Of a stretch of 64,000 nt of DNA, positions 1-64,000 are shown one piece after another. The stretch's first letter is position 1; every line of letters begins with the position of its first letter. Below the pieces are notes generated by a model that saw nothing but the letters and a program-made list of their open reading frames with translations, had not been told where the DNA came from and did no database searches. A program made the position numbers and the translations under genes. The stretch covers positions 1 to 64,000 of the forward strand of contig CAXMWX010000006.1 of NCBI GenBank assembly GCA_963422205.2. Direction: 5' to 3'. This stretch comes from Gammaproteobacteria bacterium. Lineage in GTDB: Bacteria > Pseudomonadota > Gammaproteobacteria > Eutrophobiales > Eutrophobiaceae.

Positions 1-1499
1 GTCTCTACCGTATCGGCCGGTCGCCAGACTGACAGGTTCGGTATCAGCCGCAGGGAGGCCGCCTGTTCCACGGCCTGATGGGTCGGTCCGTCCTCGCCGA
101 GGCCGATAGAATCATGCGTGAGTACGAAGATACTCCGTTGCCTCATCAGCGCCGCCATGCGTAGGGCGTTGCGGGCATAATCGGAGAATATCAGGAAGGT
201 GCCGGCATAGGGGATGAAGCCACCATGCCGGGCGATGCCGTTGGTGATCGCCGCCATGGCAAACTCGCGCACGCCGTAGTACAGGTAATTGCCGTGCGGC
301 TGCTCGGCGGTGTTGGCCGAGGCGCCGGGCCACCAGGTGAGGTTGGAGCCGGTCAGATCAGCCGAGCCGCCGATCAACTCCGGCAGTAGCGGGCCGTAGG
401 CGGCAAGACAATGTTGCGATGCCTGGCGGCTGGCGATGCTTTCCTGTTTTGCCTGTGTGCTGTCGATGAGTTCAGCCGAGCGGCTGTCCCAGTCAGCCGG
501 CAGCCTGGCCTGTAGACGGCGGGTAAATTCTGCCGCCAACGCCGGGTACTGCTTTGCATAAGCGGCAAAATTCTGCTGCCAGGCCGCCTCATCCTGCTGT
601 CCCTGCTGGCGTGCATCCCAGGCGGTGCGGATGTCAGCAGGCACCACAAAGGGATCATGCGGCCAGTTCAGGGTCTGGCGCGCAGCGGCCACTTCTTCCC
701 TCCCCAAGGGCGCCCCATGACTGGCGGCCTTGCCCTGTTTGCTGGGCGCACCAAAGCCGATGATGGTCTCACAGCAGAGCAGCGAGGGCCGGGACGTTTC
801 AGCACGTGCTGTGTGCAGTGCGGCGATAATTGCCTCAGGATCGTGGCCGTCCACCGCCGGGATGACCTGCCAGCCATAGGCGTGAAAACGTTGTGCTACA
901 TCTTCGGTAAACCAGCCGCTGATATCGCCATCAATGGAGATCTGATTTTTATCATAGATGACGATCAGCTTGCCGAGGCCCAGCGTACCGGCCAGCGAGC
1001 CGGCCTCATGCGAGATCCCCTCCATCAGACAGCCATCACCGACGGACACATAGGTGCAGTGATCCACGATCGTATGCCCGGGGCGGTTGAACTGTGCCGC
1101 CAGGGTGCGTTCAGCGATTGCCATACCCACCGCATTGGCGAGACCCTGGCCCAAGGGGCCGGTGGTGGTTTCAATCCCGGGGGTGCAGCCGTATTCAGGA
1201 TGACCGGGCGTTTTTGAGTGCAGCTGCCGGAATTGCCCTAGCTGTTCCATCGGCAAGGCATAACCGCTTAAATGCAGCAGGGCATACAACAGCATGGCGC
1301 CATGGCCGTTGGACATGATAAAACGATCGCGGTCTGGCCAGTCGGGATTGGCGGGATTGTGTTGCAGGAAATCATTCCACAGCACCTCGGCAATGTCGGC
1401 CATGCCCATCGGGGCGCCGGGATGACCGGAGTTGGCCTGCTGCACGGCGTCCATGCTTAACGCACGGATGGCATTGGCCAGTTGACGCCGGTCAGGCAT
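1..1499 (-). CDS. tkt: Transketolase (3' end outside window)
   Basis: Manual translation of the minus strand: [35 protein letters not shown]..., [53 protein letters not shown] upstream. Absent from the ORF track because it has no stop in the window. Confidence 0.97.
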
Positions 1500-1685
1500 G
1501 GGTCTCTCCTGTGGTTGGTTGTGGCAACTCGCTGCTACAGCGTCGGTCGATATGACCGAAAGACACAGTATCAGGTTTAAGAAAACAGCCGGGTTGTCAG
1601 CGCCCTGCTGGTGCGGGTATTGTCGCCCAGAGCCTGCATGGTGGCAAGTGGCTTTGTGGTTTGGCTGATGGCCGGGGGTGCCTAT

Positions 1686-2504
1686 TTATCTCTCTCCATA
1701 TCGTTTAATAAACGCTTTATAATCATGTAACTGTTCTATGTGCTGATGCAGTTCCTGTTTTGCATGACAGGCAATGCAAAGCGCTTTCAGATTGGCGATG
1801 GCATTGTTGCCTGGATTGCCATCGCTATGGTGGGCATGCAGGTATTGTTTATCATTTTTAAGTTTCAGATGGCATGATTCACATCGCCACTGCTTCATTT
1901 CCTTGTAATTTTGTGCGACCTTTTTCCATTCTGATGGATATAACACCGGAATTTGATCGCAGTCATATTCAAATTTAATCCCAAAATCTATCCCGGCGCC
2001 GGCTTGATAAAATTCATGGATTGGAAAATTATCTACGCCATAGTGGCGCCATTTTGCGGGCAGTTTTGCATGACAGTTTTTACACAGGTTAAGCCGTATT
2101 CCCCGCACTCTTTCTGCTTTTTTATACTCAATGTTGTTATAGGTAATGATATACTGGAACCGCCCTTGCCTGTTATTCGTCTTCTTGTATCGATATCCTC
2201 GGCTGGGAGGATAGTCTTTAATCGTCCTGCACAGGTACAGATGAAACTTATGCCAGTTACCCGCTGACCAGTGAGCGGGATTCTCTCTCGCATTGCTCTG
2301 ATTGATAAAAATGGCTAACTGATGCAGATCACCGTTTGGTGCAATATCAAAAAGACCTTTTCCTGTCGCCAGTAATTCATTCTCATCCTCAATGCCAATA
2401 CCGGCATCAAGAGCGGCCAAAAACTGGCTTGTTTGCTCAGCAACAGAGATCCCTATCTTCTCTATAATTTCACGCAACTCTGTAAAGGTATTGATTTCTG
2501 TCAT
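1686..2504 (-). CDS. zorE: HNH endonuclease, ZorE-like effector of Zorya type II
   Basis: KFHLYLC and LCKNC N-terminal motifs; C-terminal CESC...LHAHH.DGNPGNN...NLKALCIACH HNH; overlaps the zorB stop. Confidence 0.82.
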   Translation of the reverse strand: MTEINTFTELREIIEKIGISVAEQTSQFLAALDAGIGIEDENELLATGKGLFDIAPNGDLHQLAIFINQSNARENPAHWSAGNWHKFHLYLCRTIKDYPPSRGYRYKKTNNRQGRFQYIITYNNIEYKKAERVRGIRLNLCKNCHAKLPAKWRHYGVDNFPIHEFYQAGAGIDFGIKFEYDCDQIPVLYPSEWKKVAQNYKEMKQWRCESCHLKLKNDKQYLHAHHSDGNPGNNAIANLKALCIACHAKQELHQHIEQLHDYKAFIKRYGER

Positions 2505-3238
2505 GGTTGCAACTGTAGTTGTTCAACAATTTTCAGCATCTTTTCCTGGCTTCGGGTAACGGATTTAAATTCTACCCGGCGCGATCGAACCTGATCCTCA
2601 TGGCCTGCCTCGTTCAGTACAGGTATGCCGTAAGAAAGTCCGTTAGCCCGGATGACCTTATGCAGCCAGTGATGATTGGGCCTTGATGCTGGCAACTGGT
2701 AGCAATAGGCCAGCACCGAGTGGGCGCGTTCCTGTGAAAGCCGGGAATTTTTCAGGTAACTCTCCGCCCGGCTTGCGGTGCCTTCCCAGACTGAACTGGT
2801 GTGTCCTTCTATCCTGATCTCATCTATGTTCTGCATGTATTTCGCTGAGGTCAGGATGGCCAGATAACGTGGGAAAAAATCGTCCAGTATGATCTTGAAA
2901 TTTTCCCTGAGCGTTGCGCTGCCGGTTTCAAATAATATGTCCGGCTCATTGAAGCGCACGGTGGAATCCTTCTCCAGGATGGCGTCCCATCTGGGCAAGT
3001 CGTGTTTAAACTCCTCGTAGAGGTCTTGATACAGACCGGCTTGCAGGGCGCTGTAAGTGGCTGCGATCTCTTTTACAATCTCCCCTTGCCTCAGCACATT
3101 ATTGGCAGACTGCTTGATTTTTTCATTGTTCTTTTCAGCCGTGATCATGTAGCTGATGGCGATCAGCAAAAAGATCATCATCAGGCCGGTCATCAAGTCC
3201 GCTATGCCGCCGTGCCAGCTATCTTCTTCCATCATCAT
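2501..3238 (-). CDS. zorB: ZorB, MotB/OmpA-like peptidoglycan-binding protein
   Basis: N-terminal TM with conserved Asp (ADLMTGLMMIFLLI); OmpA motifs LFETGS, IRIEGHT, LSQERA, SRRVEF. Confidence 0.88.
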   Translation of the reverse strand: MMMEEDSWHGGIADLMTGLMMIFLLIAISYMITAEKNNEKIKQSANNVLRQGEIVKEIAATYSALQAGLYQDLYEEFKHDLPRWDAILEKDSTVRFNEPDILFETGSATLRENFKIILDDFFPRYLAILTSAKYMQNIDEIRIEGHTSSVWEGTASRAESYLKNSRLSQERAHSVLAYCYQLPASRPNHHWLHKVIRANGLSYGIPVLNEAGHEDQVRSRRVEFKSVTRSQEKMLKIVEQLQLQP

Positions 3239-3248
3239 CGTCTCTATT

Positions 3249-4376
3249 TCAGGATTCAGGCATGAGTTTGTTTATTTGCTCAAGAAAAACCTCGTAATTT
3301 CTACCAAATTGGTTAGTTAATGACACAAGAGAATCATTTAAGTTGTTGGTGGCAGTGACCATACCAGCATTTAATTTTTTAACCGCTTCCTGTGTCTCTT
3401 CAATGCACCTGTCCAGTTTTGTATTCGTACCCTCCAAAAAGCCCACAGCCCGGTTATTATTTTCATTCATTTCCTTTGCAATTTTTTTAAATGCCTCGGG
3501 GATCTTTTCCAGTTCACGGGACGTGTTAATCAATGAATCTATTGCTGTCTGCATTGCTGCCTGGAGTTTGGTATTGTTTTTCAGCATGTTATTCATGGTG
3601 ACCAGGCTCAAGGCAGTATTATTGCAAAACTGCTCAAATTCCTCGTTTCTTTTCGCTATGTCTGAAACCGATTGCGCCGTGCTTGCCAATGCACCTTTTG
3701 TTTCTGACAAAGCCTGTTCGCTTGCCCTGATTGTCGCCATATAATCCTTTTGCCACTGAACCAGTTGCAGACAGGCGGCATTGAGTTGCTTAAAGTTTTC
3801 CCCAAATTGCTCGGTCAGGTTGTGATTAAAGTCTGCTATCACATTCTCCAGGGTTTGGATAATTTCTTTTGTAATGCCTTCGGACAGCTTTTTCAATGTA
3901 TCATCAAGAGACTGCCTTACCTTCCCCAGCTCATCTTTTGATTCGACTCTGTGATGTTGAACCTGCTCTACCACAGCATCGTTGGTTTTTTTACTGTCTT
4001 CCAGAAACTCCACCAGCAGCCTGGATTGTTCGGCGAGCTTGTCTGTTACCGGATTACCACTCTTCGCATAATGAGATGGCCTGTATTTCTGTGTTATCGT
4101 GATCATTACCGAGCATGTCATGCCCGCAATAGAAGTAATGAAAGCCAGCTTCATGCCTTCCAGTAATTTTGGGATACTGGCGGTTATATCGGTAACATCA
4201 AAGCCCCAGAGCCCGATGAGTATACCAATGAAAGTGCCAAGAATACCGAGGGTAAGCACATCGTGCCTGAATGTTCGATGCCATCGGCCCTCATTAACAT
4301 AAAACGAATGTAAATCTGCATACGTCAGTATGACTATGAGTGCAACAAAGCCAATGATGATACTGTTGTTTAACAT
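3249..4376 (-). CDS. zorA: ZorA, MotA/TolQ/ExbB-like channel with helical cytoplasmic tail
   Basis: [10 protein letters not shown]...[17 protein letters not shown] motifs followed by a long helical tail; start taken at MLNNSIII (track ORF extends to 4448). Confidence 0.85.
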
Positions 4377-4608
4377 GCGTATTGTCCTGTGGGTGGTGTG
4401 CAGCAGTTTCTGTTCTGACAAGGCTAAAGCAAATTGCTGCCACAGCAAACCGGCAGATCAGCCAAGGCGAAGACATTCGCTTGCAGCAATGCTTGTCTGG
4501 ACACTGACCCACCCTGCCACTTGGGTAGAATTTTCCCTAAACATTAGGCAAGCGCTTTTTTATTGGCTACTATTACGCCCTTTAATCCACACACGAAGGC
4601 AGCAGGAC

Positions 4609-5781
4609 ATGCACTATCTATTCACCTCAGAATCTGTCGCCGAAGGTCACCCGGACAAGGTGGCTGATCAGGTATCCGATGCCATCCTGGATGCGCTGCT
4701 GGCCGAGGACAAACAGGCACGGGTGGCCTGTGAAACCCTGGTCACGACCGGGCTGGTCATGATTGCCGGCGAGATCACCACCTCGGCCACGATCGACTAC
4801 ACCGAGATAGTGCGCGATACGATTCGGGACATCGGTTACACCTCATCGGCGCTGGGCTTTGATGCCGATTCCTGTGCGGTGTTGATCGCCCTGGACAAAC
4901 AGTCCGCCGATATTGCCCAGGGCGTCAACGAGGGCGAGGGGCTGGATGCAGAACAGGGGGCGGGCGATCAGGGCTTGATGTTCGGTTATGCCTGCAACGA
5001 GACCGATACGCTGATGCCGTTTGCCATCCGCTATGCTCACCGGCTGATGCGCCAGCAGGCCAGGGTAAGGAAGTCCGGCCACCTGCCCTGGCTGCGGCCT
5101 GATGCCAAGGCCCAACTCAGCGTGCGTTATGAGGATGGCCTGGCAACGTCCATCGACACCGTGGTGTTATCCACCCAGCATGAGCCGGAGATGAAGCATG
5201 CCGCTGTCCGTGAGGCGGTCATTGAAGAGATCATCATGCCCGTCTTGCCGGCCGACATGATTGACAAGCAGACCCGTTATCTGGTTAATCCCACCGGGCG
5301 CTTCGTCACTGGCGGGCCGGTGGGCGACTGCGGCCTGACCGGGCGCAAGATCATCGTGGATACCTATGGCGGTGCCGCCCGGCACGGTGGTGGCGCCTTC
5401 TCCGGTAAAGACCCGTCCAAGGTGGATCGCTCGGCCGCCTATGCCGGCCGCTATGTGGCGAAGAACATCGTGGCGGCCGGGCTGGCTGATCGGTGTGAGG
5501 TGCAGCTGGCCTATGCCATTGGCGTGGCGCAACCGGTCAGCGTGATGGTCAATACCTTTGGTACGGGCAGCGTGCCGGACGAGCAACTCATTCGCCTCAT
5601 CAAAGCACACAGTGATCTGCGCCCTAGGGCCATTGTTGAGCAGTTGGACTTGCTACAGCCCATCTACCGGCAGACTGCCGCCTACGGGCATTTTGGCCGG
5701 GATGATGTTGACCTGCCCTGGGAGCGCACTGACAAGGCCAGCGAATTACGCCATGCCGCCGGCCTGCCCGATGCCGCCTGA
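4609..5781 (+). CDS. metK: S-adenosylmethionine synthetase
   Basis: [36 protein letters not shown]; start at MHYLFT after AGGA. Confidence 0.98.
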
Positions 5782-5920
5782 ATCGCTACCGGTTCGGCCA
5801 AGGCCGTGAGGTATGATTCTTTAATGAGCAGGCGGGAATATGACAGGTAGCCGTCTTGCCAACACGCATGTCAGGGGCTTGGCCTGCTGTCGGTGGCTGG
5901 CCATATCGGGTACCTGAGCA

Positions 5921-6721
5921 ATGCCACCCACGCTGCCGCTGCCATTTGACCCTGCATTGGACAATAACCCCCGGTTGCTGGTGGGCGATTGTGTTTCGCT
6001 GATGGCGGCGATGCCCGCTGAATATGTTGACTTGACGGTTACCTCGCCGCCCTATGATGATTTGCGCGAGTATGACGGCTATACCTTTGCCTTTGAGGCG
6101 ATAGCCGAGCAGTTGTTGCGGGTGACCCGGCCCGGTGGTGTGGTCGTCTGGGTGGTGGGGGATCGAATCAAAGGCGGCAGAACCCTGACCAGTTTTCGCC
6201 AGGCGCTGCATTTCCAGGAAATTGGCTTCACAGTCCACGATGTCATGATCTACCGCAAAAAGAACACGCCGTTTATGAGGAGCAACGCCTATACGAACTG
6301 CTATGAGTTTATGTTCATCTTCTCAAAGGGAAAGCCCAAGACGTTTAATCCGTTGAAGACCGGCACGGTGCGCCACGGCCCTGAGATGCTGGTACACAAC
6401 AAAGGTGCAGACGGCGTCAATAAAAAAGTCCTGAAAGAGTTAAAGAAGGAAAAAACGCTGTGTAATGTGTGGGAGTTTGCGGTGGGTTTGCACGGCTCCA
6501 CCTCCGATCGCATGGCATTTAAACATCCGGCGATCTTCCCGGAGAGACTGGCCGAGCAGCATATTCTCTCATGGAGCAATCCGGGCGAGCGGGTGCTTGA
6601 TCCGATGTGTGGCAGTGGCACAACGTGCAAGATGGCGCAAATCCACGGGCGCCTGTCTATCGGCATAGACATATCAGCAGAGTACATCGCCATCGCCAGG
6701 CAGCGCTGCGGCCATGGCTGA
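5921..6721 (+). CDS. Site-specific DNA methyltransferase (amino-MTase, beta class, probably N4-C)
   Basis: TSPPY catalytic motif precedes HPAIFP and DPMCGSGTT SAM-binding motif. Confidence 0.9.
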   Translation: MPPTLPLPFDPALDNNPRLLVGDCVSLMAAMPAEYVDLTVTSPPYDDLREYDGYTFAFEAIAEQLLRVTRPGGVVVWVVGDRIKGGRTLTSFRQALHFQEIGFTVHDVMIYRKKNTPFMRSNAYTNCYEFMFIFSKGKPKTFNPLKTGTVRHGPEMLVHNKGADGVNKKVLKELKKEKTLCNVWEFAVGLHGSTSDRMAFKHPAIFPERLAEQHILSWSNPGERVLDPMCGSGTTCKMAQIHGRLSIGIDISAEYIAIARQRCGHG

Positions 6722-7298
6722 GCGCTTTGTCCTGTTCAAGGGCAATCAGAGCCGTGGCATTGAGCCGGACTCTATCTGCGTGGTGGTGGATGATCGGCAA
6801 CGGGTGGGGAAAACAAAGATTAAGGTATTGCAATCCGGGCGAGAGTTCGCTGTTGATAACAGGGATCTGTTATCTATCGATCCGCTTGCATACGCCACTT
6901 ATGAGAGAGGCGATGAATTTACGCATAAAATCTGTAATCTATGCCATCGCCTGCTTCCCAAGGAGGCGTTTTCGCTAAACCAGAAAAATCAGCATGGCGA
7001 AATTCGCCGCCCGTCCTGCAAGCGCTGTCGCAAGGAAACGCAGCACAAAAAAATAAGCCCGCAGGAGAGGGCAATGTTTGAACAAACAAAGCCAGGCAAC
7101 GGCTCACTGTTTACCTGTCCGATTTGTCGCAAGCAGACCATTGTCGGCGTCACGGCCAAAATCGTGCTGGATCATGATCACGATACTGGCCGTGCCCGTG
7201 GCTGGATTTGTGAATCGTGTAATACGGGCCTGGGAAGATTAAAAAACGGCGAAGATTTCCTGCAAAACGCCATAGATTATCTGGCACAATTTCCCTGA
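6714..7298 (+). CDS. Hpy99I-like type II restriction endonuclease (beta-beta-alpha-Me, Zn-binding)
   Basis: KICNLCH...RPSCKRCR...FTCPIC...IVGVTA..VLDHDHDTG..RGWICESCNTGLGR closely follows Hpy99I as I recall it; overlaps the MTase stop. Confidence 0.82.
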   Translation: MAERFVLFKGNQSRGIEPDSICVVVDDRQRVGKTKIKVLQSGREFAVDNRDLLSIDPLAYATYERGDEFTHKICNLCHRLLPKEAFSLNQKNQHGEIRRPSCKRCRKETQHKKISPQERAMFEQTKPGNGSLFTCPICRKQTIVGVTAKIVLDHDHDTGRARGWICESCNTGLGRLKNGEDFLQNAIDYLAQFP

Positions 7299-7312
7299 GG
7301 CAAACGGGCAGG

Positions 7313-7442
7313 CTGGCCGTCCCCCTGTGTGGTTTTGCCTATATGCACATACCTATACGCACATACAAAGGGGCTTTGCATTATGCTGCCAGCGTATTAT
7401 ACTGCCAGCCGTCTGAGGAGCGTTGCAACGGGGCCATCCCGC
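7313..7442 (+). repeat. Direct repeat copy 1 of 9391-9506 (hairpin + promoter + 5' half of SAH riboswitch)
   Basis: Near-identical to 9391-9506 apart from a 14-bp internal duplication (ctatatgcacatac/ctatacgcacatac). Confidence 0.95.
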
Positions 7443-7452
7443 CGGGTTTTAT

Positions 7453-7551
7453 AAACAGAAGGCCCTGTCCCTGCTGGACATACGGGTACTAGATCATTTG
7501 ATAGTCGGCGACAAACTGGTCACCTCCATGGCCGAGCAGGGATTATTGTGA
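7453..7551 (+). pseudogene. radC: RadC (JAB domain) C-terminal fragment
   Basis: Translates as KQKALSLLDIRVLDHLIVGDKLVTSMAEQGLL*, the typical RadC C-terminus. Confidence 0.75.
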
Positions 7552-7673
7552 AAGGCAAAGAATTACCCGTCAATCGCGGTGCAGTACGTTATCAATCGCG
7601 ACAAAAAGGGCAACAGGTGGTGGGCTGATACAAGCCGTTGTCGGCATGGCAGAGCGCGGCTCATAGTGATGAC

Positions 7674-8398
7674 ATGATGAAAATCAGACTGCATAAAAAG
7701 ATAGCGGCATATTTTGGCTATGAATTTACCAAAATCGTCAGGAACAATAGTGGCCGGTTAGTAGAGGCGCTCATAAACAAGCATGATATTGACCTGGTGA
7801 TTGATGTCGGTGCCAACATGGGGCAGTTCGCAACTGGGCTGCGGCAAATGGGTTATGCCGGTCGCATTATATCTTTTGAACCCGTTAATGCATGTTATCA
7901 ACATATTTCAGCTATTGCTGATGAGCAATGGCAAGTGGAAAATTATGCGCTGGGTGATGCGAACAAGACGGAAAACATTCACATTTCGATTAACTCTGAT
8001 TTATCCTCCATCCTGTCCGCCAGTGACTATGGCAAATTCTATTATTCAGGGAAAATAGATACGGTTGGGTCGCAGAGAACACAAATCAAAAAACTGGATG
8101 AGGTCATACCCGAACTTGTGAATGATATTGACAAGAGAAAAGTGTTTTTGAAACTCGATCGCAGGGCTATGATCATAAGGTCATTTATGGCGCGACAAAT
8201 ACATTACGGCATGTGGAGATTCTGCAAACGGAAGCGTCCTCCAAAGCGATATATCAAGATACCCCGACCGTTTATGAGACATTAAAATATCTGGCCGATG
8301 CGGGATTTAGTATCGCTGGTATTTTTCCCATATCGCAAGATAAAAACACGCTGAGAGTAATCGAATTTGATTGCATTCTAATCAGGGAACATCCCTGA
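7674..8398 (+). pseudogene. FkbM-family methyltransferase, frameshifted
   Basis: VIDVGANMGQF, SFEP. LKLD(T)QGYD motif is broken by a 1-bp loss at ~8160; the other frame continues to [11 protein letters not shown]. Confidence 0.82.
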
Positions 8399-8519
8399 AA
8401 GCCCGCCAGTTAAAAAAAACAAGCGATACAGCCGCCTCCTCGACTCCTTTGCCGGTTCCGGCACCACAGCCCACGCCGTTCTGGAATTAAACAAACAGGA
8501 CGGCGGCAACCGCCAGAAC

Positions 8520-8675
8520 GTTCTTTGAAAAGGCCCTCTCCCTGACCCCCTTCCCCATCCAGCAGGTGATTACCGATGGTGGCGTTACGTTCAAGGGCGC
8601 ATTTGACCAACGGCTCAACGATAGCCAGATCGCCCATCTATACACCTATCCCAAAACCCCCAAAATGAATGCCGT
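8520..8675 (+). mobile_element. DDE transposase (IS481/rve-like) internal fragment
   Basis: PFPIQQVITDGGVTFKGAFDQRL...IAHLYTYPKTPKMNA resembles TDNGSEF...PkmNa.vER. Confidence 0.6.
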
Positions 8676-8812
8676 GGTTGGTGAGCTTGTCGAACCATAT
8701 CCAGCACAACAAAAAGGTCAATATTTGGTGGACTCATACGGGCGATAATATATACTCAGTTTTAGTGGTCGGTTTGAAAGATTGTACTTTTGAGAGATTG
8801 TAATTATGAAAC

Positions 8813-9361
8813 TTGATACTTTCCCCTGGCTCTGAATTCTTGCCTGTTGATACCCTCTTAAAGATCTGTTTTCTGATCGTCTCAGTCTTCGCGGTTGTTG
8901 TTACAATTTGCGGCTGGTTCTATACCAGTCATAGAAATCACTTATTACAAAAGCAGCGATTCTCGGTTGATTTGATGCGCCCCCTTCTTGAAGGCGAATT
9001 GCGTGAGTCAGTTTTGTTTGTCAGGCAGTTTATGCGTGCAAATCCAACGTATGACTGGAATGCGCTACCTGAAAAACACTCGAATAACAAGCTCAATAGC
9101 GATGAACAAAAACTTTTTAATAAAGTCGGGCAGGTGCTTGATGTCTTCGAATTTATAGCGGTTGCAATTAAAGTTGATTTGGTTGATGAATATCTGATTA
9201 AACAAACCTGGCGCACATTTCTTGTTCAATCTTATGCACACCTGCAAGGCTATGTAAATTGTACCAGACGTATAGCACAATCATCTTCGGTGTATAGTAA
9301 CTATGAACGACTGGTGCAAGAATGGCACAACGAAACACAAACTTCCAAGCCTGAAAATTAA
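8813..9361 (+). CDS. DUF4760-like membrane-anchored protein
   Basis: N-terminal TM; LDVFEFIAVAIK..LVDE..IK...Y...ERLVQEW pattern; low GC. Confidence 0.65.
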   Translation: MILSPGSEFLPVDTLLKICFLIVSVFAVVVTICGWFYTSHRNHLLQKQRFSVDLMRPLLEGELRESVLFVRQFMRANPTYDWNALPEKHSNNKLNSDEQKLFNKVGQVLDVFEFIAVAIKVDLVDEYLIKQTWRTFLVQSYAHLQGYVNCTRRIAQSSSVYSNYERLVQEWHNETQTSKPEN

Positions 9362-9390
9362 GACGCTTTTTTATCGACTGAGACCCTTGC

Positions 9391-9506
9391 CTGGCCGTCC
9401 CCTTGTGTGGTTTTGCCTATATGCACATACAAAGGGGCTTTGCATTATGCTGCCAGCGTATTATACTGCCAGCCGTCTGAGGAGCGTTGCAACGGGGCCA
9501 TCCCGC
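9391..9506 (+). repeat. Direct repeat copy 2 (native ahcY upstream region)
   Basis: Matches 7313-7442; contains TTGCAT..TATACT promoter-like hexamers. Confidence 0.95.
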
Positions 9507-9560
9507 TAGGCTCAGGCTGTTATCATCAACCCGTCATCATGAACCATAAACGGCGCTCGC
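9472..9560 (+). ncRNA. SAH riboswitch
   Basis: CTGAGGAGCGTTGCAAC...CTAGGCTCAGG...AAACGGCGCTC directly upstream of ahcY; CTGAG/CTCAG stem and GAGCGTTG/CGGCGCTC pseudoknot pairing. Confidence 0.9.
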
Positions 9561-9582
9561 TTACATTGTTTAGGAGAACGAT

Positions 9583-11010
9583 ATGAGCGCTGCCAGCAGT
9601 AATGTACTCCCCGCCCAGTTACCTGACTACCACGTGGCCGATCTGTCGCTCGCCGATTGGGGCGAGAGAGAATTGCGTATTGCCGAGACTGAGATGCCGG
9701 GCCTGATGGCTATCCGCCAGCGCTACGCCAGCGCCCGGCCCCTGGCTGGCGCCCGTATCGCCGGCTCCCTGCACATGACCATCCAGACCGGCGTGTTGAT
9801 TGAAACCCTGGTGGCCCTGGGCGCCGAAGTCCGCTGGGCCTCCTGCAATATCTTCTCCACCCAGGATCATGCCGCCGCCGCCATCGCCAGGCAAGGCATT
9901 CCCGTGTTTGCCTACAAAGGGGAATCCTTGCAGGACTACTGGGACTATACCCACCGCATCATGACTTGGCCGGACGGCGGTACGCCGAACATGATCCTGG
10001 ACGATGGCGGCGATGCCACCTTGCTGATCATCCTGGGCGCCCAGGCCGAGCAGGACCGGGCCGTACTGGATAATCCGGGCAGCGCCGAGGAACGCCATCT
10101 GTTCGCCGCCATCAAAAACCGATTGCAGGCCAGCCCGCACTGGTATAGCCGCATCAAGCAGAATATAAAAGGCGTGACCGAGGAGACCACCACCGGTGTG
10201 CAGCGCCTGTATCAGTTGCGTGATAAGGGCGAGCTGCCTTTTCCGGCCCTCAACGTCAACGATGCGGTGACCAAATCCAAGTTCGACAATCTGTATGGCT
10301 GTCGGGAATCCCTGGTCGATGGCATCAAGCGCGCCACCGATGTGATGATCGCCGGCAAGATCGCCGTGGTGCTGGGGTATGGCGATGTGGGCAAGGGCTG
10401 CGCGCAATCCTTGCGTGGCCTGGGCGCCACCGTGTGGGTGACGGAGATCGATCCAATTTGCGCCCTGCAAGCGGCCATGGAAGGCTATCGTGTTGTGCGT
10501 ATGGATGAGGTCTGCGGGCAGGCCGACATCTTCGTCACCGCCACCGGCAATTTCAATGTCATCACGCATGACCATCTGGCGGCGATGAGAGACCAGGCCA
10601 TCGTCTGCAACATCGGGCATTTTGATAACGAGATCGATGTGGCTGGTCTGGAGCAATATCGCTGGGAAGAGATCAAGCCACAGGTGGATCATGTGATTTT
10701 CCCGGACGGCAAGCGCCTTATCCTGCTGGCCAAGGGTCGGCTGGTCAACCTGGGCTGTGCCACCGGCCACCCCAGTTTTGTGATGTCCAACTCGTTCACC
10801 AATCAAGCGCTGGCGCAGATTGAACTGTTTACCAACAACGCCAGCTACGATAAAGACGTGCATGTCCTGCCCAAGCACTTGGATGAGATGGTAGCACGCC
10901 TGCACCTTGAGCGCATCGGCGCCCGCCTGACCGAGCTAGACCAGGCACAGGCCGATTACATTGGCGTGTCGGTGGGCGGCCCGTATAAACCGGCGCATTA
11001 CCGCTATTGA
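9583..11010 (+). CDS. ahcY: Adenosylhomocysteinase
   Basis: [44 protein letters not shown]-terminal HYRY. Confidence 0.98.
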
Positions 11011-11088
11011 TCCTTAGCCGGGGAGAATAGCCGGGCATGGTACACCGGCCGTCCTGCCCCAACGCCATAGCTACCATCGAAGGTCATC

Positions 11089-11925
11089 ATGAGCCCGGCA
11101 GCCGTTGAGTTCAGCTTTGAATTTTTCCCGCCCAGAAACCCGGCCGCCAGGGCACGGCTGGATACTACCATCAAACAACTCAGCCTCTGCCAGCCGGAGT
11201 TTTTTTCGGTGACCTTTGGTGCTGGCGGCAGCACACGGGATCACACCTTTGAGACGCTGATGGCCATCCGCCAGCAAGCCTCGTGTGAAGCCATCCCGCA
11301 CATCTCCTGCATCGGGCTGCCGATTGAGCAGCTTAAAAAGGTGTTACTCAGCTACCGGGAGAATGGCTTTACCAGCCTGGTCGCCTTGCGCGGTGATCTG
11401 CCTTCAGGCTCGGCGGGTGCTGGCAGCCTCTGCTATGCCAGTGAACTGGTGGCGCTGATCCGGCGTGAGACGGGCGCACACTTTCGCCTGTTCGTTGGCT
11501 GTTATCCAGAGTTCCATCCGCAGTCTTTCTCTGCCGATAACGATCTCGATAATTTTAAGCGCAAGGTCGATGCTGGCGCCGATGCGGCCATCACCCAGTA
11601 TTTTTTCAACGCCGATGCGTACTTTCGTTTTCTCGACAGCTGCCGGGCAAAAGACATAGACATCCCCATCCTGCCCGGCATCATGCCGATCACCAACAGC
11701 ACACAACTGCTGCGTTTCTCGGCGGCCTGTGGTGCCGAGGTGCCGCGCTGGATAGCCCGCCGGCTGCATGATTTTGGCGATGACAGCGAGGCTATCAGGC
11801 GCTTCGGCATAGACGTGGGCACGGCGCTGTGTGCAAGGCTCATCGATAACGGCGTGACCAACATACATGTCTATACCATGAATCAGGCAGCCCCAGCGCT
11901 GGCCATCATGCGTAACCTGGCCTAG
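11089..11925 (+). CDS. metF: 5,10-methylenetetrahydrofolate reductase
   Basis: SFEFFPP, SVTFGAGGST, ALRGD, YPE.HP, AITQYFF. Confidence 0.96.
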   Translation: MSPAAVEFSFEFFPPRNPAARARLDTTIKQLSLCQPEFFSVTFGAGGSTRDHTFETLMAIRQQASCEAIPHISCIGLPIEQLKKVLLSYRENGFTSLVALRGDLPSGSAGAGSLCYASELVALIRRETGAHFRLFVGCYPEFHPQSFSADNDLDNFKRKVDAGADAAITQYFFNADAYFRFLDSCRAKDIDIPILPGIMPITNSTQLLRFSAACGAEVPRWIARRLHDFGDDSEAIRRFGIDVGTALCARLIDNGVTNIHVYTMNQAAPALAIMRNLA

Positions 11926-12073
11926 CCCGCTTGCGCTGTTGCCTTGCCATGAGGTCACGGATGCCCCGGCCCTCGCTTGCCAGGAAGGCCGCCAGTGCTT
12001 GTGGCCTGTGCAGCAAATACGGTATGTTTATCGGCATGAATGCGGCCAGAACAGATCCCGGCGCAGCCGCCCC

Positions 12074-13482
12074 ATGCAGAAAGTAAAACCTGAATTACTG
12101 CTGGTTGATGATGATCCATTTATCATTGAATCGCTCTCCATTATTCTGCAACCGGACTTTGAGCTCTACACCGCAGATGCCAGAGGGAGCGCCCGGGAGA
12201 AGCTGCGGCAGTTAGGCCATGTGCCGTCTCTGGCGCTGGTGGATTTGGGTTTGCCCCCTTTGCCCGCTAACCCGGATGAGGGTTTTGAGTTGATCAGCGA
12301 GTTGCTGTCGCTTAACACCGACATGAAGATTCTGGTGTTATCCGGCCAGAGTGAAAAAGCCAATATCCAGCATGCGCTGACCCTGGGGGCGGTGGATTTT
12401 ATCCCCAAACCCTGTGACATGACTCTGTTACAGTCACGCCTGAATCACCAGATCATGATGCTGGAGGCGGAAGCGGCAAGAGAGGGCAGCGATGGGGCGG
12501 GCGAGCAGTTGCTGGGCGAGAGTCCGGCCATTACCACCTTGCAGGCACTGATCACACAATTTGCCAGCACCCCTTTTGCGGTGTTGATCGCCGGTGAATC
12601 CGGCAGCGGCAGGGAGCTGGTGGCCAGATCTATCCACGCCCGCAGCCCGCGCGCCAGGGCGCCGTTCCTCGTGATCAACTGTGCCGCATTTACCGCCGAG
12701 TTGCTGGAAGCGCAGCTATTCGGTCATGCCAGGGGCGCATTTACCGGTGCCACCACGGCGCGCCGGGGTTTCTTTGCCGAGGCCAGCGAGGGCAGTTTGT
12801 TCCTGGATGAGATCGGCGAGTTGCCGCTGGCCCTGCAATCAAAACTGTTGCGGGTGCTGGAGAATGGCGAGTATTACCGTTTGGGCGAGACCCAGGCAAG
12901 GGCCTCTGCTGCCAGGATCGTGGCGGCGACCAACCGCGATTTGAAGGCAGACATCCAGACCGGACGATTCCGTCAGGACTTGTATCACCGGCTGGGTGTC
13001 TTGACCCTCAATGTGCCGCCCCTGCGGGAGCGGGATGGAGATTGCCTGGTGTTGCTGGCGCATTTCCGCCAGATTTATGCCGTGGCTGGCAAAACCTTTG
13101 CGCTGGATGAATCGGCGGTAGAGGCGCTGCTGGCCTATGATTTTCCCGGCAATGTGCGCGAGTTGAGAAATATTGTGATCCGCCTTGGCGCCAAGTATCC
13201 GAACCGCACCGTCTCACAAGCACAACTCAAGGCGGAGTTGGAATCGATCGTGCCTGCCGTTGCCCCGGGCGGCGCTGAAGTGGCGCTGGCTGACGTTGAG
13301 CAGCAGTTGATGGCCACCGGCTTCCGGCTGGAAGAGAAGCTGAACGCCTGGAGGCACGCTATATCACCGCCGCATTACGCTCAAGCCGTGGCAATTTAAG
13401 CCAGGCCGCCCGCCTGCTGGGGATTAACCGCACCACCCTGTACAGCAGGCTACAGCGGCTGAACATACAGCTGCCCGCCTAG
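12074..13482 (+). CDS. Sigma-54-dependent response regulator (REC-AAA+-HTH), frameshift before the HTH
   Basis: LLVDDD REC domain, [21 protein letters not shown]. Fis-type HTH ([21 protein letters not shown]) lies in another frame after ~13350. Confidence 0.85.
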
Positions 13483-13492
13483 TCACCATCTG

Positions 13493-14392
13493 ATGTATTG
13501 CGATCACTTCGGCTTGAAACGGGCGCCGTTTAAGATCACGCCGGATACCAGGCTGTTTTTCCCCGGCGGGGAGCGGGGCGCGGTGCTGGATGCGCTTATC
13601 TATGCGATCAGCCGAGGTGAGGGCATTATCAAGGTGGTGGGCGAGGTCGGCAGCGGCAAGACCATGTTATGCCGTATGCTGGAAGAGGAACTGCCGCCCC
13701 GGATTGAAATCCTCTACCTCGCCAATCCCACGATCGCCCCGATACATATCCTGCACGCCATCGCCTATGAATTAAAGCTGAACGTGACTGCCGCTACGCC
13801 GCAATTACAGGTCTTGACCTCTGTGCAGCACTACCTGATCGGCAGGCACGGTGATAATCGTCAGGTGGTGGTGTTTGTGGAAGAGGCCCAGGCCATGCCC
13901 ATCCAGACACTGGAGCAGATCCGGCTGTTGAGCAACCTGGAGACCCAGACAGACAAGCTGCTGCAAATCGTGTTGTTTGGCCAGCCGGAGCTCGATGCCA
14001 TGATCGCCCGGCCGGAGATACGGCAGTTAAAAGAGCGCATCACTTGCAGCTTTCAGTTGCCCCCTTTTCAACGGGATGACATCCGGGCGTATATCAATGC
14101 CCGCCTGTACAGCTGTGGCTATCGGGCGGGCGAGTTGTTTTCCAGGCCAGCCGTGAAGGCAATACAGCGGCATTCCTGCGGGCTGTTGCGGCGGATCAAT
14201 ATCCTGGCGGACAAGGCCCTGCTGGCGAGCTATGTCGACAGTAAACCGCAGGTATCAGCCAGGCATGTGAGGCAGGCGGTGCTGGACAGCGAGTTTGTCA
14301 CCAGCAAGCGATTTGCCTGGCTGCCCGTGGCTGGTCTGGCGGTGCTGTTAGCCGTGCTGGGCGGCGTGGCCCTGGGGGCATTTGGGCGCTGA
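13493..14392 (+). CDS. ExeA/MshM-family AAA ATPase
   Basis: MYCDHFGLKRAPF, GEVGSGKT, VEEAQ, LFGQPEL, C-terminal TM. Confidence 0.9.
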   Translation: MYCDHFGLKRAPFKITPDTRLFFPGGERGAVLDALIYAISRGEGIIKVVGEVGSGKTMLCRMLEEELPPRIEILYLANPTIAPIHILHAIAYELKLNVTAATPQLQVLTSVQHYLIGRHGDNRQVVVFVEEAQAMPIQTLEQIRLLSNLETQTDKLLQIVLFGQPELDAMIARPEIRQLKERITCSFQLPPFQRDDIRAYINARLYSCGYRAGELFSRPAVKAIQRHSCGLLRRINILADKALLASYVDSKPQVSARHVRQAVLDSEFVTSKRFAWLPVAGLAVLLAVLGGVALGAFGR

Positions 14393-14523
14393 TCATGCCC
14401 GTATCACCTGCCCCCCATTGTTACCCGTATATTGCCTTCATTCACGCTTTGACCTTACAATAAGCCCAACAGCCACGACAACGCCCCGCATCAACACCGG
14501 GATAATAAACCCATGAGCCCCTT

Positions 14524-14862
14524 ATGAGCCAGGTCGCCTTTGACACCTTGAAATTTACCGAGACCCTGAAGCAGGCCGGTGTCCCTGACCAGCAGGCCAA
14601 GGCCGAAGCGGTTGCCATTCAGGGCGCCCTTGGCGAAGCCCTGAATACGCAGGTGGCCACGAAAGAGGATATGCATAATCTGAAGCAAGAGATAATCAAA
14701 CTGGATGCCAAACTGGATGCCAGGGTAGATAGCGTGGATGCCAGGATTGACAACGTAGATACCAGGCTAACGGCCAAGATTAACCTGGTTCACTGGATGA
14801 TTGGTTTTAACATCATCCTGACCATGGGTATACTCTGGAAGCTGTTCATCCCGGCAAGTTGA
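14524..14862 (+). CDS. DUF1640/CCDC90-like C-terminally anchored coiled-coil protein
   Basis: FDTLKF head, ATKED neck, coiled coil, W + TM tail. Confidence 0.85.
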   Translation: MSQVAFDTLKFTETLKQAGVPDQQAKAEAVAIQGALGEALNTQVATKEDMHNLKQEIIKLDAKLDARVDSVDARIDNVDTRLTAKINLVHWMIGFNIILTMGILWKLFIPAS

Positions 14863-14995
14863 CCCACACCCGAACAAGACAAGATGATCAAAGCGAGCAA
14901 CACACAAAATACACAACTCAACCCAGGCAACAGCAATGCAAACAATACATCAACCAGCACTGGCGATCAGGTTGAGTGATTAAGAGACCGCAGAC

Positions 14996-15460
14996 ATGAA
15001 CATGGCGACCTTGATGATGGCGACGACTATCGGCACAGGAGTATCCCTGGCCGGCCTGATGATTGGCCTGGTGGCCTGGCTGCGGGCGGATACACGCCGC
15101 ATGGAGGAGCGCTTGCGTGAAGATATGCAGCAAATGCGTGAAGATACCCGGCAAATGGAAGAGCGCTTGCGGGGCGATATGCGGCAAATGGAAGAGCGAT
15201 GGCAGGCGGACATGAATGCCCTGCGTGAGGACATGAAGCAAATGGAAGAGCGCTTGCGGGGCGATATGCAGCAAATGGAAGAGCGATGGCAGGCAGATAT
15301 GAATGCCCTGCGTGAGGATATGCGGCAAATGGAAGAGCGCTTGCAGGAAGAAATCACGGCAGTCCGCAAGGACATCAACGCGTTGCGCGAGCGCACGGCA
15401 CACCTGGAAGGGCTGCTGGACGGGTTGCGTGAGGCCATCGTCGCCCGTGCTGCCGCCTGA
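14996..15460 (+). CDS. N-terminally anchored coiled-coil repeat protein
   Basis: TM, then 11/7-residue repeats, ending AHLEGLLDGLREAIVARAAA; paralog at 59710. Confidence 0.8.
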   Translation: MNMATLMMATTIGTGVSLAGLMIGLVAWLRADTRRMEERLREDMQQMREDTRQMEERLRGDMRQMEERWQADMNALREDMKQMEERLRGDMQQMEERWQADMNALREDMRQMEERLQEEITAVRKDINALRERTAHLEGLLDGLREAIVARAAA

Positions 15461-15631
15461 GTGGATCTGCTTGCCCATGCGACCCCCATACATAACCCAA
15501 CGAACAGCAGCAACACACCCATGACAGGCCCGACATCAACATCATTGCCACAATGAACCATATAAACCCATGAGTCTGACTGCACACCCCACCGCAGGAA
15601 TATTGACAAATATAGTAGACTCAACAGCACG

Positions 15632-15865
15632 ATGACCAACGCCGCATTCAAGCTGGAAGATGCTGGTTTCTCCCGTGAGCAGGTGGAGGCGATCACCGAA
15701 TACCTGGATCAGGGCGTTGCCACCAAGGCCGACATTGAACGCCTGGAAGGCAAGATACAAACCAATATCGAGCGTCTGGAGGGCAAGATCAATAACCTCT
15801 ACTGGATGTTTGGTGTGCTGGTCGCCGGGGTCGCCAGTTTGGTCATTGACACGTTTCTGAGGTAA
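15632..15865 (+). CDS. Short DUF1640-like coiled-coil protein
   Basis: LEDAGFSREQVEAI, ATKAD neck, C-terminal TM. Confidence 0.75.
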   Translation: MTNAAFKLEDAGFSREQVEAITEYLDQGVATKADIERLEGKIQTNIERLEGKINNLYWMFGVLVAGVASLVIDTFLR

Positions 15866-15924
15866 CATCAAGCTATTAACAGCCGAGCGGCGCACACAGC
15901 AACTAACAGCGCAGGAAAACCACC

Positions 15925-18900
15925 ATGCCACAGACCACACACAAAGCAACCCGGAACACCGCCCGCCGCCCGTTGACGGCCTGCACTGCACGGATTCTAC
16001 CTACTCCCCCCCTCGACGGTCGCAGCAGCAAGGGCGGTCTCATGAACGCCATAATCACCCGTCTGGCCGGGCGCAGCACCACATCCCCAGCCAGCCCCAA
16101 AACCGCACCGCCGTCCCGTGCCGCCACCACCGCCCCCGCATCCATCAGCCCCATGCCCAAGGGGGTCGCCGTCTCTGGCCGGGACACAGATTCTTCGCTG
16201 CCGCTCAGAATGACGGAGAGGGGCGGAATCACGCAGAAAGGCAGCATGCTGGCAGGCATCGCCGTCGCTGGCCTGATAACTCGCCTTATCGCCCCTCTGC
16301 ACGCCTGCCGTGCCTCGGCCACCCGCCTGCTGGCGAACCACCACCTGTCTCCGTGCGCTGCACGGGCCCGCCGCGCCACCCCTCTGGCCTGGTTTCTCGC
16401 CGCCTGGCTCCTGGGTGCCAACGCCGCCCTGGCCGCGCCCTTTACTCGGGGAGTCGGGGATGCTGCTGGCAATCGTGCTGTCACGGGTGATCGCGGTATA
16501 TGGCTTATCCTGGAAGACGGCGAGGATGGCATCATCACTGGCAATCGAGCCCTTAACACCAGCAGTGTGCGCGCCCTCATCCTCGCTCGCGATACAGCAA
16601 ACACCACCACCCCCGGCGGCATCACCCTCACCATCAGCGGCCGGATGGTGATGGGCAGCCTCCAGCCAGGCAGGATTGTAACGACCGACAGATCTGACCG
16701 AACCTGGGCTGCCGTACCCATCCTCTTCACCGCCACTGGCACGAGTACGAACCCCAACACCATCACCATCGGAAACGGCGGCGGCGTCCGCTCCCAGGAT
16801 CAATCCGCCGGCGCCTATGCCGTGTGGATAACCCTCGCCGCCAACGTGACCGGCATCTCCTCCAATGCCAATGCCGCCGTTCGCGGCACGGGCGCTCACA
16901 CCACTCTGAACGTACAGGCGGGCGGCGAGATCACCAGCACCCATAACCAGGCCGTTGTATCACAAGCGAACAACACCACCATCACGGTGGCCGGCACCAT
17001 CACCGCCGAGGGTCGCGGGCCGACCACCAACCTCTCCGGCAATCGTGCTATCGATATCACCGGCAATGATGCCAGCATCACCCTGGCGGCGGGCGGCCTG
17101 CTGGAAACCAGCACCTGCCTGCGGGCGGACACCGCCGTCTGCCCCGCCAATGCCAGCACCTCCAGAGGTTACGGTATAAGCATTGCCGGGGAAAACGCCA
17201 ATATCACCCTAGGTACTTCGGGGACTGGCATCAGCTTTGATGAGACGACCGCCAGCAATAACGCCCGTATTCTCACCCAGGGCCCTGACTCCCACGGCAT
17301 CCGCCTTTTTGCCGACGGGAACGCGGCGACAACCAATATCGGCCGCATCACCACCTACGCCGACAGCCTGATCAGTACCACCGGCGCTGGCGCCCACGGC
17401 ATCTTGATTGACAATACCATTGGTGCCACCAATACCGCCCCAGTGGCGCTGGATTTAGGCGGGCGTATCGAGGTCACCGGTGCCAATGCGGTGGGCCTGC
17501 AACTTAGTGATACCAACCTCGCCCTGGCCGATGTGGATGGCGATACAACCAACGGCGGGGAAATCCGCATTACCGGCGGGATCAGCGCCACGGGTACGGA
17601 CAGCGCCGCCATTGTCGATAGCAGCGGCTTAGGGCTTCGCCTGCTGCTCGCTGGCGCCGCCAGCATTACCGGCGACATCAACCTGGGCGCAGGTGGTGAC
17701 ACCCTCATCCTCTCCGACACCGCCGCCATCGGCACGATGACCACCCGCGGCAATATCGCCATGGGCGATGACGATGACGCCGTCACCTTCAACAGCAGCG
17801 AGACCAGCTACCTCAGCGGCCTCGCCATGGGCGCGGGTGACGATACCCTCACCCTGATGAATGCGAACCTCAATCTGCCCGCCACCGGGATGCTGGACGG
17901 CGGTGGCGATACCGACACCTTAATCGGCTATAACACCGCCGCCACCTGGATAGTGGCCCCGGCCGCCACCGGCAACAGCTACGCCACCGGCGTCGGCACC
18001 ACCAGCGCCCGGTCGCTGCCCTTCACCGGTTTCGAAAACCTCACCGGCGGGACGATGGCCGATGCCTTTAGCGTCAGCGTGAACCACACAGGCAACCTGA
18101 CCGGCGGCGGCGGGGCGGATATCTTCAACCTCAGCGGCGGCACGCTCACGGGCAATATCTTCGGCCAACCGGGCAATGATCGGCTTGAACTGAGTGGCAC
18201 CACCGCCCGCATCGGCACGGGCACGGCGGTCACCGACCGCTACAACATCTACATGGCCGATGGCGATGATGTCGTCACCTTCAACAGCACCGCCACCAGC
18301 TACCTGACCGAGATTGAACTCGGTACGGGCGATGATGCGCTGACCCTGAATGCGAACGTGGATATCGATTTTACCAATGGCGGTATTGATCTGGGCGGCG
18401 GCGGCGATACCCTGACCCTGAACAGCTACGCCATGCCCGTCGGGGGGTTGCCCAGCTTCGGCGATAGTGGTGATACGCTGACACTGAACGGCGCCGCCAC
18501 CCTTGGCACGGGCACGGCGGCCAATGCCCGCCAGATCATCGACATGGGCACAGGCGATGACGCCGTCACCTTCAACAGCAGCCAGACCAGCTACCTCAGC
18601 GGCCTCACCATGGGGGCGGGGGATGATACCCTCACCCTGAATGCGAACCTCAATCTGCCCGCCACCGGGATGCTGGACGGCGGTGGCGATACCGACACCC
18701 TGATCGGCTATAACACCAACGCCACCTGGATAGTGGCCCCGGCCGCCACCGGCAGCAGCTACAGCACCGGCGTCGGCACCCCCAGCGCCCGGTCGTTGCC
18801 CTTCACCAATTTTGAAGGACTCACCGGCGGCAGCATGGATGACATCTTTAACATCAGCACCAACCACGGCGGCGCCCTGACCGGCGGGGCAGGTAATGAC

Positions 18901-21900
18901 AGCTTTAACCTCAGCGGCGGCACGCTCACGGGCAATATCTTCGGCCAACCGGGCAATGATCGGCTTGAACTGAGTGGCACCACCGCCCGCATCGGCACGG
19001 GCACGGCGGTCACCGACCGCTACAACATCTACATGGCCGATGGCGATGATGTCGTCACCTTCAACAGCACCGCCACCAGCTACCTGACCGAGATTGAACT
19101 CGGTACGGGCGATGACACGCTCACCCTGAATGCCAACGTGAATATCGATTTTACCAATGGCGGTATTGATCTGGGCACCGGCGGCGATACTCTGATCCTG
19201 AACAGCTTCGTCCTGCCCGTCGGGAACGCGGTCTTGACCAGCTTCGGCCCTGGCAATGACCGGCTTGAACTGACGGGCGCCGCCGCCATCGGCCGCAGCG
19301 TCTCGGGCACGATGGGCGGCTCGGCGACCATTAACGAAGGCAGCATCGACATGGGCGGGAATGACGATGCCGTCATCTTCAACAGCAGCGCCGACAGCTA
19401 CCTGACCAGCATTTTCACCGGCCTTGGCGATGATGAGCTCACCTTCATGGGCAGCGGCACCACCTACGTGAGCAACCCCATTGTCATGGGCGATGGCGCT
19501 GATGAGTTCACCTTGAGTGCGCCGTTGAATCTGACCAACAGTACCCCCAGCAATGCTGTGATCGATGGCGGGGGCGACAATGATATGTTCACCCTCAACA
19601 ACACCTTGACCGGCGGCCTCCTCGGCGGGGGCGGGGACGATATGCTGACCCTCAACGATGGCAGCAGCATCACCGGCAGCGCCAACCTGGGGGCGGGCAG
19701 CGATACCTTATCCTACGGCACCATCCCCGCACGGGTGACCATGACGCTGATGGGCAGCACCGCCGAAGGCTTTTCGGCGGATTATGAGATTTTCTACAAC
19801 GGCGGCCCGAACACCGGCATCAGCGGCAGGGTAAGCGGCATGGATATCCTCATCGGCACCGCCGCCACGGGCGATGTGCTGCAAGGGCATAACGTGGCCG
19901 CCACCTGGGCGCTGGGGGCGAGTGAGACCTACACCGTCGCCGGCACGGGGGGAACCAGCACCCACAGGCTCACCTTCCGCAACATCGAGAATCTCCTCGG
20001 CGGCAGCGGGATCGATACCTTTAACATCAGTGCCGATTATGACCGCTTTATTGATGGCCTCGGCGATGATGATGACTTCAACCTCACCGGCGGCACCTTC
20101 ACCGGCACGATCCAGGGCGGCGCGGGCGATGATATGCTTGGCCTCACCAACAACGCCGCCATCGGCACGTCCGGCAATGGCGCCAGCATCGACATGGGCG
20201 ATGGCGATGATAGTGTCAACTTTGCCCTCGCAGGCGCCAGCCACATCGGCAGCCTCACCATGGGGGCGGGGGATGATACCCTCACCCTGAATGCGAACCT
20301 CAATCTGCCCGCCACCGGGATGCTGGACGGCGGTGGCGATACCGACACCCTGATCGGCTATAACACCAACGCCACCTGGATAGTGGCCCCGGCCGCCACC
20401 GGCAGCAGCTACAGCACCGGCGTCGGCACCCCCAGCGCCCGGTCGTTGCCCTTCACCAATTTTGAAGGACTCACCGGCGGCAGCATGGATGACATCTTTA
20501 ACGTCAGCATCAACCATGCAGGCGACCTCCGCGGCGGCGCTGGCGAAGACAGCTTCAACCTCAGCGGCGGTACGCTCACGGGCAATATCTTCGGCCAACC
20601 GGGCAATGATCGGCTTGAACTGAGTGGCACCACCGCCGCCATCGGCAGCAACGTCTCGTCGACCATCACCCGCCAGAGCATCAACATGGGCGATGGCGAT
20701 GATGAGATCACCTTTAACAGCACCGCCACCAGCTACCTCACCGACATCGACCTCGGTGCGGACAATGACACGCTCACCTTGAGTGCGAATATCGACATCA
20801 GCGGCAGCCTGACCGGCGGGGCAGGCACGGACACCTTAATCGGCTACGACGCCGCTGCCACCTGGACGCTGGCCAGAACCGCCAACAGTGGCGCAAACAC
20901 CTACGCCACCGGCACGGGAACCAGCGCCCGCTCGCAGACCTTTGCTGAATTCCAGAACCTCACCGGCGGGTCAATGAATGATGCCTTCACCCTCACCGCC
21001 GCCCATGCGGGCAACTTGGATGGCGGGGCGGGCGATGACAGATTCACCCTCACCGCCGCCCACACCGGCAACCTTAACGGCGGGGCGGGCGATGATACCC
21101 TGATCCTTGAGACCGGCGGCAGCATCTCCGGCATCGCCAACCTCGGGGCGGGCAGCGACACCCTCTCCTGGGAGAATCGCAGCAGCCGGGTGCGGGTCAG
21201 GTTGTTTGGCAGCAACGATCAAGGCTTTACTACGCTTAATAACATTGGTCTTACCATAATTGCCACCGACATCACTGGCGGGGCGTCCGGCATCGATGAG
21301 CTTGTTGCTGGCAGCGACACAAACGATCAACTTATAGGTTATTTCACGAACTCTATCTGGAATCTGGCATCCGGCGGCAACACCTACCTGGCCGATGGGC
21401 GCACACTGCGCTTCCGTAATTTCGAATATCTCCAGGGCGACGGCGCGGCAGATACCTTCAACATCAGCATCGACAACGGGAGCACTCTTGACGGCGCCTT
21501 CGGCAATAATATCTTCAACTTCACCGCAGGCATGTTCACCGGCACTGTCCTCGGCAATAACGCCAACGACACGCTCACCGTCTCCAGTGCCGCCGCCATT
21601 GGCACGGCCAACTCCCGCGTGTTTATCAGGATGCGCCCGGGCAATGACACCGTCACCTTCGACAGCACGGCCACCAGCTACATCAACAACTTTGACCTCG
21701 GTACGGGGAATGATATGCTCACCCTGGGTTCGGCTCTGAATATCAGCAGCAGCCTCACCGGCGATGCGGGAAATGATACCCTGACCCTTGAGGACAACGG
21801 CAGCATCACCGGCAATGTGTCCCTCGGTGCGGATAGCGACACCCTCTCTTATGCCAACCGCAGCACGGCCGTCAGCGTGACCCTGGCTTCCAGCACCGCC

Positions 21901-24900
21901 GATGGCTTTGCCACCACCATGGGCGGGGCCACCGGCATCACCGGCACAGTCGAAGACATCAACACCCTGACCGGCGGCACGGGTATGGATACCCTCACCG
22001 GCTATGATGCCGATGCCACCTGGACGCTGGGCAGAACCGGCAACAGCGGCAGCAACACCTATGCCGTCACCGTTGGCACGGGAAACAGCGCCAGCACCCG
22101 CCGCCTCACCTTCACCAATTTTGAGAACCTCACCGGCAGCGCGATGGTGGATAACTTCACCATCACCGGCAGCCACACGGGCAATCTCAGCAGCGGGGCG
22201 GAGGACGATGTGTTTACCCTCTCCGACAATGCCATGCTCACCGGCAACATCGACACCGGCGATGGCGATGATACGGTGACGGTCGGTAATATGGCCAGTG
22301 GTGCCAGCATTGTCGGCAACATTACCCTGGGCGATGGTGATGACACCCTGACCATTGCCAATGCCGCCGTCCGCATCAGTGGTCTGGCCGATGGCGGGCC
22401 GGGCATGGACACCCTGAACGGCCTGGAGCTGTTCCGCGAGGCCAGCGCCAGCACCATCTTCAGCTTCGTCAACTTTGAGAACGTCAATGGTGAGGACGAC
22501 CTGCTGCGTAACCCGGTGATCAGAAGAACGCCGCTCCTGCCCACCGACGGTAGCGCCCGCTTCCCCCAGGGCGTGACCATCTCCTATCAGGACTCCAATG
22601 GGTTTACCGTGCGCGCCGGCGTCACCACCAACAGCACCCAGATCATTGAGGCGACCGGCAACGGCGTGGTGGAATCCGGCGGCAGCATCGTTGTTTCCAC
22701 CGCTGACCGAGGCAACCGCATGAATGTCGGCGTGAACATCACGGGGGCGGGGGCGTCGCTGACCAACCGCAGTGGCGGCACCATCACCGGGGCGATTGGC
22801 GTCTATGCCGATGCCAACAACCTGACCACCTTCGACAACCAGGGGACGATCACCGGCGGGGTGCTGTTTGAGAACGGCGGCGCCATTGGCACGGCCAGTA
22901 ACAGTGGCACCATCAACGGCGGCATCGATGCCCCCATCGACAGCCTGACCCACCGGGCGGGCGGCATGATCAGCACCACAGCCGTTGGGCGGGCGGCCAT
23001 TGCTCTGCGTACCCCTGGCCTCACGACAGGCAGTGCAGGCGCCCACACCCTGACCACCGAGGCCGGCAGCAATATCACGACTACAGGGATGGATGCCCAC
23101 GGCATTCATATTGTGGACAGCCCCACCAGCAGCACCCCGCTGGCACTGACCCTGGGCGGCGATATTGCGGTCATGGGCATGGGGGCGGTTGGCCTGTTGC
23201 TGTCCGATATGAACCTCATACTGGCCGATACCGATGGCGATGCGAGCAACGGCGAGGAGATCAGCATCACTGGCAACATCAGCGCCACCGGCGATGCCAC
23301 CCAGGCCTTGGTCGATAACAGTGGCTTAGGAGCCCGCCTGCGGCTCGATGGTGCCATGATCACCGGTGCCGTAGACCTCGGTGCCGGCGATGATACGCTG
23401 GATATGACCGGCAGCACCACCATCACCGGCGCGGTGGATTTCGGGGCAGGCGATGACCGCTTGACCCTGAACGACAGCGGCACAATCACCGGCAGCCTCA
23501 GCTTGGGCGCGGGCGCGGATACGCTGGACTATAGCAACCGCAGCACCATAGTGGCCGTCACCCTGACCGGCAGCGATGCCGATGGTTTTGCGGGCAGTGC
23601 CACCGACACCGGCGGCTTCACTGGTGTGAATACCCTGACCGCTGGTAGTGCGATGGACGATGCCCTCACCGGCTATAACGTGGCCGCCACCTGGACAGTC
23701 GCCACAGCGGGCAACACCTACGGCACTGGCACGGGGCAAAATGCGCGCAGCCTCACCTTCTCCGGCTTTGAAAACCTCACCGGCGGCACGGGTATGGATA
23801 CCCTCACCGGCTATGATGCCGATGCCACCTGGGAGATAGACGGCGGCATGGATGCGACCTACACCACCGGCAGCGGACAGAATGCGGAAACCCTCACCTT
23901 CCGCAACATCGAGAACCTGACCGGCGGGGCGATGATGGATACCTTCACCATCAGCACCGACCACACCGGCAACCTTGATGGTGGGGCGGGCGATGACAGC
24001 TTCACCCTGAGCGCCGGTACCCTCACAGGCAACCTCACTGGCGGCGATGACAATGATACCGTCACCATGGACGGGGATGCCCGGCTGGTCGGTGATATTA
24101 CCCTGGGGACAGGCGATGATACCCTGACCTTTGCCAGTGCCGATGTGCGCTTCTTTGGTCTGGCCGATGGTGGCCCCGGCATGGACACCCTGAATGGCCT
24201 GCAACTGTTCACCGAGGCCAGTGCCACCACCATCTTCCGCTTCCGCAACTTTGAGACCGTCAATGGTGAGACAGAACTGCTGACCAACCTGCCGGTAGTG
24301 GCACGTCAGGAGACGATGGATGCGGCAGGCACCATCATCTCTTATACCGATGGTCAACCCCCACCGCCACCACCCGCACCCCAAGGCACAGGCACGGGGA
24401 CAGGCACAACACCACCGCCCACAGGCGGCACAGCCACACCCCCACCCCCATCCCCGACCGACTTTGCGGTGTTGGCGGCGGCCTATTGTGAGGCCACGGG
24501 GACAGCCTGTCAGCCCGCCACCGCCACCCGACCGGCCACCGTCACACCGACCCCGCCAGCACTCCCTGACCCGACCACCCTGCCCGATGAGCCTGCCAGG
24601 GCAGCCGCCCGTGACCGCTTCCAGAGCCAGGTCGAGAGCTATGTCTATGTTGACCCCACCGGCCCGTCCGTACAAGCCTCTGCCGTGGGCGCTCTGACCA
24701 CCACCATCAACACCCTCATCAGTCAACGGCTGTCCGCTTATCGCCGTGCTGCCCGCCCACCGGTGCAGGTGGCCGCCACCGCCCTGCTGCCGGGGATGCT
24801 GGCCAGGGGAGAAGACCCGCTCATCTGGGGAGAATTGTTTGCTTCTGACCGGCAACGGGGACGGGATGGCCGCACCCTGTCCTACTCCCATGAGTACCGG

Positions 24901-25650
24901 GGCGTGTTGTTCGGGGCCGAGCAGCGTTATGGGCAGGAGGCCGTGCTGGGGTTGATGCTGGGCTATGCCGATGCCGATGTCAGCACCCACATCACGGCGC
25001 TGAATGTCGAGACCGGCAGCCTCTTCGGGGGAGTGTATGGCCGTCTTGACCTGGCTGGACTGGCGGTGGATGTGGGGCTGAACTTAGGCTATGAAGAGCA
25101 TGACAATCAGCGCTTTATCCCCCAGCAAAGACAAACTGCCGAAACCAGCACCCACAGCTTCTTTATCAACCCGTCCCTGACAGTCAGCCAGAGCTATAGG
25201 GTAGAGGCCCTGTCCGGCCGGGCAACCTTTCGTCTCACTCCCTCCCTGAGCATGAGCTACACCGCCGCCTTCTATGGGGACTACACCGAGCGGGGGGCAG
25301 CGGGGTTTAATCTTAGCGTTGATAGCCGCACGGCCCATAACCTGACCACCCGGCTGCAACTGGGTGGCGACTGGGCGCTGCCGAAGAGTAACAGCGGGCT
25401 GGGGCTGCGCTTAGGATTACAGAGCCGCTTCACCGACAGCAGTGACTTTGAAGGGACTTTGAGTGGGGCGAGCTTCAGCTATGCCAGCGATGCGGATAAG
25501 AGCGTACACAGCCTGTATGTCGGTGTGGATGGTCGGCACGAGCTCCGTGATAATCTCAAGCTGCTGGTCGATGTGGAATACAACCATGATGTGGGGGAGG
25601 TGAGTGAGCGGGCCTTGAGTGGGATTGTCAGGTTGGAGTATGCCTATTAG
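15925..25650 (+). CDS. Giant autotransporter (type Va) with RTX-like Gly/Asp repeats; true start probably further downstream
   Basis: 9.7-kb ORF, many GxGDDxLxL repeats, internal duplications, Pro-rich linker, C-terminal beta-barrel ending VRLEYAY. Confidence 0.9.
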   Translation: MPQTTHKATRNTARRPLTACTARILPTPPLDGRSSKGGLMNAIITRLAGRSTTSPASPKTAPPSRAATTAPASISPMPKGVAVSGRDTDSSLPLRMTERGGITQKGSMLAGIAVAGLITRLIAPLHACRASATRLLANHHLSPCAARARRATPLAWFLAAWLLGANAALAAPFTRGVGDAAGNRAVTGDRGIWLILEDGEDGIITGNRALNTSSVRALILARDTANTTTPGGITLTISGRMVMGSLQPGRIVTTDRSDRTWAAVPILFTATGTSTNPNTITIGNGGGVRSQDQSAGAYAVWITLAANVTGISSNANAAVRGTGAHTTLNVQAGGEITSTHNQAVVSQANNTTITVAGTITAEGRGPTTNLSGNRAIDITGNDASITLAAGGLLETSTCLRADTAVCPANASTSRGYGISIAGENANITLGTSGTGISFDETTASNNARILTQGPDSHGIRLFADGNAATTNIGRITTYADSLISTTGAGAHGILIDNTIGATNTAPVALDLGGRIEVTGANAVGLQLSDTNLALADVDGDTTNGGEIRITGGISATGTDSAAIVDSSGLGLRLLLAGAASITGDINLGAGGDTLILSDTAAIGTMTTRGNIAMGDDDDAVTFNSSETSYLSGLAMGAGDDTLTLMNANLNLPATGMLDGGGDTDTLIGYNTAATWIVAPAATGNSYATGVGTTSARSLPFTGFENLTGGTMADAFSVSVNHTGNLTGGGGADIFNLSGGTLTGNIFGQPGNDRLELSGTTARIGTGTAVTDRYNIYMADGDDVVTFNSTATSYLTEIELGTGDDALTLNANVDIDFTNGGIDLGGGGDTLTLNSYAMPVGGLPSFGDSGDTLTLNGAATLGTGTAANARQIIDMGTGDDAVTFNSSQTSYLSGLTMGAGDDTLTLNANLNLPATGMLDGGGDTDTLIGYNTNATWIVAPAATGSSYSTGVGTPSARSLPFTNFEGLTGGSMDDIFNISTNHGGALTGGAGNDSFNLSGGTLTGNIFGQPGNDRLELSGTTARIGTGTAVTDRYNIYMADGDDVVTFNSTATSYLTEIELGTGDDTLTLNANVNIDFTNGGIDLGTGGDTLILNSFVLPVGNAVLTSFGPGNDRLELTGAAAIGRSVSGTMGGSATINEGSIDMGGNDDAVIFNSSADSYLTSIFTGLGDDELTFMGSGTTYVSNPIVMGDGADEFTLSAPLNLTNSTPSNAVIDGGGDNDMFTLNNTLTGGLLGGGGDDMLTLNDGSSITGSANLGAGSDTLSYGTIPARVTMTLMGSTAEGFSADYEIFYNGGPNTGISGRVSGMDILIGTAATGDVLQGHNVAATWALGASETYTVAGTGGTSTHRLTFRNIENLLGGSGIDTFNISADYDRFIDGLGDDDDFNLTGGTFTGTIQGGAGDDMLGLTNNAAIGTSGNGASIDMGDGDDSVNFALAGASHIGSLTMGAGDDTLTLNANLNLPATGMLDGGGDTDTLIGYNTNATWIVAPAATGSSYSTGVGTPSARSLPFTNFEGLTGGSMDDIFNVSINHAGDLRGGAGEDSFNLSGGTLTGNIFGQPGNDRLELSGTTAAIGSNVSSTITRQSINMGDGDDEITFNSTATSYLTDIDLGADNDTLTLSANIDISGSLTGGAGTDTLIGYDAAATWTLARTANSGANTYATGTGTSARSQTFAEFQNLTGGSMNDAFTLTAAHAGNLDGGAGDDRFTLTAAHTGNLNGGAGDDTLILETGGSISGIANLGAGSDTLSWENRSSRVRVRLFGSNDQGFTTLNNIGLTIIATDITGGASGIDELVAGSDTNDQLIGYFTNSIWNLASGGNTYLADGRTLRFRNFEYLQGDGAADTFNISIDNGSTLDGAFGNNIFNFTAGMFTGTVLGNNANDTLTVSSAAAIGTANSRVFIRMRPGNDTVTFDSTATSYINNFDLGTGNDMLTLGSALNISSSLTGDAGNDTLTLEDNGSITGNVSLGADSDTLSYANRSTAVSVTLASSTADGFATTMGGATGITGTVEDINTLTGGTGMDTLTGYDADATWTLGRTGNSGSNTYAVTVGTGNSASTRRLTFTNFENLTGSAMVDNFTITGSHTGNLSSGAEDDVFTLSDNAMLTGNIDTGDGDDTVTVGNMASGASIVGNITLGDGDDTLTIANAAVRISGLADGGPGMDTLNGLELFREASASTIFSFVNFENVNGEDDLLRNPVIRRTPLLPTDGSARFPQGVTISYQDSNGFTVRAGVTTNSTQIIEATGNGVVESGGSIVVSTADRGNRMNVGVNITGAGASLTNRSGGTITGAIGVYADANNLTTFDNQGTITGGVLFENGGAIGTASNSGTINGGIDAPIDSLTHRAGGMISTTAVGRAAIALRTPGLTTGSAGAHTLTTEAGSNITTTGMDAHGIHIVDSPTSSTPLALTLGGDIAVMGMGAVGLLLSDMNLILADTDGDASNGEEISITGNISATGDATQALVDNSGLGARLRLDGAMITGAVDLGAGDDTLDMTGSTTITGAVDFGAGDDRLTLNDSGTITGSLSLGAGADTLDYSNRSTIVAVTLTGSDADGFAGSATDTGGFTGVNTLTAGSAMDDALTGYNVAATWTVATAGNTYGTGTGQNARSLTFSGFENLTGGTGMDTLTGYDADATWEIDGGMDATYTTGSGQNAETLTFRNIENLTGGAMMDTFTISTDHTGNLDGGAGDDSFTLSAGTLTGNLTGGDDNDTVTMDGDARLVGDITLGTGDDTLTFASADVRFFGLADGGPGMDTLNGLQLFTEASATTIFRFRNFETVNGETELLTNLPVVARQETMDAAGTIISYTDGQPPPPPPAPQGTGTGTGTTPPPTGGTATPPPPSPTDFAVLAAAYCEATGTACQPATATRPATVTPTPPALPDPTTLPDEPARAAARDRFQSQVESYVYVDPTGPSVQASAVGALTTTINTLISQRLSAYRRAARPPVQVAATALLPGMLARGEDPLIWGELFASDRQRGRDGRTLSYSHEYRGVLFGAEQRYGQEAVLGLMLGYADADVSTHITALNVETGSLFGGVYGRLDLAGLAVDVGLNLGYEEHDNQRFIPQQRQTAETSTHSFFINPSLTVSQSYRVEALSGRATFRLTPSLSMSYTAAFYGDYTERGAAGFNLSVDSRTAHNLTTRLQLGGDWALPKSNSGLGLRLGLQSRFTDSSDFEGTLSGASFSYASDADKSVHSLYVGVDGRHELRDNLKLLVDVEYNHDVGEVSERALSGIVRLEYAY
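16188..16214 (-). repeat. REP-like arm, inverted relative to 25698-25723
   Basis: agattcttcgctgccgctcagaatgac is the reverse complement of gtcattctgagcggcagcgaagaatct. Confidence 0.8.
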
Positions 25651-25697
25651 GTGGGGTGGGATGACGCAGGGGCGACTGCTCAGGATGGCAGTAACCC

Positions 25698-25912
25698 GTC
25701 ATTCTGAGCGTAGCGAAGAATCTATGGTTCTGTGTGATAGATCCTTCGTCACTTTGTTCCTCAGGATGACGAGAGGGAGGGCAACTGCTCAGGATGTGAC
25801 AAGCAGCACGTCATTCTGAGCGAACGACTACAGGGATGTAGGAGGTAGAGAATGTCAGGAACACATTATCGAGGTAGAAAACGTCGGGAACAGGTTTTCG
25901 AGCGAAGAATCT
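25698..25912. repeat. REP-like palindromic elements; the second carries nested inserts
   Basis: gtcattctgagcgtagcgaagaatct...agatccttcg...ctcaggatgac (25698-25770); second arm 25810-25912 is split by 76 bp. Confidence 0.8.
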
Positions 25913-26112
25913 ATGTGCTACTGCAATAGAGCCTTACGGTCGCTCGAAAATAGGCCAGGGATGGTGGGATACGTGATGCTTATAGCGGGGGGTGCTGATC
26001 AGAGGGTTCTTGTTTGTATGTGCCTTGGCTGCCGGGTCATTGCAGTGACTGCGGCTGCACGCCATGCGGTATGTATGCTAGTATCAGCGTCCCGACCAGG
26101 TGAGGCAGAGCG

Positions 26113-26454
26113 ATGAGCGCCGTGATGTTTGATACGCTGAAATTTACCCGTCGACTGAAAGATGTCGGTGTGTCGGAGCGCCAGGCGGAAGCCGAGGCTG
26201 AGGCGATTAGCGATGCGATGGCAGAAGCATTACATACTGAGATCGCCAGAAAGTCCGATATACAAAAATCAAAGACGGAGCTGAAGGATGAGATACAGGC
26301 GTTAAGGGCAGAACTGAAAGATGACATGCAGGCGTCAAAAACGGAGCTAAAAGAGGATATCCATGAAATGAAAGCAGATTTACGTTTGATAAGGTGGATA
26401 CTTGGTTTAGTGGTCCTGGTAGAGATTATTCCGCTGCTGCAAAAGGTGTTATAG
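26113..26454 (+). CDS. DUF1640/CCDC90-like protein
   Basis: FDTLKF head, ARKSD neck, KTELKD/E repeats, TM tail. Confidence 0.85.
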   Translation: MSAVMFDTLKFTRRLKDVGVSERQAEAEAEAISDAMAEALHTEIARKSDIQKSKTELKDEIQALRAELKDDMQASKTELKEDIHEMKADLRLIRWILGLVVLVEIIPLLQKVL

Positions 26455-26633
26455 GCGGGTGTACTGTTTTGTTGACGGGCATTTGTATCCCCCTGAAATT
26501 TCCTTAAACACTTTACTGAACAATTAAACTGCCCAAAACCCGGCCTTTTCCGCTATCATAACATGCGGTTGTTGTTGGTTTTTGTTGATGATTATGCTGC
26601 TACAGGTAAAGCCGTATATCATCATGGCCTGTC

Positions 26634-28262
26634 ATGGCCTGGGTTGAATGGGATATGAATAAAAAAATAACAGGCATACTGCTTATCCTCATCAGTGTAC
26701 AGCTGCTAAGTGGCTGTGCTGAGATAGCGCCCAGGCCCTTCACACCCTCCGCCGGCCATATACAGGCCAGGCCTGCCGCTCCGACTGGTGCTATCCCGGA
26801 TCTGATTGAACAGGCCCCGCTCCTGCCGGCACCAGAACCGCCTCAAGCATTGGAGAGATATACGGTGGTGGTGCATGAGGTGCCGGTCAAAGAATTGCTG
26901 TTTGCCCTTGCCCAGGATGCCGATGTCAATATTGATATCGATCCGGCCATTACCGGCGTGGTGACGATCAATGCGGTGGAGCAAAGCCTGCCGCAATTAC
27001 TGGATCGTATTGCCAGACAGGTGGCGCTGCGTTATGAGTTCCAGGCCGATAATCTGTACATCCTGCTGGATAAGCCATTTTTTCGTACCTACCCGATCGA
27101 CTATATCGACATGTTCCGTCGTGCTGCGAGCAATGTAGAGATTGCCAACTAGATTGAAAGCGCCGCCGGTGGTGGTCGTGATGCTATCTCCGGTGGTGGC
27201 AGTTCCGGCAACAGCTCGGCCATCGAGATCAGCAGTGCCGCGGTGAATGCGTTCTGGTCTAATCTGGTGCTTAACATCATGGCCATCATCGGCGATGGGG
27301 GCAGCACCGGGCCGGGTGATGCGGATCAGCTGCCCATCACGGAGAACGTGATCGCCCATCCAGAGACTGGCCTGCTGACAGTCCGGGCCGACAGTCGGCA
27401 GCATGCGTTGGTGCAGGAGCTTATCCGCCGTGTGCTTGACAGTGCCAACCGGCAGGTGATGATTCAGGCAACGATTGTGGAAGTCCGGCTCAGTGATGAT
27501 TATCAGGCCGGTATCAACTGGGACTATCTGGCCGAGGCGGGCAAGGCCGGTTTCAGTATTCGCTCCCAGCCGCAAAGTTCCACCTTAACCGGCACATCTT
27601 CACTGTTTACATTTGAATACGCCGATCCCAATACCGCGCGTGACCGGATCAATTTTGCCGTGCAGTTATTGCAGGAGTTCGGCGACATCAAGGTGTTGTC
27701 CAGCCCGCAAATCATGGCATTGAATAACCAGACCGCCTTGTTGCAGGTGGTCGATAACATTGTCTTCTTTGAAGTCCAGCAGGAGACCAACACCACCCAA
27801 ACCGCTATCAGAAACAGCTTTGAGACCACGCTACGCACGGTGCCAGTCGGCATCACCATGAGCATCACGCCACAGATCAACAGCAACGGTTCGATTATCC
27901 TGAATGTCCGGCCATCGGTCTCCCGCATCACCGGTTTTGTCAACGATCCCAACCCTGAACTGACCGAAGTCGATAATCGCGTACCACAGATACAGGTAAG
28001 ACAGATGGAGTCGATCCTGCGCCTGGATAACAATCAGATTGCTGTGCTGGGCGGGCTGATGCAGGATAACTCCACCGATAACACCCGCGCGGTTCCCGGG
28101 CTGGCCGACTTCCCCGTTATAGGCCGGGCCTTTAAGGATAAGCAAATCAGCTACAGCAAAACCGAACTCGTGATCTTCATCCGGCCTGTTATCATCGACA
28201 ACCCCAGCCTGGAGTACGACCTGAAGCCCTATCAGAGATTCTTGCAGACCAGCCGCAGATAA
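26634..28262 (+). pseudogene. MshL-like secretin interrupted by an in-frame TAG at 27150-27152
   Basis: Lipobox LSGC and N-domain in the first ORF; QVMIQATIVEV, LSSP, GGLM, KTELVIFIRP in the second; both ORFs share one frame. Confidence 0.88.
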
Positions 28263-28286
28263 TGATGGCGTTGAGGTGATCGTTGA

Positions 28287-29894
28287 ATGAGTTTGTTAAT
28301 GGAGGCGCTGAAGCGGGCCGAACAGGAAAAAAAACAGGCCGCAGGGCGCATACAGGACTCTGAGGCCATACCCGGCACGGCGGATGATGAGGCCATCGTC
28401 CTGCCACAGGCCGGTGCTGCCACCGCAGATGCGTTCAAGGCCAGCAGGGAAGAGGACGCCCTGCCTTTGGTTTGTGGCATGGAGGTGGTCGCTGAGCAGC
28501 CATCAGCTGGCGTTGTGGCCACCACAAAACCCGCCGCCGAACCGGGGCTGGCTTTTGAGACGATGACAGCAGCGGCCGGTGATCCGGCAGCCAGGCTGGC
28601 AACGAAGGCCGGGGCAGCATCACCATCACCAAAGCAGACATCCTGCCGTGTTGAATTGGATATGTCGAAGACGCCTCTCTCACAGCAGCCACCGTCAGGC
28701 CACAGGTTTGCAGATGACCCAGACCCGGATGACAGTCGCTATGAGAGCCTGCCGGGGGTAAGCGCCGAGCAGTTAAGCCGGGATATTGGTGAAGCCGACC
28801 GGCTCACGCCAGTGACCGCCCAGACCGTATTCTCTGCCGCATCCGGCCAGCGAGTAGATGCGTTGCGCTGGCGCTTGCCTGCTGGCCTGGTTGCCATGGT
28901 GTTGCTGGCAGTGGGCGGGGGGATGTATCGCTTCCTGCCAGCCTCGGCCAGCGATAGACAGCAACCGGCGGTGTCTGATGCTGCGCTGGCAGCGGTTGAA
29001 CAGGCAACAGCACAGCCGGGCGAGCCGATCACTGGGCTTGAGCCAGCCGACGAAGCGTCCTCTGCCGCCTGGCCCGATGCCGTTGCAAAAGCTGGCGGGG
29101 AGGCGATGGCAGGTGTACCTGTACGCATCGTACCTGACGGCACAGCAGCGCCTGATGAGCCAGCGCCCGCGCCTGCCTCGACAACAACACAGCAGGATAA
29201 AGCGGGGCAACTGCCCACCGCTGAGGATGAGCCATCATCGCCTGCCGGGCAGTTTGCGGTGAGACCGCCCGCCCGCTCCTCGTATTTGCAGATCAGCAAG
29301 GCAACCGGGGTGGTGCAGGAGGCGATGGCTGTTCAGCGCGCCTATCAGTCTTATCAACAGGGCAAGCTGGCCGAGGCCAACACCCGCTATCAGGAGGTGT
29401 TGACACGTCATCCCGATAACCGTGATGCCTTGCTGGGGCTGGCGGCCATCGCCATCAGGCAAGCGGATACTGACACCGCTGCCGCTATCTATACCCGCTT
29501 ATTGACACGGGATGCAGACGATACTCTGGCCAGAACCGCCTTGATTGGGTTGCAGGATAATCGCCCGATGGCTGACCGTGAGCGTGATATCAAGTCCATG
29601 TTGCTCATCCATCCGGACAATCCCCTGTTGCATTTTGCTCTCGGCAGGATGTATGCCGCCGGGCAGCGCTGGTCTCTTGCCCAGCAGGCTTTTTTTGCTG
29701 CCTACCGCCTGGATGCTGATAACCCGGGCTATGCCTTGAATCTGGCCATCAGCCTGGATCGCATCGGCCAGCCACAAGCAGCGCTGGATTACTACCAGAG
29801 GACGCTGGTGCTTGCCGTGCGGGGCGATGTGGCGATTGATGTGGACACCGTGCGTCATCGAATCCAGACATTATCCATGCGGGTACCGCCTTGA
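28287..29894 (+). CDS. MshN-like TPR protein
   Basis: MSLLMEALKRAE N-terminus, central TM, C-terminal TPRs. Confidence 0.8.
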   Translation: MSLLMEALKRAEQEKKQAAGRIQDSEAIPGTADDEAIVLPQAGAATADAFKASREEDALPLVCGMEVVAEQPSAGVVATTKPAAEPGLAFETMTAAAGDPAARLATKAGAASPSPKQTSCRVELDMSKTPLSQQPPSGHRFADDPDPDDSRYESLPGVSAEQLSRDIGEADRLTPVTAQTVFSAASGQRVDALRWRLPAGLVAMVLLAVGGGMYRFLPASASDRQQPAVSDAALAAVEQATAQPGEPITGLEPADEASSAAWPDAVAKAGGEAMAGVPVRIVPDGTAAPDEPAPAPASTTTQQDKAGQLPTAEDEPSSPAGQFAVRPPARSSYLQISKATGVVQEAMAVQRAYQSYQQGKLAEANTRYQEVLTRHPDNRDALLGLAAIAIRQADTDTAAAIYTRLLTRDADDTLARTALIGLQDNRPMADRERDIKSMLLIHPDNPLLHFALGRMYAAGQRWSLAQQAFFAAYRLDADNPGYALNLAISLDRIGQPQAALDYYQRTLVLAVRGDVAIDVDTVRHRIQTLSMRVPP

Positions 29895-31615
29895 GTGCGC
29901 CCGGCCACCGGCAAAAACACCATCGGCGTATCGGCGAAATCCTGCTGCAAAAAGGCGTGACCACGCCGGATCAAATCGACATTGCCTTGCTTGAGCAAAA
30001 GAAAAGCAAGGAGAGACTGGGCAAGATCATGGTGCGGCTGGGGTTTGCTACCGAGGCCATCATTCGCGATGTCATTGGCGGCATCATCGGCCAGCAGAGT
30101 GTTGATCTCAGTCGTGCCGTGGCCGACGGCGAGGCGATTGGCATGATACCGCAGGCGATGGCCAGACGATTAAAAGTCTTGCCGGTGGACTTTAACCGCC
30201 AGCGCAATCAGCTGACCCTGGCGATGGTCGATACCTTTGATGTGGTGGTGCTGGATCAGTTAAATGTGCATTTGGGAGCGGCGGCGGAGATCGTGCCGGT
30301 GCTTGCCAGCGAGGGAGAGATCGAAAAAGCGATCGATCAGTTCTATGGTTTTGAGTTATCGGTGGATGGCATTTTATATGAAATCGAAACCGGCGAGATC
30401 GATTATCAAAGCCTGGATGCGGACAGCGATGAGTACAGCCAGCCGGTTGTGCGCCTGGTCAATGCGCTGTTATCTGATGCGGTGAAACGTGGTGCTTCTG
30501 ATATTCACTTTGAACCCGAGGCCGGTTTTTTGCGGTTTCGTTATCGTATCGATGGCGTACTCCGGCAGATAAGAAGCCTGCACAAGAATTACTGGTCGGC
30601 GATTGCCGTGCGCCTGAAGGTGATGGCGGGTATGGACATTGCCGAGATACGCACGCCGCAGGATGGCCGGATTTCGCTATCCTTATCCGGTCGTCAGGTG
30701 GATTTTCGGGTCTCTACCTTGCCCACGCTGCATGGTGAGAACATTGTCCTCCGGGTGCTGGATCGACAGCGTGGCATTGTGCCGCTGGAGGGCCTGGGCT
30801 TGCAGGGCGATGAGTTAAATGTGCTGAAGCTGATGGTGGCAAGGCCAGAGGGTATCATCTTGGTGACCGGCCCGACGGGCAGCGGCAAGACCACCACGCT
30901 CTATTCCATCTTGAATTATCTGAACACCGAGGCGGTCAACATCATGACCCTGGAGGATCCGGTGGAGTATCCGATCACCATGATCCGGCAGACCTCGGCC
31001 AACGAAACCGCACACCTTGATTTTGCCAGCGGAATCCGCTGCATGATGCGCCAGGACCCGGACATCATTCTGGTGGGGGAAATTCGTGATGAGGAGACCG
31101 CCAGCATGGCATTGCGTGCGGCCATGACCGGCCATCAGGTGTTCTCGACATTGCACACAAATTCCGCTGTGGGTGCCGTCCCCCGGCTGCTCGATATCGG
31201 TGTCCAGCCGGATATTCTCGCCGGCAATATCATCGGGGTCATCGCCCAACGGCTGATACGCAAACTGTGCATGGCGTGCAGGGCGGATTATGAAATAGGC
31301 GATCTGGAGCGCAATTTACTCGGCCTGAAACAGACCGGTCGGCAACAGAGTATTTATCGTCACACCGGGTGCGATGCCTGTGAAAATCAGGGCTACCGGG
31401 GGCGCATGTCTTTGCTGGAAGTCTTGCGCTTTGATTCGGACATGGATGAGCTGGTGGCCAGACGTGGCACCTCCCATGAACTTAAACGCCTGGCCTTATC
31501 GAAAGGCTTTCGCCCGCTGGCTGATGCGGGTGCAGAACGGGTGCTGGAGGGCGTCACCAGCCTGGAGGAGATCAGCCGGGTGGTGGATTTAACCGCCCGC
31601 TTGCAGCATAAATAA
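29891..31615 (+). CDS. GspE/PilB/MshE-family extension ATPase
   Basis: RIGEILL N-domain, ASDIH, GPTGSGKTTT, EDPVE, RQDPD, Cys motifs. Confidence 0.95.
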   Translation: MSAPGHRQKHHRRIGEILLQKGVTTPDQIDIALLEQKKSKERLGKIMVRLGFATEAIIRDVIGGIIGQQSVDLSRAVADGEAIGMIPQAMARRLKVLPVDFNRQRNQLTLAMVDTFDVVVLDQLNVHLGAAAEIVPVLASEGEIEKAIDQFYGFELSVDGILYEIETGEIDYQSLDADSDEYSQPVVRLVNALLSDAVKRGASDIHFEPEAGFLRFRYRIDGVLRQIRSLHKNYWSAIAVRLKVMAGMDIAEIRTPQDGRISLSLSGRQVDFRVSTLPTLHGENIVLRVLDRQRGIVPLEGLGLQGDELNVLKLMVARPEGIILVTGPTGSGKTTTLYSILNYLNTEAVNIMTLEDPVEYPITMIRQTSANETAHLDFASGIRCMMRQDPDIILVGEIRDEETASMALRAAMTGHQVFSTLHTNSAVGAVPRLLDIGVQPDILAGNIIGVIAQRLIRKLCMACRADYEIGDLERNLLGLKQTGRQQSIYRHTGCDACENQGYRGRMSLLEVLRFDSDMDELVARRGTSHELKRLALSKGFRPLADAGAERVLEGVTSLEEISRVVDLTARLQHK

Positions 31616-32823
31616 TGGCGATGGGTTTTTATCAGTACAAGGCCATGGATGCCGATGGCCGGATACAGACAGGCCGCACCGATGCAGGCAATATCGCCGA
31701 TTTGGAAATGCGCCTGCAAAAGATGGGCCTGGATTTGATCAACTGCAAGCAGATCAGAACAATGGCCGGGGTCTTTGCTGGCGGTGTGGGGCGGCGTGAT
31801 CTCATCCTGTTTTGTTTTCACTTGGAGCAGACAGCAAAGGCGGGTGTGCCGATACTTGACAGCCTGGTTGATCTGCGTGACAGCACGGAAAACCGCCGTT
31901 TGCGGGAAGTGGTCTCGGCCATGATTGAATCCATCGAAGGTGGCCGGACGCTGTCGCAATCCATGCAGGATTTTCCCGCCGTGTTTTCAACGCTGTTTGC
32001 CAGCCTGATCCATGCCGGCGAGCAATCCGGCCAGCTTGGCATCGTGCTGGGCAAGCTGGCCGATAATCTCAAATTCCAGGATGAACAGGCGGCGATGACC
32101 AGGCGGCTGCTGGCCTATCCGCTGTTTGTCAGCATGGTGCTGGTCGGCATGGTCTTTTTCCTGATGACTTACCTGGTGCCGGCGTTGCTCGGTTTCGTGA
32201 CCACAATGGGGCATGAATTGCCGCTGCATACCCGTGCCCTGATAGCCACCTCCGATGTCTTTGTTAATTACTGGTGGGCCTTGCTGCTGATCCCGGCGGG
32301 CAGCACGGCTGGCCTGATGATACTGACAAGGATCAGCCCGGCAGTCTCGCTGGCGATCGACAGGTCTAAGCTCCGAATGCCGCTGCTCGGGCCTGTCTTG
32401 AAGAAGATCATTCTGGCGAGACTGGCCGAATTTTTTGCGATGATGTACTCCTCCGGGATCACGGTGCTTGACTGCATACACACGGGCGAGCAGATTGCTG
32501 GTAACAAGGCTGTGGCGGCTGCCATGTATGAGGTGGGACAACAGATCGCCGATGGGCGGAGTTTAAGCGAGGGTTTTGAGTCAACCGGTTTATTCCCGCC
32601 GCTGGTGATGCGTATGATTAAAATCGGCGAGGCAACGGGCAAGCTGGAGTCCTCGCTGGACAATGTGTCCTATTTTTATACCCGCGATATCAGGGAATCA
32701 CTGGCACGCTTACAGGCCATCATTGAACCGGCGATGACCATCATGCTGGGGGTGCTGATTGGCTGGGTCATGCTGTCCGTGTTAGGCCCTGTCTATGATA
32801 TCATCAGCACGATCCGGGTTTGA
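31615..32823 (+). CDS. GspF/PilC/MshG platform protein
   Basis: AGEQSGQL, YP, IGEATGKL, IEP. Confidence 0.93.
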   Translation: MAMGFYQYKAMDADGRIQTGRTDAGNIADLEMRLQKMGLDLINCKQIRTMAGVFAGGVGRRDLILFCFHLEQTAKAGVPILDSLVDLRDSTENRRLREVVSAMIESIEGGRTLSQSMQDFPAVFSTLFASLIHAGEQSGQLGIVLGKLADNLKFQDEQAAMTRRLLAYPLFVSMVLVGMVFFLMTYLVPALLGFVTTMGHELPLHTRALIATSDVFVNYWWALLLIPAGSTAGLMILTRISPAVSLAIDRSKLRMPLLGPVLKKIILARLAEFFAMMYSSGITVLDCIHTGEQIAGNKAVAAAMYEVGQQIADGRSLSEGFESTGLFPPLVMRMIKIGEATGKLESSLDNVSYFYTRDIRESLARLQAIIEPAMTIMLGVLIGWVMLSVLGPVYDIISTIRV

Positions 32824-34402
32824 GTTGAGCACCAGGCCCTTTGCTGCGTTGTTTGCCCGGCGTACCTTGTTCTTGGGTGCAGACAAGCTGGCGGTGTATC
32901 ATTGGTCGGGTGGCGAGCTTGCCGAGGGCTTTCTGTTTGCTACCGATGATGAGGGCAAGGCAAACTTCAAACGCTATCTTCAGCAGACTCCCAAAACGCC
33001 ATTTTTTATCCTGCTGGATATCTTTGCAGAGGACTACCGGCAAGAGACCATTCCCCATGTCTTCGGTGCTGATCGCACCGCCACCATAGTACGCAGGATC
33101 CGCCGGTTGTTTCGCAGCACACCGTATTATCATCACCGGCTGATCGGCAGGCAGGAAGAGGGCCGCCGCGATGATCATATCCTGCTCACGGCGATTACCG
33201 ACCCGGCGCTGCTGACCCCCTGGGTTACCATGCTGGAGGCGGTGAAAGTGCCACTGGCCGGGATGTATTCCTTACCCTTATTCACCGAGTCTGTGTTGGC
33301 AAATATTCAGGATAAGCCGCACCGGCATACGCTCATCATCAGCATTCAATCCATCAGCGGCCTGAGACAAACGTATTTCAAAAATAATACGTTTCGTATC
33401 AGTCGGCTGGTGCGGATGCCGCGCTATGGCAGCACACCTTACCGCCCTTATATCAAGCAGGAGGTTGAAAAAATACGGCGCTATTTAACCAGCTTGAGAT
33501 TAATCTCTACCGCTGATCCCTTGCAGATATATTTCCTGCTGGCGGGCGAGCTGCTGGCAGAGTTAAAGGCCGAATATGCGGATCAGGGGCAGCCGCATTA
33601 TGTCTTTTGTGATCTGAACCGCTTGCTCCGGCAGGCCGGCAGCATGACCACGATAACAACGCCATTCAGCGATCGCTATTTTGTGCAGCAGTTGCTGAAA
33701 TTAAAACCGGCGGACTGTTACGCCTTGAAGACAGAGAAGCGTTATTTTTTCATGCGCCGCTGGCGCTATGGCATGGTGGCGATGAGCATAGGGCTGTTAC
33801 TGGGCGGCATGATCTGGAGCGGTATTAATGTCATGAGTGGCCTTGGCTATCAACAACATGGCCTTGCCGCCCGGCAAAAGACGCAGTTCTACACCACGCG
33901 CTATGAGGTGGCCCGCCAGCGTTTGCCCAGCACCCCGGTGCCGTCAGCCGACTTGAAGATCGCCATAGAGTTGACCGACAACCTGACGGCACACAAGACC
34001 TCGCCGCTGGCGTTGATGCAGTTGGTCAGCGACAGCCTGGAACACTACCCATCGCTGCACCTGCTCAAGCTGGCCTGGTCTGCAACCGGCCAGCCCTCGG
34101 TGCCGCAGGCTATCAATGCCGCAGCGAGTGACACCGGGGCCAGGGCAGCAGTTGACGCTTATCAGGTGGCCCGGATTGAGGGGCGGATGATCCCGTTTGC
34201 CGGTGATTATCGCCAGGCGATTGCTGTGATCAACCGCTTTGCTGAATCTTTACGGCAAAACCGCCGGGTGCATGAGGTGGCGATCATGGCCTTGCCGCTG
34301 GATGTCAGCCCGGCGGCAAGTCTCAAGGGCAATGCACAGCAGCCAGCCGGGCAGGCGGATTTTTCCCTGCGTATCGTGCTTAGATCAGCCCATGTTCGTT
34401 AG
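32795..34402 (+). CDS. PilM/PilN-like alignment protein (start uncertain)
   Basis: Large cytoplasmic domain, single TM, periplasmic domain; position in operon. Confidence 0.6.
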   Translation: MISSARSGFELSTRPFAALFARRTLFLGADKLAVYHWSGGELAEGFLFATDDEGKANFKRYLQQTPKTPFFILLDIFAEDYRQETIPHVFGADRTATIVRRIRRLFRSTPYYHHRLIGRQEEGRRDDHILLTAITDPALLTPWVTMLEAVKVPLAGMYSLPLFTESVLANIQDKPHRHTLIISIQSISGLRQTYFKNNTFRISRLVRMPRYGSTPYRPYIKQEVEKIRRYLTSLRLISTADPLQIYFLLAGELLAELKAEYADQGQPHYVFCDLNRLLRQAGSMTTITTPFSDRYFVQQLLKLKPADCYALKTEKRYFFMRRWRYGMVAMSIGLLLGGMIWSGINVMSGLGYQQHGLAARQKTQFYTTRYEVARQRLPSTPVPSADLKIAIELTDNLTAHKTSPLALMQLVSDSLEHYPSLHLLKLAWSATGQPSVPQAINAAASDTGARAAVDAYQVARIEGRMIPFAGDYRQAIAVINRFAESLRQNRRVHEVAIMALPLDVSPAASLKGNAQQPAGQADFSLRIVLRSAHVR

Positions 34403-35012
34403 CACCATAGACTGGTCGGTGTTGCGAGGTGCGCTTTGTTTGCTGGTCATCAGCCTGACCGTGAGCGGCCTGGCCGTTGGCGCAAGCTATTATTTTCAAC
34501 AGCAGAGGCTAGGGGAGTTCATGCGGTTTGACAGCCAGTTGCACACCATCAGCCAGCGTTATTTGTCCATTGAGGAAGAGGAGCAGTTGATCAAGCAATA
34601 CCTGCCCCGTTTTATCGCCCTGCACAACGAGGGGGTGCTTGGCGGGGAGAGGCGGCTGCGCTGGATCGAGGTCTTGAATGATGCCGGGCAGAGGCTAAAA
34701 CTCCCCGGCTTATCCTATGAGATCGCATCACAGCAGCAGGATCAACCCGGCTACCCGCTAATCATGGGGCAATACCGGCTCTTCTCCAGCGTGATGACCC
34801 TGACCATGACCTTGCTGCATGAGGGGGATTTATTCCGTCTGTTTGAGTTGCTTGAAAGCACAGCGCCGGGGCTGTTTACTGTCTCCACGTGTGAACTAAA
34901 CCGCCATGCGGGCGCATTAAGCGAGGATGCAGACAAGGGCACTATCTCGGCCAACTGCGAGTTGATATGGTACTCAATCAAACTTGCCAATGGCGATGAG
35001 ATTGCGCTATGA
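34392..35012 (+). CDS. PilO/GspM-like protein
   Basis: N-terminal TM, coiled segment, LLHEGD motif; operon position. Confidence 0.6.
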   Translation: MFVSTIDWSVLRGALCLLVISLTVSGLAVGASYYFQQQRLGEFMRFDSQLHTISQRYLSIEEEEQLIKQYLPRFIALHNEGVLGGERRLRWIEVLNDAGQRLKLPGLSYEIASQQQDQPGYPLIMGQYRLFSSVMTLTMTLLHEGDLFRLFELLESTAPGLFTVSTCELNRHAGALSEDADKGTISANCELIWYSIKLANGDEIAL

Positions 35013-35506
35013 GCAACCTCGCCTGGTTTACCATCGCCTGCTGTCTGTTGCTCTTCTCATCGGCACCGGCCGAGGCCGACCCGCTTGGCAGGTTTTTCAC
35101 CACGGCGAAGGAAAGGGAGCGGCTGGACCAGTGGCGGCAGCGACCGGCAGGCCGTGAGGCCGCCGAGGTTGATGCGGCGCCGGCCCGGCAACCGGCAGCG
35201 GCAGCAGTGCTGGAGAGGATGACGCTCAAGGGCCTGGTTTATCGTTATCATCATGGCCGTCATCGTGCCGGGACGGTCTGGATTGATGAGGTGGGCAGGG
35301 ATGATGCTGCCGATGCCGCCCTGCCCCACCTGCTGATTGAAGATAACGGTAGCGGTAAAACCCATCTAATCGTCAGGCCGCCGGGGACGGAGAATGCCTA
35401 TCGCTTGCAGGTCGGTCAATCGCTGAACCCGAATACCGGCGTCATCTCGGACCTGGCTGTCAAGCAAGCAGGGCAGGTGGGCCTGAGCCTGCCGGTGGCA
35501 GAGTGA
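35009..35506 (+). CDS. PilP/MshK-like exported protein
   Basis: Signal peptide, LGRFFTT..ER..LD..R motif. Confidence 0.6.
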   Translation: MSNLAWFTIACCLLLFSSAPAEADPLGRFFTTAKERERLDQWRQRPAGREAAEVDAAPARQPAAAAVLERMTLKGLVYRYHHGRHRAGTVWIDEVGRDDAADAALPHLLIEDNGSGKTHLIVRPPGTENAYRLQVGQSLNPNTGVISDLAVKQAGQVGLSLPVAE

Positions 35507-38262
35507 GGTACGTTGGGCCGGCCAGGGCCATGACCAGACAGGCCGGCGTGGCCTTGCTGGCGATGCTGCTGCTTGTGCTGACGGCGGCGAGCTACCTGCT
35601 GCTCAACAAGCTGAACGGACACACCAACCGGTTTGTCCGGGCGGCTGATTCCCAGCGTGCATTAAAACAGGCGAAACAGGCCCTGCTTGCCTATGCCATG
35701 AACTATCCAGAGTTACATAACAAGCAACTCAAAGGCCCCGGCTTTTTGCCCTGCCCGGATCAGGATAATGACGGCCAGAGCGACCCGGGCGGGTGTTCAA
35801 GCTCAGGCAGGCAGGCCAGCATCGGACGGCTGCCATTTCGCCTGCTGGGCATAGAGGATGTGCGCGACAGCCATGGTGAGCGATTATGGTATGTGGTGTC
35901 GAATAATTTTATCAACCGGCAATCGGATTATACGATCATCAACAGCGAGACGCCGGGCTTGTTAAGCATGGCAGGTGTTGATGATATTGTGGTCATCATC
36001 ATCGCCCCCGGTGCGCCCGTTGCCGGCCAGACTGAGCGCGCCCGGCCCGGCAATATCAATTCATCGGCCTATTATCTTGAGCACAGGCTGGCCGCCGGCG
36101 ATGCCCTCTTTGGCAGGATGGATGTTGTGGCGGCGGCTGAATCGAATGATCAACTGATAACGATCACCCGGGCAGAATTAATGGCGATGGTGGGGAGGCG
36201 GGTGTTGAGCGAGGTCAGACATGCCTTGCAGGACTATACGGCTGCCGGAGGTGATGTGCATTATGCCTATCCCTGGCTGGTGCCGTTTGCCGATCCGAAT
36301 GCCGATTACCGGACAGTGCGTGGCCAGCACCGGCGCCCAAAGAACTCAACCTGCCTTGACAGCGAGTTGAGGACAACCCGGTATCCTGAAAATTCAGATT
36401 GTCTGGAAGATAGCAGGAGAAACTTTATTGCGGCTGGTGTCGCTGTGCATGACATCGTGCGTAATACCACGGATGGCTCGGTGGGTGTTGTTGTCTGTGT
36501 CGGCGCACATGAATTGATAATCGCCGGTTTGTCTTTGGGCCAGGATAATGATTTTGATCAAGGCGATGCCTATTATATTCACACTCGCAAGCTGTCTGCG
36601 ATCTTAAGCGGTACGGCAACGGCCGACTCAGGCGGCCTGTTGCTGGCCGATGACACCAGGGCAAGTGCGGGCAGTAGCACCGGCCAGGGCACTGCCGGAT
36701 GCAGGGGGGCGGGCAGCGATAAGGGGTTTAAGGAGATCGTCATACCCGGTGATGTGGTGGAAAACACCACGGATGGCTCGCATGGCGTCATTGAATTTGT
36801 GACCAGGGACATGCTGGCGGTCAAGCGCCTCGGTGGCGGCGAAGAGAATGATTTTGATCCGGGCGATAATTACACCATTCGCAGCAATGCCAGCAAGGCC
36901 ACAGCCGGTAGTGCCGGTCTTGCGCTGGAAGATGGCCGTGCGAATTTTACCGCTATGGGAGTTAGATCAGGCGATGTGATCGAGAATATCAGCGATGGCT
37001 CTCATGGCAACATCACCAGGGTGGGCGATTCAACACTGCATGTTGATGCGCTGGCCTTTGGCCACGACAACAGTTTTCAAGCCGATGACAGCTATCGGGT
37101 GTCACGTTATAACAGCGTACCGGGCACACGTCATGGTTTGTTGCCTGTGCATGAACCGGGGAGGCGGTTTGCCAGTGCCTTCCGAGTGGATTATTCTGTC
37201 AGGCAGGCGGATGGCAATCTGCTCATCGCTGCCGTTGCCGGGCCGGAACATCTCGCCCTGCTTCAGTCGCTGAAGGCATCCCTGTCCACAGCTGGCACGA
37301 TAGCATTCACCGCACCGCAGGGCAGCTGTATCTGGACGATCCCGGCCATCGTTGAATGCAGCGGCAGGGGCGCCCCGCTTCCTTATCCTGCCGGCGATGG
37401 CCGCTTGACTGTGCGTTATCTCACCCATCTGAGGTTCAAGGGTGAGCAGACCGAAACCGCCGATGACAAGCACATAAGAAAACGCACGGTGTGTCTGGGC
37501 TATGGCAAGGGCTGCACTTTAGCACCGGCCAACACTGCCCTGCCTTACTATGACATGGCTATTCACAGCGAGATCACGCCTGCTGCTGGCTTGACCCTGA
37601 CCGATTCGTTGATCAATTTTGAACGGCACGGAGTCGTGGCCGGTGATGTCCTCATCAACGAAACAACAGGGGCAGCCGGGATCATTCAGGCGGTAGCAGA
37701 TAACACGCTGACGGTGTATGGCCAGAGTGACAATGATGCGCCTTATTTCAAGGCAGGCGATGAGTACCGCATTACCCGGCCTGTAATCGCCGCTGAAGTG
37801 TACGATGACAGCGGGGCGGTCGTTGCCAGGGCCGGCCTGGTTGTGCCTGCGGCGGGTGCTGGGGGGTATCTGCGGGTGACCGGGCTGGATTATTATTTAT
37901 CTCAGGAGAATGGCGAGCTGCCGGCCTGGTTCATCAAGAACCGCTGGCACACGCTGGTGTATGTGGCCTACAGTGCCGGGTTTGTGCCGGGGGCAAAGCA
38001 GCAATGTGATCGTGCCGGGATAACCAGTGCTGTGGCGGATTGTTTAACCGTGCAGGGAACTCTTGCCACCACCGATACCAGCGAGGTAGTCGTGTTAAGT
38101 GCTGGCATGGCCCTGGCCGGGCATGAGCGTGCTTCAGGCAGGTTGGCCGACTATTATGAGGGCTATAATGCAACAGCGGATAATCTCTTCCAGCAAGCCG
38201 AGATGAGCGCGACCTTTAACGATCAGCTGATGGTGGTCTCGCCTCATCCATGGGCAGAGTAA
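35503..38262 (+). CDS. Large minor pilin/pseudopilin with four beta-rich repeats
   Basis: RQAG|VALLAMLLLVL prepilin-like N-terminus, LPCPD, D..GERLWY; repeats G.V..N.TDGS.G. Confidence 0.75.
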   Translation: MRYVGPARAMTRQAGVALLAMLLLVLTAASYLLLNKLNGHTNRFVRAADSQRALKQAKQALLAYAMNYPELHNKQLKGPGFLPCPDQDNDGQSDPGGCSSSGRQASIGRLPFRLLGIEDVRDSHGERLWYVVSNNFINRQSDYTIINSETPGLLSMAGVDDIVVIIIAPGAPVAGQTERARPGNINSSAYYLEHRLAAGDALFGRMDVVAAAESNDQLITITRAELMAMVGRRVLSEVRHALQDYTAAGGDVHYAYPWLVPFADPNADYRTVRGQHRRPKNSTCLDSELRTTRYPENSDCLEDSRRNFIAAGVAVHDIVRNTTDGSVGVVVCVGAHELIIAGLSLGQDNDFDQGDAYYIHTRKLSAILSGTATADSGGLLLADDTRASAGSSTGQGTAGCRGAGSDKGFKEIVIPGDVVENTTDGSHGVIEFVTRDMLAVKRLGGGEENDFDPGDNYTIRSNASKATAGSAGLALEDGRANFTAMGVRSGDVIENISDGSHGNITRVGDSTLHVDALAFGHDNSFQADDSYRVSRYNSVPGTRHGLLPVHEPGRRFASAFRVDYSVRQADGNLLIAAVAGPEHLALLQSLKASLSTAGTIAFTAPQGSCIWTIPAIVECSGRGAPLPYPAGDGRLTVRYLTHLRFKGEQTETADDKHIRKRTVCLGYGKGCTLAPANTALPYYDMAIHSEITPAAGLTLTDSLINFERHGVVAGDVLINETTGAAGIIQAVADNTLTVYGQSDNDAPYFKAGDEYRITRPVIAAEVYDDSGAVVARAGLVVPAAGAGGYLRVTGLDYYLSQENGELPAWFIKNRWHTLVYVAYSAGFVPGAKQQCDRAGITSAVADCLTVQGTLATTDTSEVVVLSAGMALAGHERASGRLADYYEGYNATADNLFQQAEMSATFNDQLMVVSPHPWAE

Positions 38263-38981
38263 CTGGATACTCACAAACCGGCTTCACGTTGCTGGAATTG
38301 GCGCTGGTGCTTTTTATCGTGACCCTGGTGCTGGGGGCAACGCTGACACCTCTTGGCACCTTGCTGGAGGGCAGGAAGCGCACCGCCGCCATGGCCGATC
38401 TGGAAGCGGTGCGCGAGAGCCTGATAGGGTTTGCCATGCTGCACGGCTATCTGCCTTGCCCGGCGATGAGCATCTCGCCAGCCAGTGATGACTACGGTGA
38501 ACAGGCGGATGCCTGCCAGGAGTCCCGCGATGATGAGGGTTATCTGCCCTGGCGCACCCTGGGCCTGACGACACCCACCGATCCGTTCAACCGCCATTGG
38601 CGTTACCGGGTCGATCGCCGATTCAGCAACAGCGACAAGCTGTTCACCCTGGCCACCAGGCAGCAGGAGGCGATTGCGATAGTTGACGATGATGATAACC
38701 TGCTGGTTTCCAGGAAGGAGGCGCCCATAGCCGTGATCTATTCCACCGGCGCCAATGTTAAGGCGGATGGCAACAATGCAAGCTATGAAGGCGAGCCCTG
38801 CGGTTCTCCCGATGGTTATGAGTCGGAGACGGGCAAGACCACCTGCCCGCATGGTAACCCTAAGTATCAGGCGGGCGGGGCGCTCGGTGTCGGTGCTGAT
38901 GCCGAGTTTGATGACATCGTGATCTGGCTGTCTCGCCCTTTGTTATTCAACCGCATGGTGACCGTCGGCCGCTTACCCTGA
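38250..38981 (+). CDS. Type IV pilin-like protein
   Basis: QTG|FTLLEL cleavage/methylation motif, LPCPA. Confidence 0.88.
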   Translation: MGRVTGYSQTGFTLLELALVLFIVTLVLGATLTPLGTLLEGRKRTAAMADLEAVRESLIGFAMLHGYLPCPAMSISPASDDYGEQADACQESRDDEGYLPWRTLGLTTPTDPFNRHWRYRVDRRFSNSDKLFTLATRQQEAIAIVDDDDNLLVSRKEAPIAVIYSTGANVKADGNNASYEGEPCGSPDGYESETGKTTCPHGNPKYQAGGALGVGADAEFDDIVIWLSRPLLFNRMVTVGRLP

Positions 38982-39070
38982 CATGTACCCTCTTGCCACG
39001 GCTAGGATCAGCCGCCTTGACCAGAACAGACCCATAAGGAAAGACAGATAATGGCGATGGCCTTACAATA

Positions 39071-39859
39071 ATGCCCTGTGTCCAGCAGGATGGTTATGAG
39101 CGTATGTTGACGATTGCAAGATTGACGCTGGTTGATGCCATTAACAACCGCCTTTTTTTGCTAGCGTTGGCTGCCGTCATCGGTTTGTTTATGCTGGCGG
39201 TTTTTATCGGCGAGTTGGCGATCACCGAGACACGCCAGGTGCAGGCGGTGATCCTGGCCTCTGCCCTGCGCCTGTTTGCCGTGATGCTCATCAGCCTGTT
39301 TGTTATCACCAGCATGGTAAGGGAGTTCAACGACAAAGGGGTCGAGATACTGCTGGCACTGCCGCTGCCACGATATGCGTACTATTTTGGTAAACTGTCA
39401 GGCTATGCCTTGTCGTCCTTGCTGCTGGCCGTGCTGGTCAGTGTGCCGTTATTATTTTTTGCCGAGGTCGGGGCGGTGGCCTTATGGTGTTTTTCTCTGT
39501 GCTGTGAATTGTTGCTTGTCATCGCGCTCAGTCTGCTTGGCCTGTTCACCTGCACACACATTATCCCGGCTTACACTGGCGTGTTGGCATTTTACCTGCT
39601 GGCACGCAGCCTTGAAGCAATACAATTACTCAGCACCAGCCCGGTGCTGGAGTCAAACGCCTGGCCGCAGGAGTTTATGTACGGCATGATCGCCATGATC
39701 GCACTGGTGTTGCCTGATCTCGGCCGGTTTACCAACAGTAGCTGGCTGGCCTATGAGATACAGCCTGCGGTGCTTTTGCCCGTCCTGCTGCAAACCCTGA
39801 TATATCTCTGCATCCTGGTCTCTGCCGGCCTGTTTGATCTCTATCGAAAAAACCTGTGA
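39071..39859 (+). CDS. ABC transporter permease (pilus-associated)
   Basis: Multiple TMs, RE...K....LLALP..R..Y..GK. Confidence 0.8.
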   Translation: MPCVQQDGYERMLTIARLTLVDAINNRLFLLALAAVIGLFMLAVFIGELAITETRQVQAVILASALRLFAVMLISLFVITSMVREFNDKGVEILLALPLPRYAYYFGKLSGYALSSLLLAVLVSVPLLFFAEVGAVALWCFSLCCELLLVIALSLLGLFTCTHIIPAYTGVLAFYLLARSLEAIQLLSTSPVLESNAWPQEFMYGMIAMIALVLPDLGRFTNSSWLAYEIQPAVLLPVLLQTLIYLCILVSAGLFDLYRKNL

Positions 39860-39868
39860 TGACATGTT

Positions 39869-40567
39869 ATGGCTTACCGCACTGAACGCCCGCCCCGCCT
39901 TGTGCAATTCCTGTTACTCGGCAGTTTTATCGCCCAGTTGCTGTTTGCCAGCCAACGCCCTGATTACATTGCCAGGGCCAGGGAGTTGCCCGCCGCCCCG
40001 CCAGTTGGCATCGTCCGGCTGGCGACATTGGCCGAGCCTGTCACGGCGGCGGCATTGTTGATGCTGTGGTTGCAGGCATTTGACAATCCACCGGGGATCA
40101 GCATCCCGTTTAATGCGCTTGATTATCACAACGTGATCGCCTGGCTTGATGTGATACTGACGCTGAACCCGCGTTTTAACTACCCCCTGCTGAGTGCAAG
40201 TCGCCTGTATACCGAAGTGCCGGATACGGAGAGAAAACGGCTGATGCTCGGTTTTGTCTATGAAAAATTTTTCAACGATCCGAACCGCTACTGGCCGTGG
40301 TTGGCGCATGCGGTCTACGTTGCCAAGCATCGATTGCACGACCATCAACTGGCGCTCTCATTTGCCAGGGCATTGCGGCTTAATGCCACGGCAAAGACCG
40401 TCCCGGCCTGGGTCAGCCAGATGGAGATTCTCGTCTATGAAGACCGGGGCGATTGGGAAGCGGCGAGCAGGATTATTGATGGCTTGCTGGCGAGCGGCAG
40501 GATCGCCCCCGGCAGCAACGAAGAGCGGTTTTTGCTGGATAAACTGACAGCACTGCGCCAGCAGTAA
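39869..40567 (+). CDS. Conserved hypothetical protein of the pilus locus
   Basis: Operon position, helical, WLQAFDN.PG motif. Confidence 0.6.
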   Translation: MAYRTERPPRLVQFLLLGSFIAQLLFASQRPDYIARARELPAAPPVGIVRLATLAEPVTAAALLMLWLQAFDNPPGISIPFNALDYHNVIAWLDVILTLNPRFNYPLLSASRLYTEVPDTERKRLMLGFVYEKFFNDPNRYWPWLAHAVYVAKHRLHDHQLALSFARALRLNATAKTVPAWVSQMEILVYEDRGDWEAASRIIDGLLASGRIAPGSNEERFLLDKLTALRQQ

Positions 40568-40725
40568 GCCAATGCCGTCTGCCGGTGTTACCGGGGGTGG
40601 CAAGGGGGGATCTGGTAATTTTATGTGTTGATAATTTGACGTTTGTGTTAATATTTTGTCGAGCTTGACACGATGGGGCGGGGGATAAAAAATATAAATT
40701 CAAATAAAACAATAAGATAAGGGCA

Positions 40726-40741
40726 TGGCATGTTCTGTGCA
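40726..40741 (+). promoter_or_regulatory. Sigma-54 (-24/-12) promoter of the pilin gene
   Basis: TGGCATGTTCTGTGCA = GG-N10-GC; AT-rich tract and a TGTC-N6-GACA palindrome (40657-40670) upstream. Confidence 0.65.
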
Positions 40742-40811
40742 TTATTAATTGCACTTTGATTACTTTAAACCAATAAAGATAACAGATACTTAACAAAAAG
40801 GAGATAAAAAC

Positions 40812-41624
40812 ATGAAGCCACACAGGCAGCGGGGTTTTACCTTGGTTGAGATCGCTATCGTTCTGGTGGTCATCGGCTTGTTGCTGGGCGGCATTCTGCG
40901 TGGTCAACAGTTGATAGCCAGTGCCCGGGTGAGAAATCTGGCCGATCAGAATTCCGGTGTGCAGGCCGCTTACTTTGGTTTTATCGACCGCTTCAGACAG
41001 ATTCCGGGCGATATGCCGGAGTGGCGTGCCTGCAAGGCCATCACCACGGATGTCAGTGCTGGCTGCCCTGGCAGTAATACGGGGGCTGGCGGGATTGGCG
41101 GTGATCAGAATGGGCGTGTGGATACCTGGCAGGAGGCGGGCGCTTTGTGGGCGCATTTATCCCATGCGAAGTTTCTGGCCGGCTCATACAGGGGTGATAC
41201 GGCGAATGCGGCGGCTTATGAGGCAGGCGTGTTGCAGAATCAGGTGCCGGGCAATGCGTTTCAGCAGCCGATATTGTTAGGCTATACCGATGGTTATGAA
41301 ACGGCGAGTACGGCGGTACCGGGCAGCACGCCCGCCGCCCCTACCGCGCGGCTGGCCTATGTGTTCGGCTCGGCCGTGCCAGCAGCCCTGCTGCGGGAGC
41401 TGGATGTGAAGCTGGATGATGGTATGCCATCCACGGGTGTGGTGCGGGCAACGACAAGCAGCGGTGCTCCGGGCGATAATTCAGCAGGCGGCGGCACGGC
41501 AGACTTTGCTGCCAGTGACGTGGTGCAGTCAGATGCGAGTTGTGTCAGCGAGCGCAACTCATCAGACGCCAGCTGGAATGTGGACAGCGATGCCATAAAT
41601 TGCAACGCCGTCTACCTGTATTAG
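40812..41624 (+). CDS. Probable major pilin
   Basis: RG|FTLVEIAIVLVVIGLLLGGIL, D.KLDDG; strong RBS and its own promoter. Confidence 0.88.
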   Translation: MKPHRQRGFTLVEIAIVLVVIGLLLGGILRGQQLIASARVRNLADQNSGVQAAYFGFIDRFRQIPGDMPEWRACKAITTDVSAGCPGSNTGAGGIGGDQNGRVDTWQEAGALWAHLSHAKFLAGSYRGDTANAAAYEAGVLQNQVPGNAFQQPILLGYTDGYETASTAVPGSTPAAPTARLAYVFGSAVPAALLRELDVKLDDGMPSTGVVRATTSSGAPGDNSAGGGTADFAASDVVQSDASCVSERNSSDASWNVDSDAINCNAVYLY

Positions 41625-41755
41625 TTTTGTACAGGATGTACTTACGCCGTGAAGCACAGGGATGTGCGGGAGCGGCGTTTAGCAGGATGTCACCGCCAGC
41701 TTGTATGAGCATGCCTGATCCAGTATGACGTATCAATCCATACGCTAATCAACCG

Positions 41756-42514
41756 ATGACCGCCGCGGCGATCAGATGTCAGGCCATCGCCAAGGATTAC
41801 CCTCGGCAACGTGTGCTGTGTGATCTTGACCTGATGGTTGCCGAGGGCGAGTTTTTTGCGCTGGTCGGGGTCAACGGGGCGGGCAAGACCACGCTGATCA
41901 AATGTATGCTGGACCTTTGCCAGCCAGGTTCAGGCGCCATCTCCCTGTTTGGTATTGACCACAGAGAACAGGCCGCCCGCTCACGGCTGGCCTATCTGCC
42001 GGAGAAATTTATCCCGCCTTATTATCTGTCCGGTCAGGATTTCATCGAGTCTATGGCAAGGCTGTATGGCACGGCATTCAAACGGAGATCGGTTCTGGAC
42101 ATGCTGGAGGTGCTGGATTTGCCCCTTGCCGCCCTGCACAAACCGGTGCGGCAATTATCCAAGGGCATGGCGCAAAAGCTGGGGCTGGCGGCTTGCCTGC
42201 TGAGTCGCCGGGAGTTGATCATCATGGATGAGCCGATGGATGGCCTGGACCCCAGGGCGAGGGCGCATCTGAAAAACTACCTGCTGGAGATCAAACACCA
42301 GCACACGTTTTTCTTCTGTACCCATTTGCTCAATGATGTCGAGGTGTTGTGTGATAATGTCGGCATTTTGCATCGGGGCGGGCTGCAATACCGGGGCAGC
42401 CCGGCGGCCTGTTGCCGGCAATTTAACACAAACGATTTTGAGCAGGCGTATATACGCTGTGTAAGCGATGCTAAGTCTGTCGCTGGTTCCGATGCAGGCG
42501 AGGATGGCGGTTGA
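41756..42514 (+). CDS. ABC transporter ATP-binding protein
   Basis: GVNGAGKTT, LSKGM, MDEP.DGLDP, H-loop. Confidence 0.93.
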   Translation: MTAAAIRCQAIAKDYPRQRVLCDLDLMVAEGEFFALVGVNGAGKTTLIKCMLDLCQPGSGAISLFGIDHREQAARSRLAYLPEKFIPPYYLSGQDFIESMARLYGTAFKRRSVLDMLEVLDLPLAALHKPVRQLSKGMAQKLGLAACLLSRRELIIMDEPMDGLDPRARAHLKNYLLEIKHQHTFFFCTHLLNDVEVLCDNVGILHRGGLQYRGSPAACCRQFNTNDFEQAYIRCVSDAKSVAGSDAGEDGG

Positions 42515-43096
42515 GTTTCATGCACAGACGTGCGCCCTGCTCTCACCAGCATCATGTTCTCCGGCCCAATCTGCGCGCCTGTACCCGTGCGGGATTCGGA
42601 TACAGGCATAACCCAACTCGTCAGAGAACCGCCCGCCTGTACCGTTCAGGCCAGACTGGTCATCGGGTCGTCCGGGTCATCGTGCTGGAAAACGGCAGGC
42701 TGGTAGATGATACGGTGCTGAAGGTAAGCCACAGCGACAGGACAGGCGCCAGCAGCGGGCCTTTATCAAGGCCGAGGAAGATCAGGCCGAAAAAAATCAC
42801 GCAAGGCAGCACCGGCAGATAGTACAAACCCCGGCGGGGCAGGCGGGCTTGCAGGGCGAAGATGAGGCGGCGGCGGATACCGGGGCGGGGGCCGCCTGCC
42901 GCCCTGCCGCCAGCGAAATTGCCCGCAGGCGGTACTCCCTGATGAGGGGGAAAAGCAGAAGCGGTGCGCCTTGATGAGTAGAGGGCAAGCAAGCCAATCG
43001 CCCTGATCACGCCCCCTTCGGATTAGGACAGACCCTTCACCTGCAAACATCAACAATGGCTGGTGCTGGCTGTGATAAAGCTCGCCGAGTGTGGGG

Positions 43097-43570
43097 CTAG
43101 CGGCGTGCTGCCGTGTCATTGTTGATGGCGGCGGCGACCTTGTGCTTGGTTTTGATATAGTCGCTGTGCGAGATGTATAACAAGTCGGCTATCTTGCGTA
43201 GATAGTACTCCTCGTATTTGTCCAGCACCGCATCAGCAAAGGCAACCTCCCACAATGCCTCCAGCAGTTGCAGCTTGTCTGTCTGGCTCAAGGAGTCATT
43301 TAAGAAGCGAGTAAACTGATACAGCGAGACGGCCTTGTCGACCTCGGCCTCGGCGGTGCTGATCAGCATTTCAGTCTCGGCGGGTGATTGCAGAAAATGC
43401 TGTGTCAGCACGGCCTTCATCGCCTCCCGTTCAGCCTCGTCAAAATCCGCATCGGCCAGGCCGATCTCCAGCATTAACACAGCCGCACATAACTCAATTC
43501 GATTTGTCGGTGCTTCCTGTTCGGGCCGGGTGAATTGTTGCTGGACTATATCCATCAGCGATTTGACCAT
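43097..43570 (-). CDS. TerB-family protein
   Basis: AVLMLE...AD, LWEVAFAD..LDKYEE..LRKIADLL. Confidence 0.85.
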   Translation of the reverse strand: MVKSLMDIVQQQFTRPEQEAPTNRIELCAAVLMLEIGLADADFDEAEREAMKAVLTQHFLQSPAETEMLISTAEAEVDKAVSLYQFTRFLNDSLSQTDKLQLLEALWEVAFADAVLDKYEEYYLRKIADLLYISHSDYIKTKHKVAAAINNDTAARR

Positions 43571-43581
43571 AAACCCTCGCC

Positions 43582-43893
43582 CTAATGTTGTTGCTGTTGA
43601 TAAGTACCATCGTTAAAGCCGGAAAAATAATGCGCGATCAATGGGTGGTTGATTTGCTCGCCGGATTCATCCGCCCTGAGATTGCGTTCAGCCACATAGG
43701 TTTGATGCCGTGACCCATCAACCAGTACCTGATACCAGGGATGATCCCTGGGCGGCTTCGAGATGGCCATCTGCTGATACCATTGCTCGGTGCCCTGAAA
43801 GACCGGATCAACATCAATGATGACGCCCCGATAATCAAACCGTTGATGACGGATGATCTGGCCGATACTGAATTTTGCTTGCCTGATGCTCAT
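43582..43893 (-). CDS. hspQ: Heat shock protein HspQ
   Basis: AKFSIGQIIRH..FDYRGVIIDVDP, PWY, TYVAERNL. Confidence 0.92.
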   Translation of the reverse strand: MSIRQAKFSIGQIIRHQRFDYRGVIIDVDPVFQGTEQWYQQMAISKPPRDHPWYQVLVDGSRHQTYVAERNLRADESGEQINHPLIAHYFSGFNDGTYQQQQH

Positions 43894-43945
43894 AAGCCGA
43901 TTATTTTCCTGATCATATCACGCTATTGTAACCTTAAATCAGCCG

Positions 43946-44713
43946 ATGCCATACAAACGTATTTATCTCAAACAGCCGCTCTCTGTCGGTCAGCAAGTGA
44001 GCACCGGCAAGGACACGGCGCATTATCTGGCGACTGTGTTACGTTGTCGTGTGGGGGATGGGGTCCTGCTGTTTGATGGCAGCGGAGAGAGTTATGCGGC
44101 AGAGATACAGGCCATCACCAGGCAGTCCGTGAGCTTGTCGGTCACCGCCTGTATCCCCGCCGTGAAATCACCAGCCATTGACATTACCCTGGCCTGTGCC
44201 ATCGCTAAAGGGCCACGCATGGATTATGCTGTGCAGAAGGCGGTTGAACTGGGCGTAAATCACATCGTGCCATTGTTCACGGCACGGGGTGTTGTCAAAC
44301 TGACCAAGGCACGCATCAGCAACCGCCATGCACACTGGCAGAAGATCATCATCCATGCCTGTGAGCAATCCGGCCGAAGTGATCTGCCCGGCTTGTCGTT
44401 GCCGCAGTCGCTTGAGTCCTGGCTGACCGCCACCCGCCCGGCAGATAACGATACAAAAAAGATCATATTCTCATTACAGAGCAAGCGCTTTTTACCGGCC
44501 AATGGCGCTACGCCGTCAAGCTGCATCGTGCTGTTAGGCCCGGAAGGGGATTTCAGCGCCGAGGAGGAACGGCTGGCGCGCCATGCCGGCTATGAGGCCA
44601 TCAGCCTGGGGCCGAGAGTGTTACGCACCGAGACAGCCGTGGCGGCGGCGCTGACCACCGTGCAGGTGTTCTGGGGTGATATGCGGGCAGAAAATAGCCC
44701 GCCGGAGCGTTAG
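43946..44713 (+). CDS. rsmE: 16S rRNA m3U1498 methyltransferase
   Basis: QKAVELGV, ACEQSGR, GPEG, LGPRVLRTETA. Confidence 0.95.
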   Translation: MPYKRIYLKQPLSVGQQVSTGKDTAHYLATVLRCRVGDGVLLFDGSGESYAAEIQAITRQSVSLSVTACIPAVKSPAIDITLACAIAKGPRMDYAVQKAVELGVNHIVPLFTARGVVKLTKARISNRHAHWQKIIIHACEQSGRSDLPGLSLPQSLESWLTATRPADNDTKKIIFSLQSKRFLPANGATPSSCIVLLGPEGDFSAEEERLARHAGYEAISLGPRVLRTETAVAAALTTVQVFWGDMRAENSPPER

Positions 44714-44767
44714 GTTGACGGCAACAGCCAGTGTATACTGGCATGAAATCCACCTCCCAGGCGCCTC

Positions 44768-46063
44768 ATGCGTATTAACTCAACTGCCCCTGTCCCGCAT
44801 CTGCGTACTGCCCTGACTGGCGCCCTGGAACAGGTAGAGCGCCAGATTCTGGCCGGGCAGGTGACGATCGAATCCTGGTTTCGGGCCGAGTGGCGCAAGA
44901 CACCGGCGCCGTTTTATGCCTCCGTGGATTTACGCAATGCCGGATTCAAGATTGCACCGGTGGATACCAATCTGTTCCCCGCCGGTTTTAATAACCTGAA
45001 CCCGGCCTTTGAGTCCTTATGTATTCAGGCCGTGCAACAGGCCATAGAGCGTCTGCCAACGCCGGTCGATGAGATCGTCATCATTCCGGAAAACCACACC
45101 CGCAATCTGTTTTATCTGGAGAACATCGCCGTCTTGCAGGGCATCATCGAAAAAGCCGGTTTCTCGGTAAAGCTCGGCTCGCTGATCCCTGAACTGGAGA
45201 TGGCCATGCACATCGATCTGCCTTCCGGTAAACACATCACCTTAACGCCGCTGGAGGCTGTTGACGGACGGCTACAGGCCGCTGGTTTTGATCCGGATCT
45301 CATCGTACTTAATAATGATCTGTCCGCTGGCGTCCCGGCGCTCCTCACCGGCATAGAGCAAGCCATTATTCCGGCGATGGATCTTGGCTGGTCGCAACGG
45401 CTGAAATCAGAGCATTTTGGTTTTTATCGTGATGTTGCCAGTGAGTTTGCCGAGATGATTGCCATCGATCCCTGGGTGATCGATCCGGCGTTCAGGAATT
45501 GCGGCGAGGTGGATTTTATGAAACGGGAGGGCGAGTCCTGCCTGTCCAGCAACATCACGCTGCTGCTCCATGCCATACAGAAAAAATACGATGAGTACGG
45601 CGTTGACAGCCGCCCGTTTGTCATCGTGAAGGCCGATTCAGGCAGCTATGGCATGGGCGTTATCACTGTCTACAGCGCTGATGAGTTGCTGGACCTGAAC
45701 CGCCGCCAGCGCACCCGCATGGCCACCACCAAGGAAGGGCAGAAGATCACCAAGGCCATCATCCAGGAAGGCGTGTATACCCATGAGACCTGGGGCGAGG
45801 TCGACAGCGTTGCCGAGCCGGTGGTGTACATGATCGATCAAAACGTGGTCGGCGGGTTTTACCGGGTGCATGCAAAAAAAGCCACCGATGAGAACCTGAA
45901 CTCGCCGGGGATGCGCTTTGAGATGCTGGCCTTTGAAGACTGCTGTAATTCGCCGGACCGGCAGCAGGCACCGGATGCCCATCAAAACCGCTTTTATGCC
46001 TACGGCGTGATAGCGCGGCTGGCCCTGCTGGCGGCGGCGCGTGAGGCGGCACAACTGGGCTGA
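44768..46063 (+). CDS. gshA: Glutamate-cysteine ligase (Acidithiobacillus-type GshA)
   Basis: VPHL.TAL, PFYASVDLRNAGFK.APVDTNLFP.GFNNL, NRFYAYGV.ARLA. Confidence 0.93.
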   Translation: MRINSTAPVPHLRTALTGALEQVERQILAGQVTIESWFRAEWRKTPAPFYASVDLRNAGFKIAPVDTNLFPAGFNNLNPAFESLCIQAVQQAIERLPTPVDEIVIIPENHTRNLFYLENIAVLQGIIEKAGFSVKLGSLIPELEMAMHIDLPSGKHITLTPLEAVDGRLQAAGFDPDLIVLNNDLSAGVPALLTGIEQAIIPAMDLGWSQRLKSEHFGFYRDVASEFAEMIAIDPWVIDPAFRNCGEVDFMKREGESCLSSNITLLLHAIQKKYDEYGVDSRPFVIVKADSGSYGMGVITVYSADELLDLNRRQRTRMATTKEGQKITKAIIQEGVYTHETWGEVDSVAEPVVYMIDQNVVGGFYRVHAKKATDENLNSPGMRFEMLAFEDCCNSPDRQQAPDAHQNRFYAYGVIARLALLAAAREAAQLG

Positions 46064-46095
46064 GCACCCGCTGGCGATAGCAGAGGTTAAGCGAG

Positions 46096-47382
46096 ATGGG
46101 CGAAGTCAACTGGGCTAACCGCACGCTGTGGACGGCGGATAACCTGAAAGTCATGCGCGGCATGAACTCTGGCACGGTGGACTTGATCTACCTTGACCCG
46201 CCGTTCAACTCCAAAAAAGACTACGCCGCCCCCATAGGCTCCCAGGCCGCCGGCGCCGCTTTTCAGGACACCTGGAGCCTGGATGATGTCAAGCGTGAAT
46301 GGGCTGAGGACATTCAAGCCGATAACACCGCCACCTGGAGTGCGATCACTGTCGCCGGTTTTACCAACGGCGACAGCGCCCAGGCCTACCTGACTTACAT
46401 GGCTATCCGGCTGATTGAAATGCGCCGCATCTTAAAGCCGACCGGATCGATTTATCTGCACTGTGACCCGACCATGAGCCATTATTTGAAGCTGGCGATG
46501 GATGCGATATTCGGGGCGCGGAAATTTCGACGCGAATTGATTTGGAACCTGCAAACGACATCGGGTTACAAATCGCAAGCCGTAGGATACATTCGGGGAC
46601 ACGACACTCTGCTATATTATACGAACAGCAGCAACTTCTCTTTCAACAAGCAATACCTGCCACATAAACAGGAATATATCGCCCGCTTCAAAAAGATCGA
46701 TGATGCGGGACGGCAGTATAGGGATGATCGTTCAGGTGGCAGGCGTCAGTATCTTGACCAGACAAAAGGCGTTCAGCTAACCGATGTGTGGTCAGACATT
46801 ATGTCTTTCCAACAGGCCGCTACAGCAGCAGAAATTACAGGCTATCCAACACAAAAACCACTCGCCCTGCTGGAGCGAATTATCAAGGCCAGTTCCAACC
46901 CCGGCGAGCTGGTGCTTGATCCCTTCTGCGGCTGTGCCACGACCTGTGTTGCTGCGGAGCGGCTGGGGCGTCAATGGGCTGGCATAGACATAGAAGAGCA
47001 GGCAAGAGAGCTGGTGGTCTCTCGTTTGCAAATGCAGGCCGATGACGGGGCGCTTCTCAATGGCGATAAACTGCCAGACATTCACCATCTCAAACGCCCG
47101 CCCAGGCGCACGGATCCTGATACGCCCAGGCGCTCGAAAAACATCAAGCAACGGCTGTATGAAAGACAGCAGGGCCGTTGTGCTGGCCAGTGCGGGGATG
47201 ATAAACAGGGCCGCCGACTGGACCTGGATTTATTTGAGGTGGATCACATTATCCCGCGCGCAAAAGGCGGCGCCGATGTGGATGATAATTTGCAGTTGCT
47301 CTGCCCGACCTGCAACCGCATCAAAGGCTCAAGAACGATGAGTTATCTGCTTGGCAGGACCGCTGACAAGCACCTTAGGTAA
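46096..47382 (+). CDS. DNA amino-methyltransferase fused to a C-terminal HNH domain
   Basis: YLDPPFNS, YPTQKP, DPFCGCATT; then CAGQC...EVDHIIPRAKGGAD..DNLQLLC..CN..K. Confidence 0.88.
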   Translation: MGEVNWANRTLWTADNLKVMRGMNSGTVDLIYLDPPFNSKKDYAAPIGSQAAGAAFQDTWSLDDVKREWAEDIQADNTATWSAITVAGFTNGDSAQAYLTYMAIRLIEMRRILKPTGSIYLHCDPTMSHYLKLAMDAIFGARKFRRELIWNLQTTSGYKSQAVGYIRGHDTLLYYTNSSNFSFNKQYLPHKQEYIARFKKIDDAGRQYRDDRSGGRRQYLDQTKGVQLTDVWSDIMSFQQAATAAEITGYPTQKPLALLERIIKASSNPGELVLDPFCGCATTCVAAERLGRQWAGIDIEEQARELVVSRLQMQADDGALLNGDKLPDIHHLKRPPRRTDPDTPRRSKNIKQRLYERQQGRCAGQCGDDKQGRRLDLDLFEVDHIIPRAKGGADVDDNLQLLCPTCNRIKGSRTMSYLLGRTADKHLR

Positions 47383-47454
47383 ACCGGCTGCGCTTCCCTG
47401 CCCGCCGCTACCCGCCCCCTGCCGTCACCTGTCTATCGCCAGGATACCATGGCT

Positions 47455-48171
47455 TTACCGGCTCTTTAATCTCGCCTTTACCGCTTTTACGTGTCGGCGG
47501 CTGACCGGCAGGGGGCGGGGTATTCCCCTTAGCCTGACAGTGTGATTGCCATCGTTATCACGCTCCAGTGCTTCGATGAATTTGACGGCCACCAGCGCAT
47601 TGCGGTGGATACGCAGGAAGTGTCCGGCAAATTCACACGCCAGTTTTTTCAAAGGCTCATCCGTGAGCATTTCTCTCTCGGCGGTGAATATGGAGACGTA
47701 TTTTTGCTCGGCACGGAAGCACAGAATGTGATCGACTGGAATGAGTTCGATTTTGCCATGTGCTGTAACCGCCAGGTGTTGCCTTGTGGCCTGCAAGTGG
47801 CGTAACTGGCGCATGGACAGCGCCGATGCCTTGGCAATCGCCTGTTGCAGGCGCTGGCGACGTATCGGTTTCAGCAGGTAGTCGATGGCATTGGCATCAA
47901 ATGCGGCCAGGGCATGTTCCTCATAGGCCGTGGTGAACAGAATGGCCGGGGGCGTATCCAGCCTGGCGATGTGGTGGGCGGTTTCCAGACCGTCCATGAC
48001 CGGCATACGGATATCCAGCAGGATAATATCAACCGGCTGCCGGTTGAGCTGCTGTAATGCCTGCTGGCCGTTTGCCGCCTGGTGGATGGTAAATCCCGCA
48101 TCAAGCTCCTGTAACAGACCCAAAAGGCGCTGGCGTGCCAGCGGCTCATCATCAACGATTAAGATCTTCAC
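47455..48171 (-). CDS. algR: LytTR response regulator AlgR-like
   Basis: REC domain, AEQKYV, FLRIHRNALV, VSRR. Confidence 0.85.
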   Translation of the reverse strand: MKILIVDDEPLARQRLLGLLQELDAGFTIHQAANGQQALQQLNRQPVDIILLDIRMPVMDGLETAHHIARLDTPPAILFTTAYEEHALAAFDANAIDYLLKPIRRQRLQQAIAKASALSMRQLRHLQATRQHLAVTAHGKIELIPVDHILCFRAEQKYVSIFTAEREMLTDEPLKKLACEFAGHFLRIHRNALVAVKFIEALERDNDGNHTVRLRGIPRPLPVSRRHVKAVKARLKSR

Positions 48172-49226
48172 GCATCCTCTTCACAGGCAAGCGGAATGGT
48201 CAACTCAACCACATAAGTCGCCTCCTGTTCCCTGATGTGTAACAGATTCTTGCGCTGGTACAGGGCTTGCAGGCGGCTGTTGATGTTCTGCTGTGCAACG
48301 CGGTTGCCCTCATGCGGCGGGTGGGCGGCCTTTGCTATCGGATTGGAGACCGTGATGTGCAGGTCTTTGCCATCATCGCTACAGTGAATCGTTATACAGC
48401 CGCCCTCCGCCAGCGGTTCAATGCCGTGGCAGATCGCATTTTCAATCAGGGGTTGCAGGCAGAGAGCCGGCAGCTTAACCGCATTGTATTGTGCCTTGAC
48501 CTGCCAGCTTACCTGCAACCTGTCGCCCAGCCGTAACTTTTCCATACGCAGGTATTGCTCACACACCCGCTTCTCATCGGCCAGCGTACTCAAGCGCCCG
48601 GCATTATTCAGACTGGCCCGGAACAAATCGGCCAGATCATGCACGGCCTCCTCGGCGCTTTGTGGCTGCTGCCGGATCAGGCTGGCGATGGTGTTCATGC
48701 AGTTAAATAAAAAATGTGGCCGGATGCGTGATTGCAGGGCGGCAAAGCGCGCCTCGGATTCGAGCTGTAGCTGTCTGCGCCATTGTTGCTGAATGTAAAG
48801 GTAGCGCAACACCAGGGCGCTGACCACGGCGCTGATCCCGACGCTCTTGCCCAGGAACAGCAGGTGTGCCGAGCCGTTTCGGCTGGCGGCCGGCGGTCTA
48901 AATTCCAGCCAGGCAATCTCGCTGATGATCAGTGTCACGCCGATGGCGAGCAGATAACATATCGTGGCCACCCGGCCGGCGGGCAGGTGTTGTATGTGCT
49001 GGCGCAACAGGCAGATGCTGCCAGTGCAGGTCAATGCGATCCATTGGATGAACAGTGAATTGGTGGCGAGCGTATACAGCGCATTATCGCCCTCGTTATC
49101 GCCCTGGGGCAGTTGTGCTAGGGTCAGGATGATGGCCAGCAACTCGGCGATGAGCACCACCACAAAGACGATGCGGGCCGAGCAGAAGTCAGGCAGAAAC
49201 GTGGTATTTTTATCAGCACTATTCAT
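48168..49226 (-). CDS. algZ: Sensor kinase AlgZ/FimS-like
   Basis: FLPDFC, ALQSRIRPHFLFN, LQPLIENA; divergent from argH. Confidence 0.85.
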   Translation of the reverse strand: MNSADKNTTFLPDFCSARIVFVVVLIAELLAIILTLAQLPQGDNEGDNALYTLATNSLFIQWIALTCTGSICLLRQHIQHLPAGRVATICYLLAIGVTLIISEIAWLEFRPPAASRNGSAHLLFLGKSVGISAVVSALVLRYLYIQQQWRRQLQLESEARFAALQSRIRPHFLFNCMNTIASLIRQQPQSAEEAVHDLADLFRASLNNAGRLSTLADEKRVCEQYLRMEKLRLGDRLQVSWQVKAQYNAVKLPALCLQPLIENAICHGIEPLAEGGCITIHCSDDGKDLHITVSNPIAKAAHPPHEGNRVAQQNINSRLQALYQRKNLLHIREQEATYVVELTIPLACEEDA

Positions 49227-49292
49227 CTGTCAGCCGCTATCGAGCAGATGCTGTATACTCAAAGGCTTTTCGCACAGCATGTAGTGTAAACC

Positions 49293-50717
49293 ATGACATC
49301 GGAGCAGAAAACAGTAAAGCCTTGGGCTGGCCGGTTTGCCCAGCAGACCGATACATTTGTTGAGCAGTTCACCGAATCGGTGAGTTTTGACCAGCGACTG
49401 GCGGCCTATGACATTCAAGGCTCGCTGGCGCACAGCAACATGCTGCATAAGGCGGGTTTGTTAAGTGCCGCTGAACTGGCGCAGATCAGCACCGGACTAA
49501 AAACTGTTCTGCGGCAGATAGAGCAGGGAAAATTTCAGTGGAAACAAGCGCTTGAAGATGTTCACATGAATATTGAAGCGGCCCTGACGAGACAGATTGG
49601 CGAGGTGGGTAAAAAAGTCCATACCGGGCGTTCCCGCAACGATCAGATCGCCACCGATTTGCGGCTGTATCTGCGGGCTGAAATACACACCATCCTTGGC
49701 CTGTTGCACGAGACGATGACGGCGCTGGTTGCCCTGGCCGAGCAGGAACATGCCAGCCTGATGCCCGGGTTCACCCACCTGCAAGCCGCACAGCCGGTGA
49801 CCTTTGGTCACCACATGCTGGCCTGGTTTGAAATGCTGAAGCGTGATGTGGGGCGCTTGCAGGATTGTCAGCGACGGCTGGATGTCATGCCGCTGGGCGC
49901 TGCGGCCCTGGCCGGTACGCGCTACCCCATCGATCGTGCCTATACTGCCTCTCTGCTGGGCTTTGGCGGCGTGGCGGAAAACTCGCTGGATGCGGTCAGC
50001 GATCGGGATTTTGCGATTGAATTTGCGGCGGCAGCTTCTCTGTTGATGATGCACCTGTCGCGTTTCTCCGAGGAGATTATTTTATGGGTCTCGCCGCAAT
50101 ATGCGTTTATCGACATTGCTGATGCTTATTGCACCGGCTCATCTATCATGCCGCAGAAGAAAAACCCGGATGTCGCTGAACTGGTCAGGGGCAAGAGCGG
50201 TCGCGTGTTCGGTGCTCTGATGGCGCTGTTGACCTTGATGAAGGCACAGCCGCTGGCCTATAACCGCGACAACCAGGAAGATAAAACACAGCTATTTGAT
50301 ACGGTCGATACGGTGAAGCTCTGCCTGACGGCCTATGCCGGTTTGATTCCATCTGTCACGGTGCGGCGGGAGGTGCTGGAGAAGGCGCTGGCCAGGGGGT
50401 TTGTTGCGGCCACTGATCTGGCCGATTATCTGGTGGGGAAAGGCATACCGTTTCGTGATGCTCATGCCATCGTTGGCCGGATCGTACACCATGCCATCGA
50501 ACACGATACGCCGCTTGAGCAGCTTGAGCTGTCTGTCTTGCAGGGGTTTTCTGAGCAAATTACCGCCGATGTGTGCGATTATCTTAAACCTCGTGCCTGT
50601 GTCAGTGCCAGAGACCATATCGGCGGCACAGCACCGCAGCAGGTGCTGGCTGCTGTTGTTCGGGCTAAAAATTATCTAAACCATCTTCAACCAACAGGAA
50701 ATGCAACCGATGCCTAA
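49293..50717 (+). CDS. argH: Argininosuccinate lyase
   Basis: [28 protein letters not shown]. Confidence 0.98.
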
Positions 50718-53655
50718 GCTCATAAAAGCCTGTCTCTGGCTTGCCGGTCTGCTTGCGATCGCATTGATCGGGGCAGTGGTTACCCTCACCACGCTCGATC
50801 CCAACGACTATAAAGACTGGCTGGTGAATAAAGTACAGCAGGAGACTGGCAGGCATCTTACCCTGACTGGCGATTTGGGCATCACCTTCTACCCCTGGCT
50901 GGGGCTCAAGGCCAGGGATTTGCGCCTTGGTCAGGCGGAGGGCTTTGGGGATACGGCATTTGTGCGAATGGACTATGTGAACTTTCGCATCAAGACGCTG
51001 CCGCTGTTACAGGGGCAGTACGAGATCGATACGGTGAACATCCAGGGCGCAGAGTTAAACCTGGCAAAAAATTCGCAAGGGGTGAGCAACTGGGATGATC
51101 TGCTTGCCGCCGAGCCGACCAGCGAACAATCCGCCCCCCTGCCATTGACGGCGCTCGCCCTGGGGGGTGTGAATATTGAAAACGCCGTGATCACCTGGCG
51201 TGATGAGCAAACCGACACGCAGGCGAAAATCCAGGCGCTGAACATCAAGACAGCGGAGTTGAAATATGGCGAGCCGATCGATCTTGCCATGCGCTTTCAT
51301 GCGCTGAGTAACCGGCCGGCGCTCGATACCGAGGTGACCTTGCAAGGTGTCTTTCACTACGATACAGATTCCGGGCAGTACAGTCTGGCGCCACTTAACA
51401 TCTTCTCTGTCGTGAGAGGAGAGAATATTCCGAACGGTGAGGCCCGCGCCACACTGGATACCGGGATAGTGATTAATCGGGATGATGACACCGCCGAGGT
51501 GACCGAGTTGAAACTGACCGTGCTGGACTCAATGATCATGGCATCGCTGACCGCCAGCGACATCTCCACGACAAGGCCAAAGGTCACGCTCACCCTGTCG
51601 GTGGCTGGCGGCGATCTGGCTTCGTTCTTTAAGGTCTGGGAGATAGAGCCTCTGGCCAGCCAGATTGCCACCCTGAAAGAGCGCCGCTTTGATGTCAACA
51701 TGGCACTTGCCGCTGATGGTGGCCGCGGTGATATCACGCTCTCAACCTTGCAGGCCACGCTGCTGGGCGCCAGCATTGATGGCGAGCTCACGGCACGCCA
51801 TGTCCGATCAGACAAGCCGGAGTACCGCGGCAGGCTGACGGCAACAGGGCCCGACCTGCCGACACTGATGCAGGTGCTGGGGCAGTTGCAGGGCGGCAAG
51901 GACAGCGCCCTGTCACGCTATGGCAGGAAACTGGCGCATGTTCAAGGCAAGGCATTTGTGCTGGAGACAGAGTTTGATGCCGATATTGCCAGCGGCACTG
52001 TCACGGTGCCAACGCTGGCGGTTGATGCCCTGGGGGTTGCGGTTCGTGGTGAGTTGCATGGCAGCAACCTGCAAGATAAAGACGGCAGTCTGACCGGCAG
52101 CCTTCAGATCAGGGCGGAGAAGTTGGCCGGTGTGTTGAGGGCGGTTGAGCAGGAGGCGCTGGCGGAGATCGTGCAGTCGGTAAATTTTAACACCCGGCTG
52201 TCCGGCAATGCCCGCCGTGTGACCCTGGTGCCCTTGACCATGCAGGCCGTGCTCGCTGGCAAAAACATCCCCGGATCGCCGGTCACGGTGGCCTTGAGTG
52301 CGGCCAGCAGCAGCATCTCACTTCACAGCGAGAGACTGACACTCACGGCATTTGAGTTGAATGATATGGCGCTTAGCGGCCTGGGTTTGAATTTATCCGG
52401 CAGGATCAGCGCCAGTAATATGGATAAGGCGGTTCAGCTTGAAGGCGAACTTGAACTGGCAGAAATGAACCTGCGGCAACTGGCACGGCAATTACACCAG
52501 CCGCTGCCCGTGATGGCCGATAACACCACCCTGCAAAAAGTCGCCTTGAGCAGCCGCTTTTCCGGTAACCCCCGGGCCTTGAGTTTGCCGCACCTGCTGT
52601 TGCAGGTGGATGAGACGACCCTGCAAGGCAAGGTGTCAGCCACGGCGGATGAGGCGGGCAGCGGTACTTACGCCTTCGATTTGGCTATCGATGCCATTGA
52701 TCTGGACCGCTATCTGCCCCCCCGGACCAGCGATGGGGTGCCTGCGGGCAAACCGGCTGTGGCGGACGGTGCCGATGCCGGGGATGCAGGGCGTGTTGCG
52801 GTCTTGCGTCAGCTTGACATGGCGGGTGATGTGACCATCAACCGGCTCAAGCTGGCTAATGTCAGGCTGGCCAATGTGGTGCTGGCGGTGGCCGCTGACG
52901 GCGGCGTTATGCAACTGAATCCGATTGCCGCTGATCTGTATCAGGGCAAATACCGTGGCGATGTCATGATAGATGCAGCAAAAAAGTTACCGCACCTGAC
53001 GGTTAATTCCACACTGAGCGGCGTGAATGCCAAATCATTACTTGATGATGCGATTGGCTCGGTCAACCTGCAGGGCACGGGCAATCTGAATCTTGCCCTG
53101 GCGGCGACTGGCCTGAATGCACCAGCAATCAAGCGCACCTTGAACGGCACCGCCAGCTTGCGCTTGCAGGAGGGGCTGTTTGTGGGCGTGGACATAGGGC
53201 AAATCCTGAAGCAGGTGGAGATCATGCTGGAGAGCAAGCGTTTCGGGCGCATTGATAAAGGCAGGCAGACGCCGTTTGACAGCCTCACCGGCAGTTTTGA
53301 TATCAACGCCGGTATCATCAGCAATCGTGATTTGTTAATGCAGGGCAATGGTTTCAAGGTCACTGGCAAGGGCATACTGGCCAACCTGGTAACCGGGGAC
53401 TGGGATTATGATTTGACCCTTGCCGTGGCCGAGGGCAGGGCCACCAGAGGACAGGAGACGTATAATCTTGGTGGTTATGATCTTCCGGTCACGTGCCGGG
53501 GCAGGCTACAGGATACAAATTGTAAACTGGATATTGCCCGCATTGCAGAAGCTGCGCTGAAAAAAACCATCATTGACAAGATTCTGCCCTCCGGCAAAGA
53601 GGACGAAGGGCAGGGTTTTGATCCGGCGAAAGAGTTATTGAAAAAAATATTTTGA
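50701..53655 (+). CDS. AsmA-family protein (long)
   Basis: TM + DPNDYK...TGR.L...GDL...FYPWLG; IDLDRYLP; follows argH and precedes mutY. Confidence 0.88.
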
Positions 53656-53665
53656 TCTCGGCATC

Positions 53666-54217
53666 GTGTGGCGTTTGGTTATCTTTGCCGGGCTGTGGTC
53701 TCTGGCATCGGCCGCGGCGGGCGAGTTGGAATCCGTGTCGGTAGAGCAGGCGGGTCGGGGCTACAAAATAGAGGCTGTCATGCAGGTTCGGGCAAAACCG
53801 GAAACCGTCATGGCGATATTGATCGATCACAAAGCGCTGGCGGACATCAGCGACATGCTGGTGAGGGTTCATGCCAGCCCCGGCACCACGGGGGTGATGA
53901 GGCGGCGGCTGAATTTTCATGCCTGTCTGTTGTCGTTCTGCCTGCCATTTCAGATCACCGATGTTGTGCGGCACAGCGGGCCAAACCGTATCCACAGCAA
54001 CATCATCCCGGAGCAGAGCGACTTCAGCGATGGCATCACCCGATGGACTGTCGAGGCGGCGGGCAAGATGCAGAGCCGTATCCATTTTTATGCTGAAATG
54101 CAGCCGGATTTCTGGGTGCCGCCGCTCATCGGGCCGGCCCTGATCAAGGCGAAATTGACAACAGAGATCAGGGCGAGCATCGCCACTATCGAGCGAATGG
54201 CAGGGATGCGGCCTTGA
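53666..54217 (+). CDS. Exported SRPBCC/polyketide cyclase-like protein
   Basis: Signal peptide, SDF..G...W, PDFWVPPLIGP. Confidence 0.65.
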   Translation: MWRLVIFAGLWSLASAAAGELESVSVEQAGRGYKIEAVMQVRAKPETVMAILIDHKALADISDMLVRVHASPGTTGVMRRRLNFHACLLSFCLPFQITDVVRHSGPNRIHSNIIPEQSDFSDGITRWTVEAAGKMQSRIHFYAEMQPDFWVPPLIGPALIKAKLTTEIRASIATIERMAGMRP

Positions 54218-55269
54218 TCGCCAGGCCATTGCTCTGCTGGTTTGCTGAACACGGGCGGCATGATCTGCCCTGGCAGCGTGACACCACGCCGTATCGGGTG
54301 TGGCTATCGGAGATCATGCTGCAACAAACGCAGGTATGCACAGTGCGGCCTTATTTTGAGCGCTTTATGCGGCGCTTCCCGAATGTGCAATCGCTGGCGG
54401 CGGCCGAGCGGGATCAGGTGTTACATCTGTGGACTGGCCTGGGGTACTATGCCCGTGCCCGCAACCTGCACCGCACCGCGGGGATCGTGGCAGAGCAACA
54501 TGCTGGCCGTTTCCCTGATACGCTGGATGGCCTGATGGCCCTGCCGGGGATTGGTCGTTCCACGGCGGGCGCTATCCTGGCCATTGGCATGCAGCAGCGG
54601 GCGGCGATTCTTGATGGCAACGCCAGACGCATACTGGCTAGGGTCTATGCGATCAAGGCGTGGCCGGGGCGGGCGGGCGTTGAGAGGCAACTGTGGCGGC
54701 TGGCTGAACAGAACACGCCGGCACGGCAGGTCGCTGACTACACCCAAGCGATCATGGACCTGGGCGCAACCATCTGTACCCGCTCGAAACCGCACTGTGG
54801 CGATTGCCCCCTAAGCCGTCTCTGCCAGGCATATCAGCGCGGTGAACAAGCCCTGTGTCCGGGCAAAAAACCAAGGCAGCGCCTGCCGGTTAAAGCCGCC
54901 GTATTCGCATTGGCGCTGGATGCAAGGCAGGCGGTTTTACTTAAACAACGGCCTGCGCCGGGCCTCTGGGGCGGGTTGTGGTGTTTGCCGGAATTTGACA
55001 CGCTGGCCGACTGCAAGGCGTGGTTATCGGCCCGGTTTCATATCCAGAGAATGGAAACCTGTGCCGTGACCAGACACACATTCAGCCACTTTCATCTCAA
55101 GATTACCCCGGTGAAAGTGCAAGTTGAGGAGAAAACGCATAGAATTGCCGATGAGGCGGGTTATTTGTGGTACCAGCCAGCGGAGGGCCGGGAAATCGGC
55201 CTGGCTGCACCCGTGCTGCGCCTGCTGAAACAATACGCCACAGCAGAGGCTAAACAACAGAGGATATAA
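54214..55269 (+). CDS. mutY: A/G-specific adenine glycosylase
   Basis: [39 protein letters not shown], Fe-S Cys cluster. Confidence 0.97.
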
Positions 55270-55271
55270 CC

Positions 55272-55544
55272 ATGTCACGCCGGGTGAATTGCGTCAAACT
55301 CCAACAGGAGGGCGAGGGCCTGCCCGCCCCGCCCTACCCGGGCGCATTGGGGCAGCGCATATTTGAGCAGGTATCTGCCGAGGCATGGCAGATGTGGCTG
55401 GATCATCAAACCATGCTGATCAATGAGTACCGGCTGACCCCCTATGAGACCAAGGCAAGGGAATTTCTGGAAACCGAGATGGAAAAATATTTCTTTGGTG
55501 AGGGTTCGGAGAAGCCCGAGGCATTTACCAAACCACAAAGTTAG
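55272..55544 (+). CDS. yggX: Fe(II)-trafficking/oxidative damage protection protein
   Basis: [10 protein letters not shown]...PYPG.LG.RI...[12 protein letters not shown]. Confidence 0.93.
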
Positions 55545-55718
55545 CCCTCGCCGCCAGCTTGACTCCGATCCTCATGCCGAGTTAAATGCGCTCCTTTTGC
55601 CGCATAAATCACACCTGCTCAAGAGGTGGCGGGGCAGAGGCGGCATCGGCGGGGGATTGCAGCTCGGCTGTTTGGTGCAGCTATAGATGTTTAAGAGAAA
55701 GCGGTTTATCCACACTAT

Positions 55719-55794
55719 GGCCAGGTAGCTCAGTCGGTAGAGCAGGGGACTGAAAATCCCTGTGTCGGCAGTTCGATTCTGTCCCTGGCCACCA
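55719..55794 (+). tRNA. tRNA-Phe(GAA)
   Basis: GGCCAGG acceptor, AGCTCAGTCGGTAGAGC D-arm, CTGAAAA anticodon loop, TTCGA T-loop, CCA end; 76 nt. Confidence 0.97.
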
Positions 55795-56075
55795 TTCTTT
55801 AACACAACCCTTGTCGATGCTATGCTGCAAATCGGCGTACAGTTCTCTGGTCAATGCTTAAATGCCATAATCCTTCACCTGTCCCCAATGCTGATATTAT
55901 TTAAATGAAAGATAAGCACAGTAGCAGCTAAAAATAACGGCGAAATGGACACTTCGGATAGAACGGCACTATAATTATTTCATGGTGTCACCTCTCGAAC
56001 CCATAAACTTTATCAGACAAAGTGTCTGTTAAAGTATAGTTATATGGCTAAATCAGGAGTAAATGCAGTAACTAT

Positions 56076-56740
56076 ATGAAAGGCAATATTAGTCAGTGGA
56101 ATGATGCTAAAGGTTTCGGTTTTATCACGGTTCCAGAGAAGAATGATCGACTTTTCTTTCATATCTCATCTGTCAAAACCAGGAGTAGAAGACCTGAAAT
56201 TGGTGATAGTGTTGAGTTTGAAATTGGAGAAGACAGAAATGGAAAACTCAGAGCAACTTCAGTTGTCATATCAGGTTTAACACAAAGTCATGCTCGCTCT
56301 TCCAAGCGAATCATCGTTGATCCACCGAAGATGGATTTTCTCGATTTTACTCTTCCAATTATTATTATCTCCTCATCAGCATTTACAGCTTATCAGTATT
56401 ACCTAAACCAGGGCGTCGAAAAATATGGTTTTATGCTATACCGGCTGTTATTGCTTTCCTGGTTTCTGGTCGCACAAAAAAGCCAAAGCAACAATACTTC
56501 TCATGTGCTAAGTGTAAGTCAGTAGAGAGGTTCGCTCCCAGAACGATCAAAGCCTGGAATAGAAAAATGACAAGACTGTACTGCAACATTTGTCATCAAG
56601 AGTGGATTAGAAATAACCCAAGAGAAGAAGTGCAGCACTTCCCCCGAAAAGAAGACTCAAGTGGCTGTCTTGGTTCTTTTCTTATCATTCTAACTGTGCC
56701 AATAGTTGCAGTCGCAGCAATTATTCAGTTACTTACGTAA
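56076..56740 (+). pseudogene. Cold-shock-domain membrane protein with CxxC pair (integron cassette gene), frameshift at an A-run ~56420
   Basis: WNDAKGFGFI...FFHISS CSD; adding one A continues as EKIWFYAIP...CAKC...CNIC...TM to TAA at 56738. Confidence 0.75.
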
Positions 56741-56745
56741 CCGCC

Positions 56746-56805
56746 ATATAACAAAAAATTCCAACGGATACGCCTGGCGGCGTGCCGCTGAATTTGGCGT
56801 TATCT
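56746..56805 (+). mobile_element. Integron attC site (60 bp)
   Basis: ATATAAC-N5-ATTCCAAC-GGATACGCC...GGCGTGCC-GCTGAAT-N5-GTTATCT with two extrahelical bases; matching core GTTATAT at 56039-56045. Confidence 0.88.
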
Positions 56806-56847
56806 GTTACTGGAAAATAATCAAGGATGGACTGGACTATATCAAGC

Positions 56848-56906
56848 ATGAATAAAGCATATACCGCAATCATTAAAGAAGATAAGGGCTGGTGGATCGG
56901 CTGGAT
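56848..56906 (+). pseudogene. HicB-like antitoxin N-terminus truncated by an insertion
   Basis: MNKAYTAIIKEDKGWWIGW, then abrupt switch to the repeated element end. Confidence 0.65.
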
Positions 56907-57152
56907 GTGTGGGTGGTGTTCATTTTGAGACAAAAATGTGCATTTTATGATCACAATTACCCGAAAAATGATCATTTTGAGGGCGGTTAATAGCCATTTA
57001 CGGCTGCTTTGAAGCGGGTTTGATGCTACACTTACGGCGTGCCGCGTGAGGCTGAAAAATCGTCGGGTCAGCGGGTGATCCTATCCTGGCAATAGCGACA
57101 CCCATGCGGGGGTGCCAGGCATTATGACCTGGATGGCGTCCTGCCATGCGGC
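56906..57152 (+). repeat. Copy 1 of a repeated block: TG-terminated element end with TCATTTTGAG motifs plus structured RNA
   Basis: Aligns with 63596-63988. Confidence 0.9.
57039..57152 (+). ncRNA. Candidate structured ncRNA, copy 1
   Basis: TGcTACACT extended -10 immediately upstream; GCCGCGTG/CATGCGGC closing stem; internal stems shared with copy 2. Confidence 0.55.
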
Positions 57153-57157
57153 CATTC

Positions 57158-57445
57158 TTATAGTTCCCCGTCCACCAATTCGTATCTTTTCTTGTCCCGC
57201 AGAGTAATGGTCGGCACCATGCCACCAGTACGGACGCTGTTAATGAGTTTACTCCTTTCCCGGTAGTTCACTCGAACTACGAACTTGCCCAGACGCTCCT
57301 CTTCACCTGGGGATGGCTCCTCACCCGCATCAAAGACATACAGCAGTGCCGGATCGACTTTATCGAACAGCACGGCCTGCGGCTGTTCAATGTGTCTGGA
57401 CAGGTTCAGGAGTTCAGTTCTGGGGATGGCTGCGCCCCGCCTGCG
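57158..57445 (-). pseudogene. C-terminal fragment resembling phage MuF-associated BECR-type nuclease domains
   Basis: RGAAIPRTELLNLSRHIEQPQAVLFDKVDPALLYVFD...KFVVRVN...INSVRTG; family recalled from the motif, not searched. Confidence 0.45.
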
Positions 57446-57572
57446 GCAAGGCCATCAATGCCATGCTCATCCATGAGCAGGGCGATATTCTCAAGGTACT
57501 ACAAGCCATCCGCAGGGAGGGCGTACCGAAACGCCTGCAACCCTTCAGCGACATACTGCATTCCACCGCCTG

Positions 57573-57800
57573 ATGCCCGCATCCATCCGCCTGTCACTGA
57601 TTGCCGTGCTGTTATCTCTCGCCACCCACTCATCCCTCGCCCATCAGACCTGTTGCAACTTAACCGAGCCGGTCACCTGGTATCAACTGCCCGATGGGGC
57701 GGTGATTGTCATCGATGCGTGCCAGAAGGTGTTCCCACCCAGGACGGCGACCTCCAAGCCACCGCAACATGCCGCCGAGTTCGCTGAACACCGCCACCGC
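57573..57800 (+). pseudogene. Zot/pI-like (inovirus morphogenesis ATPase) fragment
   Basis: WYQLPDGAVIVIDACQKVFPPR...KPPQH.AEF.EHRHR matches the Zot Walker B/HRH region (E to A). Confidence 0.65.
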
Positions 57801-58473
57801 ATTAAGAGCTATCGAAGAGAAAGGCAAAGAGAACTGCCGCTTTCTCTTTGCCGATACTGGCAATGAACACGAGTTGACCTACCAATATCTCTATGACTAC
57901 CTGCAACCGAGACTGAACATCCGCATCGAGACCGTCAAGGCTGACTTTACCCAACGTATCGCCGACAAGCGCACCTTTATCCAGACCCACTGGGCGGCGG
58001 AAGGTTGGGTCATCCGCCATCCCATCGTCAACTGGTCAGCTGCCGAGGTCATCAATTACATTACAAAGACGCATCAACTGCAACTTAACCCCCTCTATCG
58101 CCAGGGCATGCACCGGGTCGGTTGTATGCCCTGCATCAACTGCCGCAAGGATGACATGCATCAGATGGCCACCCGCTACCCTGAACACATCGACAAAATC
58201 AGACAATGGGAGCATCTGGTATGCTTGGTCAATAAGCGCAGGGTGAGTTCATTTTTCTCGGACAAGGCAAAAAGAAGCACCACACCACAACCAGGCTATC
58301 ATTATGATAAGGATAGCGGTCACTATGTCGAATCCGCCGAAGCCGTCTATGAGCGCATCAAGATCGATGAGCGGGTCAAATGGGCGGCCACCGGACGAGG
58401 GGGACACACTTATGACTTGTTCAAGCAACATCCCCCGCCCGCCTGTGTCAGTGTCTATGGGCTGTGTGAGTAG
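57790..58473 (+). pseudogene. Phage-type PAPS reductase-family protein, 5'-truncated and apparently internally deleted
   Basis: TATAL...FADTGNEH, NPLY.QG..RVGCMPCINC, C.SVYGLCE; SGGKDS loop absent. Confidence 0.75.
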
Positions 58474-58572
58474 AGGGAGATCAACCTCATCGCCAGACTG
58501 CTTTGACCAACCGAGCTGGCAGCGACAGTACGGTCATTGTCAGTCAGGCCAAGCCTCGCTATACTGTCAGCC

Positions 58573-58866
58573 ATGAGTGCTGTTGCCTTTGATACCTTGA
58601 AGTTTGCCCGCCGACTGGAACAGGCCGGCTTGGATTCCAGCCAGGCAGCCACGTTTGCAGAAGCACAGAAAGATGCCTTTGCCGAGGTGCTGGATAACCA
58701 GGTGGCCACCAAGGCAGATGTACGGGAGTTAAGGGCAGAATCGAAAGCGGATATTCACGAGCTAAGAGCCGAGCAACGCCTGATGAAGTGGATGTTAAGT
58801 TTCAATCTCATACTGTCTTTTGCCATTCTCTCGATGGTGGCCTCTATCTTGTTGAAGGGGGGATAA
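58573..58866 (+). CDS. DUF1640/CCDC90-like protein
   Basis: FDTLKF, ATKAD, TM tail; TTGTCA-17-TATACT ends 7 nt before the ATG. Confidence 0.85.
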   Translation: MSAVAFDTLKFARRLEQAGLDSSQAATFAEAQKDAFAEVLDNQVATKADVRELRAESKADIHELRAEQRLMKWMLSFNLILSFAILSMVASILLKGG

Positions 58867-59284
58867 GAGCACGCAGATCGCTATGCTACCCTGATCGCTC
58901 AAGCCGCCAGGGGACGGCAGTGGCCATCTGTATCACAGATAAAACCAGGGGATTTACCCCCTACCCTTACCCTTGCCCACCCCCGGAAAACGCCCAGAAA
59001 CGCATCTACGGCGGTCGGATATCTCTGTTTGACGGCTGAACGGGGATTCTCCGGCTTTTGCTCATCTCAGCACCAGCAAGTTAAAGCCACCTCAAAGCGC
59101 GGCTTTACGTTGACAGGGTGGGGATGACCACCTGCGGCATCACTGGCGGGTCAATCAACCGGTTAGCACTGGCCATCCGCCGGTCGCCCGCGGTGCCAGG
59201 TAAACCCGCCAGGGCGCAAAGCGGCTGTCACACCCACCACACCACGATGCCGGCGATCGGGACGGTGAGGCATGCCCTGTTGTG

Positions 59285-59502
59285 TGTCTATTCTTATCTC
59301 GTGCTGTGTAACGAGATAAGAATAGACAGGGCATGACACACCGCACCAGGGATGAGATGTAAAGGGACGGGATGGGAACAGAGGTGAGGGTGGTTATAGG
59401 GATAAAACGGGGTGTGTTTTATCCCTATAACCACAGAAGGGATAACGGGGCGGCGGATGGTTTTAATTCCCGAAGCGAAGCGTTTTTATGAGGGAATTAA
59501 AA
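59285..59502. repeat. Three perfect inverted repeats (18, 19 and 11 bp arms)
   Basis: 59285-59328, 59390-59434, 59461-59502. Confidence 0.9.
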
Positions 59503-59601
59503 ACAGCAGACGACCACAAAGCCAGTGCTGGCATCCGGGGGCCTGGTGAGCGGGGCAAATGACTGTCTTCGTCCCAGTCAGTGCTATTCAGCTCAGCTCA
59601 G

Positions 59602-60056
59602 CTGCGGTGGTGTTCTCACTCACAGCCAGATAATTTGCTGGTAACGTGAACTCAGTCAGTATCATGCATTGTCAGCCAGGCTGACCACAGTTATACTGCC
59701 AGCATCATTATGAACACAGACCTGATTATTGCCGTTCTCTCTCTCGCTGGTATTCAGATCGGTCTTATTGCCTGGTTGCGGTCGGATATCCGTCGTATGG
59801 AGGATTGGTTTCGCCGGGATATGCAACGCATAGATGATCGGTTATCTGCTCTGGAGATCAGACTGTCTGCTGTTGAGCACAGTCAGGCACATCTGGAAGG
59901 CTTGTTGGAAGGATTACGTGAAGCCATCGTAGCACGTGCGGCTTAACTCTTTGCCTGCGGTGGTGTTCTCACTCACAGCCAGATAATTTGCTGGTAACAT
60001 GAACTCAGTCAGTATCATTCATTGTCGGCTAGGCTGACCACAGTTATACTGCCAGC
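59602..60056 (+). repeat. Two 102-bp direct repeats (59602-59703, 59955-60056), each ending in a sigma-70 promoter
   Basis: 4 mismatches between copies; TTGTCR-17-TATACT. Confidence 0.93.
59710..59946 (+). CDS. N-terminally anchored coiled-coil protein (short paralog of 14996)
   Basis: IGLIAWLRSDIRRMED...AHLEGLLEGLREAIVARAA. Confidence 0.8.
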   Translation: MNTDLIIAVLSLAGIQIGLIAWLRSDIRRMEDWFRRDMQRIDDRLSALEIRLSAVEHSQAHLEGLLEGLREAIVARAA

Positions 60057-60058
60057 TT

Positions 60059-60346
60059 ATGAGTACCGTTACCTTTGATACCCTAAAGTTTGCCCAACGA
60101 TTGGAACAGGCCGGACTGGAGCCCAGGCAGGCCGCCGCTTTTGCTGAAGCACAGAAGGATGCCCTCGCAGAAGCACTGGATGATCAGGTTGCTACAAAGG
60201 CAGATATTCATCGTCTGGAACATCGTCTGGAACATCGTCTGGAACGCATTTATGATGAGCTAAAGGGAGAGCAGCGTTTAATAAAATGGATGCTCGGCTT
60301 GATCATTCTGGTGGAGATTATCCCCTTACTCAAATCCGTGCTTTAG
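60059..60346 (+). CDS. DUF1640/CCDC90-like protein
   Basis: FDTLKF, ATKAD, 12-bp tandem repeat (HRLE x3), TM tail. Confidence 0.85.
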   Translation: MSTVTFDTLKFAQRLEQAGLEPRQAAAFAEAQKDALAEALDDQVATKADIHRLEHRLEHRLERIYDELKGEQRLIKWMLGLIILVEIIPLLKSVL

Positions 60347-60362
60347 CCCGGCGGTGAAGACA

Positions 60363-61159
60363 TGGCATGATGCTGGTGGCACAGATAGACAGCATACAGG
60401 ATGACAGGCAGGGCAACATCCAGGATGGCACAGCAGACACCGAGCACCTCCTGTATCTGTACACCGACCACCTGATGACCAACTGGCTGGCAACAGACCA
60501 GAGCCGGAATGTTATCTGGCGCTGGGAGGGGGGCGGCCTTTGGTAATACCCCCGCCGATGAGATGGGGGGCTTTGCCATTAACCTGCGCTTCCCGGGGCA
60601 ATACTATGATGCGGAGACGGGCTGGCACTATAACTGGAACCGGTATTATGACCCAGCACTGGGGCGGTATATCACTTCGGATCCGATTGGGCTTAGTGGG
60701 GGGATGAATACTTATGGGTATGCGAATGCGAATCCGATTATTTATACCGACCCAACAGGATTAGTCTGTGGAACAGGCACCTGTGTTCTGGTAGCAGCTG
60801 GTACGGTTGGTCTGGTTACAGGTCTTGCCCAGGGCATTAGTAGTGAAGCTACTGGTGATGGTTTCGGTAAAGGTTTTGCCCTTGGATTTGGCTATGGGAT
60901 AGGTGCTACGACAACGGCTATCGCTGGTGGAGGTAGTGCGCTTGCAACAGGTCTGGGAATTGCGGTTGGCTTAGGGCTTGATTTGTTATTTACAGGTGGC
61001 GCGGCGACAGATTTGATTACCCCAGATGCCGATGCTGCAACACGCACCCCTGCGGATTTGGGTAGTCCCGATCCTGCGGATGATGCTATTTACCAGATGT
61101 TTTGCCAACAAAATCCCGATGCACCCAATTGCCAAGCGGAACCAAATGATTGTCTATAG
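60363..61159 (+). pseudogene. Orphan Rhs core fragment + Gly-rich hydrophobic C-terminal domain 1
   Basis: [46 protein letters not shown]...NP...DPTGL; frameshift in a G-run ~60530. Confidence 0.85.
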
Positions 61160-61184
61160 GGCGTTTGCTGTTCCAGTTCGAATA

Positions 61185-61487
61185 ATGATAAAGAAGCTAC
61201 TGAAATTTTTCTTTGGGGAAAGCTGGATTAGTCACAGGGTTATTTGTGCTGTTAATATATGTTGTGGGGTATCTTCCTTGTACTACTTTACATATATCCA
61301 TCAATATTCTTTGCCATCAGACCCCCCTTTTGCAGTCCTTGTTTTACCCCTGCTTGCAGGAAATTTCATGGCTGTTTACATCATTGAGCATCATGAAAAC
61401 AAATTGCAACTTATTGTCGGTTACATAATGTTGTATTCCTTTCTAATAGTTCCCATGGTTGACCCTTTAATTTTATGGTTGAAATAA
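61185..61487 (+). CDS. Putative membrane immunity protein 1
   Basis: 100 aa, ~3 TMs, low GC, follows Rhs-CT; paralog of 62446. Confidence 0.7.
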   Translation: MIKKLLKFFFGESWISHRVICAVNICCGVSSLYYFTYIHQYSLPSDPPFAVLVLPLLAGNFMAVYIIEHHENKLQLIVGYIMLYSFLIVPMVDPLILWLK

Positions 61488-61544
61488 GTCGGGGCAATAG
61501 CTATTACTGGGGCTACTGCCGGGGCGAGGGCTGAGGTCACCACC

Positions 61545-62445
61545 ATGACCTATGCCACCCTGCGGCTTATCTCCCGCCTCATCCCCACGGGCAGTCCGGC
61601 CCCGGCACTGCCACCCGACCGGGAGTTGGTCTATAACAATGCGGGGCGGCTGTATCAGGTGTTTGAGAATGGGGTACTGAAGGCCGGGTATGTGTATAAC
61701 GCAGCGGGACAGCGTACCCGTAAGACAACCTATCAAAGTGATGGCATGACGCCGGTGGCACAGATAGACAGCATACAGGATGACAGGCAGGATAAGACCG
61801 CAGATGGCATGGCAGCCCACCGAGCACCTCCTGTATCTGCACACCGACCATTTAATGACTCCCCGGCTGGCAACTGACCAGAGCCAAAACGTTATCTGGC
61901 GCTGGGACGGGGCGGCCTTCGGCAACACCCCCGCCGATGAGATGGGGGGCTTTGCCATTAACCTGCGCTTCCCGGGGCAATACTATGATGCGGAGACGGG
62001 CTGGCACTATAACTGGCACCGGTACTATGACCTGATAGTGGGGAGGTATATCACTTCTGATCCGATAGGGCTAACAGCAGGGATGAATACCTACGTCTAT
62101 GTGAATCAGAATCCGCTTGGATCAATTGATGAGAGAGGGCTTTTATGTGGGAGCGGGGCATGTTTGCTAGGAACTACTTTCACAGTAGATGCGGTAGTAG
62201 GTATTGCACAGGGGATTGCTACAGCCAGTGCTGGCGGATCTTTTGGAGACGGATTTGCTGGAGGTTTCGCATTCGGTAGTGGTGCGACTTTAACAGGGAT
62301 TGTGGGTGCTGGTAGTGTTGTAGCTACTGGATTAGGGGTTGCTGTAGGGTTTGGTCTGGATCTATTAGTGAGCGGTGGGGGTCTTTTACCTGATGCAGAA
62401 GCAGCCATGACCAGTGCAGAAACAACGACAAATGGTTGTGACTAA
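61545..62445 (+). pseudogene. Orphan Rhs fragment + C-terminal domain 2
   Basis: YNNAGRL...YVYNAAGQRTRK, frameshift, HTDHLMTPR, core motif, DERGL then Gly-rich CT. Confidence 0.85.
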
Positions 62446-62751
62446 ATGAAGAGTTTTTTTAAATATATTTTTAATGGCTCTTGGATAAATCCCAGATCTA
62501 TTTGTCTACTGAGCGCAATTCTTTGGATATGTAGCCTTTATTATAGTACGTATGTTGATACGGAATTAGTTAAATCAAAAATGCCATTTCCTTTCTTGGT
62601 TATAACTAGTCTTGTTATGCATGGTATGGTTTTATTGCTTATGGAAATATATGAAGAGAAATGGCAGCTATGGGCGGCCTATGCGGGACTTGCTATTTTC
62701 TTACTTGCCTTGCTTGTTGATCCAATACTAAGATTAATCAGAAGTGGCTAA
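62446..62751 (+). CDS. Putative membrane immunity protein 2
   Basis: 101 aa, ~3 TMs, SWI..R.IC...SLYY.TY...E.K.QL...VDP shared with 61185. Confidence 0.72.
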   Translation: MKSFFKYIFNGSWINPRSICLLSAILWICSLYYSTYVDTELVKSKMPFPFLVITSLVMHGMVLLLMEIYEEKWQLWAAYAGLAIFLLALLVDPILRLIRSG

Positions 62752-63001
62752 AATAGGTAGTTATTCTAACTGGGGTTCTTCTGGCTCAGTGAGCGATGAG
62801 GTATTAGAACGATTCTGTCAACAAAATCCGTCTGCTCCGAATTGCAAATGCCAATGATATTAGACAGTAAACCTGAACAAAAAACCAAGATAAAAAATAC
62901 GGGAAATGGGTGATTATATTTTTTGTTTCTGCATTTATTATGGAATTAGTGGGGGACTTTATTTATAGTTTTGATGAGATAAAGATAGAGTAGAAAAGTT
63001 T

Positions 63002-63220
63002 TTGTTAAATAGTAAATTAATTAATATAGAAGCAGGTAATATTGAAAAAATATCTTTTCAAAATTTGCTTAATTTTAGTGGAGATGAAGATAAAAAACCA
63101 TATAAAGAATATTTATACGGTATCAAAGGTACTAGTGCTGATTTATTAGTAAGAGTTAAATTAGACAAGCTATGTGATGAAGGAAAGCAATGTCTTGAAA
63201 TTACTTCTATAGATCAGTGA
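63002..63220 (+). pseudogene. AT-rich hypothetical fragment (possible orphan immunity remnant)
   Basis: 72-aa ORF in very low-GC DNA within the Rhs array. Confidence 0.3.
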
Positions 63221-63237
63221 GATTCAGAAGAGACTTT

Positions 63238-63457
63238 TTCACCCGAGACCAGCAATGCCATCCAGACCACCCGTCCCAGTGGCGCCGTCATCACCCGTAC
63301 CTTTGATGAGGTCGGTAATGTATTGACCCAGACCGGAGAATTTAACGGGGCCACCACCTATACCTATGATGATTACAGCCTGGTGACCAGCATCACCACC
63401 CCCCGGGGACACACCACCCGCATTGTGCGTGACCCGGCCACTGGCAATGCCCTGTGA
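63238..63457 (+). pseudogene. YD/Rhs repeat fragment
   Basis: TRPSGAVITRTFDEVGNVLTQT...TTYTYDDYSLVTSITTPRGHTT. Confidence 0.7.
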
Positions 63458-63595
63458 GTCGCTATTAATTTCATAGACGGTTTGTTACTGGTCAGCATAC
63501 TACTGTTCGAACTGTCTGGGGGGATAATAAAGCATTGTGACCATGTTTGCGTGTACTGTTGTAAAACAACTCAATATAATCAAAGATGTCACGCT

Positions 63596-63988
63596 TGGTG
63601 GGTGGTGGTGATCATTTTGAGACAGAGAAAAATAGAGAAAAAATCGCTGAAAGCTCGTGTGGATAAGGGTTTCGGGCAGATGGGGGTAGAATTTTAAAAA
63701 CGTTCATTTTGAGATAAAAATGTGCATTTAATGCTAATAAAATGTACAAAAAATCATCCTAAAATGTGCATTTTATGCTCACAATTACCCGAAAAGTGAT
63801 CATTTTGAGGGCGGTTAATAGCCATTTACGGCTGCTTTGAAGCGGGTTTGATGCTATACTGAAGTACCTGCTGCGTAATAGCTGGAAAATCGTCGGGCCA
63901 GCGGGGAGATCCTATCTTAGCAATAGTGACAGCCCGATGCGGGGGTGCCAGGCATTGTGACCTGGGTGGCGTCCCGCTACGCGGCAGG
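63596..63988 (+). repeat. Copy 2 (longer) of the element end + structured RNA block
   Basis: Three TCATTTTGAG motifs; aligns with 56906-57152. Confidence 0.9.
63866..63988 (+). ncRNA. Candidate structured ncRNA, copy 2
   Basis: TGcTATACT at 63852-63860; 11-bp closing stem CCTGCTGCGTA/TACGCGGCAGG. Confidence 0.6.
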
Positions 63989-64000
63989 CATCTATAAACC

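Follow-up and report, generated by a model that had tools for sequence, protein, structure and literature searches.

The DNA analysed here (the window, 64,000 nt, positions 1-64000 of contig C8 in a 2.99-Mb genome of 14 contigs, G000) carries two similar elements, each ending a few nucleotides from the stop codon of a gene that points towards it, which raises the question of whether these elements encode an RNA and, if so, what that RNA has to do with the neighbouring protein. A first-pass annotation of the window had described two copies on the + strand, with their folds and with an extended -10 before both closing stems; copies, folds and -10 elements were all borne out, and a third copy, at positions 31221-31352 of contig C14, had been missed. 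The two window copies comprise the following features:

57024-57032, + strand: extended -10 of copy 1, TGcTACACT, read from the sequence; a -10 stands at an equal distance in other copies.
57041-57152, + strand: core of RNA copy 1, 112 nt (covariance model match 57033-57160, 139 bits).
57041-57048 and 57145-57152, + strand: P1 of copy 1, GCCGCGUG / CAUGCGGC, read from the sequence.
57051-57055 and 57068-57072, + strand: P2 of copy 1, with a 12-nt loop.
57073-57103, + strand: P3 of copy 1.
57106-57144, + strand: P4 of copy 1.
57061-57064 and 57135-57138, + strand: pseudoknot of copy 1, CGUC / GGCG, from the pseudoknot columns of the alignment.
63852-63860, + strand: extended -10 of copy 2, TGcTATACT, read from the sequence.
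63867-63988, + strand: core of RNA copy 2 (covariance model match 63862-63993, 128 bits).
63867-63877 and 63978-63988, + strand: P1 of copy 2, 11 bp, CCUGCUGCGUA / UACGCGGCAGG, read from the sequence.

Copies 1 and 2 showed 84% column identity across promoter and RNA, and the 100 bp upstream of them were almost identical.

The RNA folds into a closing stem and three arms, with a pseudoknot that joins the loop of arm 2 to an internal or terminal loop of arm 4. The evidence for this structure is comparative, because the folding energies of single sequences were ordinary (z = -0.03 for copy 1 and -1.07 for copy 2). Further copies were taken from relatives: six from G007, one from G020, one from a Lysobacteraceae MAG (L021) and two, in tandem, from a metagenome contig (L034). 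With the pseudoknot added, 95.9% of the 415 cells in an alignment of 12 copies were standard pairs and 16 of 35 pairs had changed on both sides, neither value being reached in any of 500 shuffles, and slid controls paired at 32-49%; in 18 copies, viral ones included, 94.0% of 533 cells were paired and 22 of 31 pairs had changed on both sides (0/500 shuffles), in agreement with the stems that the first-pass annotation saw survive divergence, both sets of figures being tilted towards structure because each alignment had been fitted to the model and its sequences share ancestry. P1 was wholly exchanged in L034 (AAUCCCUG/CGGGGGUU), arm 3 took the form of a short UUCG-tetraloop hairpin in L017, and the pseudoknot covaried (CGCC/GGCG, CGUC/GGCG and CGCA/UGCG, with CGCU/AGCG in L073 and L064). 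G.U pairs filled 40 cells against 3 for A.C, which fixes the strand as +, the orientation already proposed on the same grounds; pairing was 95.9% on the + strand and 87.0% on the - strand.

The RNA had not been recognised as a named family, and Rfam searches likewise matched it to none. At gathering thresholds, Rfam 15 matched only a tRNA and a SAH riboswitch in the whole window, both of them elsewhere; the best match to 56900-57250 at E <= 10 reached 14 bits (L31 leader, gathering score 33.2), and six viral loci gave no relevant match. ARAGORN called only a tRNA-Phe in the window (55719-55794) and no tRNA at the RNA sites of 23 loci, while blastn of 56900-57460 against phage and E. coli collections found no match. 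Neither gene context nor Rfam gave a fit with a lambda-type late-promoter leader, a P2/P4 late-promoter dyad, a retron, a bridge or omega RNA, or a c-di-GMP or guanidine riboswitch. Scanning for the exact pattern yielded two matches in genome contigs, three in metagenome contigs and none in viral contigs; as extra copies, L022 and L035 were discarded for being the G020 sequence again, and L033 for being a hairpin only. No description of an RNA at this position was found in the main texts of openly available articles. Together the elements define an undescribed RNA family, with members of about 105-125 nt and genes in Mu-like transposable phages.

That phage setting had gone unnoticed in the first-pass annotation. 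Both window copies lie within the ends of Mu-like prophages, next to two terminal segments:

56909-57023, no strand: terminal segment of Mu-like prophage remnant 1, with repeated CATTTT(G/A)(A/T)G motifs and a AAAATGATCATTTT palindrome; copy 2 and the G007 copies can be aligned with it.
63592-63851, no strand: end of Mu-like prophage remnant 2; it bears those repeats too, exceeds the segment at copy 1 by about 130 bp and is delimited by a homology breakpoint.

The repeats and the palindrome are putative transposase or regulator sites, and the motif cluster at 56921-56973 was confined to the three RNA loci of the genome. On contig C14 the RNA comes after the last gene of a Mu-like transposable prophage that encodes a Mu transposase (Mu-transpos_C, rve, DDE_2), an AAA ATPase with HTH, an S24 repressor, Gam, GemA, an M15 lysin, DUF1804, a large ORF at the terminase position, Portal_Mu and Phage_Mu_F; between the RNA and the host genes lie about 260 bp in which CATTTTGAG-type motifs recur, while head and tail genes occupy the other arm in the opposite direction. 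Homology between the window and this prophage breaks at 63592 (C14 31622), with a motif cluster at 63613-63801, and copy 2 lies in a rearranged derivative of the C14 prophage (63592-65847, 95% identical, with more pieces as far as the end of the contig). Of the prophage at copy 1 only a stub is left, with 56933-57416 the sole stretch that matches C14 (end repeats, RNA and the last 95 codons of the MuF gene, F). Host genes flanking the copies vary by locus. The isolated Curvibacter phage TJ1 has the same layout as the C14 prophage, with F at the very end of its genome, and a similar RNA by eye (TACACT -10, CUGGAAACGC...CCAG arm, terminator); the covariance model gave no score on TJ1 at E <= 1 or 10, for which reason this phage was left out of the counts.

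Since the elements of this genome lie 130-280 bp from the prophage terminus, beside repeated motifs, they might involve no RNA and act as DNA at the prophage end, for example as a site for transposase or packaging, or be inverted repeats that arose by chance. The probability of this is close to negligible in view of the excess of G.U over A.C cells, the compensatory changes and the tetraloop variant of arm 3 in L017; moreover, in most phages the RNA lies mid-genome, between F and G or I, and on this ground a prophage-end feature as such was discarded.

Promoter-like sequences indicate that the RNA is apparently transcribed from its own sigma-70-type promoter. In 23 of 29 loci inspected, a TANNNT hexamer directly preceded P1, and some loci had full promoters (TTGACT-17-GATAAT in L073, TTTACA-17-TATTCT in L034 and TTGGCA-17-TATAGT in L075). 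The independent promoter first claimed for the window copies is backed by these elements, but not by a two-hexamer promoter scan, which called nothing at either window copy, both having an extended -10 without a -35. A terminator scan likewise called nothing at the RNA within the window, and most members of the family are without an intrinsic terminator; L081 has a U-run after P1, and TJ1 a clear hairpin with a U-run.

The RNA converges on the gene of MuF, a head protein of wide distribution that is expelled together with the DNA (gp30 in Mu, gp7 in SPP1). Two stretches of its gene fall in the window:

57158-57445, - strand: MuF remnant, the last 95 codons (MuF-C only), without start or N-terminal part, 63-67% identical to the full gene.
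63992-64000, - strand: 3' end of a MuF gene; the full 433-aa gene occupies 63992-65293 of contig C8.

The minus-strand frame beside copy 1 had been read as a MuF C-terminus, which it is, in the form of a truncated 95-codon remnant that was not recognised as such; its stop codon (57158-57160) lies 5 nt past P1, the gap originally given. A similar gene end had been suspected next to copy 2, beyond position 64000, and the 433-aa MuF gene found there stops 3 nt after this copy. Its product matched the Pfam family Phage_Mu_F (PF04233) over residues 87-191 with 64.6 bits (cut-off 29.6), while against the MuF_C and PBECR families (PF18819, PF18812) the window protein scored 12-15 bits (E 0.026-0.19), below the cut-off of 27.6. 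The last 133 residues retrieved 228 representative homologues at E <= 0.001, most of them C-terminal in proteins of 400-450 aa; among the 70 that were scanned, Phage_Mu_F was present in 35, MuF_C in 26, PBECR3 in 9 and PBECR2 in 1, with best E-values of 7.5e-7 for MuF_C (threshold E <= 0.01) and 9.6e-9 for PBECR3. MuF-C was 58-72% identical among close copies.

According to Iyer et al. (2017; PMC5512222), the C-terminus of Mu gp30 is a PBECR domain, to which they give the name MuF-C; they regard the version in Mu as inactive and "probably" RNA-binding and expect orthologues to be RNases, and in their description of the BECR fold an N-terminal helix precedes a sheet of four or five strands. The AlphaFold model of the C-terminal domain (pLDDT 96.8) has helices and then five strands. 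An exhaustive structural scan (VIA-align) was headed by BrnT (Z 5.7), a Salmonella TA toxin (Z 5.0) and the colicin D tRNase (Z 4.9), with RelE, HigB and YoeB next (Z 4.5-4.9) and also ParE and CdiA-CT, a coherent list of modest Z-scores (5.7 or less); Foldseek of the domain model against the PDB returned nothing at E <= 0.001. Residues R41, K44, D72, Y80, K92 and N107 were near-invariant, which would fit the Arg-type family of Iyer et al. (2017). Through its homologues the domain falls in the MuF-C/PBECR group; it has the BECR fold, with modest structural scores, and is predicted to be an RNase or an RNA binder. The resemblance to BECR-type RNases initially proposed for the remnant is sustained by homologues that match MuF_C or PBECR3 and by the BECR toxins at the top of the structural scan, but it is weak.

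How closely the RNA is tied to this domain was assessed from both partners. In the window copies, the RNA is convergent on F, and 3-5 nt separate its 3' edge from the stop codon. With the protein as starting point, 14 IMG/VR viral loci were found to encode the domain, 34-40% identical to that of the window. A narrow covariance model (R2) located the RNA in 5 of these 14 loci, and a broader one (R3), trained on those 5 plus 13 other sequences, located it in 11, always on the strand opposite to F, 6 of the 11 being outside the training set. The edge of the covariance-model match was <=10 nt from the ORF end in 10 of the 11; in the remaining locus (L066) a DUF4238 gene lies between RNA and F, on the RNA's strand. 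The RNA sits between F and G in L072 and between F and the gene I protease in L070, and in compact phages it fills the whole F-G spacer. In the three viral loci without it (L071, L074 and L077) another RNA occupies this slot with an unchanged orientation, a cloverleaf with a canonical GGUUCGAAUCC-type T-arm and, in L074, a TGcTATCCT promoter; neither ARAGORN nor Rfam called it a tRNA. None of the 17 other MuF loci of the family (16 with other C-termini and one solo MuF-C, L049) carried the RNA, either with model R1 or again with R3 at E <= 1.

Starting from the RNA, 15 of 23 copies abutted MuF-C, full or remnant:

G000: 3 RNA copies, 3 with convergent MuF-C.
G007: 6 RNA copies, 6 with convergent MuF-C (two intact, four broken or stubs).
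G247: 1 RNA copy, 1 with convergent MuF-C.
Class sample, 5 hit genomes of 150: 6 RNA copies, 2 with convergent MuF-C.
Phylum sample, 2 hit genomes of 150: 3 RNA copies, 3 with convergent MuF-C.
G020, G150 and two on L034: 4 RNA copies, 0 with convergent MuF-C.

Two of the phylum-sample copies are tandem units of RNA plus stub (L087), and the third has a full gene about 200 nt away. Decayed prophages retained the RNA together with a short MuF-C stub, as in window copy 1, L015, L017 and the two tandem units of L087. The RNA was present in 3 of 126 family genomes, 2 of 151 genomes of the Lysobacteraceae family, 6 of 151 class genomes and 3 of 151 phylum genomes, the last two counts both including G000. 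The linkage to a putative nuclease gene that had been proposed from the window is strong and extends across distant phages, at 11 of 14 viral MuF-C loci, but 8 of the 23 RNA copies have no adjacent MuF-C.

The conserved convergent orientation, the gap of <=10 nt to the F stop codon and the filling of the F-G spacer in compact phages would all suit a role in the late operon, of which F is the last gene, as either cis-antisense regulator or bidirectional terminator. In that case the RNA, or read-through from it, would interfere with the late genes, either by pairing to the 3' end of their mRNA or by running into their transcription, and would keep them, lysis genes included, down in the lysogen. 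Read-through into F is plausible because most members are without an intrinsic terminator, and there is a precedent in type I systems of B. subtilis prophages such as txpA/RatA, whose convergent RNAs overlap at their 3' ends. However, perfect antisense needs no conserved fold, whereas here the stems covary and the loops and pseudoknot are conserved; stand-alone chromosomal copies are without such a target, and TJ1 and L081 have a terminator or a U-run right past the RNA. An antisense or terminator role is thus considered unlikely.

The eight copies without an adjacent MuF-C were distributed as six in five genomes (G020, G150, G361, G308 and G055) and two on a 2.4-kb metagenome contig, and no MuF-C was found anywhere in these five genomes (control search 5/5). 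In G020 the surroundings of the RNA include an adjacent FitA-PIN pair and, at a distance of about 800 nt, a CRISPR array; in L081 an HD-GYP gene follows 66 nt on, on the same strand; in L082 the RNA lies between a GGDEF-EAL gene and a ParA gene; and in L034 and L084 it forms tandem repeats. MuF-C was also seen without the RNA: none was found at the stand-alone MuF-C gene of L049, in E. coli Mu (where F overlaps G) or JBD67, or adjacent to the MuF-C homologue of Ralstonia phage YO088_1, and the conserved R/K/D/Y/K/N residues of the domain did not separate RNA-bearing from RNA-less loci. MuF-C-free genomes and RNA-less MuF-C both count against an obligate partnership.

Copies in genomes devoid of MuF-C, together with the tandem arrays, are what would be expected of a moron, an autonomous small RNA that the prophage brings along as cargo, that is expressed in the lysogen and that acts in trans on targets in the host or in other phages, its place after F being a permissive operon boundary inherited with the head module. 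The RNA has its own apparent promoter and stands at such a boundary in L070 (F-RNA-gene I) and L072 (F-RNA-gene G), and in L066 the DUF4238 gene lies downstream of it in the same orientation, as if using its promoter. Against cargo of this kind, the link is specific to F of the MuF-C type (11/14 vs 0/17 loci), the gap to the stop codon is <=10 nt even in very divergent phages, a tRNA-like RNA takes the same slot in three loci, and no long conserved single-stranded seed is evident besides the pseudoknot loop, so that we regard this explanation as rather doubtful. The genes downstream on the same strand in L081 and L066, and a junction and pseudoknot with conserved unpaired bases, could also suggest a riboswitch-like sensor that controls read-through into antisense F or into the DUF4238 or HD-GYP gene. 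This is very unlikely, given that most copies have no downstream gene on their strand, that the existing ones are mutually unrelated, and that there is neither a conserved expression platform nor a match to an Rfam riboswitch.

The reading that we favour, with a probability of about 0.4, is that the RNA is the cognate ligand of MuF-C and acts as a decoy or inhibitor of it. Its most likely role would be that of a pseudo-substrate that occupies or inhibits MuF-C, that is, an RNA immunity; less likely, MuF would take it into the capsid as cargo. On this view, chromosomal copies that stand alone or in tandem would represent orphan immunity RNAs. A ligand role would account for why the RNA goes specifically with this domain, why a tRNA-like RNA can take over its slot, why decayed prophages have kept it and why orphan copies exist. 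It leaves the conserved convergent orientation unexplained, and the gene order could simply have been inherited with the head-gene module, irrespective of function. Copy 1, whose neighbour is no more than the remnant of a dead gene, has nothing to neutralise in cis. What the comparisons establish is the RNA family with its fold and strand, the promoter-like elements, the gene order and the fold class of MuF-C; transcription, binding and any effect on nuclease activity are inferred. In a more elaborate form, the RNA would be an immunity or decoy against a virion-delivered, tRNase-like MuF-C, made by the phage to shield its own or the lysogen's RNAs; the orphan copies, retained by bacteria in some cases as tandem arrays and in one case near a CRISPR array and a PIN toxin-antitoxin pair, would serve as an RNA-based defence and disarm the effector injected by incoming Mu-like phages, and the tRNA-like RNA would be a second, independent solution. 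Taken as a whole, this scenario is improbable.

These observations add a new, well-supported RNA fold to the few known in temperate phages, and suggest an unrecognised RNA-protein partnership in Mu-like phages. In Iyer et al. (2017; PMC5512222), the role of MuF-C is predicted only, as RNA-related; a conserved structured RNA <=10 nt from MuF-C is a candidate ligand, and this prediction therefore becomes directly testable. If the RNA does neutralise or guide a virion-borne RNase, it would represent a new form of RNA-protein conflict module, and the orphan copies on chromosomes would amount to anti-phage elements of a new kind.

In type III toxin-antitoxin systems (ToxIN, CptIN, AvcID), which are phage-related, an RNA neutralises a toxin, often an endoRNase, by direct binding. 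The present case resembles them in its phage relation and in the proposed neutralisation of a possible RNase by an RNA. However, a single elaborate fold of about 112 nt with four helices takes the place of tandem short repeats, the RNA gene points towards the protein gene where type III antitoxins lie upstream on the toxin's strand, and the proposed partner is part of a virion head protein, whereas the toxins are free proteins. Type I pairs such as txpA/RatA and bsrG/SR4, with a convergent, 3'-overlapping antisense RNA in prophages, share the convergent small RNA gene with its own promoter at the 3' end of a prophage gene; the neighbour there is a small hydrophobic membrane peptide, whereas here it is a 433-aa structural protein, and the RNA fold is conserved by covariation. 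The phi29 pRNA is a structured packaging RNA tied to the head and portal machinery, and has in common with this family that it is phage-encoded, structured (about 120-170 nt) and associated with that machinery; there is no likeness of sequence or fold, the phage group is another one, and a packaging role here would be pure conjecture. A four-way, cloverleaf-like junction with loop-loop tertiary pairing recalls tRNAs and phage tRNA-like decoys, as do the three related phages with a T-arm-bearing, tRNA-like RNA in the same slot, and colicin D, a BECR enzyme, is a tRNase (title of PDB entry 5znm); in contrast to tRNAs, the RNA has no CCA end and, in its main class, no canonical D or T loops, and its arm 3 is variable.

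The other close comparison is with the polymorphic toxins of the MuF group, in which a MuF N-terminal domain is likewise joined to a C-terminal effector domain: MuF fusions with PBECR domains are described in Iyer et al. (2017; PMC5512222), and, in a meeting report (PMC11806420), MuF-RelA_SpoT proteins combine an N-terminal MuF with a C-terminal effector and have a neutralising factor encoded just downstream. Immunity there is a protein, whereas here an RNA gene, and no protein gene, comes after F, and MuF-C is conserved instead of polymorphic. The RNA is thus nearest in kind to the type III RNA antitoxins and to the MuF toxin-immunity pairs, and differs from them in the form of the RNA, its orientation and its partner.

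The structured RNA of the two window copies was also found in tandem units, spaced about 250-310 bp apart, in a metagenome contig (L034) and in loci of sampled genomes (L084 and L087). Every tandem unit had a separate promoter, and each unit of L087 retained a short stub of MuF-C, the C-terminal BECR-like domain of the Mu-like head gene product MuF:

L034:1639-2058, tandem RNA units
L084:1-352, tandem RNA units
L087:1501-1884, tandem RNA units with MuF-C stubs

A second RNA class filled the same slot, 3' of the MuF-C genes, in three viral-contig loci:

L071:1903-2005, minus strand, tRNA-like RNA, cloverleaf in the post-MuF-C slot
L074:1843-1945, minus strand, tRNA-like RNA, cloverleaf in the post-MuF-C slot
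L077:1737-1835, minus strand, tRNA-like RNA, cloverleaf in the post-MuF-C slot

In these cloverleaves the T-arm was canonical (GGUUCGAAUCC or GGUUCAAUUCC) and the acceptor-like stem was 7 bp long. The L074 RNA had its own promoter (TGcTATCCT); neither ARAGORN nor Rfam returned a tRNA call for the three RNAs.

Within the structured RNA, some distant members shared a 7-nt arm 3 loop, CCUGGCA, and several (from L073, L070 and L087) had a Shine-Dalgarno-like sequence (GGAGGUG or GGAAGGUGG) where the stem of arm 4 meets its loop. One viral-contig locus had a gene inserted between the RNA and the MuF gene, on the RNA's strand and placed as if the RNA's promoter drove its expression:

L066:1970-2884, minus strand, DUF4238 gene

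In genome G020, the region L018:8330-10830 held a stand-alone RNA copy with a FitA-like/PIN toxin-antitoxin pair as its direct neighbour. A CRISPR array, preceded upstream by a Cas4-Cas1 fusion, was about 800 nt away from this copy.

Further features were annotated in the window:

9473-9565, plus strand, SAH riboswitch (Rfam RF01057, 58 bits)
55719-55794, plus strand, tRNA-Phe (GAA), with prophage remnant 1, the stub holding the first RNA copy, lying about 1.1 kb downstream
56076-56525, cold-shock-domain gene, between tRNA-Phe and that remnant
57706-58473, broken PAPS-reductase gene
58537-58866, CCDC90-like coiled-coil ORF
60059-60346, CCDC90-like coiled-coil ORF

Between both RNA copies, at 60509-62445, Rhs C-terminal fragments (RHS repeat plus motif) were each followed by small ORFs, an arrangement resembling an orphan array of the Rhs toxin-immunity type.

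The intact Mu-like prophage on C14, the contig with the genome's third RNA copy, carried cargo between the head genes and the repressor:

G000:C14:11855-16394, cargo region: TIR-domain protein, trypsin-like protein, 526-aa S24-peptidase repressor

The head and tail arm of this prophage is inverted with respect to E. coli Mu, so that the MuF gene comes last at one prophage end.
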